Shown: piece by piece, positions 1-64,000 of the stretch
How positions within the stretch are numbered: the first letter of the stretch is position 1
How the letters are laid out: each line of letters starts with the position of its first letter
Assembly: GCA_051313645.2 (NCBI GenBank)
Contig: JBNRSN020000003.1
Coordinates: 139,438,001 to 139,502,000, forward strand
Source of the DNA: Centroscyllium fabricii
Lineage: Eukaryota
DNA: 64,000 nt
Direction: 5' to 3'
The notes under the pieces: generated by a model
What the model was told of the DNA's origin: nothing
Databases searched by the model: none
What the model saw: the letters and a program-made list of their open reading frames with translations, nothing else
Translations under genes and position numbers: made by a program

Positions 1-1106
1 AGCATGTCCCGAAGAACGTCGTTGACCAGGGCTTGAAATACCGCCGGGGCGTTGGTTAACCCGAACGGCATAACTAGATATTCGTAATGGCCAGACGGAG
101 TGTTGAAAGCGGTTTTCCACTCATCGCCCTCTCTTATCCGGACCAGATGGTACGCGTTGCGCAGATCCAATTTAGAAAAGATGGTAGCTCCCTGAATTAA
201 TTCAAATGCTGACGAGATAAGAGGCAGAGGATACCGATTCTTGATAGTGATATCATTAAGTCCTCTATAATCGATACAAGGCCGGAGCGAACCGTCCTTC
301 TTGCCAACGAAGAAGAATCCTGCCCCTGCTGGAGAAGAGGAAGAACGGATGATCCCAGCAGATATTGAGTCCTCGATATAGACCTCCATGGCCCTCCTCT
401 CAGGTGCCGATAGTGAATACAGGCGCCCCCTGGGTGGAGAGGAGCCTGGTAATAAATCAATAGCACAATCGTATGGGCGATGTGGAGGTAGCGAAGTGGC
501 TCTAGCCTTACTAAATACCTCCCTGAAATCATGATACTCGGTAGGAACCGCAGAGAGATCAGAACTGGGAAGAGGTGTGACCGACTGACGGCCTCCAGTG
601 GCTTGTTTTAAGCAGACTTGGTGACAGGAATGACTCCAACCCAAAATGGCTCCCGTGTTCCAGTCAATGTGGGGATTGTGACGACGAAGCCACGCGTGTC
701 CCAGAATAAGAGGAAGCTGAGGCGAATCCAGGATATGGAACCGAATGCTCTCATGATGATTCCCTGAAAACAATAAGTGAATGGGCGACGTCTGATGAGT
801 CACTGTTCCCAGAAGGTGGCCATCAAGAGCGTTGGCAGCAACAGGTTGCGGCAGTGGACACCGGTCGATCCCCAACTGTGTAACCAGGTCCTTATCAATG
901 ATATTAACATCTGCCCCCGAGTCGATAAATATGGCAAACTTCCGAGATCCTGACGGCAGAAGAAGTCGAGCCTGGCACAAAGGCCGTGAATTTGAAGAGA
1001 GTCTAATCGGAGTTCGGCTCACCAGTACGACTCCCTCTACTGGTGAGTCTGGTCTTTTACCGGGCATCCTACGACAAAATGGCCGGCCTGACCACAGTAT
1101 AGGCAT
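1..1106 (-). CDS. pol: pol N-terminal part (protease, start of RT), copy 1, truncated by the window edge
   Basis: Colinear with pol ORF 2783-6325 at an offset of about 5219 nt; FIDSGAD protease motif and KTAFNTP RT motif. Confidence 0.85.
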
Positions 1107-1993
1107 AAACCCCTCCTGCGGCGCCGACTGTGCTCTAATGGCGAAATGCCTGTGCGGCCTAACTGCATGGGTTCGGGAATCCCTGACGTGGCCGAATCTC
1201 TGGGCGCCACGAATCTCTCCTGAACCCGTTTACCAGGATGATGACCCGTCTCTCCCAATCCTCTCTCACGCTGTCGTGCCTGGATCCTTAGATCAATCCT
1301 AGTAACCAGACTGATGATCTCATCCAAAGTAGAAGGGAGATTATGTGATACTAATTCATCCTTGACGTATCCCGCCAATCCATGCAGGAAAACCTCACAT
1401 TTGGCAGCCATGTTCCAATTGCTCCGACGAGCCTTGATCCAAAAATCAATGGCATAGTCCACCACCGTCTGATTTCCCTGGTTCATACTCATAAGGCCCT
1501 CAGCCGTCTCCACCTCAAAGGCTACCCTGCCAAAAACTCTTCTCAACTCCTCAGAAAAGGTTCTGAAAGAACTGCATGCCGGAGTATCTCTCTCCCACTC
1601 GGCAGTACCCCAGAGTCTAGCTCTCCCCGAGAGATGGTTGATCATAAATGCTACTCTTGCCTTCTCGCTGGCAAAGGTGCGCGGTTGTAGGGAAAACAAA
1701 ATAGAACAGTTCGTAATGAAGGGGTCGCACTGTTCTGGTTCACCAGCATAACGCTCTGGTACTCCAACCCGGGGCTCGGGTGTGAAGCTCTGAAGTAGAG
1801 GCAGGAAAACTGATTCAGCTGTTGAAACAGGTTCCGGTGTGGAAGAAGTCCCTGCTGGGTTTGCTACAGCGAACGCCCTCATGTCAGATGTTAGCCGTTC
1901 TATTTTAGAGAACAAATCCCCAAAAGCCTGACCCTGAAGTGTCAGGACCTCCTCCATGCGCGCCAGACGTCCCGGTGTGTCTGCTGGGTTCAT
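1037..1993 (-). CDS. gag: Gag with CCHC zinc knuckle, copy 1
   Basis: Open ORF from MNPADTP; PEPMQLG and [14 protein letters not shown] motifs typical of sushi/PEG10-like Gag; overlaps pol (likely -1 frameshift). Confidence 0.9.
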
Positions 1994-2010
1994 GATTGGT
2001 CGGAGTGTTC

Positions 2011-2561
2011 TGTAATGGTTCGGTTTCGAACCCAATAGCAGAACACCGGAGACAGTCTATAGTAAATGGGTGCTTTAATCCTAATTATAACAACAGTGCA
2101 TATAAAGATATCAAAACACATAGAGTATAATCCACAATGCACAATAAAGCAACAGTAGTCCAAAATACCGATAGCCGGTAAGCCAGAGTTCAAATGTCCA
2201 AACCCCAATCCTTGGTGGTTGAAAAAGCAAGGCCCAAAAGTCTGGTGCTGCAGTACTTCCAATAATCACAGTTCAGGAAAGGACACTCCTTGATCGGTGT
2301 ACCAGGTAATCTCACACGGCAGGAACCAGGAATCCAAAACGATTGGAAACGAATACAAATATAACTCCAGAGATAACAGGTAACAGGAAATAACAGAACT
2401 CTTAAACCAGCAGCATAGAAATAACACTCCGACAAAGTCCTAGGGCTAACAGGTGGCTTATATCTAGAATTTAGACCAATCAGATGTGTTACATTACAAT
2501 AGGTGATGATCCAATAATGAACTGCAGCCTAGACATTTAAAGTGACAGTCCACCCATGACA
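2011..2561 (-). repeat. 5' LTR of chromovirus copy 1
   Basis: TG...CA termini; homologous to 7230-7801. Confidence 0.9.
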
Positions 2562-2782
2562 CATAGGGCTAACAGGTGGTTTATATTTAGCTCCAGTAAC
2601 CAGTATGCTAGAATTAGACCAATCAGATGTGACACATGACAATAGGTAATAATCCAATAATGAACTGCAGCCTAGAGGTTTAAAGTGACAGTCCACCCAT
2701 GACAGAACCCCCCCCTTAAGGGACGCCACCTGACGTCCCCAAAACCCAAACCGCCGAAAACCGGGTTGGCGGGGAGGAGGAA

Positions 2783-5700
2783 CTAACAATTCTCGGGTCT
2801 CTCGTCAATGTCCATCTCCTCATCTGATTGAACAGAATCCTCCTGCACCATCATTTCAGGGCCCTCGTCATCAGATGCCACCCTATCGTCCAGGTCCTCC
2901 TGACTCAAAATGGGGTCGAAAACCTGTCCAGATCTCCTAGGAATCGCCTTCCCCTTTCTCGGTTGACCAGGGTGTTGTTTGCGAAAGTCGGAAATGAGCT
3001 TGGGATCCATGATATTCCGAGCAGGGAACCAGGACCTCTCCTCAGGACCATACCCCTCCCAGTCCACTAGGTACTGAAGTCCCTTCCCTCGGCGACGGGA
3101 GTCAAGCAAACGACGGACCGTGTACACTAATCCACCGTCGAGCATACGAGGAGGTGGAGGGGGTGCGGAAACGGGTACTAAGGCACTCTCCTGAGCAGGC
3201 TTGATGCGCGACACGTGAAAAGTCGGGTGGACCCGCATGGAACTGGGGAGCTTGAGTCGTACCGCAGCAGGGTTAATGATCCTTTCTACCACGAACGGTC
3301 CGATAAACCTTGGAGCGAGTTTCTTGGACTCCACTTGTAGAGGCAGATCCTTTGTGGAGAGCCAAACCTTCTGCCCGACCCGATACTCCGGAGCAGTAGA
3401 ACGACGACGGTTGGCCGAAGCCGAGTATCGATCCACCGAGCGAAGCAGCGACATCCGCGCCTGATCCCATGTCCTGTGGCATCGTTGGATGAAGTCTTGG
3501 ACGGACGGACAAGATACCTCCTTCTCCAGATCCGGAAACAATGGAGGCTGGAACCCATAAGCGCACTGAAAGGGCGAAAGTCCTGTAGCGGAACTGGTCA
3601 GCGTGTTGTGCGCATACTCCACCCATAAAAGTAATGTGGACCAGGAAGAGGGATTTTTGGAGACCATGCACCGAAGTGCCTTCTCCATCTCCTGATTCAT
3701 CCTCTCCGATTGTCCATTGGACTGAGGATGGAATCCCGACGACAGACTGACCTTGGCCTCGATGAGACTGCAGAATTCTCTCCAAAATATAGAAGTAAAT
3801 TGGGGACCTCGATCAGAAACCACATCCACCGGAAGCCCATGAAGCCGAAACACGTGCTGCAACATGAGCTCTGCAGTTTCTTTAGCAGAGGGCAGCTTAG
3901 TTAAGGGTATAAAATGTGCCATCTTGCTAAACCTGTCAACCACCGTTAGCACCGTGGTCAGTCCCTTGGATGAGGGTAGTCCTGTGACAAAGTCCAGGGC
4001 TATGTGAGACCAAGGCCGATGGGGTATAGGTAATGGTTGTAGCAGGCCAGCAGGTGCCCGACGAGAAGACTTGTGCTGGTTACAAATCGGACAGGCATTG
4101 ACGAACCTCCGAGTATCCTCCTCTAGCGTGTCCCACCAGAACCTCCGCAAAATCACCTCCTTGGTCCTGAGTGCCCCAGGATGGCAGGACAGCTTGGACG
4201 CATGAGCCCACTGAAGGACATCCGATCGAATGTTCTTCGGCACAAACAAACGGTCGGGAGGACAACCGCTGGGCCCGCCCTGCTCCCCCGCAGCTGCTCT
4301 TACCCTCTCTTCGATCTCCCATGTGACCGCAGCAATATGGCAGGAGGCTGGCAAAATGAGGTCTGGTCCTGGAGCGGAACCCTCCTCCCTCAGAAATAGG
4401 CGTGATAGAGCATCGGGCTTGACGTTGCGGGAGCCAGGCCTGTAGGAGAGAGTGAAGTGGAATCGCGTAAAAAAAAGAGACCACCTAGCCTGACGTGAAT
4501 TTAGTCTTTTGGCCGTACGTATATACTCCAAATTCTTGTGATCCGTCCAAACAAGAAATGGCAGCTTGGTCCCCTCCAGCCAGTGGCGCCACTCCTCTAA
4601 GGCCATCTTGACCGCCAGCAATTCTCTGTCTCCGATATCGTAATTCATCTCTGCCGGTGAAAGACGCTTGGAGAAGAAGGCACATGGATGGATCTTCTGG
4701 TCTGAAGCTGACCTTTGCGACAAGATGGCTCCAACTCCCACATCCGATGCATCCACCTCTACGACAAACTGCTGATCCGGATCAGGCACCTGCAGAATGG
4801 GAGCCGAAGTAAAACGGGACCTCAGTTCCTTAAATGCCTCTTCAGCAGCGATAGACCATCTGAATGGCACCTTAGATGATGTAAGCGCCGATAATGGTGC
4901 CGCTACCGTGCTATAGCCCCGAATAAATCTCCGGTAAAAGTTAGCGAAACCCAAGAACCGTTGTAATTGCTTGCGATTCTCCAGACTAGGCCAAGACGTA
5001 ACGGCTGTCACTTTCTCCGGGTCCATTCGCACGCTCCCCTGCGCAATGATATAACCCAGGAATGAAACGGTGGTTACATGAAATTCACATTTCTCGGCTT
5101 TCACAAATAAGGAGTTTTCTAGGAGCCTTTGTAAAACCGTCTGTACGTGATGGACATGCTCCTCCTGAGTCTTGGAAAATATTAGAATATCGTCCATGTA
5201 CACAAATACAAAAATATTCAGCATGTCCCGAAGAACATCGTTGACCAGGGCTTGAAATACCGCCGGGGCGTTGGTTAACCCGAACGGCATAACGAGATAT
5301 TCGTAATGGCCAGACGGAGTGTTGAAAGCGGTCTTCCACTCATCGCCCTCCCTTATCCGGACCAGATGGTACGCGTTGCGCAGATCCAACTTAGAAAAGA
5401 TGGTAGCTCCCTGAATTAACTCAAATGCTGATGAGATAAGAGGCAGAGGATACCGATTCTTGATAGTGATTTCATTAAGTCCTCTATAATCGATACAAGG
5501 CCGGAGCGAACCGTCCTTCTTACCTACGAAGAAGAATCCTGCCCCTGCTGGTGAAGAGGAAGAACGGATGATCCCAGCAGATATTGAGTCCTCGATATAG
5601 GCCTCCATGGCCTTCCTCTCAGGTGCCGATAGTGAATACAGGCGCCCCCTAGGTGGAGAGGAGCCTGGTAACAAATCAATAGCACAATCGTATGGGCGAT

Positions 5701-6325
5701 GTGGAGGTAGCGAAGTGGCTCTAGCCTTACTAAATACCTCCCTGAAATCATGATACTCGGTGGGAACCGCAGAGAGATCAGAACTGGGAAGAGGTGTGAC
5801 CGACTGACGGCCTCCAGTGGCTTGTTTTAAACAGACTTGGTGACAGGAGTGACTCCAACCCAAAATGGCTCCCGTGTTCCAGTCAATGTGGGGATTGTGA
5901 CGACGAAGCCACGCGTGTCCCAAAATAAGAGGAAGCTGAGGCGAATCCAGGATATGGAACCGAATGCTTTCGTGATGATTCCCTGAAAATAATAAGTGAA
6001 TGGGCGACGTCTGATGAGTGACCGTTCCCAGAAGGTGGCCATCAAGAGCGTTGGCAGCAACCGGTTGCGGCAGTGGACACCGGTCGATCCCCAACTGTGT
6101 AACCAGCTCCTTATCAATAATATTAACATCCGCCCCAGAGTCGATGAATATGGCAAACGTCCGAGATCCTGACGGCAGAAGAAGTCGGGCCTGGCACAAA
6201 GGCCGTGAATTTGAAGAGAGTCTAATCGGAGTTCGGCTCACCAGTACGACTCCCTCTACTGGTGAGTCTGGTCTTTTACCGGACACCTTACGACAAAATG
6301 GCCGGCCTGACCACAGTATAGGCAT
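2783..6325 (-). CDS. pol: Pol polyprotein: aspartic protease, RT, RNase H, integrase, chromodomain
   Basis: 1180-aa uninterrupted ORF: [24 protein letters not shown] zinc finger, [11 protein letters not shown] integrase core, [17 protein letters not shown] chromodomain. Confidence 0.96.
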
Positions 6326-7212
6326 AAACCCTTCCTGCGGCGCCGACTCCGCTCTAATGGCGAGATGCCTGTGCGGCCCAACTGCATGGGTTCGGGAACC
6401 CCTGACGTGGCCGAATCTCTGGGCGCCACGAATCTCTCCTGAACCCGTTTACCAGGATGATGACCCGTTTCTCCCAGTCCTCTCTCACGCTGCCGTGCTT
6501 GGATCCTTAGATCGATCCTCGTAACCAGGCTGATGATCTCATCCAAGGTGGAAGGGAGATTATGTGATACCAACTCATCCTTGATGTACCCAGCCAATCC
6601 ATGAAGGAAAACCTCACATTGGGCAGCCATGTTCCAATTGCTCCGACGAGCCTTAATCCGAAAGTCAATGGCATAATCTACCACAGTCTGATTTCCCTGG
6701 TTCATACTCATGAGGCCCTCAGCCGTTTCCACCTCAAAGGCTACCCTGCCAAAAACCCTTCATAACTCCTCAGAAAATGCTCTGAATGAACTGCATGCCG
6801 GAGTATCTCTCTCCCACTCGGCAGTACCCCAGAGTCTAGCTCTCCCCGAGAGATGGTTGATCATAAACGCTACTCTTGCCCTCTCGCTGGCAAAGGTGCG
6901 TGGTTGTAAGGAAAACAAAATAGAGCAGTTCGTAATGAATGGGTCGCACTGTTCTGGTTCACCAGCATAACGCTCTGGTACCCCAACTCGGGGCTCGGGT
7001 GTGAAGCTCTGTAGTAGAGGCATGGAAACTGATTCGGCTGTTGAATCTGGTTCCGGTGTGGAAGAAGTCCCTGCTGGGTTCGATACTGCGAACGCCCTCA
7101 TGTCGGAGGTTAGCCGTTCTACTTTAGAGAACATATCCCCAAAGGCCCGACCCTGATGCGTTAGGACCTCCTCCATGCGTGCCAGACGTCCCGGTGTGTC
7201 CGCTGGGTTCAT
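6256..7212 (-). pseudogene. gag: gag of copy 2, interrupted by an in-frame stop at 6760-6762
   Basis: ORFs 6760-7254 and 6256-6732 are in the same frame and match the copy 1 Gag. Confidence 0.9.
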
Positions 7213-7229
7213 GATAGGTCGGAGTGTTC

Positions 7230-7801
7230 TGTAAGGGTTCGGTTTTGAACCCAATTGCAGAACACCGGAGACAGTCTATAGTAAATAGGTGCTTTATTCC
7301 TAATTATCACAACAGTGTATATAGATATCAAAACACATAGAGCATAATACACATAGCACAACAAAGAAAACAATAGTCCAATATACCGAGAGCCGGTAAG
7401 CCAGAGTTCAAATATCCAAACCCGAATTCTTGGTGGTTGAAAAAGCAAGGCCCAAAAGTCTGGTGCAGCAGTACTCCCAATAATCCACAGTCCAGGAAAG
7501 GACACTCCTTGTTCAGTGTAACAGGTAATCCAACACGACAGGAACCAGGAATCCAAAACGATTGGAATCGAATACAAATATATAATACCAGAAATAACAG
7601 GATACAGGAAATGCAGAACTCTTCAATAAGCGACATAGAAATAACACTCCGACAAAGTCATAGGGCTAACAGGTGGTTTATATTTAGCTCCAGTAACCAG
7701 TATGCTAGAATTAGACCAATCAGATGTGACACATGACAATAGGTAATAATCCAATAATGAACTGCAGCCTAGAGGTTTAAAGTGACAGTCCACCCATGAC
7801 A
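7230..7801 (-). repeat. 5' LTR of chromovirus copy 2
   Basis: TGTCATG...TTACA on minus; TATAAA at about 7677-7682 on minus. Confidence 0.92.
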
Positions 7802-8449
7802 GGTATGGTAGTAGCACCAGCCGGTTGCCGCGGTGCGTGGCTTTTTGTGGGTCCGCGCGGCTCTGAGTTGGGGCCGGGGTTGTGGGTGGTGCTGCTCTTG
7901 TTGAGCGGCAGCGTGGCGGTGCATGGTGGCGCGGGTGCGCTCGGCCTTAATGAGCTTGTCTGCCTCCTGAGCTAGCTGCCTGTTTGAGAGGTGCTCCAAG
8001 ACCGTCAGTGTCGGTCTGATGGAGGGCGGCAGCTTAAGGAGGTAGAGGGCGCGCTTAAGGGTGTCCGAGTCGCGATTGAGCGCCTCAAACTGGGCCCACA
8101 AGTCGGTGGGGTCTGCATCTCCCAGGTCGGGGAGGTTAATGACCTGGCAATCGCGCTCGAAAATGGTTGGGGTAAATTTTGCGAGCAGCGCGGCCTTTAG
8201 CGATTCGTACCTGCCAGCAGAAGTGTCTTCCTCGATGGTGTCCCACATTCTGTCGATGGTGGACTGTGCGAGGGCTGTGAAGAGCAGGCTGTAGCGGTCG
8301 TCTCCCTGCACGCCATGGATGCGGAAGGTGTTCTCGGTGTTGCGAAACCAAGCCGCTGGACGGAGCTCCCAGAATTGTGGTATGGTTGGGACCGGGAGGT
8401 AAACTTGGCCCCGTCTGCTTTGGCGTGCTGAGTCGTTTGCTGCTGGCAT
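7802..8449 (-). pseudogene. gag: Gag of the CsRn1-like element, cut at the zinc knuckle
   Basis: ORF 7769-8449; its last residues read into the inserted LTR. Confidence 0.78.
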
Positions 8450-8532
8450 GGTGGTAGCGATTCGGCTGCGGCAGCTTGGCCCTCAGTCCTGCAGTGGCTG
8501 CTTCATTGTTCACCTGAGAATCGTCTCAAGTA

Positions 8533-8544
8533 TCGGGGTCACCA
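8533..8544 (-). promoter_or_regulatory. Primer-binding site complementary to the tRNA-Trp 3' end
   Basis: TGGTGACCCCGA, one nt after the LTR CA; matches vertebrate tRNA-Trp ...TCGGGGTCACCA. Confidence 0.85.
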
Positions 8545-8852
8545 GTGTTGAGGCCTGCAAGGCTGAAGGACCACGCTGGACACAGAGAGGTTAGAAGGAG
8601 AGTCTTTATTATACTACTTGTTACAACTAGGGCCAGGTGGAGAGAAGAGAGTGAGCCACCTGGCGCTCAGGTATTTAAAGGTCCCGCGGTTGGGGACGTC
8701 ACTGCCGGCTGGCCACCTGGTGATGTCATCACGTCGGGGAAGTCCGTGCGTCCTCCGACGGGCGGGGCCGCTTTGCAGCCTTCCCAGCGCGGGTTCGTGG
8801 CTGCCGGTGGGCGTGTCGCCACAGTTTAATACATATTAACTGCATCTAGTAT

Positions 8853-8945
8853 CAGTCCTGGCTCAGTGTCTGGGTCAGCCTCTGGGTCAGAAGGTTATGG
8901 GTTCATAATCCCACTTCACAGACTTGAGCCCAAAACCAAGGCCGA
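8853..8945 (+). mobile_element. Degenerate tRNA-derived SINE head (SacSINE1/DeuSINE-like)
   Basis: GGCTCAGTG box A-like; GTCAGAAGGTTATGGGTTCA...CCCACT..AGACTTGAGC. Confidence 0.5.
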
Positions 8946-8962
8946 TTTGACCATGACTTTCT

Positions 8963-9306
8963 GGGGGTTAAAATTGGTTTTGGATCGGTAGCTCACTTTA
9001 CACCAAGTCCGAAGCATGCGGTGTCCGCCGGCACGCTCGTGCCCTTCCATGACCGGTGGGCACCACAGGGACTGGAGTGTATCATCACCCCCGGCAACTA
9101 AATTTTAATTTAATTTGTTAAGTTTCATTTAAGGTATTTTTGTTAAGTTACAGTTTATTTGTTCTTGTGTGCACTAAAAGAGTACACCCAGTCAGATTTT
9201 CTTATCCATTCACTTCACTGGAAAATAAAATCAGATCGGGTGTAAAACAAACTCTCAATTCACTGGTGCCAGTTTTACGCTACCGCCCAAGACCAATTTC
9301 ACCCCC
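8963..9306. mobile_element. MITE with GGGG..AAATTGG-type TIRs (Harbinger-like)
   Basis: GGGGGTTAAAATTGGT at the left end and ACCAATTTCACCCCC at the right end. Confidence 0.6.
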
Positions 9307-10251
9307 ACTGACTGATGTGGGACATTGCAGCTTGCACTTAGTTCCTCTATGGGTCCCTGAGCTTCAGTAAAAGCTTCTATTGGAAGAGATCTTTTTCAGG
9401 TGACTTACCAGACACTAATGGAATTCCTTTTATGTAGAACCGAAAAGAAATAAGAGAAATAAAAAGTACAGCCCAAGGTTGTTTCCCTTAAAGACCCTGC
9501 TGATGTTCCTATTAAGTCTATTTGAAATAGACTTATATAGTTAACAGCACAATCCGAGACAAAAAGTCAGAAGATTGTGCTGCAGAGACATTTGAATTTT
9601 TTTACATAAAATCTTATTGGGCTATCTTTTTAGTTATGAACTCTTAATGCATAAAGATAGATTCTTCTCTGAGCTATTTCTAGGCAGGCATTTACCCAGT
9701 TAAAATAAACCGGTTACAGTATAAACCATTCATATGTGAAGTACATTATCAGAAAATATATCCCAATGATATTCTTGCTGTCAAGTATCAACAGTTTCCA
9801 TTGTTGACAACGTAACCGAACCAGAAAATTACAGGCTTTATGCTTGCGCCACATATTATGTCGAAGCCCAAAGGCCGACTAACCTAATTTTCCAGCCACC
9901 CTGCATGATGTGCTTATCAGAAGGTAAGATAGTTTGAAAAATCTACCCATGCATTTTTTACTGTCTCTGACCTGCAGATCTGCAACAGATCTTTTGAAAA
10001 GAACAGTCAAATCTGTTGCTTCTGCAGATCTTCAAGAGGAGCTGTCACACATGGACAATGAGAGCTTGAGTTTGCCCATAGAGTTCAGGTGCTTTTACTA
10101 AATACTACAGGAGAATCCCACAGTTCTTATGCAGTCCAAGGGCATTCTGAAGACGCTGCTGTCAATCACTTGTGATTGAAGGCACAATACCCTCTTTAGT
10201 ATTCAGTGCAATTTATTACACTGAATACTAATGAGCAATTTCCCATTCATT

Positions 10252-11820
10252 GGCCAGAATTTTACTGATGCTCAGAGTGTGGGTTTGGAGGCGGGTCCGC
10301 TGTCAAAATCACAAAGATGACAGCGGGTCGGTATCCCACCTCCTTGTCAGTTTCCCAAGTCTCGGGTCTGTCATCCCTGAACAGACCCAAAATCAATTGG
10401 CGGGCCAGCCAATTTAGAAACTTATGGAGAAAAATTGAGTCACACCCCCTTTTGAGTGCTAACCTCGCCGGGGCAGAAAAATTAGCGTCCCCGCGGCCGA
10501 AATTGAGTGGTAGCGCCCCAAGAGGGGCGCTGCGAGGGAATATCTTCTTAAAGGGGAGGGGCTTTACAGAACACGACCCGGGGCCCAGCTGGGCCACCAG
10601 GGATTGGAGTGCCAGCAAAAGAGCCCAGCACTCAAGAGAAGTGCCAGGCTCATGGAGCGCAGCCGGCACCCTGCGGGCAGGTGGGTCAGGAGGCCGGGTT
10701 AGGGAGTGGAGACAGGTGCTGGCAGGTGGCCAGCAACAAAAATGGCCGTCCGGCACCTCGCCTTTAAATAGCGCCGCCCCGGTCGCAGGTAGGCCCCCTG
10801 ACCCCGTCGAACATAGTGTCCAGCGGTAAGTCGGGGGTGCTACTGAAGCTCGTGGCGCCGGCGTGAGCGGGGCGCTGCATACGCCGATGATGTCATCGCT
10901 GGCGGCGCAGTGCCGTGGGGCACTAACAGTTACCACCGCCGCTAACCTCACACTGAATATTGCAGGAGACATTGGCAGTGCCGCGCCGTGCCGCGGGGCT
11001 AGTTGCTTTGTGCCCCATTAGCGCCCCCTTGAAAGCTTGTTAAAAGGTAATTAAGCACTATTTTTCCACGTACTTACCATTTTACCAGGTTTTTGATGAG
11101 GTTCCCGGACAGCGGGTATCACGTCACGTAATTATGTTGTGTTGTCAGTGAATCTCCATTGCTGTGAATAGGTAAAAGCTGCAAAAGTGGTCTAAAACCT
11201 ACCATTTCACAGCTGTACATTTCCCAACCTTAGAAGCTGGAGCCTTCATGATTTGGATACCACTTTTGAGCTTTATGCAGTTTGGAAACTGTCTATCCAC
11301 TGTTACCTCCTTGGAGTAACCTCTCTCATCATTGACAGATCTCTTCTGTCATCTCAACGTCAGCTGCCATCTATTCCAGCAGCATCGGTACCCTTGATAA
11401 AATCTCACCTTGGTCCTCAGAATCCCACCACGATCAGCCCCAACACCAACATCACCAGGCACACCAACAACAACAACAACCTTCTCCACAATCACCTGAT
11501 GCTGCACAGGACACAGGGCATCAGCACCCGACCAGATTGCTGCCCAGGATGCCAGCAATGGCCTCACCATGGCCAGATTTACTTCACTTGACACTGTACA
11601 CCCTGGCTGCCACATGGTGCACCAGGTTGGCACCATCCAACACCAGCACCATAAAGCATCCCTACAAAGTCCAAGCCATTCCTTGCACACTCATCACCAT
11701 TGCGGAGAGGGGCCCTTACATCTCACCATTCACTGCAACTCACTAAGCCACTTCCAAAGGTGCACACAAATCTGTCCAAGAATGCAAAGTGTTCATAATA
11801 AACATTTCAATGTTTGAAAG
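10252..11820 (+). mobile_element. Internally deleted Harbinger-derived element
   Basis: Left end GGCCAGAATTTT; 11520-11590 encodes QIAAQDASNGLTMARFT, resembling the transposase C-terminus NIAARQARNELILARFA at 38730; right end not located. Confidence 0.5.
10427..11030. mobile_element. GC-rich MITE, same family as 16816-17548, truncated
   Basis: Shared blocks GAAAAATTG...CTAACCTCG, CCTTTAAATA, GGGGCGCTGCATAC, CACTGAATAT.GCAGGAG. Confidence 0.65.
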
Positions 11821-11904
11821 CTCATTACCACTAATTTCCAGGTCAAGCAATCTTCTGTGCTTTCTGCAGACTATCTGATACTTGTGAATTTAAGGAAGAA
11901 CAGC

Positions 11905-12965
11905 TTCTGCACCTGCTTAAAATCTGTTACACCTCTAGCCTTTTCCAGTTCTGATGAAGGGTCCCAGACCTGAAACGTTGGGGGTGATTTTCAGATGGCC
12001 GTGAAGGCGGGTTTTCGGCGGGGCAGGGGGTAAAATCGCAATTTCGGCAGGCGGGAAGCCACCCCGCCAGATCCCCGCCCATTTGTGATTTTCCTCGGGC
12101 GGGTTTTGCCGCCCCGAATGTTTCCCGCCAGCCGCCGGCGGGGATGCAGAATGAGCTCATTGAGGGCCTTTAATTGGATGGGTAATACTATTTTAAGGGC
12201 CCTCAGCTATTTTAGCCCTCTTCCCACCCAAAACCCACCTGGTGGGAACCCCGCCAGTGAAAGGTGGTGGGCACCCAGTCGGCTGGGTGTCTGCCACCTT
12301 CAAGGCATAGGCACAACACCCACACAGCAGCTTGCTAGCCTCTACCATGCTGGAGGTGCAGCTGCCACCCAAGGGTGATAAACTTCAGAGCCCCAAAACA
12401 TAGAAATCACTCACCTTTAAATCCCTGCTATTCATGTAGAGATCGGTGTGCTGCACTGTCTGTGAGACAAGTTGTCAATCACCCAGGGGATCAGTTTCTG
12501 TTTACATTCCATTGAAACCACAAACAAACAGTCAATCACTTCAACTGTTTGTTTTGTGGTTTTAGTGTTCTCTTTCAGACTGTGACATTTCAAAGGCTGT
12601 GTCAACATGGAAACAAAGGAACCACTTCAGCACTGTCAATCAAGCTTAGTGGTTTCTTACTACTCAGGCTATTCAGGCCTGTCAATCAACAGCCCACCCC
12701 ATTCAAACAGTGAATGGAAAGGGCTGCTTCCTGCCCAATAGTGTGTATTGGAAGCCCAGCAGACCGGCGGCGATTCAATTGGCCACTTGAACCAAAATCG
12801 TTCGGGCCTCTTAGGTCCTTGGGCGGGTCGAACAGAAAGCTGACCCACCCAAACCCTGACAGCATCCACACATTTTTAAAAATTCGCCCCATTATCTCTG
12901 TTTCACTCTCCATGGATGCTGCCTGGCTTGCTGAGTGTTTCCAACATTTTCTGTTGTTATTTCAT
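11905..12965 (+). mobile_element. Penelope-type terminal-repeat fragment with minimal hammerhead motif, split by a MITE
   Basis: CCAGTT-CTGATGA-AGGGTCCCAGACCT-GAAACGTT (11945-11979) resumes at 12891 with ..CTCTGTTTCACTCTCCATGGATGCTGCCTGG; homologous to 40795-40900. Confidence 0.7.
11980..12890. mobile_element. Harbinger-type non-autonomous element (MITE)
   Basis: Imperfect TIRs GGGGGTGATTTT / AAAATTCGCCCC; 3-bp TSD GTT/ATT. Confidence 0.75.
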
Positions 12966-15424
12966 TTTAACCCTGGCTATTCTTCGAAATTAGCATAAGG
13001 AATAAAGATTCAAATCTCAGTTACTTGGTGGAACCTGTTATGAGAAACTCGAACAATGTTACAGTGTCTTTCCCAGTAAAAGAAAACGAGGACCCCTTGA
13101 AAATATAACGGGCCAGAAGTTCGGGTCCCCACTGGTGAGTATGCGCTGGGTACTCATGCGTAGGCCCAACGAAAGTGCCGATTTCATGCATGCACTGCGC
13201 TTCCCTTAAAAGAAGTGATTCACAGGTCGAACGCGTGCGCCGGAGAGGCAGCACGTACGCCTGGAACACCCGTTTTTTTTGCAGCTTTCTCCGGGGGGTA
13301 AGTCTCCAGGAGCTACGCTTGTAAAAAGCAATCGCCACACCTGCTTTTAACAAGGTAAGTGGTGAATTAAGTAAAATTTAAAAAAAAATTCCACAGGTTT
13401 ATTATTTTTAAATACTTTAAAGAAAGGTAAGTTTATTTTTAGCCCCATTAGAAAGTATAATTATTTTTTTCAAAAATTTAAGTTATTGTTTAAAATAGTT
13501 ATTTTATGTAATTTATAGTTATTTTAAAAATGTGATTTAAAAAAAAAACTTATTTGAAGTTTTGGAAATGTTTTGGGGCTGAATTCTATTCATAGATTTG
13601 ACAGGTCTTCCTGTCAAACCTATGAGTACAGATTCCCTGCTACCATTGGCTCTCCATGGCCCACATGATAGAAACATAGAAACATAGAAGATAGGAGCAG
13701 GAGTAGGCTATTTGGCCCCTCGAGCCTGCTCCGCCATTCAATGAGATCATGGCTGATCATCCAAATTCAGTACCCTGTCCCTGCCCTCTCTCCATATCTC
13801 TTGATCCCTTTAACCTTAAGAAATATATCTAAATCCTTCTTGAATATATTTAATGAATTGACCTCTACTGCCTTCTGTGGTAGAGAATTCCACAGAGTCA
13901 CCACTCTCTGGGTGAAGAAATTCCTCCTCATCTCTGTCCTAAATGGTTTAACCCTTATTCTTAGACTGTGATCGCTGGTTCTGGACTCCCCAGCCATCAG
14001 GAACATCCTTCCTGCATCTAGTCTGTCCAGTTCTGTTAGAATTTTATAAGTTTCAATGAGATCTCCTCTCATTCTTCTAAACTCCAGTGAATATAAGCCC
14101 AATCGACCCAATCTCTCCTCATACATCATTCCTTCCATCCCAGGTATCAATCTGGTGAATCTTCGCTGCACTCCCTACATGGCAAGAACATCCTTCCTCA
14201 GATAAGGTGACCAAAACTGCACACAATACTCAAGATGTGGTCTCACCAAGGCCCTGTGCAACTACAGCAAGACATCCTTGTTCCTGTACTCAAACCCTCT
14301 TGCTACGAAGGCCAACATACCATTTGCCTTCTTAACCGCCTGCTGCACTTGCATGCTTCAGCGATTGGTGCACCAGGACACCCAGGTCTTGTTGCACTTC
14401 ACCTTCTCCCAATCTATTGCCATTCAGATAATAATCTGCCTTCCTGTTCTTGCCCCCAAAGTGGATAACCTCAAATTTATCCACATTATATTGCATCTGC
14501 CATGCTTCTGCCCAATCACCCAACCTGTCCAAATCATACTGGATTTTCTCAGCATCCTCCTCACAGCACACACGCTCACCCAGCTTTGTGTCATCTGAAA
14601 ACTTGGAGATTTTACATCTGCTTCCCTCATCCAGATTATTAATATATATTGTGAATAGCTGGGGTCCAAGGACCGATCCCTGCGGTACCTCACTAGTCAC
14701 TGCCTGTCACTTGGAAAAAGACCCATTTATTCCAACTCTTTGCTTTCTGTCTGCCAACCAGTTCTCTATCCAAGTCAATACCTTGCCCCCAATCTCATGT
14801 GCCTTAACTTTACACGCTAATCTCTTATGTGGGACCTTATCGAAAGCTTCTGAAAATCCAAATACACCACTGGTTCTCCCTTATCTATTTTACCAGTTAC
14901 ATCCTCAAAAAATTCCAGTAGATTAGTCAAGCATGATTTACTTTTTGTAAATCCATGTTGACTTTTTCCGATCCTGTCACTGTTTTTTAAGTGCTCAGCT
15001 ATTATATCCATTATAATGGACTCTAGCATTTTCCCCACTAACAATGTCAGGCTTACCGGTCTATAATTCCCCGTTTTCTCTCTACCAACTTTTTTGAATA
15101 GTGGGGTAACATTAGTTACCCTTCCATCAATGGGTACTGTTCCAGAATCTATCGAATTTTGGAAGATGACCAGCAATGCATCCACTATTTCTAGGTCAAC
15201 TTCCTTAAGTACCCTAGGACGTAGATTATCAGGCCCTGGGGATTTATCAGCTTTCAATCCCATCAATTTCCCTAACACCATTTCCTTACAAATATTGATT
15301 TCTTTCAGTTCCTCCCTCTCATTTGACCCTATATTCCCCCAAATCTCTGGGAGGTTGTTTGTGTCCTCCTTTGTGAAGGCAGAACCAAAGTATGTATTTA
15401 ATTGGTCTTCCATTTCTTTGTTCC

Positions 15425-15681
15425 TGTGGTAACCCTTATATGGTTACCATTGCCTTATATGGCTACCATTGTATAAGTGCCATTGTACTGCTGGGAGCCA
15501 GGTCAGCCACACCCTCGACTCCTCCCCAGGTGGGGACACCGATATAAGGTGTGGCCAGACCCAGCCCCTTCATTCTTGTATGTTAACTTGTAAGGAGACT
15601 AGCTCCATTCTTTATCAATTAAAAGCCTTGTATTTCGGTACTTACGAGTCGCCTTTTAATTGAGCTAGCGACTACGCTACA
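15425..15681 (+). mobile_element. Solo LTR related to the Gypsy A/B LTRs
   Basis: TGTGGTAACC...CTACA, 5-bp TSD GTTCC on both sides, shared GGGAGCCAGGTCAGCCACAC core. Confidence 0.92.
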
Positions 15682-16815
15682 GTTCCCCATTATAATTTCC
15701 CCATATTCTGTCTGCAAGGAACCTGCGCTTGACTTCACCAATCCTTTTCTCTTCACATATACATAAATGCTTTTACAGTCAGTTTTTATATTCCCCGCAA
15801 GCTTACTCTCATAATCTATTTTCGCCCTCTTAATTAATCCCTTTGTCCTCCTTTGCTGAATCCTAAACTGTTCCCAACCCTCAGGTTTACTGCTTTTACT
15901 GGCCAATTTGTATGTCCTCTCCTTGGATCTTATGCTATCCCTAATTTCCCTTGTCAGCCACAGTTGAGTCACCTTTTTTGTTTTATTTTTATGCCAAACT
16001 GGGACGAACAAATTCTGTAGTTCATCCATGCGATCTTTGAATGTTTGCCATTGCCTATCCACGGTCAACCCTTTGAGTGACATTCCCCAATCAATCCTAC
16101 CCAAATCACGACTCAAACCATCATAGTTTCCTTTATTTAAATTCAGGGCCCTTGTCTCTGAGTCAACTCCTTCACTCTCCATCTATTGCAGAATTCTATC
16201 ATATTATGATCGTTCCAACCCAAGGGGCCTCACACAATAACATTGCTAATTAATCCTTTCTCATTATATAATACCCAGTCTAAAATGGTCTAATATCTAG
16301 TTGGTTCCTCAACATATTGGTCCAGGAAACCATCCCGTATACACTCCAGGAATTCCTCCTCCACAGTATTGTTACTAATTTAGTTAGCCCAATCTATATG
16401 TAAAGTGAAGTCACCCATGCTAACTGCAGCACCATTATTGCACGCTTCTCTAATTTCCCTTTTAATGCATTCCCCAACCTCTGCAATACTGTTTGGGGGG
16501 TCGATATACCACTCCCACTAACGTTTTCTGTCCCTTGGTATTTCTCAGTTCTACCCATACAGATTCCACATCCTCAGAGCTAATATCCTTCCTTACAATT
16601 GTGTTAATCCCCTCTTTAACCAGCAATGCTACCCCACCTCCTTTGCCTTTTAGCCCACTTTCCTGAATATTGAATACCCCTGGATGTTGAGTTCCCAGCC
16701 TTGGTCACCCTAGAGCCATGTTTCCATAATCTCAATCATATCATATTCGTTTACCTCTTGTTGCGCAGCTAATTCATCCACCTTATTGCGGATGCTCCTC
16801 GCATTAAGACACAAA

Positions 16816-17548
16816 GGGGGAAAAATTGGGATGTGCCCCATTTGGAGCACTAACCTCGGATTTGTGCTCCTTCTAGTGCCCCGAAAAAGTTAGCGCCGCT
16901 CCTCCTGAAATTGGGATTTAGCGCCCCAAGTAGGAAGTGGGGCGCTACTGCAGGTGCCCCACCTCGTTCTTTAGGCGCTTCCATACAATTCCGGGCGCTG
17001 TGGTTCGCTGTGCCATGCTCTGCAGAGTGCCGCACCGTGGTACTACAGACCTTCCTCCCCTGATTAAAGGGGAGTTGCCTAGCACGGCTCGGGCCGGAGC
17101 CCCCTTGGACCATCGGGGATCGCAATGCTGCCAAAGGAGCCTGGCACTCGAGGGAAGTGCTGGGCTCACAGAGCACAGCCAGCACTCCGTGGGGGGGCAC
17201 CGGGGAAGGCCGGGGACGGCAGAGTTGGCCAGCAAGAAAAATGATCGCCCAGCACCCCTCCCTTTAAATATTGCTCTCACTGCTGCAAGTACGCCCCCCT
17301 GACCTTGTTGGTGACTGCATCCGGCGGTACGGCAGTGGGCACGACTGAAGTTCGCGAGTGGGGCGCTGCATACTGCGGTGACATCATCAGCGGCAGCGCA
17401 GTGCCACAGGGTGCTACCGGTTACTGCCCCCGCCAACGCCCCACTGAATATCGCAGGAGGCGCCAGCCCATGCGCTAAGTGCCTTGCGCCCCATCAGCAG
17501 CCCACTTAGTGCACTAACGGGAGGCGCAGGCAACCGAATTTTTCCCCC
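16816..17548. mobile_element. GC-rich MITE inserted in the CR1
   Basis: TIRs GGGGGAAAAATT / AATTTTTCCCCC; CR1 sequence on both sides; TSD not clean. Confidence 0.8.
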
Positions 17549-17944
17549 TTAGACCTTTTAGAATTATTATTTACTGTAGCCGTGTTTGATTTAAACCCTT
17601 GATTTCTGTGACTGCCACCTTTGTTTTTCTCCTTCCTGTCTTTTGCTTCTATCATTGCTTCCCTTTCCTCTGTCTCCCTTCTCAGGTTCCCAACCCCCCT
17701 GCCATTTTAGTTTAAACCCTCCCCCAGAGCACGAGCAAACAGTCCACCAGGGGATGCTTCGAACTAACTGCGCCCCTGGGATACGCAAGCACTGCACGCC
17801 GGCAGTTGGAGCAGGCCCAGGGTCGGAATCCTATGGGGGCCCACAGCATAACGGCCGGCGCGCTAGGTGCAGGTCTGAGGCTTGCACCTGCGGGAAGTCT
17901 CTGACCCGAATTTCTGGGCCAATGTCATATTTTTTTTTTTTCAG

Positions 17945-18106
17945 GGTCCTCTACACTATAAGGCAAAGGGTATGGTTCTCCTTGATTGGTGTCATCTTAC
18001 TGGAAAATCAGGTGCTGCGGGCCCACGATTTCCCAACCAGCATTCTCTGCAACTAGCGGGACTGCCTGATCTTGGAAATAATCCTTATATCGTTCCTTTA
18101 AATTAA
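17945..18106 (+). CDS. Candidate terminal coding exon of an unidentified host gene
   Basis: Poly-T tract + CAG acceptor at 17944; 53 open codons (GPLHYKAKG...NNPYIVPLN*); AATAAA at 18145-18150; no obvious repeat similarity. Confidence 0.35.
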   Translation, partial: GPLHYKAKGMVLLDWCHLTGKSGAAGPRFPNQHSLQLAGLPDLGNNPYIVPLN

Positions 18107-18554
18107 GATCAAGATTTTTAAAGTACAATTGTTTTTTCTCTGAAAATAAATTGATTGTTTTCCAGAACAGTTATAGAAACTGAATGGAAATTTTACTATG
18201 CTTTCTTAGTTTTGGATTTCCCAGTAACTTGACATCATGTCCAGAAAATCATTTTGTTTGTAAGTGTTTACAAGATCTGATTCCAATGATAGCCTGCAGC
18301 TTTAATGCGCACTGCCCCTATCAGGTAAAGATGCCACTTAAATCAATTAATTCCAAATGGAACAGTGTGACATAACAACTTCTGGTAGTTAGTACTACAG
18401 AGCACGAACCACAAGACTTCAACCAGGGGATCAATAATGTATAGAGAAGAAAACAGTAAAGACGTCATTGTAGGTAAAGTGCTGAGGAGAGACATTACTG
18501 CCTGTTGTTGAATTCCTGACAGCTAAGTGTTAAAAGCCAACTCAATTATTTGTT

Positions 18555-18630
18555 TCTGGAATAAAAACATAAAATGCTGGAGAAACTCAGCAGGTCAGGC
18601 AGCATCTGTGAAGAGAGAAACAGAGTTAAC
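18555..18630 (-). mobile_element. Outer part of the left arm of a Penelope-type inverted terminal repeat (continues at 40525)
   Basis: Reverse complement of about 40827-40900. Confidence 0.8.
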
Positions 18631-18885
18631 GGCCGGAATTTTTCCAGAATGGCGGGGAATTGGCAGTGATTGGTCGGGGTGGGTTTTGGCCCCGCCCACT
18701 GAAGTGCCTGCGTTTCCCACATTATTTTAGCCTCAGTACCCAATTAAATCTCCGCCTGTGGGAAGCCTTCTCAATCAACGATTTCCAGTCAGAAGGTCGC
18801 AGAATATAACGTTAGCATTCCCCTTTCTTTTAATGAACACAGCTCGCCTCACGCACTCCTCAGCCTTCTGCAAGCCTTCAGCAGG

Positions 18886-20893
18886 ATGGCCGAGCGTCAG
18901 GGTGCTGCATCGTGCAGCGGGAGGGGACGACCTGCCCCCAAATTTGATGACGCCTCCCTCGATGCATTAGTTGAGGGGGCAACGACCCACAGGGAGGTTC
19001 TCTTCCCCTCCTCAGGGAGGAAGAAACCTCCCTTCCAGACCAAGGCTGCTTGGCTGCAGGTGGCTGAGGGGGTCAGCTCCTTGGGCACAACAACCCGGTC
19101 CTGGCTCCAGTGTCAGAAGAGATTGCATGACCTGCACCGCACTGCAAAAGTATTCATTTCCCCTCACCCTCAATCTGATCCCCCTCACCTCTCCTCACCA
19201 GCACTTAGCTTCACCACTCCCTTCCTCCACATCCCACTTCACTATCACATCCAAGCAACCTTACCCATTCCCTCTCTCTCTATGCTCACAATCACAGTCC
19301 TTTTCCACCATGCAGCCCTCACAGTCCCTCTCACTCTCATGCTTGCAGGACATCTGGCACCACACAGGGAGAGCCTTTAGTCTTGCAGGCTTACTCCATC
19401 TTTCTCTCCCTCCAACTAACTTTGCTGGTCACTCGCTGCACCAACTCCGTCCTTCTCACTCAACCTCCACTTCTCTCCCGCATTGCAGGAAAAGACATCC
19501 GCCAACAAGTGGCAGAGAGCCGGGACTGGAGGAGGACCCCCACCATCCTGCAGCTGAGCACGTGGGAGGAGGCAGTACTGGAGCTCGTAGGGGAGGGGAA
19601 AACCCCGGGAGTGGGTGACGGCAAGGCAGGCATGGATTCGCAAGCTGGTGACAGCATGGTTTCATATCTCTGTCATAGCTAACACATGAGTCTTGCACAA
19701 TGAATATAAAAGCACTGCAGATGCACTTCTGCTCAGCTCATGAATGCTATCTCTATGTAACCTTGGTGACATATCTCTAACCTCTTTCTTTACTGCCTCA
19801 CAGGACCAGCCACAGAACTCTGGGGGCGTGCTGCTGAAGACGAGCTGGACCCTTTACAGTCCTCAGAGGAAGCTCCCACCTCTGAGGGTGCACTGTCAGC
19901 AGCACAGATACCACCCAGCACCAGTGCAGATACTAGCACCTCGGTGGGCCCCTCTAGAGATAGAACTGCATCGTCACCGGGTGAATCAGAAAGCACAAGT
20001 GAGCCTCAGCAGATTGTGGAGACAGGGACAATACTGCAGAGTCTTAGTCGGAGGGCACAGGACTCTGTCAGCTTAGCTGAGCTGCATGTCGACCCTGTGC
20101 CTCTGGATCCATCAGGCAGAGGACAGATGATGGGACTCCAGACAGAGATGCAGGCGTCTCTGACAGGTTTTGTCTCCGAGGTAGCTGCGAGTGTCAAGCG
20201 AATGGAGGGGTCAGTCGCGAGCATGAGCAACTCCTTTGCAGAGTCAGTGGCGCATGACCGCATCACCACGGCAAGGATGGCAACCTCCATGGAAAGGATA
20301 GCGACCGTGGATGAGAGGATGGCAACAGCCATCGAGCACATAAGTCACCAGTGTTTCGAAGACATGGGCAGTATTCAGAATAGAGTCACATCTCTTGAGG
20401 AGCGAGTGGCATCTATTGAGCACAGGAACCAGACCTTCATGGAAGTCCATCTCAGTAGGACTTCCACTGCAGAAACGGGTCCCCATGGCCCCCCTGAAGT
20501 GCAGCAAGGTGCTGTCCAGCCACTTGCTGGCGCTGAGGGGGAGTTGACCCATGAGAGGGAGGTTGGTGGAACAGCTGCAGGAATTGGGGGCTCCTCTCCA
20601 AGCGCTCCCACGTCCACACCACTGCAGAGCCCTTGGTCAGAGGCCCGCTGGAGTCCCAATCCACCTGAGATGGAAGTCTTATACCCTGCCCAGCCGCAGG
20701 AGCAGCAGACTGGTGGCAAGTCCTCACAGGCTCGCCGCCCCAGAGGATGACCGCAAAGGTGTCCACACAGGAGCAGCAGGGAACTCAGCAGGGGGCCTCC
20801 ACATCTGCTGACACCACAGGGCCAGCACCACGTAGGAGCACGCGTAAGAGAACAGTTAAGCACCGTCAGGCACAAGGGGAGTCACTTGGGTGA
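18886..20893 (+). pseudogene. Harbinger Myb/SANT-like DNA-binding protein gene (exons about 18886-19149, 19489-19647, 19804-)
   Basis: APKFDDASLDALVEG...AWLQVAE...RSWLQCQKRLHDL, GT donor at 19150, AG acceptor at 19488, then EK..NK.QRAGTGGGP; same exon layout at 51288 and 56000. Confidence 0.85.
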
Positions 20894-21695
20894 TAGGATA
20901 ACAGCGATTTAGGGTTACATTCCACTGGTCACACAGCAGACCAGTCATGGTGCCACCTGATGCAGTTGCCACGTCTGCCATCTCGCGAATGGCCCTTCCA
21001 CATTGATGCCTTATGCAGGCTGACCAACATTCGGCCAGGCCTCACAGATATGCAATGATGCAGATGCAAGCTGGCAGAAATACTTACAGCAAGACGCATG
21101 AGGTGCAATAATAGACAGTAGGTCCATGCTGAAGGGTGAAGGTCCTTGAAATCGGCCTACCTGAAGGCTCACGCAGACTAGCGACCAGAATGACTCTGGA
21201 AATGATCCATCATGGGAACGAGCACAAACCGAACTGTAGTAAACTCCTGAGGATTAGCGACCAGCAGGAAACAAGCCTCACGGCTGAACGACAAATCCAA
21301 CTAAACTGAAGAGGGATGGAGGTGGGCAATGAACAAATGTGCCAACTGGCCAAAGTGCCCACGCATCCAATATGATGTTCCTGCAGCTGGCCCCTGTGGT
21401 AACCGTTATATATACTATTATTACCACCCTAATATTGTCACCAATATTATATGTATGTATAGCGGTCGGGTGCATGATGCAACTGTCCTGTATTGCGACA
21501 CTGTCGCGGAGCCAGGTCAGCCACACTTCTAACTCCTCCCCTCAGGTGAGTGCCTTATAGGTGGGGACTGACCGGCCCCCATTCATTCTGTACCTGATGT
21601 TCGATCGGAGCGTAGCTCCGTTGTAAGCTAATAAAAGCCTTTAGTTAAGGTAACTACGCGTCTTTAGTTTTATTAGACTATTGACGATATGTCAA

Positions 21696-21708
21696 TTTTA
21701 TTAGCTTA
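21696..21708 (+). promoter_or_regulatory. Non-tRNA (self-complementary) PBS of element A
   Basis: TTTTATTAGCTTA is the exact reverse complement of LTR 21624-21636. Confidence 0.8.
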
Positions 21709-21721
21709 GAAAAATTCTAAA

Positions 21722-24700
21722 ATGGAGAGCGGCGCTGTAAAACCCGAAAAGCTGGACATTAGTCCACAGGACCCAGCCGCCGCCAACACCTTCGAACACT
21801 GGTTCGGTCTCCTGGAGGCCTACATGGACGCCGCCAAGGCTACAACCGAAGAGAACAAGCTACATGTTCTCCGATCCAGGATCTCCAGCCGGGTATTCTC
21901 CTTCATCCGTGACGCCACAACGTACCCCGATGCGGTGGCTAAACTGAGGAAATGCTATGAGCGCCCGGTCCACTCAGTCTACGCCAGACAAGTGCTCGCG
22001 ACCAGACCACAACTACCGAGTGAGTCAAATGAGCAGTTCGAGCAGGCGCTCCAAGTCCTTGTCCGGGTCTGTGGCTGCCAACCACGGACGGCAGAAGAGG
22101 AGGCGAACCTCCTCGTCCGGGACGCCTATGTAACGGGACTCTGGTCCGCAGAGGCCCGCCAGCGGCTGCTGGAAAAAGACACTTTAACTCTGGAGGACGC
22201 GATCTCTATCACCAACGCTGTGGAGGGCGCACGCCGCAAGCTGCAGGCGTACGGCGGCCCAAACCCACAGGCCTACGACGCGTGGGCAGTCCCACAACAG
22301 GTCGAGACCCCCACAATGGCAGCGGCAGCTGCGAAGACGCCGGCGGAGAAGAAATGCTACTTCTGCGGCCAGGGACTACACCCACGGGCGAGATGCCAAG
22401 CGAAGACAGCGACCTGCGAGAGGTGCTCAAAGAAAGGACACTACGCCAAGGCCTGCAGATCAGCCCCGGCGCCCAGCTCCAGGTACAACAGCGCGGCCTG
22501 CGAAAGCTCCAACACCAGCCCTTGGCCTCAGGTAAGCTGCAACTGCAGCGCGACCCAGTGACGGTCCGGGGGTAGAGTACAAGCGCCCCCGTCTCCCACC
22601 CTGAGGCGGCAGAGGCCGGCTGCACCCACGGCACGCCAAACTCAGCCACGGCCGGCCATGCGCGACCCCCCAACGCCGGCATCCCGCCCAGCGCGGCTCG
22701 CTGCGTGTGAATCACGGGCACCGCCAACCCAGCCGCCGCGGCCCGCTGCATGCGAACCACGGGCACCGCCAACCCAGCCACCGTGGCCCGCTGCGTGCGA
22801 ACCATGGGCACCGCCACTGCGTCTACAGCGGCCCGCCGCGTGCGAACCACGGGCGCCGCCATCTTGTCCGCAGCGGCCCGCCATGTGCGACCCCCCGGCG
22901 CAGCCATCTTGTCTTCAGCGGCCAGCCATGTGCGACTCTCCGGCGCTGCCATTTTGTCCCCAGAGGCCGGCCATGTGCAAACCACGGGCGCCGTCATCTT
23001 GTGTACGGCCCCGACCAGCGGAGGGCTCCCACACACACACACACACTTTGGCCTCAGCCATCCCGAAAGTCGATCAGGCTAGGCCGCACACCCTATCAAA
23101 TTCCATGATGGGGATTAAAGTCAACGGCCATGCCACTAACTGCCTGTTCGACACCGGAAGCACAGAGAGCTTCATTCACCCCGATACAGCGCAGCGCTAC
23201 GGACTGCAGATCCGGCCCACGCGCTACCAGGTCTCCCTTGCTTCACAGTCCCACACCGCGGACGTCACCGGCTACTGCTCCATCACGCTCACAGTTAAGG
23301 GCTGCGTGTACCGTAATTTTAAATTGTACATTCTCAAACAGTTGTGCTCCCCAGTCTTACTGGGACTGGATTTCCAGTGCCACCTTAAGAGTTTGACAAT
23401 GGAGTTCGGCGGGACCCTGCCCCCCCTCACCGTCAGTAGCCGGGACAATCTCTTCCCAAAGCGGAGCCCGGCCTGCGGCCTCTCCACCCTGAAAGTCAAC
23501 CCCCCCTCACTGTTCGCCAACCTCGACCCCAACTGCAAGCCCATTGCTACTAAGAGTCGGCGGTACAGTGCAGGGGATCAGACGTTTATAAGGTCGGAGG
23601 TCGGGCATATGCTAAAGGAGGGGATAATTGAAGCCAGCACCAGCCCCTGGCGGGCCCAGGTTGTAGTGGTTAAGACTGGTGAGAAACATCGGATGGTTAT
23701 CGATTACAGCCAGACCATTAACCGCTACACCGGGCTCGATGCCTACCCCCTCCCCCGCATCTCAGAAATGGTTAACCAGATCACCCAATACAAGGTGTTC
23801 TCCACAATCGACCTTAAGTCGGCGTATCACCAACTCCTGATCCGGAAAGCCGACCGCCCGTACACCGCCTTCGAGGTGAACGGTCAGCTCTACCACTTCC
23901 TCCGGGTCCCCTTCGGCGTGACCAACGGAGTGCCGGTATTCCAAAGGGAGATGGACCGCATGGTTGACCAGAACGGGTTGCAGGCCACCTTCCCCTACCT
24001 GGACAACGTGACCATCTGCGGCCATGACCAGCAGGACCACGATGCCAATCTGGCCAAATTCCTCCACACGGCGAAACGGCTAGATATCACATACAACAAA
24101 GACAAGTGTGTCTTTAGTACAGGGAAGATATTATCAAGGCAACCATGCACGCCGTTGATGAGTCCATCCCTTTCCAGGTGGAGAGTGACGCTTCGGACTT
24201 TGCCCTTGCCGCCACCCTGAATCAGGCAGGCAGGCCCGTAGCGTTTTTCTCCCGCACCTTACAGGGACCTGAAATTTGCCACTCTGCAGTGGAAAAGGAG
24301 GCCCAGGCCATCGTGGAGGCCATGCGCTACTGGCGTCATTACCTGGCTGGTAAGCGTTTTACCCTGCTCACCGACCAATGGTCGGTCGCGTTTATGTTTA
24401 ACAATAAACAAAAGGGTAAAATCAAGAATGATAAGATCCTGCGGTGGCGGATCGAGCTCTCGACTTACGAGTACGACATTCTTTACCGACCAGTCAAACT
24501 CAATGAACCCCCGGACGCACTGTCCAGGGGAACGTGCGCCAGTGCCCAGCTAGACCGGCTGAAGGAACTCCACGATCGCCTCTGCCACCCGGGTGTCACC
24601 AGACTTGCCCACTTCGTAAAATCGCGTAGCCTCCCCTACTCCATCACGGAGATCAAGGCTATGACCCGAGAGTGCCCTGTTTGCGCCGAGTGCAAACCCC

Positions 24701-25194
24701 AATTTTTCAGGCCAGACACGGCGCATCTCATTAAGGCCACCCGCCCCTTTGAACGTCTAAGCGTGGACTTCAAAGGCCCCCTCCCCACCACCGACCGCAA
24801 CTCATACTTCCTCACGGTCGTAGACGAGTTCTCCCGCTTCCCCTTCGCCTTCCCCTGCCTAGATATGACGAGCGCAATGGTGATCAAACACTTCACCACG
24901 CTGTTCGCCATTTTCGGTCTCCCCAGCTACATCCATAGCGACCGGGGGTCGTCGTTCATGAGCGACGAACTGCGTCAGTTTCTGCTCCAGAAAGGGGTTG
25001 CCTCGAGCAGAAACGACCAGTTACAACCCCCGGGGGAACGGCCAGGTAGAAAGGGAGAATGGGATCATCTGGAAGGCGGTCACCCTGGCCCTGAAGTCCA
25101 GAGGCCTTCCAGTGTCCCGTTGGCAGGCAGTCCTCCCTGATGCGCTGCACTCGATACGCTCTCTGTTGTGTACAGCCACCAATGCCACACCTCA
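21722..25194 (+). pseudogene. gag-pol of element A (Gag, PR, RT, RNase H, IN); continues at 36871-37498
   Basis: CYFCGQGLHPRARC..CERCSKKGHYAKAC, LFDTGS, YLDNVT, VESDASD, HSDRG; stop at 22559-22561, a deletion near 24123 and frameshifts. Confidence 0.92.
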
Positions 25195-25485
25195 TGTGGT
25201 AACCATGTTATATACTGAATTTACCACTGTATTATTGTGCCAATAATGGGCTGTGCTTATGTAAGGCATAGCCCTGTAACCTGTGTAATACTGTTGGGAG
25301 CCAGGTCAGCCACACCTCTAACTCCTCCCCCAGGTGAGGCCCCTTATAGGTGGAGACTGACCGAGGCTCCTCATTCCTGTGCAGATGTTCATTCGGAGGG
25401 TAGCTCCAAGCTTAGCGATTAAAAGCCTTTAGTTACGGTAACTACTCGTCGTCTCTTTTAATCAGAGGTATTGACGATACGTCAA

Positions 25486-25498
25486 TTTTAATCGCTAA
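25486..25498 (+). promoter_or_regulatory. Non-tRNA (self-complementary) PBS of element B
   Basis: TTTTAATCGCTAA is the exact reverse complement of LTR 25412-25424. Confidence 0.8.
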
Positions 25499-25508
25499 AA
25501 GTTTTAAA

Positions 25509-27085
25509 ATGGACAGCGGTGCCACCGTCCCCGCAATGGAGAGCGGTGCAGTTAAACCAGAGAAACTGTACATCAGTCCCCAGGACCCTGCCGCCGCCAC
25601 CACGTTCGAACACTGGTTCGGCCTCCTGGAGGCCTACATGGACGCCGCCAAGGCTACAACAGACGGGAACAAGTTACAGGTCCTCCGGTCGAGGATCTCC
25701 AGCAGGGTATTCTCCCTCATCAGAAATGCCTCAACCTACCCAGCGGCTGTGGAGAAGCTAAGAAAATGCTACGAGCGCCCGGTCCATTCGGTCTACGCCA
25801 GACATGTGCTTGCAACCAGATCGCAGCTACCGGGTGAGACTAACGAGCAGTTCGAGCAAGCGCTCCAGGCCCTGGTATGGGTCTGTGGCTGCCAAGCAAG
25901 AACGGCTGAAGAGGAGGCGAATCTCCTCGTTCGCGATGCATATGTAACTGGACTAAGGTGTGTGGAAGCCCGCCAGCGGCTGCTGGAGAAAGACACTTTG
26001 TCCCTCGAGGATGCGATTACAATATCTAATTCAGTAGAGGGGGCCCGAAACAAATTGCAGGCGTACAGCGGCACTAACCCGCATGCCTACGACATATGGG
26101 CCGCGCCACAACGGGCCCAGGTCTGGGCAGCACCACAACGGGTCAAGACTCCCACGATGGATGCGACAGCCACCAAAGATAAGCGCTGTTACTTCTGCAA
26201 CCAGGGACTGCACCCAAGAGCGAGATGCTCAGCCAGGACAGCGACCTGCGAGAGGTGCGCCAAGAAAGGACATTATGCTAAGGCCTGCAGATCAGCTCCA
26301 GCAGCGCCTAGCTCAAGGTACAACAGTGCAGCCTGTGAGAGCACCGACAGACACCAGGTAAGCTGCAATAGCAGCGCGATCCAGCGACGGTCCGGGGGTA
26401 GAAGACAAGCGCCCCCATCTCCCACCCCGATGCGGCAAAGGCCGGCCAAGCGCGACCCCCCAACGCGGCCGGCTGCGTGCGAATCACGGGCACCGCCAAC
26501 CCGACCACCGCGGCTCGCTGCGTGCGAATCATGGGCACCGCCAACCCAGTCACCGCGGTCCGCTGCGTGCGAATCACGGGCGCCGCCAGCGCGCTCACAG
26601 CGGCCCACCATGTGCGACCCCTCGGCGCCGCCATATTGTCTCCAGGGCCCCACCATGTGCGAGCTAGGGGTGCCGCCATTTTGTATCCAGGGCCCCACCA
26701 TGTGCGAGCCAGGGGCGCCGCCATTTTGTCTCCAGGGCCCCACCATGTGCAAACCAGGGGCGCCGCCATTTTGTGTACAGCCCCGACCAGCAGGGGGCCC
26801 ACACACACGGAAGCACACGGCTGCTTCAGCCAGACCTAGAGTGAACCAGGACAGGCCACATACCCTGTCTAACTCCATTATGCCTATTAAGATAAACGGC
26901 TATACTGTGAACTGTCTGTTTGACACTGGAAGCACGGAGAGCTTTGTACATCCCGATACAGTGCAGCGCTGCGGACTGCAGGTCCTGCCCACAAACTACC
27001 AAGTCTCCTTAGCTTCACAGTCCCACACCGCGGACGTCACCGGCTACTGCTCCGTCATGCTCACAGTCAAGGGGTGTGTGTACCA
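25509..27085 (+). pseudogene. gag-PR of element B
   Basis: Open from ATG 25509 through the zinc knuckles and LFDTGS up to the insertion of element C. Confidence 0.9.
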
Positions 27086-27461
27086 TGTGACCTGAAATAA
27101 CGACCTCGAGGACGAGTAGTTAGATGAAGAAACAATTAGGCTTTTATTGACTACAAACTGGAACATGCACCAGCTAGTCGACTGTCCCCAGGTATGGCTG
27201 GGGGATGGGTGGTAGCCACTTATATACCTCCTCCAGGGAGGGAGGAGTCGTGGGTGGAGCCAACCTGGGCATGTCCCAGTAATCACATTACAGTACAGGT
27301 ATTACATCGATACATAACGGTACATGTCAGTTAACTATATACATATGATAAACGGGTTTATCACATTCACCCCTTCTTTAAAACGAAAGTCCGGCGGGGT
27401 GAAAAGAAAAAATTCTTTAATCAACAAAAGTCCGGCGGGGTGAAAAGGAAAAGTTCTTTAA

Positions 27462-30400
27462 TTATAGATTAACTCGTTCCGGCGGTTTGGTGATCCTCGT
27501 CGATCGTCGCACCGCTGGTGGTGTCCGTGGTCGCGGGGTGGCTGGCCGGGTCGGTTGCTGTGGTGGTGCTGGTGCCGGTTGACGAGCGGTGGTCGTTAAA
27601 TTATTACTTCTGGGTGGTAGTGCCCTTGTTCTGACAGCAGGGGGCGCGCTCTCTCCTTCGTCCTCTGACTCTAGGGGGCGCGCGCTGTGGATCCAAGCTG
27701 GAGGCCACGCCGTGCTGCTCGCAGGTGCCGTGCGGGCGTACTGGGGTACTGGGTCCATGTGCCGGGGAGCGTACCTTGGCGTCGGTGGCTGGGGGAGCGT
27801 AACAGGACGCTTTGGGTGCGCGGGCTGCTGAGCGGGGCTTCTTGGGTGCGCGGGCTGCTGAGCGGGGCTTCTTGGGTGCTTGGGCTGCTGAGCGGGGCTG
27901 GGTTTGGGGACTCCCGCTGGTGCCAGGTCCTTTATGGACACGGTGTCCTCCCTCCCGTCGGGGTACGCCACGTAGGCGTACTGGGGATTGGCGTGCAGGA
28001 GGTGGACCCGTTCGACCAGGGGATCTGCCTTGTGTCCCCTCACGTGCTTCCGTAGCAGGACCGGTCCCAGGGATAGCAGCCACGATGGTAGCGAGGTCCC
28101 GGAAGCTGATTTCCTGGGGAAGGCAAAAAGTCTTTCGTGAGGGGTGGCATTAGTGGCAGTACACAGGAGGGAGCGGATAGAGTGGAGCGCTTCAGGGAGG
28201 ACGTCCTGCCAGCGGGTGACTGGGAGGCCTTTAGACCGTAGGGCTAACAGGGTGGCCTTCCAGACAGTGGCGTTCTCCCTCTCTACCTGTCCGTTCCCCC
28301 GGGGGTTGTAGCTGGTAGTCCTGCTAGTCGCGATGCCTTTCGCTAGCAGAAACTGACGCAGCTCGTCACTCATAAAAGAGGCCCCCCGGTCACTATGAAT
28401 ATAGTTGGGATAGCCGAACAGGGAGAAGATACTATTGAGGGCTTTGATGACGGTGGCGGAGGTCATGTCCGGGCAGGGGATGGCGAAGGGGAAGCGGGAG
28501 TACTCGTCAATTATGTTGAGGAAGTACATGTTCCTGTTGGATGAGGGAAGGGGCCCTTTGAAATCGACACTGAGTCGTTCAAAGGGGCGAGTGGCCTTGA
28601 TCAAGTGCGCCCGGTCTGGCTGGTAGAAGTGCGGCTTGCACTCCGCGCAGACCTGGCAATTGCTGGTCAGGGTCTTGACCTCCTCGATGGAGTAGGGGAG
28701 GTTGCGGGACTTCACGAAGTGAACCAACCTGGTGACCCCCGGGTGGCAGAGGTCATTGTGAAGGGTTTGGAGACGGTCAGCCTGTGCGCTGGCACAGGTA
28801 CCGCGGGATAGGGCGTCTGGGGGTTCGTTAAATTTCCCGGGCCGGTACAAGATATCATAATTGAATGCAGAGAGTTCAATTCTCCACCTCAATATCTTGT
28901 CGTTCTTGATTTTACCACGTTCCTTGTTGTTGAACATGAACGCGACTGATCGTTGGTCAGTCAGCAGGGTAAAACGCTTGCCGGCCAGGTAGTGCTTCCA
29001 GTGCCGCACTGCTTCAACGATGGCCTGGGCCTCCTTCTCGACTGAGGAGTGTCGGGTCTCGGGGCCTTGGCGGGTACGCGAGAAGAAGGCCACGGGTCTG
29101 CCCGCCTGGTTAAGGGTGGCGGCCAGGGCAAAGTCCGATGCATCGCTCTCCACTTGGAACGGGACGGACTCATCTACAGCGTGCATCGTGGCTTTGGCAA
29201 TATCGTTTTTAATTCTGCAGAATGCCGAGTTGGCTTCTGCAGACAGGGGAAAAGAGGTTGATTTGAGTAGTGGGCGAGCTTTGTCCGCGTAGTTGGGGAC
29301 CCACTGGGCATAGTAAGCGAAAAATCCCAAGCACCGTTTAAGGGCCTTGGGGGAGTGGGGGAGGGGGAGCTCCATGCGGGGGCGCATGCGGTCCGGGTCG
29401 GGACCGATGACCCCATTCTCCACAACGCTGCCGATGATGGCCAGGCGGGTGGTGCTAAACACACATTTTTCGGTGTTGTAAGTTAAGTTCAGCGTTTTGG
29501 CGGTGTGGAGAAACTTTTGGAGGTTGGCGTCATGGTCCTGCTGATCATGGCCGCAGATGGTCACATTATCGAGGTACGGGAAGGTAGCTCGCAGCCCGTA
29601 CCGATCAACCATTCGGTCCATCTCCCTTTGGAAGACCGAGACCCCATTCGTGACGCCAAACGGGACCCTAAGAAATTGGTAGAGGCGACCGTCAGCCTCG
29701 AAGGCTGTATAGAGACGGTTCTCTGAGCGGATGGGAAGCTGGTGATAGGCAGATTTAAGATCTATGGTGGAGAAGACTTTAAATTGCGTGATCTGGTTCA
29801 CCATGTCCGCTATCCGGGGGAGGGGGTAGGCATCTAGTTGGGTGAACCGGTTTATAGTCTGGCTGTAGTCCACAACCATCCGGTTCTTCGCTCCGGTTTT
29901 GACCACCACTACCTGCGCCCTCCAGGGGCTATTACTGGCCTCGATGACCCCTTCTTTTAGGAGGCGCTGCACCTCGGACTTTATAAAATCCATGACCCAG
30001 CACTGTAGAGCCTACACTTGGTGGCGACGGGCTTGCAGTCTGGGGTGAGGTTGGCAAAGAGGGATGGAGGGGCGACCTTAAGGGTCGAGAGGCTACAGGT
30101 AGCGCATTGGGGGTGCCGCGCTGGGCTGCGGTTTCTAACCGTAAGCGAGGGAAGGGGCCCACCGAACGCCATAGTAGCGCTCTGGAGATGGCACTGGAAA
30201 TCCAGTCCCAGGAGTAAGGGGGCGCAGAGCTGCGGCAGCACGTAAAAGCTAAAATTATTGAACAGCGCGCCCTGGACATTGAGTGCTACTGCGCAGCTGT
30301 AACCGGATTGATGTAACGGAATGAGGGCGGGGCCCAAATGCAGAGACACTGAAACGTCTTTTATAACAAAACTCCTTTATAACAAAACCCCATAGAATAG

Positions 30401-32620
30401 TATAACATACAAATATATAGTACACATATTAAACACAAGTCTAACTAAAGACTGGCACAGAACTTCCCAAAATAGTGAGAAATGGGTAGAGGGGTGCCAC
30501 GCAACAAAGCGCGTCATTTTCCCTAGGAATATAAGTCCAGGCATCACTGTCCAACTTAAACGAGTCTTCCTCTATAAGCAGGACATCACAATCCAACTGC
30601 TTTAAGAGAAACGAACAAGTTCTCCTCTGCGAGTAGGACATCACAATACAACTCCCCGTAGAGGATTTGGGAACAGCTTCTGCATACCAGGTATCAAATG
30701 TCCAAACCTATGTTCGGATGAAAATGAAACAAATGTCCAAGTAGTAGATTCAGATCCACAAGCAGGGGAACGCCCTTACTCAACATATGAATTGTCCATG
30801 CCTGAGTTCCAGATAGCAGGGCGCAATGTCAAGGCAGAGTGATCTGAGCTCCAACCCCATTGCCCCTCTTAAGCAACTCAGCCTGTGCTGCCGGTGGCTG
30901 AACTCAATGTCCTGACAGATGACAACTAGAAAGTCACTGGAGACTACTCAACAGCCAGTCTCACTCTAGCTGCTCAAGCTAGTCTCACCCTAGCCGAGTG
31001 GTCCAAAGGGAATCCGTCCTCAATCGGGCAAGGGAAAGTCCAAAACCATAGCCCCTCCAGGAGCACAGAAGCAGCAACCACTCCCTCCAGTGGCTTGTAG
31101 AATGTGTAATAGAAGTCCAGTACATACATACAATGATCCCGCCCTGCTCTCATCACAACCTCCAGCTTATGAACTAAAACCAGCCAACATACAATTTGGT
31201 GATAGCCAATAACCTGAAGGCAATGAGAACAGGAACCCAACAAGCAATTGACACAGATAATAGAATAAATAATGAAATAACAGGGGAACCCAGTCCTCAA
31301 AACAGGTGTGAAACACAACAAAACTGTTTTGAATTCTTAAAGGGACAGGCACCCTGTGACAGCAGCGCCCGGAGACGTCTGCAGATTCTGACTTGGAAGC
31401 CATGGATATTCTCTGGCGCGCAGGTATTACTTTAAGAGAGAGACGCTTTACAGTATTAGGATTAATAAAACTTACTGTGCTCCCACTGTCGAACAGGCAC
31501 ACCACCTCTTGACCATTAACTTCCACCGGCATCATTGATTTTTCCAGTGGCTGAGTCTTGTCTTGATCGAGGGTCACCGATGCCAATACTGGATCAGCCG
31601 ATTCGTCTTGATCCGAAGATTTTTCCAGTGACTGAGTCTTGTCCTGGTCGAGGGTCACCGATGCCAATACTGGGTCAGCCGATTCGTCTTGATCCGAAGA
31701 GTAGTCCTCCGGGGCCGGTCCCTAAGATGGCTGCCGCCATGCGGTGTACTGTGGAGGGGGTGGCTGAGTCCAATATGGTGACTGCTGCCACGAGGGGTGC
31801 TGAGTGGGGGATGGGTGAGCCCAATATGGCTGCTCCCATGTTCCACATGCGGCGCTGCCCGGTTTTGATTTTGTGGTGGCTTTACAGATCTTTGCATAGT
31901 GTCCTTTCTTCCCACATTTCGAACAGGCCGCTTCTCTAGCAGGGCAGTTACGTCTCGGGTGCTGAGACTGCCCACAAAAGTAACATTTGGCCGCCGTCTT
32001 CGCGTGGGCGGCTGCAATCAATTCTTCTGCCGGTCATTGCGCCGGCGTTGTCCAAGATGGCGGGGCTGGGCCCGTGTCATTACTCGAATAGGATGACAGA
32101 TTTAGTGAGGCCACATCCAGCGCATTCCCAGGTCCGCGGTTGCCTGCAGGTCAAGGCCGTTCTGCTCTAGCAGCCTCTGTCTTACATAGTCCGACCTGAG
32201 GCCTGTTACATATGCATCTCTAATGAGACTGTCTGCATGGACCGGGGCCGTTAGCGCTCTGCAGTCACAGGCCTGCGACAGTATTCTCAGAGCTCTTAGG
32301 AACTCCACGCTTGACTCAACAGGTTGCTGTTTTCTGGTGGCAAGGATATGCCTAGCGTGGACGATATTGGGTGCCCGATTGTACTCAGCTTTGAGAATCC
32401 TGATGGCATCCAAGTAAGATGAGGCGTCCATGATCATGGAGTACACCTGAGGGCGCACCCGGGCGTTGAGGAGCCGTCGTTTGTCCTCTTCGGTCACCAC
32501 GACCGCTGCGTTCACTTTTAGGTATGCATCGAAGACACTGTGCCAGTGTGTAAAAATGTTCGATGCGCCTGGTGTTCGGGGGTCCAATTGAAACGTTGCT
32601 GGCTTGAGCATGGTATCCAT
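27462..32620 (-). pseudogene. gag-pol of element C; RT-RNase H-IN open over 27462-29993
   Basis: 843-aa ORF with YLDNVT, VESDASD, HSDRG; gag and PR frameshifted and interrupted by a solo LTR; tandem duplication of about 79 bp at 31538-31699. Confidence 0.92.
30298..31361. mobile_element. Solo LTR (1064 bp) inserted in the protease region of C
   Basis: TGTAAC...GTGACA termini; 5-bp TSD GCAGC. Confidence 0.9.
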
Positions 32621-32628
32621 TTTCAAAA

Positions 32629-32641
32629 GTAGTCAATAAAA
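32629..32641 (-). promoter_or_regulatory. Non-tRNA (self-complementary) PBS of element C
   Basis: TTTTATTGACTAC on minus is complementary to LTR GTAGTCAATAAAA (plus 32699-32711). Confidence 0.8.
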
Positions 32642-32927
32642 TTGTGACCTGAAATAACGACCTCGAGGACGAGTAGTTAGATGAAGAAACAATTAGGCTT
32701 TTATTGACTACAAACTGGAACATGCACCAGCTAGTCGACTGTCCCCAGGTATGGCTGGGGGATGGGTGGTAGCCACTTATATACCTCCTCCAGGGAGGGA
32801 GGAGTCATGGGCGGAGCCAACCTGGGCATGTCCCAGTAATCACATTACAGTACAGGTATTACATCGATACATAACGGTACATGTCAGTTAACTATATACA
32901 TATGATAAACGGGTTTATCACATACCA

Positions 32928-35612
32928 TAATTTTAAATTGTATACCCTCCAGCAGTTGTGTGCCCCAGCCTTACTAGGTTTAGATTTCCAGTGCCACCTC
33001 AAGAGCGTGACAATGGAGTTCGGCGGGACCTTGCCCCCCTCACCGTCAGTAGCCGGGACAATCCCTTCCCAAAGCGGAGCCCGGCCTGCGGCCTCTCTAC
33101 CCTGAAAATCGACCCCCCCTCGCTGTTCGCCAACCTCGACCCCAAGTGCAAACCTATTGCCACAAAGAGTCGGCAGTACAGTGTGGGGGATCGCACGTTT
33201 ATCAGGTCGGAGGTCGGGCGGATGCTGAAGGAGGGGATAATTGAAGCCAGCACCAGCCCCTGGCGTGCCCAAGTTGTAGTGGTGAAGTCTGGCGAGAAAC
33301 AACGGCTGGTGATCGATTACAGCCAGACTATCAACCGCTACACCGGGCTCGACGCCTACCCCCTTCCCCCCATCTCGGAAATGGTCAATCAGATCGCCCA
33401 GTACAAGGTATTCTCCACGATCGACCTTAAATCGGCGTATCATCAGCTCCCGATCCGGAAAGCCGACCGCCCCTACACCGCCTTCGAGGCGAACAGTCGG
33501 CTCTACCACTTCCTCCGGGTCCCCTTTGGCGTGACCAACGGAGTGTCAGTGTTCCAGCGGGAGATGGACCGTATGGTTGACCAAAATGAGTTGCAAGCCA
33601 CCTTCCCCTACCTGGACAACGTGACCATCTGCGGCCACGACCAGCAGGACCACGATGCCAATCTGGCCAGATTTCTCAACACGGCAGATAAGCTGGACCT
33701 CACGTATAACAAAGACAAATGTGTCTTTAATACAGACCGGCTCGCCATCCTCGGATACGTGGTGGAGGACGGGGTCCTCGGCCCCGACCCACAGCGTATG
33801 CAACCCCTTCAGGAACTGCCCCTACCTCACAACCCCAAAGCCTTGAGGAGATGCCTAGGATTTTTCTCCTATTATGCACAATGGGTCCCACAGTTCGCAG
33901 ACAAGGCTAGACCACTCCTCAAGGCTGCCGTTTTCCCCCTTTCGGTAGAAGCCCAAACGGCATTCACCCGGATAAAGGAAGACATCATCAAGGCAACCAT
34001 GCTCGCTGTTGATGAATCCATCCCTTTCCAGGTGGAGAGTGACGCTTCGGACTTTGCCCTTGCTGCCACCCTGAATCAGGCAGGCAGGCCCATAGCGTTT
34101 TTCTCCCGCACCCTACAGGGACCCGAAACTCGCCACTCAGCAGTGGAAAAGGAGGCCCATGCCATCGTGGAGGCCGTGCACTACTGGCGTCATTACCTGG
34201 CCGGTAAGCGTTTTACCCTGCTCACCGACCAACGGTCGGTCGCGTTTATGTTTAATAATAAACAATGGGGAAAATCAAGAATGATAAGATCCTGCGGTGG
34301 CGGATCGAACTCTCGACTTACGAGTATGACATTCTTTACCGACCAGGCAAACTCAATGAACCCCCGGACGCACTGTCCAGGGGAACGTGCGCCAGTGCCC
34401 AGCTAGACCGGCTGAAGGACCTCCACGACCGCCTTTGCCACCCGGGTGTCACCAGACTCGCCCACTTTGTCAGATCCCGTAGCCTCCCCTACACCATCAC
34501 GGAGATCAAGGCTATGACCCGAGAGTGCCCTGTCTGTGCCGAGTGCAAACCCCACTTTTTCCGGCCAGACACGGCGCACCTCATCAAGGCCACCCGCCCC
34601 TTTGAACGTCTCAGCGTGGACTTCAAAGGCCCCCTCCCCTCCTCCGACCGCAACTCATACTTCCTCACGGTAGTAGATGAGTTCTCCCGCTTCCCTTTCG
34701 CCTTCCCCTGCGCAGATATGACGAGCGCAACGGTGATAAAACACTTCACCACGCTGTTCGCCATTTTCGGTCTCCCCAGCTACATCCATAGTGACCGGGG
34801 GTCATCGTTCATGAGCGATGAACTGCGTCAGTTTCTGCTCCAGAAAGGGCTTGCCACGAGCAGAACGACCAGTTATAACCCCCGGTGGAACGGCCAGGTA
34901 AAAAGGGAGAATGGGATCATTTGGAAGGCGGTCACCCTGTCTCTGAAGTCCAGAGTCCTTCCAGTGTCCCATTGGCAGGCAGTCCTCCCAGACGCGCTGC
35001 ACTCTATACGCTCTCTCTTATGTAAAACTACTAACACCACCCCGCACGATCTGATTTTTTCCTTCCCCAGGAAATCGACTTCGGGGACAGCTCTCCCTCC
35101 ATGGCTGACGACACCGGGGCCGGTCTTCCTTAGGAGACATGTCCGGAGCCACAAAGACCGACCCCCTGGTGGATAAGGTGCAGCTCCTACACGCAAACCC
35201 ACATTACGCATTTGTGCAGTTCCCGGACGGGCGGGAGGACTCCGTGTCCATCAGGGACCTGGCGCCCGCAGGAAGCACCACCGCGGAGCCCCTGGTCGGC
35301 CAGCAGGCCACTCAGCCACTGTATCCAGAGCACCCACCAGGCATACGATGGCCCCCGAGTTTTCCAGAGCCCCAGCAGTGGCCAGTGCAGGACCACCATC
35401 CGGACGGCTTGGACCAGCTGGACCCATCGCCACCAGAAGCCACGGTACCTGAGCAACGGTCACCACTGGCGGACTCGAGTGGCATCGACCAGGAGGCAAC
35501 ACCACCACCACCACCAGAACGCCGGCGGTCCTCCAGGCAGACACGACCGCCGGACAGACTGATTGTTAACTGTTCGGTCCATTCACCCCCCCCCCCGGAC
35601 TTAAATTTTTAA
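32928..35612 (+). pseudogene. pol remainder of element B (RT, RNase H, IN) with frameshifts
   Basis: ORFs 32958-34406, 34265-35176 and 35139-35612. Confidence 0.9.
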
Positions 35613-35900
35613 GAAGGGGTGAATGTGGTAACCATGTTATATACTGAATTTACCACTGTATTATTGTGCCAATAATGGGCTGTGCTTATGTAAGGCACAG
35701 CCCTGTAACCTGTGTAATACTGTTGGGAGCCAGGTCAGCCACACCTCTAACTCCTCCCCCAGGTGAGGCCCCTTATAGGTGGAAACTGACCGAGGCTCCT
35801 CATTCCTGTGCAGATGTTCGTTCGGAGGGTAGCTCCAAGCTTAGCGATTAAAAGCCTTTAGTTACGGTAACTACTCGTCGTCTCTTTTAATCAGAGGTAT

Positions 35901-36847
35901 TGTCATAGATGGAATTCTCCTTTAAGGATTCCATCTTTAAATTCTATGTCTGTTCTCTGTTTAATTCATTATACCTCGTTTTCCAGTAAATACAGCTAAT
36001 TGTACCTCGTTTATTGTTTAGTGCAATTAAGGGGACTGAGCTAATTAATCAATTTAGCTTGAGCTGTATTTAAGCTTTGGGTTGGCAACAGGAGATGGCC
36101 GGATCGTTGTATCTACTACTAGGAAGCAGATGTGCTGTGCTAGCTCCGTGGAGGCAGTCTAATGTGGGGTGTTCCCCTGCTTGTAGAAGAAATGGATTCT
36201 CCTTCTGAAAACTCTGTTGGAGTGAGTCCCCTCGGTGGAGCGGACCCTGGAGAATTCCTGTTTCTACATTCTGGACATTGCTCTCTATCACCTGAACTCA
36301 GGTTTGGACATTGATGCTGATTTACTATGATGTAAGTGTTCGTTTCCTGGCTGGCTGGGCCAGTCAAGATTGTGTGAAGAAAAACTTGTTCCAGTTCCTA
36401 AAACTCTCTGATGAAGTAGTCGTTGTAAAAGGTTCTACTCACAGAAGAAAGCTTGTTCCAGTTCCTAAAACTCTCTGATGAAGTAGTCGTTGTAAAAGGT
36501 TCTACTCACAGAGGAAAGCTTGTTCCACTCTGATGAAGTAGTCGTTGTAAAAGGTTCTACTCACAGAAGAAAGCTTGTTTCCAGTTCCTAAAACTCTCCG
36601 ATGAAGTAGTCGTTGTAAAGGGTTCTACTCACAGAAGAAAATCTTGTTCCAGTTCCTAACTTCCTTGATGCTCTTCGCTGAGTGTCCTGGGGGTCCGAAG
36701 CGTATTACGAATGTCGTTGATCTCTGTATTGTAATATTTGACTGTATGTGTATATATATGTTTTGGCAAATTGGGGAAATAAAGGAATCTTAGCTCTAGA
36801 CTGTTGTCCAGTGTCTTGCATTTGGGCCCCACCACCCAAACATTACA
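35901..36847 (+). mobile_element. Solo LTR (947 bp) inserted in the 3' LTR of B
   Basis: TGTCAT...ATTACA; TSD GGTAT; AATAAA near 36778. Confidence 0.92.
36376..36660 (+). repeat. Tandem repeat, unit about 67 bp, about 4.4 copies, inside the solo LTR
   Basis: GAAGAAAGCTTGTTCCAGTTCCTAAAACTCTCTGATGAAGTAGTCGTTGTAAAAGGTTCTACTCACA; units start at 36376, 36444, 36511, 36566 and 36634. Confidence 0.9.
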
Positions 36848-38729
36848 GGTATTGACGATACATCACCTCACAATTTAATTTTTTTATTCCCCAGGAAGTC
36901 GACTTCGGGGACAGCCCTTCCACCGTGGCTCACGATGCCGGGGCCGGTCTTGCTTAGGAAGCACGTCCGCGGCCATAAGACCGACCCCCTGGTAGACAAG
37001 ATGCAACTGCTGCACGCCAACCCGCAGTACGCGTACGTACAGTTCCCGGACGGGCGCGAGGACACCGTCTCCATCAAGGACCTAGCGCCCGCCGGGAGCA
37101 CCACAGCAGAGCCCCTGGTCGGGCAGCAGCCTGCCCAGCCACTATATTTCGGCCACCTCCAGCCACTACATATCGACCACTGGCCGATACACGACCCACA
37201 ACCCACCGGAGGCTGGCCGCCACTTCCGCATGGTTCGGAGCCCCCGCCATTGCCAGCTGAGGACCAAGACTCGGATGACCAGCTGCAGGCACAGCAGCAA
37301 CCGCAGGGCTCGGACCCACCGCCACCACCAGCACCTACAGTACCGGCACCAGCGCCGCCGCCACCACCACCGGCTCCAGCGCCGCCGATGCTGCAGGAAC
37401 CAGAACATTTGACAGAGACCCGGCGGTCCTCCAGACAGACGCGACCGCCGGATAAGCTAATCATGAACTGCTCTGTCCATTCACCCCGCCGGACTTGATT
37501 TTCAAAGAAGGGGTGAATGTGGTAACCGTTATATATACTATTATTACCACCCTAATATTGTCACCAATATTATATGTATGTATAGCAGTCGGGTGCATGA
37601 TGCAACTGTCCTGTATTGCGACACTGTCGCGGGGCCAGGTCAGCCACACCTCTAACTCTTCCCCTCAGGTGAGTGCCTTATAGGTGGGGACTGACCGGCC
37701 CCCATTCATTCTGTACCTGATGTTCGATCGGAGCGTAGCTCCATTGTAAGCTAATAAAAGCCTTTAGTTAAGGTAACTACGCGTCTTTAGTTTTATTAGA
37801 CTATTGACGATACGTCAGCCCCCAACAGCACCTGACCCTCATGGAATGGCCAATGAGCCATGGTGCCAGCATGCCTCACATCTCAGAACTCCACCGTGAG
37901 GAGGTGGGTGCAGGCCCACCACAAAGTTTCTCGCACCGTCTGCCACATCTCCTGGCGCATTTTGGGATGCGCAGCCCTGAAGCACCTCCAGGACATCCTG
38001 AAGCACATCAACCCCAGCCGCATCAGCAATCTGGAGAGTGCTGCCATTATTGACCGATACATAATGGATCGCGGTACCGTTTGGCAGGATCACGGTGATG
38101 ATGTCAGGCGGTTGGTGAGGTTTCAGCCGCTGCAGAAGACCCACGAAGTCACTCCAAGCCCCACAGCAGAAGACGATGCTTGCTATGAATCTGTGGCGCA
38201 CTTGAAAAGGGAGGGGCACCACGTGAGAGTGGTAGACCCTGAGGGACAATAGAAATTAACTTGCAATCTCAAAACTGGAGTGGCTGAGGTTCTGCATTGC
38301 TGATAATAACTTTTTGAGCTTTGAAAGCTGCATGTATGTAGGTGTGATGGCTGGGACAACATTGATGCAGTGATTGATAAGTGCTGGTCCTCAATCGAAC
38401 AACCATTAATGTGGCCATGGTTGTTTAATGTCGTCATTAACTGCATGTTACAGTTGCAACCTTTATTGTTTCTGGGTTCATTATTGCATGTGATAGATGG
38501 ATGGGACCATGAACATAACTGAAGTGTCTGGTGCGTCAGGGGCCTGGGTGCATGCGCGAGCGCTGAAGGCAGTCAGAGGTAATTGGCAGCCCCACAAGCC
38601 CACCCCCCACACACAGATGTTGTTGCAGTAGTGGGGCTCATGCAGGCATGAGCTATGGAACTGATTGGAGTGTGGCAGTGAGGATGCGCTGTTAGGATGG
38701 TGAGAGTAGCAGAAGCGGCCTTGAGAAGG

Positions 38730-40026
38730 CTAAGCAAATCTTGCAAGGATGAGCTCATTCCTTGCTTGCCGGGCAGCAATGTTCTCGCCTAATGCTGGCA
38801 GTGGCTGGTGTCGAGCTGCAGAAACCCCGTCCTCTTCCTCCTCCTCTTCCTCCTCCTCCTCTTCCTCTTCTTCCTCCTGTTCCTCCTCCTCCTCATCATC
38901 ATCTGAGGACGGTATGCGAGGAGCCAGGTCTTGGTCAGGAATTTGCAAGCCACGACGCTGGGCCATGTTGTGAAGTTGACAGCAAACCACTGCCATTCTG
39001 GAGACCCTGGCTGGGGAGTATTGCAGGGCTCCACCCGATCTGTCCAAGCATCTGAAACGCATCTTGAGCAAGCCAATGGTGTGCTCTATAATGCTTCTGG
39101 TGGAGATGTGTGTGGAGTTGTAGTTCTCCTCAGCCTCATTGGCTGGCCTCCTGACCGGCGTCATGAGCCAAGTCCTGAGGGGATAGCCCTTGTCTCCAAG
39201 TAACCATCCCGGAAGTTCGTCCGGCGGAGTGAAGAGCGTAGGCAAGGTTGATTGGCGCAGGACAAAGGAGTCATGACAGCTGCCAGGGTGCCTGGCACAC
39301 ACATGCAAAATCTCCTTGTTGTGGTCAACACCAGTTGCCCATTGAACGAATGGAAGCCCTTGCGGTTGACAAAAGCAACTGGGTTGTTGGTGGTGCCCTA
39401 AGGGCCACATGTGTGCAGTCAATGACGCCCTGCACCCTTGGGAAGCCTGCCAGACGAGCTATTCCAATCACTCGGGCCCTCACACCTGCGCGATCCCTGG
39501 TGAAATGGATGAAATTGTGGGCGAGGGCAAAGAGGGCATCGGTTACCTAGGTGATGCAGGAGTGTGCGGCCGACTGGGAGATTCCGCTGTAGTCGGCCGC
39601 TAATCCCTGGAATGAGCCAGAGGCAAAGAAGTTGAGTGCGGTGGTGACTTTGAGGGCCACTGGTAAGGCATGTCTACCTTGTGTCCTGGGCTCCAGCTGG
39701 TGCTGCAGCATGGCGCAGATGTCTGTGACTGCCTCTCGGGAAAGTCGGAGCCGTATTTAGCAATGCCGTTCGCTCATGTTGAGGTAGGTGGCTCTGACTC
39801 TGTAGACCCTGTTTGGGGGTATCTTCTACGGCGACGGCCTTTCAATGCACGGATGCCTTCTGGCCCGTCCTGCCTCCGGAGGGTCTGCAGGAGCATCAGG
39901 CTCCTGGTGTGGCTGCCGCTGGTGAGGTAGCTCCTGGTGTGGCTGCTGTTGTTGCTGCTGTAGGCGCAACTGCTCCTGCTGGAGATCCTGTAATCCCAAG
40001 AAGGGAAGGAAGAAAATGGCTCCCAT
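38730..40026 (-). pseudogene. Harbinger DDE transposase (HARBI1-like family), disrupted
   Basis: GVIDCTHV, PGSCHDSF, LLGDKGYPL, STRSIIEHTIGLLKMRFRCLD, LHN; in-frame stops and a frameshift; Gln-rich N-terminus and poly-Glu C-terminus. Confidence 0.93.
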
Positions 40027-40524
40027 GGCTGTGCTGCCAGCGGCGGCTGAGGAAGCACTGGCTGAGGGGGGGAAGTGAGAGGGCTTTCCCAGGTCACACT
40101 GCAGAAGTGTTTGAGGATGCAACCTTCCACAGGTGTGCTGAAGCCTGTGCAAGTATCCCCAGGACTGAGACAACAATGTGGTTACGAATGCCAATGATGG
40201 CTGATTAAATGTGAGCCTTCAATGAGGGACTGGCCACAGATACTCACCTGACGGGGTTTAGGGTGGTGGCGTTTGTGCGCGAAACAGCTGAAAATTGCTA
40301 AGGGCCCTTAAAAAGGCATTAAAGATGGCAATTAAGGGCCCTTAACGACCTTAACAACCATCCCCGCCAGGCGCCGGCGGGAAAGATTCGAGGCGGGGAA
40401 AAAGGCCGCCCAAAAATTCAAAACTGGCGGAGAATGCGCGGGCTTGGGCGGGAGCCAATATTTTCCTATTTTCACCTCACGGCCACCCAAAACCCCGCCT
40501 GACGGGGACATCAAAATTCCCCCC

Positions 40525-40930
40525 AACGTTTCAGGTTGATGACCTTTCGTCAGAACTGGAAAAAAGCAGGAAATGGAACAGATTTTTAAGCAAGTGAAGA
40601 GGCTGGGAAAGGGGGAGGGGATGAAAGAACAAAAGGGAAGGTCTGTGATAGGATGAATGGTGGAAGAGGTTAAGAGACATTGAGAGATATTCATGGCAAA
40701 TCCTATCACAGACCTTCTCTTTTGTTCTTTCATCCCCTCCCCCTTTCCCAGCCTCTTCATTTGCTTAAAAATCTGTTCCATTTCCTGCTTTTTTCCAGTT
40801 CTGACAAAAGGTCATTGACCTGAAACGTTAACTCTGTTGCTCTCTTCACAGATGCTGCCTGACCTGCTGAGTTTCTCCAGCATTTTCTGTTTTTATTTCA
40901 GATTTCCAACATCTGCAGTATTTTCTTTTT
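40525..40930. mobile_element. Penelope-type inverted terminal repeat with hammerhead-like motifs in both arms
   Basis: 40525-40654 is the reverse complement of about 40700-40829, with a spacer of about 45 nt; CTGAC(G/A)A..AGGTC..(G/A)ACCT-GAAACGTT. Confidence 0.78.
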
Positions 40931-41799
40931 GTACTTGTTTCTGGGAAGTTTGCAATGTCTTCTGGCAGTGCCTTTCTTTGCTCAACTAAACATGCAGCAA
41001 AGCAGAACTTCGGCTTGCCAGTCTATCCTCAAAGTGATTGCCAGAGACTAGAGGGGTGGGGTGAGGGTAAAATCTAACTTCGGGAGAGGGGCACACAGGA
41101 AGTAGCAGATCGCTGTCCGTTATACACCTCACCAGATTTTCCTTTGCATTGACTTCAATGGAAGATATATTAGAGCAAGGTGCTCATACTAGCACTGGTG
41201 TCACCAGGCCACCCACTACACAGAGCTAGTGAGATTTCAGAGTAGGTCCTTGAAATTGGGTTTTGTTTCTCCCATTTTCTTCCCATAAAGTAAACACAAT
41301 GAGGGCCAATTTCGACCTCAATATTTTTGCCCAGTGCTATGAAACTATGAGCTGAAATTGGATTGTACAGTCTGAGCCTGGGCAGTGTACCTGATTTCCC
41401 AGGATGTATCAGTACAATTTGGTCAGCTATAATGAGGAATATTTTTCTTCAACTTTTGCAGTTTCTGATCAAAAGTTTTTCAAATTTATTTGATGAAAAC
41501 TAGAAGACAAATTTCTAAAGTTTACTGAGGTAAAATTCATATTGAGTGTTTTTATAAACAGTGCGATCATGTGCATGGCCTAGAAAGTTGATTGCACCTG
41601 AAGATGGACAGCAGAGGGCAGGGCATGGTGCATAGACCTGTCGCATGGTTGTAGGGACCATGAAAAATTGGTGCTGGCTGCTCATTGTAATGAGAAACAT
41701 GTACCCTGTTTGGGTTGGGGTTGGGAAATCAGGAATCACTGACGACATCTAAAGGCAGCCTGTACCTCTTAAAGGGGAAATGCACTCCAGACATTTACA

Positions 41800-42350
41800 A
41801 CTGCACTTTGAACTTCCCAACTGCCTAACTTGTGGTCTTCCATTTGCCATGATACTTCTGCAGCTGTTGATTTGCTAAGCCACTCCCTCACCTCCATCTT
41901 TAATGTCCTCGTCCCTATCCTGGTAATTTCCCCTGATATGGGCACCAAGTGCAAGGGACACAAACTTGACCATATTTTGCACACAACATTCCAGATCTGG
42001 TTAGACCACGTCAAGAGCTATCAAGCTTCACTTCTCCTCTGTCAAAACTGTCCATTACACCAGCATCAATCTGGAGAGATAAAATAATCCTGGCTTAATT
42101 TCTGAGCTACCAACTATCTCCTTAAAACCCTCTCCCCTGCATTCACACTGCCAACAAGTACAAGAAGCTCATGGACTTCTTTCTCACTAAGATTGAGACC
42201 ATCCATTCAGCTACCTCTGCTGCTTCCTTACCCTCCTTCTCTTTACCCCTGCCAAGCCAAACCTCCCCCAGGCTCTCCCCACCATAGCCCCGAACCCAGA
42301 TATTTCTCTAGTTTCAATCCTGTCCCCATATGCCATCTTCAAGCTTATCC
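41800..42350 (+). mobile_element. Old L2-like LINE ORF2 fragment
   Basis: Degenerate HY...I.LE and MDFFLTKIETIHSA-type coding remnants; related to 47705-48357. Confidence 0.55.
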
Positions 42351-42351
42351 T

Positions 42352-42960
42352 GAGGCTTATCCCCATTTTGCCCCTGCAAGTGCAGGCTCCCCAACAGCTG
42401 CGAACCTCACCAGGGTCAGTGAGGCTAGTAGTGGGCCTGCGGGGGTGAGAGGGATCGAAAAGTGCACTGTGGAGGTGAGTGAGGGTGCAAATGTGGAGAA
42501 GTAAGTATGAGAGGTGAGTGTAAAGTGTTAGAAAAAGTTTACTTACCTTTACTTCTTCCTGCAGGCTTCAACCCTTGGGAATCCAAAGGTGCTTCATCTC
42601 AATGGCAGAGATGACAGATCGGCTGCTGCATTCTCAGATGCAGTAGCCACATGATTTCTGCTGAGGAAAGAGGTTTTGGTGAGTCTTTGTGCAAGGATTC
42701 ACCATAGAACAGAGATTGTCAGTGTTTGACAGTTTCTCTAAGCTGTCAAACACTAACAGTTCATCTGTCAAAAATTTTCGACAGATGAAACATCATATGC
42801 TGACGTCCTCTGTCACTGACTTTTTCTTAATTGGCCGGCTAAGCCCGCAGGGCCGCCTTAACAAGGTCAATCAAGGGAAAAGGGCGTGGGTTGGCCAGAC
42901 GTCATTGGGGGTGGGACTAAAATCCGACAACCAGCAGTCCCACCCCCAATGCGCCCCTAT
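42352..42960. mobile_element. Non-autonomous DNA element (MITE), related in inverted orientation to 45920-46760
   Basis: AGGCTTATCCCCATTTTGCCC.. matches the reverse complement of GGGCAAAATGAGGATAATCCT; shared AAGCTGTCAAACACT block. Confidence 0.55.
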
Positions 42961-44230
42961 TAATAAAAAGTAGCTGTTTCGTGTTTCTCCATTTCAAGTG
43001 CCATGATGAACTTGATCCTGTTATGGATAAGTGTTCACACACAGTTAGCCTGTTAACTAGATCTGGCTCATTGCTCATTACTACATAGTATTAAAATCAA
43101 GTCCTAGATCTAAGCCGTGATTGGCACAGACTGTATATAAATAAATATATATATATATATATATAAATAAAGGAGTAGGCTTTATTTTCTACCAATAAAA
43201 AGCTGAAAATTAGCCCACCATTGCATAATGCTACATTTTTTTAGAAGTGTAACTACTTTTTTGAACAATAAGGAAATTGCCTTAGGTTCATATTTCACAT
43301 CATATAAAAAGAGGATAGAACTGAATGATCGTGCTACTTGTTGACACAATAGATCAGCTGATGTTACTATGTCCCCAGTAGCAACTTAGAGTCACCCTGA
43401 GGCGTAAACGTTCAAGACCTTGACAGCCACCAGCAGTGCCTGCTCTGCGGTTGATTTTGCCTACAGGTCAGGTTGCAACATGCAGCATGCAACAGAGCTC
43501 TGCCACAACCATAACCCCCTCCCCATCACCTCCTTGGGGGAGGTCTGTGCAGACAGGATACTTCGGGCCAGTCCAGTTCAGTCTGCTTCTCCCTGTATAT
43601 GCAGTTTGGAGACTAACAGTAAATGCAGGCAGTTCCCCTCCGGTGCAGTCTCACTTGCCTGGCATTCTTCTGTTCCCTGCCCTCTTCTTTCTCTAAATAA
43701 CATAAAAAGAGAGGGATTTCCATAGGAACACCCATTATCACAATTTGTAAGTGACAAATACAAAATGGCTGTACCAAAGCCTGTTTCAGCCACTGAGTTG
43801 ACCAAAAAAAAAAGGCCACCAAAAAAACAGTGGAAAAAGACTTGAAAATAACAATCCAAAAGCATTCAATGAAGTTGCTGGCTGTCCATTTAAATTTGTT
43901 TCCATTCAATGGCACAGTCCAGCAACATTGATTGCTCAATTTCTATGGGTCAAATTATAAAGGAGTGTACTTCTGGTACCCCCAACAGGATATAGTGTGG
44001 TTGATGAAATAATGTCACATCTGGCCCATTATAATATTGAAAGGAAACTCCTGGCCTGTTGCTGCAGGAGCTTCCTATCAGATGCCTATCAGATATATAA
44101 ACAAGGCACATTATGGGTAATGATCCAATATAAATTATATCCACTTAAAATATGGTTGGTTATGCCCTGATTTCTGCTGTAACTGTGATGAAAATGGAGT
44201 CCTGATGAGAGTGAAGGAAAATGAGCAAAT

Positions 44231-44471
44231 TGTAGCGGACCGCCGGCTGGCGAATCCGCCTCGGGAGTACTGCGGGGCATAGCCCCGCCCACCGGGTGAC
44301 GCGATGACGTCACCACGTCTCTCGGCGTGATGAGGTCAGAGGCGAGCGGGCAGTTTAAAAGAGCCTGCTCCTCGTGGCTCAGTCTCTTTCTGATGTAGTA
44401 CTGTTCAATAAAGAAGTGTTAACTGTCTCTCTCCGGCTCCTGCGTGGTCCTTGGGTCCTGTAAGCACTACA
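44231..44471 (+). mobile_element. Solo LTR (241 bp), distantly similar to the LTR at 8546-8823
   Basis: TGTAG...CTACA; 4-bp TSD AAAT; TTTAAAA and AATAAA motifs. Confidence 0.88.
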
Positions 44472-45040
44472 AAATAAAAAAATTAAGTGTCAAAAAACAA
44501 AATCATCACACGCAGATCAATACAGGAGTGATTACTGATATGACAAAAAATTGTGTACAATATAATCAATGCGTAAGCAACTGGAAACAACTTTTTTAGT
44601 TTTGGATACTGGAATTCATTGCCTGACAGATATTTTGAATAATATATTCTACAACTAATGGTTTTTTTTCCACACAGATTAATGAAATATTGCTGTCATA
44701 AATAATGTTGTACTCTTGAAAATACCAACAAAGAAATGACTAAATGGTAATCCCTTTCCATACTCCTCATGTCTCCCCAGCATACATCATTCTCTGGCTG
44801 AAAGAGTGAGCAAGTGGCTTTCTTCCAGACCTCTGTCAATACTGTTTGGTACTACAGTGAAGTATGTTCTAATGCCCAAAAGTGATTTGTTCACCATTTT
44901 TCTTTCTTTCCCTGTGATGAAGCAGCTAGCTCCATGTTGTACCTCCCCTGAGTGCACAAAGGAGACAAGGAACTTGTCGTGTGAAGAACCATGAGCATAC
45001 ATCTGTATCCTATAGCTTTATTTTTATATCCTTAATCATT

Positions 45041-45802
45041 GCCCAGAAATTGCAGTGGAGCCTTCATGCGGGTGCAGTACCTGCTTAACGCACTTTAATT
45101 GCCCATATTCAGTTTTTCTTTTTTGCACTCAGAAATTGCAGTTAGCCCAGCCTGTCAGAGCTCCATGCGAGTTTCATGGGCATCTGAAGGGCGTAATTAG
45201 TGCGAGGTGGCTTTTGAGACCACCTGATTGGCAGGGAGCCAATCAGTGGTGCAATTCTCCATTCAAAACTTCCACAGAGAAATCTGTGCGAGTTTTGAAA
45301 GGAGAGATTCCCAAAAGACATCTAAACACAAAAATAAAATTTTACAAACACCACATTTTTTAAACATTACCCCAACTAACACAAATAACCGATTTTAAAG
45401 AAAAAATAAAAATTTCCAGAAACAGTTTTCAACTTCCAACAGGTCAAAAAAAATACTTACCTGTCTTTAAAGTTATCAACAATTAAAAACCTGAAAAAAC
45501 AACAATTAAAATCAATAAAATACACACTTACCAGATAAAAACAAGTGCTTACGTCTCCTATTTTCCAGTGTTGAATTTTCTGCTCTTGGTCCGTAGAAAA
45601 ACGTAAAAAAAATATCAGAATGACTGGATAATCCCGTAGTTCGCTGCTTCCTGCGCTGGACCTCGCAGGAAGCAGCGACCCCCCCACTGGGCGGCACAGG
45701 AAAACCCGAAGCTGCACTACCGGCTGCTTCCTGCGGGTTTAAGCTCTGGTGCGCTCGCACCAGAGCTTAAACCCGATATGCGCAGACTGCAATTTCTGGG
45801 CC
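45041..45802. mobile_element. Harbinger-type MITE
   Basis: TIRs GCCCAGAAATTGCAGT / ACTGCAATTTCTGGGCC; TSD ATT. Confidence 0.85.
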
Positions 45803-45919
45803 ATTGTATTTTTCTGATTTTATGGGCAAATCAAGCTTTCCAAATTCCAATCACAAAACATTGACAAAAAAAGAATGATGCTTACAAGGTAGTAATTTAT
45901 ACCTATATATAAAAATGTT

Positions 45920-46760
45920 GGCCTCGGCTTTCTGACCCCCATCCTGCTGGTTTTCTGGTAGATCTGGAGCGGATGGGGCTAGAAGTGCACTTGGGTATGC
46001 CCTTCACTGCAAGCCCACTTCCACCCGCCCTTTTCCAGAGCGTAGCCCTCTTGGCAGTGTGCCTACTTATATGTGAGTCGACATATGCAAATCACATGAA
46101 AATTGGAGCAACATGGCCTCCTCTGTGTTTCCCACCATTTGCCTTGATGGAACATTGGACATAAGTACCACCTGTCAAGACCTGACACCAAGCGTTCTAA
46201 GGTCAGTTGAGTGGTCTCAGAGCCTAAATGCAAGCATCCTCACCTTGGGGTGGAGTATTCTGTCTTGGGCTGGGGCAGACTGTGGGCTGGAATTTGCCAA
46301 TGGGGACCTGCTTTTGGAGCAGGCCAATTAAAGGAAGGCCAGTTACAGAGAATGTCAACGTATGATGTTTTATCGGTCACAAATTTGTGAAGCTGTCAAA
46401 CACTGACATTCTTTGTAGTTTGATGAGTTCCTCATCAAACCGCTTTCTTTTGTAGAAATTAGATGGTTGTTGCATTGGAGAATGCAACGGCCATCTGTCA
46501 TCTCTACTGTGGAGGTGCGAGACTCTCTGCATACCCACAGATTGAAGCCTGCAGGAAGAAACAAAGGTAAGTAAACTTTTTCTAACACTTTCCACTTACC
46601 TCAGATACTCACCTCTCCCCACTTGCACCCATCACTCACCCCCACAGCACGCTTTGTACCCCTCCGACCCCCACAGACCCACTACTCGCCTCGGTGATCC
46701 TAACGGATTTTGGAGCCTTCGAGAAGCCCGCACGTGTGAGGGCAAAATGAGGATAATCCT
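45920..46760. mobile_element. MITE, family shared with 42352-42960
   Basis: Inverted homology to 42352-42960. Confidence 0.5.
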
Positions 46761-47704
46761 ATTTTCTGCCTGTTAACTACCTCTTAACAGGCAGTTAAGT
46801 GGATGTTATACCTTCCTGCCTCCAAGGAGACGGGACCCGGCGTGGGACGGCTACCCGCCTCCTGGCAAGATGGCACGGAGGCGGGTTGGGCACCCACCCG
46901 CAAATTCTGCCATTTTCCTGCCAGTTCTGCCTCCCCGGGGCTGGCAAAATCGCTCCCTCTGGTTCGGCTCCACTGCAAGAATTTTCTGTTCAATACTATG
47001 TTCATTACATAGTATAATGCTCCTATCCTTAGAATAGAGTAGGATTACACCGGGGGAGAATTGACTGATATAATTTTTTCATGTTTATTGTATTTTGTAT
47101 TATATTAGCATTGTCAACTGTAATTTAGAGTCTTTACTTATTGGTTCCAACATCCTACTCAGCATCATAATTTCCATGTCTGCCACATGTTCCCCATGGC
47201 TCCTTGTTCCCTCTTGTTGTTAACTTTAAGGTGAAAGCAAACATGAGGTGGTTTAGGTGTTGGTAGAAAGTATTTTTTCCATACATCTTTAACAAACACA
47301 ACTTTCTTTCCTATATATCCTCTGTTGGTACTTTACAGTAATATTCATGCTTTTTCATTTGTGTTTGTTTATAAATCATGCAATTTCTTTTGAATCATCT
47401 CAGGTTTTCCAAACCACTGACACTGTAGTTACTTTTTCAGTCACTTACTGCCATGTTTGTTGTCTCCTCTGCATATTTAGGGGCCATCATCCACTACCAA
47501 ACACATTAGTAAGACCAAGGTGTGTTTGTTAAAACAGGCTTTTTCTTTTGTTGAGCTGTTTAACCATCAAAACTGAGCACTGCACATCTAAACTAATGAA
47601 TTTCTCGATGCAAGGTTACAGTGTCAGTTTAGCTCAGTGGCAGCAATCTGACTTCTGAGTCAGAATGTTAGAGCGTCAAGCCCCTCTCCAGCCCGTGAGT
47701 ATAA

Positions 47705-48357
47705 TCTCCTTTAACCCCTCTCCCCTGCCCCCTCCACCCCCACCTCCAACAAGTGCGAAGAGCGCATGGACATTTGACACAAAGATTGAAACTATCCATT
47801 CGGGCGGCACGGTGGCATAGTGGTTAGCACTGTTGCCTCACAGCACTGGAGACCCGGGTTCAATTCCCGCCTCGGGTACTATCTGTGTGGAGTTTGCACA
47901 TTCTCCCCGTGTCAGCGTGGGTTTCCTCCGGGTGCTCCGGTTTCCTCCCACAGTCCAAAGATGTGCGGATTAGGTTGATTGGCCAGGATAAATTGACCCT
48001 TAGTGTTAGGGGGATTGAATATGTGGGGTTACGGGGTTAGGATGGGATATGTGTCAGGAAAGGCTCGAGAGGGATATGGGGGGAGGGCAGGGGCGGGGTA
48101 CTGGGTTTGGATGATCAGCCATGATCTCATTGAATGGCGGAGCAGGCTCGAAGGGCCGAATGGCCTACTCCTGCTCCTATCTTCTGTGTTTCTATGTTTC
48201 TATGTTTCAACCACCTCTGCTGCATTCCCCCCCTTACCCTAGGCCACCAAGCCAAGGGTCTAGCCCTGCATCTTCCTCGAATTTCTTTCCTGTCTCACCT
48301 TGTCTCCCTCTGAGCTCAGCTTGTCCATGAGAACCACCTCCGGCTCCCTTGACCCCA
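47705..48357 (+). mobile_element. L2-like fragment interrupted by an HE1-type SINE
   Basis: Matches 42120-42350 on both sides of the SINE. Confidence 0.55.
47802..48207 (+). mobile_element. HE1-type tRNA-derived SINE (V-SINE) with CR1-derived tail
   Basis: Box A GTGGCATAGTGG, box B GGTTCAATTCC, core GTGTGGAGTTTGCACATTCTCCCCGTG..GGGTTTCCTCCGG, tail GAATGGCCTACTCCTGCTCCTAT + (TTTCTATG)n. Confidence 0.92.
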
Positions 48358-48571
48358 GGTAGCGGAAATCTAGAACTCACTCGCCCAAAAAGCTATGGCT
48401 GCTATGTCAACTGAAAATTTCAAGACTGAGATCAATAGATATTTGTTAGGGTATCAAGGGATATGGATCAAAGGCAGGCAAATGCAATTGAGGTACAGAT
48501 CTGCCAAATCTGATAGAATGGTGATACAGGCTCCAGGGGTTGAATGGCCTGCTCCTCTTCCTATGTTCTTA
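48358..48571 (+). mobile_element. Old CR1 3'-end fragment
   Basis: Resembles the end of ORF2 and the tail GAATGGCCTGCTCCTCTTCCTATG. Confidence 0.7.
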
Positions 48572-48573
48572 TA

Positions 48574-49255
48574 CAGGTTGAGCACCGGTAATCCGGCACC
48601 CTCGGGACCAGGCCGGTGCCGGAACATTGAAAATTCCGAACCACTGAAGGTTGAAGAAGGGATTGAAAACTTACTGATTAGCAGAGCTATCTGGTACTTC
48701 AGAGTGAGAGAATGGCAGAGATAATTGATGGGGCTGAATTTGTGGTCAGAGGCTTCCTGCGGGTAAATGCCACCGATCCACAAATAAATTGCCCGTCTAC
48801 CTGGTGGTCCAGGAGGTACGGAGATTCGCAGTCCTGGGACTCTCCGGGTGCTGGCAGGTAGAGGCCCACGTATCCTGGGGTGCAGGAGGTTCGCGAGCAT
48901 CCCTGGGATCATGTGGGCCGGCCTAACGAATGAGAAAAGGGAATCCCCATTCATTCTCATCGGTATTCCGTATGTATGGAAACCCCATAAGTATGAATTG
49001 GAAGACCCCAGAAAATATACCTGGACATCAAATAAATAAAAATAATCACATATTTAAAATTAATTAAAATGGCATTTAATTAAATATTTAAAACAAAAAT
49101 TAAATTTTTTGAAAAATAAATTTACATGCTTTACAGTGGGAAATGGTGGCACCGCCGAGCGGCTTCTCCACAAACTAAAGACCGTCGGTTTCAATTCGTG
49201 CCAGACCACTGAAGGTGCCGGACCATCGGGTGCCAGATTATCGGTGCTCAACCTA
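48574..49255. mobile_element. Tc1/mariner-pogo (Tigger-like) MITE containing a Harbinger-MITE fragment
   Basis: TA-CAGGTTGAGCACCG...CGGTGCTCAACCTA-TA. Confidence 0.75.
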
Positions 49256-49708
49256 TATATTATGTAATTCAAACCCTGATTGAATTGTTTGAACTGTTTC
49301 AAAATCTCCTTGGCCCATTTAAATTTGTATACTTGGTATTAGCTTATGCAGATCATGTAACATTTAATCATGTTATGGCTGCTACCACCCAGGAGTGCAG
49401 CTACCTCTGTTTCCAATCTGCTACTTGGGTTCACATTGCTGTCAAATTCAGTTGAACGTACAACAGTATATAATTTAAATCTGGCACTTTCAACATTAAG
49501 GTGAAATATCTCTGAGTGAAAGATGGAGTCTGCATTCTAATGAGCCAATAATCAAATAGCATTCTCAGAAACTGCATGTTACAAAGTATTCCTGCCATTT
49601 TGTTCGTAATGCATTAACTACAGTGAAAACTAGGTATTCTCCCATTTTTCTTAAAAGAGGAATTTCAGGCCCTTTAAAAAAAATTTTTTTTAAATTTACA
49701 TTGTGCAT

Positions 49709-50777
49709 TTGGTCACTTCAGTGCTTAGTACGACACAAATAATAAAAATAAATCATCAATATTTCAATTTAAAATAACATTTTTCTTTTTCAAAATTGGT
49801 CACTTCAGTGCTAAGTACAGGTTGAACACCATTTACCCAGTAACCGAAAAGCTGGCAACTTCAGTCATCTGGCATAAATCGCCCCGACTGCCATGCACAT
49901 GTGCAAAATGGCAACCGCGATCGATGCTTCAGCGAATGATCTGCGCATGCGCCGCCGAGTAGCGAGTGCATGCGCAGACCATTCAAAACTTCCGGCAGCC
50001 ATTTTGCATGATCTGCACATGCGCTCGCCGTTCGGCGGTGCATGCGCAGATCATTCAAAACTTCGCGGCGGCCATTTCCAATGGTAAGGATCTGCCGCTC
50101 ACTCCAGCCTCACCCCCTTCGGTTCTCTCGTGTTGTTAGTGCTGTGCTGGGCCTGCAGCCTGGGTGTCGATTTATAGTTGTGTGCCAGAGTGGGGTGGGG
50201 GGAGAGTCCCATCCTGTCTGCCTGGTGAGCTGAGCCGAGGGATCTTTGCACGGCGGGTTCTGGTTGTTTTGTCCCCATGAACCGGGAGATGTGAGCTCTG
50301 GCTTTGCTTTTTGAATTGGTGCAGTAGCTGCCGTTTACCATAATGTATGGACTCGGGCTGCAGCTACACTGCAGGTGACCAAAACTTCCGGCGGCCATTT
50401 CCAATATTGTACGCATGCGCGTGGCCATTTTGAATGGTGCGCGCATGCTCACTGACTGGCTTCATTATTCAGTTTTTTTCACTATACCGGCACGGGCCTA
50501 GTCCCGCCCGTGTCGGTATAATGGTGTTCAACCTGTACTACACAAATAAAAAAATAAATCAGCAATATTTCAATTTAAAATAACATTTTTCTTTTTCAAA
50601 ATTGGTCACTTCAGTGCTAAGTACTACACAAATAATAAAAATAAATCAGCAATATTTCAATTTAAAATAACATTTTTCTTTTTCAAAATTGGTCACTTCA
50701 GTGCTAAGTACTACACAAATAATAAAAATAAATCAGCAATATTTCAATTTAAAATAACATTTTTCTTTTTCAAAATT
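49709..50777. repeat. AT-rich tandem repeat, 87-bp unit, about 4 copies, one unit split by a MITE
   Basis: TTGGTCACTTCAGTGCTAAGTACTACACAAATAATAAAAATAAATC...CAAAA repeated at 49709, 49796, 50602 and 50689. Confidence 0.9.
49818..50535. mobile_element. Tigger/pogo-like MITE
   Basis: Perfect TIR CAGGTTGAACACCAT / ATGGTGTTCAACCTG; TA TSD. Confidence 0.9.
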
Positions 50778-51287
50778 GCAATGTTTTGGAATAAATACAC
50801 TATCAGTAATTTTAAGTTTATTTCCCTTGTAAGAATGGCCCCATGATTCATTTTTGCCCACAGTGCTTATGATTTTTGCAAGTCTTTCACAAAATAAGCT
50901 CAGTACTGCACTGCCCCAGGTGTGTGAGCCTATACATATGGGATGTCCCAAATTAGATTATTTGAATTCCACAAAGGATTGAACTCTGAGGTTAGCAAGT
51001 CATTTGTTAAAAATCCCAGACAATGGCCGCAAATTTAATGGAGGAGGTGGGTTGGAGTCGGGTTGCCTGGTGGGCGGGTTCCGGGCCCACTGCCGGTTTC
51101 CTGAATTGAAATTTTAATTTTATTGGCCTCTTAAGTGCCATGGTGCGTGGTGTCTATTCCAATGACTGGGATTGGGTCTGTTAGCCGCCTCTGATGATGT
51201 CATTGCTGCAGATGTTTTTAAGGGTCCCATGCAGCCTCAGCCTTTCATTTTTCATTTCTGCTGGTCTCTGAATGTGCCAAGGCCACA

Positions 51288-52337
51288 ATGAGTGGTGCAA
51301 AACCGAAGGCTGCTCCACATTTCAATGAGGACTCCCTCCAAGCACTTGTGGAGGGAGTAAGAGGGCGCAGGGAGATTCTGTTCGATCCCGATGGCCGGAG
51401 GAAGCCTCCTCAGCAAACAAAGGCAGTCTGGCTGCACATTGCTGAGGAGGTAAGCGCAAGGTCCATTTGTTCACGCACCTGGGTCCAGTGCTGGAAATGG
51501 TTTAATGATCTTCTGTGATCAGCAAAAGTGAGTATTGTAGCGCCAGCAAGGCCTAGAAACCACGCGTGCGTGCCGCCACAGTATCACATCACACTTACCT
51601 TCAATCAGCTTCCCTTCCCTTCTCATCACCAGCATTCTGCTTTGTAAGCCTGCCCCTCCACATACCACCTTACCCTTACTTCCCTTGCACCCTTACCTAT
51701 CCATCTCTCTCTCTGTACTGAATCCTTTCACCATCCTGCCTATGCGCCCCTCACACTCGCTCTCACTGTTATGCAATGACAACAACTAACAACGCACAGG
51801 GAGCCAACTTCATCTTGGCACCTCACTCCATCAAGCTTCTATGTTATGGATTCTTCGCAGTCACTCTATCACTTTCGCTGAAATTCCACTTGTGTCCCTC
51901 CTTGCAGGAAATGATAGCCCCCAATAAGAGGGAGAGAGCAAAGACAGGAGGAGGGACTCCATCCTTGGTGACATTGACAAGTGCTGAGGAGGCTGCACAC
52001 GAGATCGTTGGAGATGGTGAGGAGCTGGAAGTGAGGGACGGAGAGATGGGCACACTAGCCGAAGCTGGTGACAGAATAGAGTTTCATCCCTTTCATTTAG
52101 ATTTCATGGTTGACTGCAATGGCATATGATGTTCATAGAGATTCACTTTGTGTCATCTGCACAAAAGGATGTGTCTGCTGCCTAAAAATCAGATGTCTTA
52201 AATGCCTTTACTCTCCCAAAGGACCATCAAGTGCCCCCCTCTCCACTGTCCAGGAGGAAGAGCCGAACGACTCCTCAGAGGAACCTGCAGCCTCTGAGGG
52301 AGCAGCGTCACCAGATCTCAGGCCACATCCAGCCCCG
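51288..52337 (+). pseudogene. Harbinger Myb/SANT-like gene (three exons, truncated)
   Basis: APHFNEDSLQALVEG..RTWVQCWKWFNDL, GTGAGT donor near 51528, exon 2 EMIAPNKRERAKTGGG. Confidence 0.85.
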
Positions 52338-53954
52338 TGTAGGGGGTGGCCTGTGGGGGGGGGGGGGAGTGTTTGTCTCTCCGACCCTTTGAGAGGTTTG
52401 AATCGCTTCCACATCCCTACCAAGTTCTAGACTTTGGACTTATTTACAGGTTGCGGTACAGAAAACGAGGAGAACAATTGATTGGTGCAAGCAAACTGTG
52501 AATTTTATTAAAAGTCAAAAATGAGAACTTATTACACAGGGCTATACTTCAAATCACAAGAAAACACATCTGCATACAAAAACACATTAATCAGGAAGGG
52601 GGAACACCCGGCAGAATGAGGGAAAAACACATTTAAACCCTCTACACTGTCCCACCCCCAATTCCTATCTAAATTGCTCATAAGAGAACCAGGGATTATG
52701 CTCACCAAGGGGTTTCGTTGACAGTTCAAAATCTGTCTGTTACAGTCGGTTGCGAGGTTTTGGGCTTTGTTTCTTTGTGTCCTCTGGGGCCTGCTGTCCC
52801 CACGTGGTATGAGTCTCAGACTCGGCGTGAGTCTTTCAGTTGGGTGGAAGTCCGCTGATGCGGTCGGGCACGGTTGTGGATCTGTCCGGGTAAGTACCCA
52901 ATATTCTCCTTTTAGTGGTAGGAGAGTAAAGTCTTTAATGGATACTTTTAGTTGTTAGATGGTTTTACCTTCCGGTGGTAGTCTGGTTGTCGAGGTTGTT
53001 GCGGTTGGGGCTGGGCTGGTGGCATTCGATGTCGGTGGGGTCGCGGTGGCCTGGGTCAATGCCTAGTCGTGGCGTTGACCTTAAGGTAAGGTTTAACCAG
53101 CTCTTGGTTACCGCGATGTTCGTGGTCCTCATGTAGGGCTATGGTTCTGGCCTTGTTGGTTTCGGTCGAGCCTGCCCACGTTGTTGTCTTCCTGCCGCTT
53201 GCCCCTGTGTTGCTTGCTTCTTCCTTGGCTGGCTTCTTATGACTTGGCTTCTTGCTTGGCTTGCTGCTGCTCTGTGTGGCTGGCTGTTGGCTTGCTGCTG
53301 CTCTGCTTACTGTGGACTATGTCTGCAGTTATATTCTTTTTCCAACTCTAATCTACGTGCCAATCAATGCCCATTCTTTGTTCGACTTTTGGCGGGCTTG
53401 TTAAAACAATGAAGGCCATTTACTTTAACTGGTTTTGGGGTGGCAACCTCCTGGTCTAAATGACTTAACAGTGTCTGCATTGTTGGAGTGTTTAATAAGC
53501 ATGGCCCTTAATGGCTGCCTCCCTGGCTCAGGACCATTTGCCATTGTATTTGGAGGCCTGGATGTTTGTTTAAACATGGCCTTAATCAGTTTTGTTCTGG
53601 TTTGAATGTTTTGAATTACTTATTCATTGTCTTTGATGGGTTGTGTAGTCTTCAAGGCTGGAATCTTATGTTTATTGTGTCTGGTTTCGTTTCCCCGCAT
53701 GTCACATTAGAAATCTCTTTTTGAAAGCTGACTTTGCAGGGTTTTGCTTTAAAACTTACAGGCTTTTCCAATTAAAGTCCAAAAAGCTGCATCTTCTTTG
53801 GGATCCCTACAATCAAATGGCCTGTATTGCAGGGGGCATACTGTAGTAATTCTGGTGTTCAAACCCAAAGTTCCTTTTCTGGAGGGTTCCCTTATTCCAA
53901 TTAATGTCCCCTTTATTAAAACTTGGGAGATATGGGAATTTTGAGAGTCCCACA
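52338..53954 (-). mobile_element. Long solo-LTR-like insertion (1617 bp)
   Basis: TG...CA termini; 4-bp TSD CCCG; minus-strand TATAA near 53330 and AATAAA near 52505; no recognisable coding domain. Confidence 0.8.
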
Positions 53955-53958
53955 CCCG

Positions 53959-55079
53959 CAAGGCATGACTCCTCCTCCTCCTGCTCATTCTCCTCCTCCT
54001 CTTCCTCTTCATCTGAGGATGCTCTGCACAAACCACTTGGTCCTCAGGGAGCACTAAGCCATGCTGCTGTGCAATGTTGTGCAGGGCATAGCAGATGACA
54101 ATGATTCGAGACACCATGGCTGGTGCATAGTGCAGGGCTCCAGCAGATCTGTCGAGGCATGGGAATTGCATTTTGAACAAGCCGATGGTTTGCTCTATGA
54201 TGCTTCTGGTGGAAAGGTGGCTCAAATTGTAGCGCTCCTCAGCCTCCTCATCGGTGTCATGAGCCACTTTTTCAGGGAATAGCCCTTGTTGCCAAATAGC
54301 CATCCAGAAAGTTGGATTGGCAGATTGAAGAGCTGAGGCACAGTAGACCGCTGCAGGATGAAGGACTAGTAGCAACTGCCAGGCTACTTGGTGCAAACAT
54401 GCATGATGATGTTCCTGTGGTTACACACCAGCTGGACGTTCAGGGAGTGGAATCCCTTACAATTGACAAATACAGTTGGGTTGTGATGGGGTGCCCTAAT
54501 GGCTGCATGTGTGCAGTCTATGACACCCTGCACCCTTCGGAAGCCTGCCAGATTTGCAAAGCCAGCTGCATGTGAGGTTACACTTGCTTCATCCATGAAG
54601 AAGTGGATGTAATTGTGTGCCTTTGCAAAGAGAGCATTGGTAGCCTGCGTGATGCAGGTATGTGCGGCCAATTGGGAGATGCCGCTGATGTCTGCAGATG
54701 ATCGCTGGATGGAGCCCAAAGCAAAGAGGTTGACTGCAGTGGTGACTTTGACAGTCATTGGTAAGGCATGTCCACACGCTCCTCTGGGCTCCAGCTGTTG
54801 GTGCAGCATTGCGCTGATGTCAGCGACTACGTCTCGTGGAATTCTCAGCCTCCTTTAGCACTGCTGCTCACTCAAGTTGAGGAAGCTCATCCTCTGCCTG
54901 TAAAGCAGGTGCTGGGGGTTTCTCCTGCAGTGAGGTGCAGGCCTGCGCTGACGCCCTCTACCCTGTGCATCATCAGATGGCTGAGGAGAAGGCTGGTGCT
55001 CCTGCTTTTGATGCTGCTGCCACTCCTGCTGTTCCTCCGAATCTGACGACCAGGATGAGAGGATATAAATGTTTCCCAT
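53959..55079 (-). pseudogene. Harbinger DDE transposase, disrupted
   Basis: GVIDCTHAA, KGFHSLNVQLVC, STRSIIEQTIGLFKMQF, LHN. Confidence 0.9.
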
Positions 55080-55726
55080 ACCGCTGGTATATATCTCAGT
55101 CAACGAATAGAGGTTGTTTGCGCTCAGACAAAGTGGCCAGAGGGTATTCCAAGGAGATCACACAGCAGATGGATTTCAGCTTCAACACTCAGAAGATTAG
55201 TAGAGCTGCCAATTGTCTCCCAAGCCTCAAAGCACGAGGTTGTGGCCTGTGAAAGAATGAGAGATTGCAGGACTGCTTTTAAGCTGCTTGAGCAGCTGCC
55301 AGCAATTCAGGTCCTTGCTCAAACCGTCTCGATTCACCTGGCATGTTTTTAGGAAGACGGGCAGCATGATGAAAAACCTCCAAAATCAGATCAGGCCTTT
55401 AAAATAGCATTATCCAGGCAGTTAACAAGCCCTTAACTGCCTTTCCCACTGTTTGGTGTCGGGTCAGTTTGGGAATGGCTGACCCGACACTTGCCAAAGT
55501 TGCATGGAGGCGGGTTGGAGGCGGGTTCACAGCCCGCACCCAGTTTTTCTGATTTTTGCAACAACGCCTCCAAACCCCCTGAGCGCTATTAAATTTGCGG
55601 CCAATAGTTCTGCACAATTAAACAACTGCTAATTAATATGTAATTGCTATCTTGTCTAAATCTACTAAATGTCATTACTTTTCAAAATAATGCAGGAGGT
55701 GATAGGAATAGACTAATCCATTCAAA

Positions 55727-57302
55727 GGGGTAAATTTTCCCTCAGGTGTGGGGAATTGGTGGGTTTCCTGTGGGTCAGGTTTCTGACACAAATCTTAAAG
55801 GGCCTGGGAGCCCCACGCAATTTTGGCTCAATTGGCCAATTGATTTCCAGTGTGTGGGATCCCTTGGCAATTGACTATTTCCAGTCAGAAAGTCGCACAA
55901 TATGATGTTATCATTGCTGGTGCATTTCAGGTCCACAGCAAGCCTTGCTTCTGCTGCGGACTGCCAACCTTGTGCCCTTTCATGCCAGAGGGACCTGGAG
56001 GCAGAATCACCATCGAGAGACCTAGGTCTGCTTCCAGGTTTGATGATGTGGCTCTGCAAACTTCATTTGAGGGAGCAAGAGCTCATAAAGAGGTGCTCTT
56101 CCCTTCTTCAGGGAGGAAGAAGTCTCCCCAGCAGGCTGTGTGGATCCAGGTGGCAGAGGAGGGCAACTCATTATCAGTCCCCCGCAGAACCTGCATTCAG
56201 TGCAGGAAGAGATTTCATGACCTTCTGCACACTGGAAAAGTGAGGATGGAACTCCCATCACGCGCAATCTGATCCCCAATGTCTTTCCTCACCAGCACTC
56301 AGCTTCAGCAATCTCTTTCTCCACATCCCACTTGACACTCACATCCACGCACCCTTACCCATTCCCTTTCTCTCTATGCTCACATTCACATAACTATTCA
56401 ACCATGCAGCCCTCACACTCCCTATCACTCTGATGCTTTGAACACAACTGACAACACATATGGAGTGCCCTTGGTCTTGCCACCTCACTCCATCTTTGTC
56501 TCCTTCTAAGTATCCAGACAGGGACAGCAGTGGAGAGTCCTATTTGGAGGGTGCAAGACTCTGCCAGCTCAGCTCAGCTACACGTCGACCCTCTGCCTCT
56601 GGGTCCATCCATAAGATCAGCGGTGCTGGAACTCCAGGAACAGATGCAGGAGTGGGTGGGTGAGCAGCAGCCTGGCACTCATGCTGCTGTTGCTGTTGTT
56701 CTTGGTACAGTTGGTGCCACGGCTGGTGTGGGAGCTCATCTAATACCCAGAAAGGCATAACCTAAATGGCTTCCACGCTTCTGGCTTATGCCTCCGCTGA
56801 GGAAGTGCTGAGTGAAGGTGCCGAGAGGGGTTTCCCAGGAGTTCACACTGGAGATGTGTGTGAGGCTCCAACCTACCACAAGTGTGATTAGGACTTCTAA
56901 ATGTTGCCCCAAGCCAGAAAAAATAAGGTCCTGCCACCTGCATATGATGGCAGGTTCAATGTCAGACCTTATGATGAAGCTGCTGCTGAGAGTCAGCAAG
57001 CCGATTGTGGTCCTGCTAGGTTTCAGTGGCGGGGTTTCCACCTGGCGGGTTTTGTGTGGAAAACGGCTAAAAATCGCTAAGGCCCCTTAAAATGACATTA
57101 TACATGCCAATTAACAGTGCTTAAGGAGCCTAACCACCATTCCCGCCGGTGGCGGGTGGGAAAGATGTGGGGCGGACAGACACGGCGGCGGGAAATCGGA
57201 AAGCGGCGGGGATCCGGCGGGAGAGGTCGGGAACCCCGTTTTGCAATTTTGCAGCCCGCCCCGCCGAAAAGCCCGCCTGACAGCTCAATGAAAATTGATG
57301 CC
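55727..57302. mobile_element. Harbinger 3, heavily deleted (Myb exon 1 about 56000-56240, transposase 5' remnant about 56640-56760)
   Basis: Ends GGGGTAAATTTTC / GAAAATTGATGCC; flanks AAA/AAG; SRFDDVAL..RTCIQCRKRFHDL. Confidence 0.8.
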
Positions 57303-58146
57303 AAGGTATCTATTTGTGACGTTCTGTGCTTTTGTTAAAAATATAACTTACTATCAAATCTTTTAAAATGTTTCATTATGCCAAAAACGGAGTTATTAGG
57401 TCAGAGGATGCAGAGCAGGTGCTGGAGAGCCCACAAAGACTTTCCCTATCCAGCACATCACTCTTCTGTCACCACAGCAACACCTGCGTCTGGCGGTATT
57501 TTTATCTCTAGTTAGAAACACACTTGAAAAATTCTGTGAATTCACAAATTGTCGCCAGGAACTGCATAACTAGTTTTCCAAACTTATTACCATTCTGCTC
57601 TCTTCCCCGATTTAGACCACGAATTTGACTGAAACACAGTCAGATGATCTGCTCTTTTATGTAATCGTGTATATGTGATGAGCATGTTTTTTAAATATAA
57701 GATGTGGGGAGAAATTAAAACAAATTTTGCTGGTATTGGACTGCTCATTAAATAATGGTTCACTGGGATGGATTGTAATAAATCTTAGCTATATATTTGA
57801 AGACAAATACTTTAAGGTTTCCCTGCAAGTCATGGCTTTGTTGTGATGCAGAGTATAACTGACGCAAATACATGACGTGTCCTGTACATGTTTAGATTCT
57901 TTATAGCCTTTTTATTGATATTCTTTTTATTATAGCAAAGTCAGCAGGTAAATAAAAATAAACTAAATCTGATCTCTCTTTTGAAAATTTATTTGCCAAC
58001 TTTCACCCCCACAGGGAGCCACATTTTTCTAGCAGCCATGCTCAGAATTGAAAATGTCCCACAAATATTTTGTCCATAGTTTGTTATGTGGAGGGGGAGG
58101 GAGGAAGGGGGGGATGGGGAGGGGGAAGGGAGGAGAGGAGGGATTT

Positions 58147-58551
58147 AACATAGAAACATAGAAGATAGGAGCAGGAGTAGGCCATTCGGCCCTTCGAGCC
58201 TGCTCCGCCATTCAATGAGATCATTGCTGATCATCCAAATCCAGCACCCCTTCCCTGCCTTGTCCCCATATCCCTCGATCCCTATCGAGCCTGCACCAAC
58301 ACATATCCCACCCTATCCCCGTAACCCCACATATTCAATCCCCCTAACATTAAGGGTCAATTTATCATGGCCACTCAACCTAACCCGCACATTTTTGGAC
58401 TGTGGGAGGAAACTGGAGCACCCGGAGGAAACCCACGCAGACACGGGGAGAATGTGCAAACTCCACACAGATAGTACCCGAGGCTGGATTTGAACCCGGG
58501 TCTCTAGTGCTGTAAGGCAACAGTGCTAACCACTATGCCACCGTGCCGCCC
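58147..58551 (-). mobile_element. HE1-type SINE
   Basis: Reverse complement of the 47802-48207 family. Confidence 0.92.
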
Positions 58552-58919
58552 TTGAATCACATCGGAGGAGAACATCTTCTCACTGCCAAAACAAAATATG
58601 GACAGAGCTGTGGACTGCTGGAACACTGCTTTTGGGAGCAGGTACAGGGTGGGGTTCGAGGGGCTGGTGAAAACCGTGAACTAGAATGGCTGGAGACAAA
58701 GCTATGGCCAGAATATACATAGTAGAGTGTTTGTTTGGCATCAGTTCCACCAGCACACATCTCTCGGGGCAGGGTGATATTTGCTGAAATTAACTGCAGG
58801 GTGTCTTTTATATTTTTCAGCAAGTATCCTGCCCAACGGCTGGCCTGATTACTAGGCTGTCTGACTGTCAGGCAGCAAAGCAGCTGGGAAGCGGATGCCA
58901 GGTAAGCAAGAGATCGCAA

Positions 58920-60230
58920 TGTGGGGATGGGGGGTGGGTGGTGAGCCTGAGATCAAGGAGGGGTGGGGGTGTCGGAGACTGCGAGGGTAGTCAGAGATCA
59001 CCGGGTGTGGGGGTGTCGTAGATTATGTGGGGTGTCAAAGATCAGGGGTGGAGTGAGGGGAGCCGGAGATTGGGTGGGCGGGGAGCTATCGGAAATCACC
59101 AGGTGTGGGGGTGACGTAGATTACGAGGGGTGTCAAAGATCAGGGGTGGAGTGAGGGGAGTCAGAGGTCGTGGGGTATTGGAGATCGGGGTGGGGGGGTT
59201 GTCAGAAATTGCGGGCAGGGTTGGGAAAGTTGGAGATCACGGGGCGGGGGGGTGGCGGCGAGAGTCGGCGATCAGGGTGGAGGGAGTTGGAGATCAGAGG
59301 GTGGGGCGAGACGGAGATCGTGAGTGGGTGAGACGGAGAACAGAGGGTGGGGGAGAGGGAGGTCAGAGGGTGGGGGATATGGAGATCAGAGGGTGGGGGA
59401 GTTAGAGAGCGGGGGTGGGGGAGTCGGAGATCAGAGGGTGGGGGAGAGGGAGATCGGGGGTGGGGGAGAGGGAGATCAGAGGGTGGGGGAGAGGGAGATC
59501 AGAGGGTGGGGGAGACAGAGATCGGAGGGTGGGGGAGACGGAGATCGGAGGGTGGGGGAGACGGAGATTGGGGGTGGGGGAGACGGAGATCGGGGGTGTG
59601 GGAGATGGAGATCAGGGGTGGGGGAGATGGAGATTGGGGGTGGGAGAGACGGATATTGGGGGTGGGAGAGACGGATATCGGGGGTGTGGGAGACGGAGAT
59701 CAGGGGTGGGGAGACGGAGATTGGGGGTGGGGGAGACGGAGATCGGAGGGTGGGGGAGACGGAGATCGGAGGGTGGGGGAGACGGAGATCGGAGGTTGGG
59801 GGAGACGGAGATCGAGGGTGGGGGAGAGGGAGATCAGAGGGTGGGGGAGACGGAGATCAGAGGGTGGGGGAGAGGGAGATCAGAGGGTGGGGGAGACGGA
59901 GATCAGGGGTGGGGGAGACGGAGATCGGAGGGTGGGGGAGATGGAGATCGGAGGTTGGGGGAGACGGAGATCAGAGGGTGGGGGAGAGGGAGATCGGGGG
60001 TGGGGAGAGGGTGATCGGAGGGTGGGGGAGATGGAGATCAGAGAGTGGGGGGGAGTCGGGGACCGGGGGGAGATGGAGATTGAGGGGTGGGGGGGGGGGG
60101 GAGATGGAGATCAGAGGGTGGGGTAGTCCGGGATCAGGGGTAGTCGGGGATCGGGGGAGACGGAGATTGAGGGGTGGGAGGTAGTCGGAGATCAGAGGAT
60201 GGTGGAGTCGGGAATTGGGGGTGTCTCAAG
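58920..60230 (+). repeat. G-rich minisatellite (unit about 23 nt, GGAGATC(A/G)GAGGGTGGGGGAGAC)
   Basis: Directly visible tandem array, most homogeneous at 59330-60130. Confidence 0.92.
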
Positions 60231-60481
60231 AGTGAATTGGTCACCCGTCCCCCCACCCACCTCCATTAGAACCAGAAGTGGGCAGGTTAGGGCCGGTTTT
60301 GAGTTTTACATTTATTACCCCTTCCTACCCACCCCAACCCACCCCTCCTTGGGGATTTAAATTCCCTTCACTACCAGTCCTGATTTCAACCAAACCTACT
60401 CGGCCAGAATGGGGTGGATTTAAGTCGGACACCCGATTTACTTCCCACCCCATTTAATGCTCCATTGAAGTTTAATGGTGT

Positions 60482-60850
60482 CAGAAACACAGAAACACAG
60501 AAGATAGGAGCAGGAGTAGGCCATTCGGCCCTTCGAGCATGCCCCGCCATTTTTGATGAGATCATGGCTGATCATCCAAACCCAGCACCCCCCTCCTACC
60601 CTCTCCCCATATCCCCCGATACCCCAATTCTAAGAACTATATCTCACACACATACTCATGGGCAATTTGTAGTATCTCCAATTCACCTAACCTGCATGTC
60701 TTTGGGTGGTGGGAGGAAACCGGAGTACCCGGAGGAAACCCACACGAAAAAGGGGAGAACATGCAAACTCCACGCAGAGAGGTCCCGGGCCAAGCAGGAT
60801 TCGAACCCAGGAGCTCCTTATTGCGAGGCAGCAGTGCTAACCACTCGAGA
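60482..60850 (-). mobile_element. HE1-related SINE variant
   Basis: CR1-type tail, GGAAACCGGAGTACCCGGAGGAAACCCAC core, GGATTCGAACC box B. Confidence 0.8.
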
Positions 60851-60867
60851 GTGCTAACCAGTCGAGA

Positions 60868-61020
60868 AGGGTAAGGGGTGATCTAATAGAGGCTTTTAAG
60901 ATAATGAAGATGTCTGTTAAGGTAAATAGTGATAACTCAATTGTACTGGTCAGCAAGATAGTAATGAGAGGGCATAAATTTCAGATAATCACCAAAAGAG
61001 TTAAAAGGTAAGTTAGAAAT
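60868..61020 (+). mobile_element. Old CR1 3' ORF2 fragment
   Basis: RGDLIEAFKIMK-like coding remnant. Confidence 0.55.
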
Positions 61021-61154
61021 TTGAAGCAGGGTCTTTAATTTCTTTTAAAAAGGAATAAACTGCTTAAAAATAAGTATGTTTATGAATAGGAAAGAGAGTA
61101 GAAAAGTGCAATTAGACTCAGTAGATAGAGAATAATAAGGGGAAAAAAACACTA

Positions 61155-63653
61155 GTGGGTGTAATCTATAGACCTCCCAATAGTTGTGACTCTGTTGGTC
61201 AGAACATAAATCAGCAAATAGTTGAAGCATGTGATAAGGGAACTGCTGTAATCATGGGGGACTTTAACTTTCATATCAACTGGACAAATCAAACTGGGCA
61301 GGGTAGACTAGAGGAAGAGTTTATAGAGTGTATTAGGGATGGGTTCTTAGAACAGTATGTCACTGAACCGACAAGGGGGGAGGCAATCTTAGATCTGGTC
61401 CTGTGTAATGAAGCAGGATTAATTAAAAATGTCATAGTTAGGGACCCTCTTGGAACGAGTGACCACAATATGGTTGAATTCCATATTCAACTAGAGGGGG
61501 AGCAATTTGAAACTCAAACCAGGGTACTTAGTCTAAACAAGGGAGACTATGAAGGTATGAGAACAGAACTGATTAAAGTAGATTGGGATAACGGACTAAA
61601 GAATAAGACGGTACATGAGCAGTGGCGTACTTTTAAGGAGTTAGTGTACAACCTTCAAGAAAAATACATTCCACTGAAGAAAAAAAGGGGTAATGGAAAG
61701 GGCAGCCAACCATGGCTAAGTAAAGTAATAAAGGATAGTATTCGGCTAAAGGCGAGGGCATATAAGGTAGCCAGAGACAGTGGGAAGACAGAAGACTGGG
61801 AAGCATTTAAAAGTCAGCAAAAAATAACAAAGAGATTGATTAAGAAGGGGAAAATAGAGTATGAAAGTAACTTAGCGAAAAACATAAAAACAAATAGCAA
61901 GAGTTTTTATAGTTATATAAAAAGAAAAAGGGTGGCTAAGGTGAATGTTGGTCCATTGGAGGGTGAGACTGGGAATTTGTTGGTGGGGAACATGGAGATG
62001 GCAAAAGCATTAAATGAATATTTTGTATCAGTCTTTACCGTAGAAGACATTAAAAATATTCCAACGCTGGATAAACAGGGGGCTATAGGAATGGAGGAGC
62101 TAAACACTATTAAGATCACTAAGGAGATGGTATTAGGTAAATTAATGGGACTTAAGGCGGATAAATCCCCTGGGCCTGATGGATTACATCCTCGGGTCTT
62201 GAGAGAAATAGCGGTGGGGATTGTGGATGCATTGGTGATAATTTTCCAAAGCTCCCTGGAGACAGGAAGGGTCCCGGTGGATTGGAAAATGGCTAATGTA
62301 ACACCTATATTTAAAAAGGGAAGTAGACAGAAGGCTGGTAACTATAGACCGGTTAGTCTAACATCTGTGGTGGGTAAAATGTTAGAGACCATTATTAAAG
62401 AAACACTGACGGGGCACTTGGATAAACATGACTTAATCGGACAGAGTCAGCATGGTTTTACGAAGGGGAAGTCATGTTTAACTAATTTGCTCGAATTCTT
62501 TGAGGAAGTAACATCTCGGGTGGATAAAGGGGAACCGGTGGATGTGGTATACTTGGACTTCCAAAAGGCTTTTGACAAGGTGCCACATAAGAGACTATTG
62601 CTTAAAATAAAAAATTATGGGATTGGGGGAAATATATTAGCATGGGTAGAGGATTGGCTTTCAAACAGGAAGCAGAGAGTTGGGATAAATGGTTCATACT
62701 CGGGATGGCAATCGGTGAATAGCGGTGTTCCGCAGGGGTCGGTGCTGGGACCCCAGCTGTTTACAATCTATATAAATGATTTGGAGGAGGGGACCAAGTG
62801 TAATATATCAAAGTTTGCAGATGACACAAAAATGGGAGGAAAAGCAGGGAGTGAGGAGGACAGAAAAAGCCTGCAAAAGGATATAGATAAGCTAGGTGAT
62901 TGGGCAGCAACCTGGCAGATGAAATTTAATACTGACAAATGTGAAGTTATACACTTTGGAAGAAAAAATCATAGGGCAAGTTATTTTCTAAATGGGGAGG
63001 AGCTGCGTTGTAATACAACGCAAAGGGACCTGGGGGTATTAGTGCATGAATCACAAAAAGTTAGTATGCAGGTGCAGCAAGTGATTAGGAAGGCCAATGG
63101 AATCTTAGCCTTTATTGCTAGGGGGATAGAGTATAAAAACAGGGAGGTCTTGCTGCAGCTGTACACAGTATTGGTGAGACCGCATTTGGAATACTGTGTG
63201 CAGTTTTGGTGTCCATACTTAAGAAATGATGTACTTGCCCTGGAGGCAGTGCAGAGAAGGTTTACACGGTTAATTCCAGCGATGAGGGGGTTGACATATG
63301 AGGAAAGGTTAAGTAGGTTGGGACTCTACTCTTTAGAGTTCAGAAGAATGAGAGGCGATCTTATTGAAACGTATAAGATCGTGAGGGGCCTTGATCGGGT
63401 GGATGCGCCAAGGATGTTTCCAATGATCGGGGAGACCAGAACTAGGGGGCATAGTCTTAGAATAAGGGGGGGCTCTTTTAAAACTGAGATGAGGAGAAAC
63501 TTCTTCACCCAGAGGGTGGTTAATCTATGGAATTCACTGCCCCAGGGAGCTGTGGAAGAGGGAACATTAAATAAATTTAAAACCGAAATAGACTGTTTTT
63601 TAGCTGACAAGGGAATTAAGGGTTACGGGGAGCGGGCAGGGAAGTGGACCTGA
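61155..63653 (+). CDS. CR1 ORF2 (C-terminal endonuclease part + reverse transcriptase)
   Basis: 832 aa open: YRPP, MGDFN, SDHN, NYRPVSLT, LDFQKAFD, PQGSVLGP, FADD; begins inside the endonuclease domain, so no genuine start codon. Confidence 0.93.
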   Translation: MGVIYRPPNSCDSVGQNINQQIVEACDKGTAVIMGDFNFHINWTNQTGQGRLEEEFIECIRDGFLEQYVTEPTRGEAILDLVLCNEAGLIKNVIVRDPLGTSDHNMVEFHIQLEGEQFETQTRVLSLNKGDYEGMRTELIKVDWDNGLKNKTVHEQWRTFKELVYNLQEKYIPLKKKRGNGKGSQPWLSKVIKDSIRLKARAYKVARDSGKTEDWEAFKSQQKITKRLIKKGKIEYESNLAKNIKTNSKSFYSYIKRKRVAKVNVGPLEGETGNLLVGNMEMAKALNEYFVSVFTVEDIKNIPTLDKQGAIGMEELNTIKITKEMVLGKLMGLKADKSPGPDGLHPRVLREIAVGIVDALVIIFQSSLETGRVPVDWKMANVTPIFKKGSRQKAGNYRPVSLTSVVGKMLETIIKETLTGHLDKHDLIGQSQHGFTKGKSCLTNLLEFFEEVTSRVDKGEPVDVVYLDFQKAFDKVPHKRLLLKIKNYGIGGNILAWVEDWLSNRKQRVGINGSYSGWQSVNSGVPQGSVLGPQLFTIYINDLEEGTKCNISKFADDTKMGGKAGSEEDRKSLQKDIDKLGDWAATWQMKFNTDKCEVIHFGRKNHRASYFLNGEELRCNTTQRDLGVLVHESQKVSMQVQQVIRKANGILAFIARGIEYKNREVLLQLYTVLVRPHLEYCVQFWCPYLRNDVLALEAVQRRFTRLIPAMRGLTYEERLSRLGLYSLEFRRMRGDLIETYKIVRGLDRVDAPRMFPMIGETRTRGHSLRIRGGSFKTEMRRNFFTQRVVNLWNSLPQGAVEEGTLNKFKTEIDCFLADKGIKGYGERAGKWT

Positions 63654-63719
63654 GTTATGGTTAGTATAGTAAGACCTGAGTGATCTCCTGGACAAGTTTC
63701 GATCGCCTGGATTGGGGTC

Positions 63720-63787
63720 GGAGAGGAATTTCCCGGATTTATTTTCCCAAATTGGACCTGGGTTTTTATCCGGTTTTTCGCCTCTCC
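63720..63787 (+). other. Double-ENE-like RNA structure in the CR1 3' UTR
   Basis: Stems GGAGAGG/CCTCTCC, CCGGAT/ATCCGG and CCCA/TGGG separated by two U-rich internal loops. Confidence 0.6.
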
Positions 63788-64000
63788 CAGGAGATCACAA
63801 GGTTCTTTGGGTGGGAGAAGGGTGATAGTGGTACGAAGGTTAGGGTAGGATCAGCAACGATCTTGATGGGGAGGGGGTGGGCTCGGGGGGCCGATGGCCT
63901 ACTCCTGCTCCTATTTCTGGGGTTCTAGTGTTCTTGTGTTCCTGTGTTCTTGTGTCTTCTGTTCTTGTGCTATTGTGTTGTGTTCTTGTGTTCAGCCATG

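What the first reader, a model, noticed from the sequence alone, without database searches (positions are those of the whole stretch)
63680..63798. Double-ENE-like (triple-helix-forming) module in the 3' UTR of a young CR1 LINE
Seen: GGAGAGG(63720-26)-AATTTC-CCGGAT(63733-38)-TTATTTT-CCCA-loop-TGGG(63759-62)-TTTTT-ATCCGG(63768-73)-TTTTTCG-CCTCTCC(63781-87). This gives three stems and two U-rich internal loops, enclosed by GTGATCTCCTGG(63680)/CCAGGAGATCAC(63787). It lies just after the ORF2 stop and is absent from the 3' UTR of the older CR1 at 13668-13770. Known: ENEs (KSHV PAN, MALAT1, double ENEs of plant and fungal transposons) have this architecture and clamp poly(A) in U-A-U triplexes. Inference: an acquired RNA-stabilising element in a vertebrate LINE whose genomic copies end in a microsatellite rather than poly(A), so the identity of the third strand is an open question.
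Basis: partly seen in the sequence, partly recalled or inferred. Interest (0 to 1): 0.75.

Follow-up and report, generated by a model that had tools for sequence, protein, structure and literature searches.

The report
Poly(A)-clamp-like RNA module in shark-type LINE
A jumping gene (CR1 LINE), likely from a cartilaginous fish, carries in its tail a 119-base module that recurs in related copies and is predicted to fold like the viral and plant RNA elements that grip the poly(A) tail; it likely protects the transposon's RNA from decay, which is untested and would be new for this class of transposon.

Summary
63680-63798 folds as described (z = -4.1) and is the only double U-rich-loop structure in 4,260 folded windows, with 0 in 1,000 shuffles. 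It lies in a ~187-nt 3' UTR segment of a CR1 LINE whose ORF2 groups with chondrichthyan CR1s. Contigs from four coded organisms carry it. Stems stay almost unchanged, indels fall in loops or runs, one pair switches G-C/A-U on a single contig, and the A that interrupts the upper U-tract is usually U or absent. In diverged copies homology begins sharply at the module's edge. The upper domain's 3' strand is identical over 11 nt to the KSHV PAN ENE. Against a textbook double ENE: the lower loop offers only U3/U5, the adenosine triad is missing, and one frequent variant breaks a pair. No A-rich tract is encoded downstream, and neither transcription nor a poly(A) tail was shown. Best reading (0.6): a PAN-type ENE with a weak second domain that clamps a post-transcriptional poly(A) tail and stabilises CR1 RNA. 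I found no ENE reported in a LINE, but could not read the 2016 catalogue.

The parts
61125..63653 (+). CR1 ORF2 (endonuclease + reverse transcriptase), 842 codons open to the stop, 5'-truncated
   Evidence: matches P0001 from residue 117 at 91%; clade with Mobula and Chiloscyllium CR1 proteins, support 96/91
63654..63992 (+). CR1 3' UTR including the ~187-nt extra segment, tail hairpin and microsatellite
63680..63798 (+). ENE-like module (three-way junction); enclosing 12-bp stem 63680-91/63787-98
   Evidence: homology edge of diverged copies at 63678-63680 (tables 7 and 8)
63692..63720 (+). 8-nt linker plus side hairpin 63700-63720; conserved, role unexplained
   Evidence: only loop or run changes at 63696, 63709, 63712, 63714 among the rows shown
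63721..63732 (+). 5' strand of lower stem (63721-26) and lower loop (AAUUUC, only U3)
63733..63749 (+). 5' strand of middle stem (63733-38), upper U-tract (63739-45; A63741 mostly U or absent in other copies) and upper stem (63746-49)
63759..63773 (+). 3' strand of upper stem, U5 and middle stem; 63761-63771 is identical to 11 nt of the KSHV PAN ENE 3' strand
63772..63786 (+). second GG-U5-NN-CC unit: 3' strand of the lower loop and lower stem
63868..63911 (+). terminal hairpin of the CR1 tail shared with the other CR1/SINE tails in the window; likely the ORF2p recognition site
   Evidence: role inferred from PMC4176376
63922..63993 (+). terminal 8-nt microsatellite, 9.5 copies; no poly(A)
60865..61126 (+). 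decayed end of an older CR1 into whose 3' UTR the young copy inserted; its tail resumes at 63993-64000

Best explanation
The module is a conserved element in the 3' UTR of a likely chondrichthyan CR1 LINE that is predicted to fold with two U-lined internal loops and likely works as an ENE: the upper loop would clamp a poly(A) tail, presumed to be added after transcription, in about five U-A-U triples, the lower loop would add at most three, and this would slow deadenylation and nuclear decay of the intronless LINE RNA. Steps: (1) shown: sequence, position, and presence in related copies and four coded organisms; (2) predicted and partly supported by variation: the secondary structure; (3) inferred from likeness to the PAN ENE: triplex with A-minor contacts in the G-C pairs beneath the loop; (4) inferred, no data here: CR1 RNA is polyadenylated beyond the microsatellite although the tail is not copied into DNA; (5) inferred from Evade in Arabidopsis: more stable RNA gives more transposition, which explains retention.
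For: Fold and chance controls. U-runs face U-runs, which an inverted duplication cannot produce (sequence). The unit GG-U5-NN-CC occurs twice in the 128 kb of both window strands, both times in this module and in tandem, and twice in 471,610 bases of fetched loci; the upper copy equals the PAN ENE 3' strand over 11 nt (Table S1); 9,763, 12, 509 and 1 contigs of organisms A, C, D and E were laid on the stretch, and the module is covered in all four (E only to 63768). Among the 40 substitution rows shown, none lies in the 36 nt of the enclosing and lower stems, against 28 of 232 flanking positions (P about 0.01). G63735A and C63771T turn a G-C pair into A-U and stand together on one contig (X10 record 12); each fold is kept. 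A63741 is U in 67-88% of summed depth in three runs and deleted in the fourth. All 6 module indel sites shown are in loops or homopolymer runs. 53 contigs in X1 and 1 in X10 begin homology at 63680; X10 record 12 differs at 7 letters and 5 gaps over the module while its 195 upstream letters do not align at 80%. G-C pairs flank both loops, a feature needed for triplex formation in Evade (PMC12501189).
Against: No transcription, 3' end or poly(A) tail was seen: all four runs are contigs, no poly(A) loose end is among the 18 shown (317 hidden), and the one RNA-library contig may be DNA. No AAUAAA or AUUAAA lies downstream of the stop. The lower loop has only U3 on the 5' side. G63735T, 12.5% of X1 depth in 26 contigs, breaks a middle-stem pair with no compensating row shown. 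Only one compensatory pair was found and both positions are CpG-type transitions. Overall module variation (7 of 119) against flanks (28 of 232) is not significant (P = 0.09), nor is U-tract constancy alone (P = 0.31). U63744 is C in 39-85% of depth. Ten substitution rows were hidden, summed contig depth is a crude frequency, and alignment edges under-report changes. The antisense strand folds nearly as well (-56 against -59). The side arm is conserved but unexplained. Module-less CR1 families coexist, so it is not essential.
Confidence: 0.6

Rival explanations
1. A structured protein-binding platform: the three-way junction and U-rich loops bind a LINE protein or a host factor (export, packaging, translation) and form no triplex with poly(A).
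For: The linker and side hairpin are as conserved as the U-loop arm and have no counterpart in the ENEs I could compare. Stringent LINEs use 3' UTR stem-loops for protein recognition (PMC4176376). No poly(A) was seen.
Against: The usual tail hairpin is present separately and is shared with module-less copies. The PAN-identical strand and facing U-tracts are not predicted by this reading. The CUGG loop that might suggest a Smaug/ZCCHC14-type site (consensus recalled) is lost by G63709A in 60% of X1 depth.
Confidence: 0.2
2. A triplex forms, but the third strand is not the RNA's own poly(A) tail: it is an A-rich stretch of ORF2, of flanking read-through sequence, or of another RNA in trans.
For: Genomic CR1 copies lack poly(A) (PMC13343379; PMC2734521). 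ORF2 has five A-runs of 6-7.
Against: The longest A-run after the stop is 3 and the nearest run of 6 or more is about 720 nt upstream, too short to span two domains. The U-tracts carry no fixed G/C register mark of the MALAT1 type. No tRNA-like element is evident downstream (no Rfam match).
Confidence: 0.08
3. A neutral fold-back insertion that hitch-hiked with successful CR1 subfamilies; the U-runs come from slippage and high identity reflects recent exchange of 3' UTRs.
For: Overall conservation is not significantly above the flanks. Run lengths vary. A module-less copy is closer in ORF2 (X10 record 10, 19 differences in 131 nt) than a module-bearing one (record 12), which fits exchange or loss.
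Against: A fold-back gives A opposite U, not U opposite U. Homology stops at the structural edge. The architecture is absent from 1,000 shuffles. The compensated pair and loop-confined indels point to selection on structure.
Confidence: 0.07
4. A self-cleaving ribozyme, or a set of RNA polymerase III stop signals (T-runs) that hinder SINEs from using this tail.
For: Three T-runs of 4-5 on the sense strand; retroelements do carry ribozymes (general knowledge).
Against: No Rfam family matches the module even at E <= 10. Cleavage upstream of the tail would remove the priming end. SINE tails in the window use only the downstream part, so T-runs here would not affect them.
Confidence: 0.04

Closest known systems
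KSHV PAN RNA ENE (single domain)
   Same: Upper domain: U5 on the 3' strand between GG and AUCC, identical over 11 nt; G-C pairs beneath the loop; close to the presumed 3' end; no encoded A-tract.
   Different: The 5' strand has an extra AU that can pair with the 3' AU (a bulge in PAN) and U5-7; there is a second loop below and a three-way junction with a side hairpin; the host is a LINE, not a viral nuclear RNA; untested.
Double ENE of rice hAT transposon TWIFB1 and plant/fungal TE dENEs (Tycowski 2016; Torabi 2021), including the Evade ENE
   Same: Two U-lined loops separated by a short helix; upper domain PAN-like and the stronger one; 3' UTR of an intronless transposon RNA.
   Different: Middle helix 6 bp against about 10; no AAA triad or pocket motif in it; lower loop U3/U5 with a 2-nt CG instead of U4/U5 with a 3-nt AAC bulge; non-LTR element in a vertebrate.
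MALAT1 / MEN-beta ENE+A
   Same: Vertebrate; U-rich internal loop near the 3' end.
   Different: No encoded A-rich tract, no tRNA-like processing element, no C/G register mark.
Stickleback retroviral ENEs (the only vertebrate TE ENEs named in PMC7583470)
   Same: Fish retroelement.
   Different: LTR/retroviral rather than LINE; I could not see their sequences.
HER1 LINE / HE1 V-SINE tail of sharks and rays; UnaL2 and ZfL2 tail stem-loops
   Same: The window's CR1 shares its terminal tail with V-SINE-like copies in the window; the HER1/HE1 pair is listed in PMC3747384. Assignment of the window's tails to HER1/HE1 is recalled, not tested.
   Different: The module is an extra segment upstream of that tail and is missing from those copies.

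Membership tests
ENE (general) | Stem-loop with an internal loop U-rich on both strands, flanked by short helices | tested here: met
   (predicted fold); variation pattern
ENE (general) | G-C pairs next to the loop for A-minor contacts | tested here: met
   G63725-C63782 and G63726-C63781 under the lower loop; G63736-C63770 two pairs under the upper loop, with no variant shown
ENE (general) | [quoted passage not shown] | tested here: inconclusive
   124 nt from the terminal microsatellite; transcription and poly(A) not shown; no downstream hexamer
ENE (general) | Forms U-A-U triples with oligo(A) and stabilises a reporter RNA | not testable with these tools
   needs binding and reporter assays
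Double ENE (TWIFB1 type) | Two U-rich loops separated by a short helix; upper domain PAN-like | tested here: met
Double ENE (TWIFB1 type) | Lower domain with a 3-4-nt bulge and an interrupted A-minor stem (PMC7583470) | tested here: not met
   2-nt CG opposite AA; lower stem is an uninterrupted 6 bp; only U3 on the 5' strand
Double ENE (TWIFB1 type) | Conserved adenosine triad and 3'-end pocket (PMC13541005) | tested here: not met
   the middle helix has no AAA, unlike TWIFB1; the only AAA is at the apical loop
MALAT1-type ENE+A | Genomically encoded A-rich tract and tRNA-like element downstream | tested here: not met
   longest A-run after the stop is 3; no Rfam match
CR1 LINE (host) | APE + RT ORF2, microsatellite 3' end without poly(A), groups with CR1 proteins | tested here: met
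   the tree held only relatives found and no L2 outgroup
Known ribozymes and other Rfam RNAs | Match to a curated covariance model | tested here: not met
   0 hits at gathering in the window; 2 weak hits at E <= 10 in 63500-64000, both outside the module. I did not check whether Rfam holds an ENE model.

The most novel reading that the evidence does not exclude
This is the first ENE in a non-LTR retrotransposon: cartilaginous-fish CR1 RNAs carry a poly(A) tail that is never copied into DNA, and a transferable cassette clamps it, both stabilising the RNA and hiding the tail so that ORF2p primes in the microsatellite. The cassette has been exchanged between CR1 lineages as a fitness module and helped CR1 reach its very large share of shark and ray genomes.
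Probability: 0.25. Interest if true: 0.88.

Novelty: new variant of a known kind. Interest (0 to 1): 0.7.

Why it matters
ENEs are described from viruses, MALAT1-type RNAs, and plant, fungal, slime-mould and stickleback-retroviral transposons (PMC7583470); none of my ten literature searches showed one in a LINE. A functional ENE in CR1 would extend poly(A) clamping to the dominant retrotransposon group of sharks and rays (CR1-group elements make up 22-34% of their genomes, PMC13343379). It would also make testable how microsatellite-ended LINE RNAs end: an ENE only makes sense if the RNA has a poly(A) tail that the DNA copies never show. Natural families with and without the module in the same genomes give a built-in comparison. 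Because every insertion carries the module, it could also affect host transcripts that end near a sense-strand copy (inference).

Tried and rejected
No genome is held for the window. Pattern scans for the module found nothing in viral contigs, metagenome contigs or prokaryotic genomes; a looser pattern gave 52 matches that I took as chance from their titles and did not examine one by one. Searches by the ORF2 C-terminus returned only distant CR1s: 80 loci from 4 of 64 parts of the metagenome collection, 10 from genomes, none from viral contigs. None holds the module by blastn or by a one-sequence covariance model over 91 sources, which is a weak model. Of those 90 loci, 73 matched the C-terminus and 62 had at least 200 nt of flank; 28 were dropped from the descriptor count. 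Two single U-loop hits looked at (L119; window 53700-53815) fold no better than shuffles (z = -0.34 and 0.50) and were rejected as chance. A Smaug/ZCCHC14-type loop and a pseudoknot between the apical loop and the side hairpin were rejected because the letters vary. X15 has no cover past 63768, and contig depth cannot rank parts; neither was used as evidence. Earlier findings of this scan held nothing on this element; one search listed ENE-like notes from fungal LTRs, phages and archaea that do not bear on it. Tycowski 2012 and 2016, Torabi 2021 (PNAS) and Swain 2021 are not held, and I did not request Torabi 2021 (Science); their supplements may list a LINE ENE.

Full report
1. Observation. 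Folding 63670-63810 gives the proposed structure as both MFE and centroid, -59 kcal/mol, z = -4.10, with 1 of 200 shuffles as stable. Stem pairs have probability 0.84-1.0 and the U-tracts stay open, apart from a possible A63741-U63765 pair. The fold survives in the context of the last 744 nt of the element. Corrections: the lower stem is 6 bp, and an 8-nt linker and a side hairpin (63692-63720) make the module a three-way junction. A descriptor for two nested U-lined loops fires once in 4,260 windows of 120 nt on both strands, here; in 0 of 1,000 shuffles of the module; and in 0 of 62 3' flanks of distant CR1s. Single U-lined loops are commoner (9 in the window, 30 of 1,000 shuffles), so it is the double arrangement in a very stable frame that exceeds chance. 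I wrote the descriptor after seeing the element, which favours it.

2. Host element. ORF 61125-63653 has endonuclease and RT domains. It is 5'-truncated and open to its stop, 91% identical to an unnamed protein, and groups with Mobula and Chiloscyllium proteins (96/91), apart from turtle, bird and frog CR1s. The host is therefore likely a cartilaginous fish. The copy is nested in the 3' UTR of an older CR1 remnant whose tail resumes at 63993. It ends in 9.5 copies of an 8-nt repeat with no poly(A), as is usual for CR1 (PMC13343379 and PMC2734521, passages). Against the four other CR1-type tails in the window it has about 187 extra bases holding the module. The older CR1 at 13.7-16.9 kb has frameshifts and is 74% identical at the C-terminus.

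3. Related copies. Public prokaryotic, viral and metagenome collections gave no copy. The run index listed 20 holders in 10 studies; I laid 4 of the 24 listed runs, from four coded organisms, at 80% likeness (9,763, 12, 509 and 1 contigs). All cover the module, the last only to 63768. Of 40 substitution rows shown (10 hidden), 8 rows at 7 positions fall in the module. None is in the 36 nt of the enclosing and lower stems, against 28 of 232 flank positions (P about 0.01), though the module as a whole is not significantly quieter than the flanks (P = 0.09). G63735A and C63771T convert a G-C pair to A-U and occur together on X10 record 12. G63735A without its partner would cost 6 kcal/mol, both together 1.5. 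Both are CpG-type transitions, but the opposite-strand partners are rare (C63734T 2% in X1; G63772A not shown). A63741, which interrupts the upper U-tract in the window, is U in 70%, 67% and 88% of summed depth in X1, X10 and X13 and deleted in X15. All six indel sites shown are in loops or runs. The reconstructed X10 record 12 form keeps the same fold. Against: G63735T (12.5% of X1 depth) breaks a pair with no partner shown; U63744C is common; summed depth is a crude measure.

4. Boundaries. The eight longest X1 pieces listed all span 63671-63680 to 63795-63804, several with 70-240 unaligned flanking letters. 53 X1 contigs and one X10 contig start at 63680 with a different upstream sequence that reads as another CR1 ORF2 end and tail start. 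Other contigs leave at 63655 into a module-less tail. X10 record 12 has the module at 7 differences and 5 gaps while its upstream 195 letters fail the 80% threshold, whereas module-less record 10 matches ORF2 at 19 differences in 131 nt. So the module is a unit better conserved than neighbouring coding DNA between some subfamilies, and its presence does not follow ORF2 likeness. Loss or exchange would both explain this; the contrast rests on two contigs.

5. Comparison with ENE sequences. Table S1 of PMC10855403 (supplement read) prints the PAN ENE and TWIFB1 dENE. PAN's 3' strand has GG-U5-AU-CC; window 63761-63771 is identical over these 11 nt, and a second unit of the same geometry follows directly at 63772-63782. 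This pattern occurs nowhere else on either strand of the window and twice in 471,610 bases of fetched loci. The 5' strand also reads as two similar units, so the two domains may have arisen by duplication (inference). The upper domain can give about five triples. The lower one has AAUUUC where PAN has U5, so at most three canonical triples. The TWIFB1 features, a 3-nt bulge and an AAA triad with end pocket (PMC7583470 section 3.4; PMC13541005 passages), are absent. The element therefore resembles an ENE but should not be filed as a TWIFB1-type double ENE.

6. Mechanism. Shown: sequence, position, recurrence, lack of an encoded A-tract (longest A-run after the stop is 3, no downstream polyadenylation hexamer). 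Predicted: the fold. Inferred: CR1 is transcribed as an intronless RNA, is polyadenylated at or beyond its microsatellite, and folds the tail back into the upper loop, with A-minor contacts in the middle helix and a weaker second hold below; this slows deadenylation and raises the supply of template. In Evade, deleting an ENE lowers RNA stability and new insertions (PMC12501189, abstract, first part and passages). Nothing here shows transcription or a tail: the runs are contigs, X13 is only guessed to be RNA, and X15's single contig may be DNA. A review declines to generalise on how non-LTR transcripts terminate (PMC2881922, passage). I put this reading at 0.6, a protein platform at 0.2, another third strand at 0.08, neutrality at 0.07, and a ribozyme or terminator at 0.04. 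The conserved side arm is not explained by any of them except the platform reading, and both could hold.

7. Novelty. Ten literature searches showed no ENE in a LINE or in sharks; most results were seen as listings and abstract starts only. Reviews name plants, fungi, slime mould and stickleback retroviruses and a strong association with LTR elements. I could not read the primary 2016 catalogue or its supplements, so a listed non-LTR case is not excluded. Other papers seen as passages only: PMC4176376, PMC11625349, PMC8704770, PMC5499810, PMC12834306, PMC3747384, PMC12846552. Rfam has no match. Verdict: a real, conserved structure; a new variant of a known kind; function untested; interest 0.70.

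Noticed in passing
window:60865-61126 and 63993-64000 (+): The young CR1 sits inside the tail of an older, decayed CR1; the interrupted tail motif resumes right after the microsatellite, with at most 1-2 shared letters and no clear target-site duplication.
   Followed up: partly
window:63692-63720 (+): The linker and side hairpin of the three-way junction are conserved across laid contigs but have no counterpart in PAN or TWIFB1; possibly a second functional part.
   Followed up: partly
joints 63704-63712 to 63772-63784: Eleven contigs align on both sides but not across the U-loop arm, suggesting much more diverged versions of the arm whose letters were not shown.
   Followed up: no
window:48083-48203 (+), 58147-58259 (-), 60483-60605 (-): Three SINE-like copies share the module-less CR1 tail at 85-93% with the older CR1; the one near 60.5-60.85 kb looks like a V-SINE (label recalled).
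   Followed up: partly
window:59000-60200: Long G-rich tandem array of roughly 20-nt units, with G-quadruplex potential.
   Followed up: no
window:3-35176: Dense cluster of Ty3/gypsy-type LTR elements with long open frames, one with a chromodomain integrase (2783-6448, minus).
   Followed up: no
window:63566-63575 (+): Overlapping ATTAAA/AATAAA inside the end of ORF2, upstream of the module; use of it would cut the module off. The closest protein (P0001) has a different residue there.
   Followed up: partly
L133, L135, L136, L138, L139, L142; P0020: Animal CR1 fragments occur on short contigs of bacterial isolate assemblies, likely contamination.
   Followed up: no
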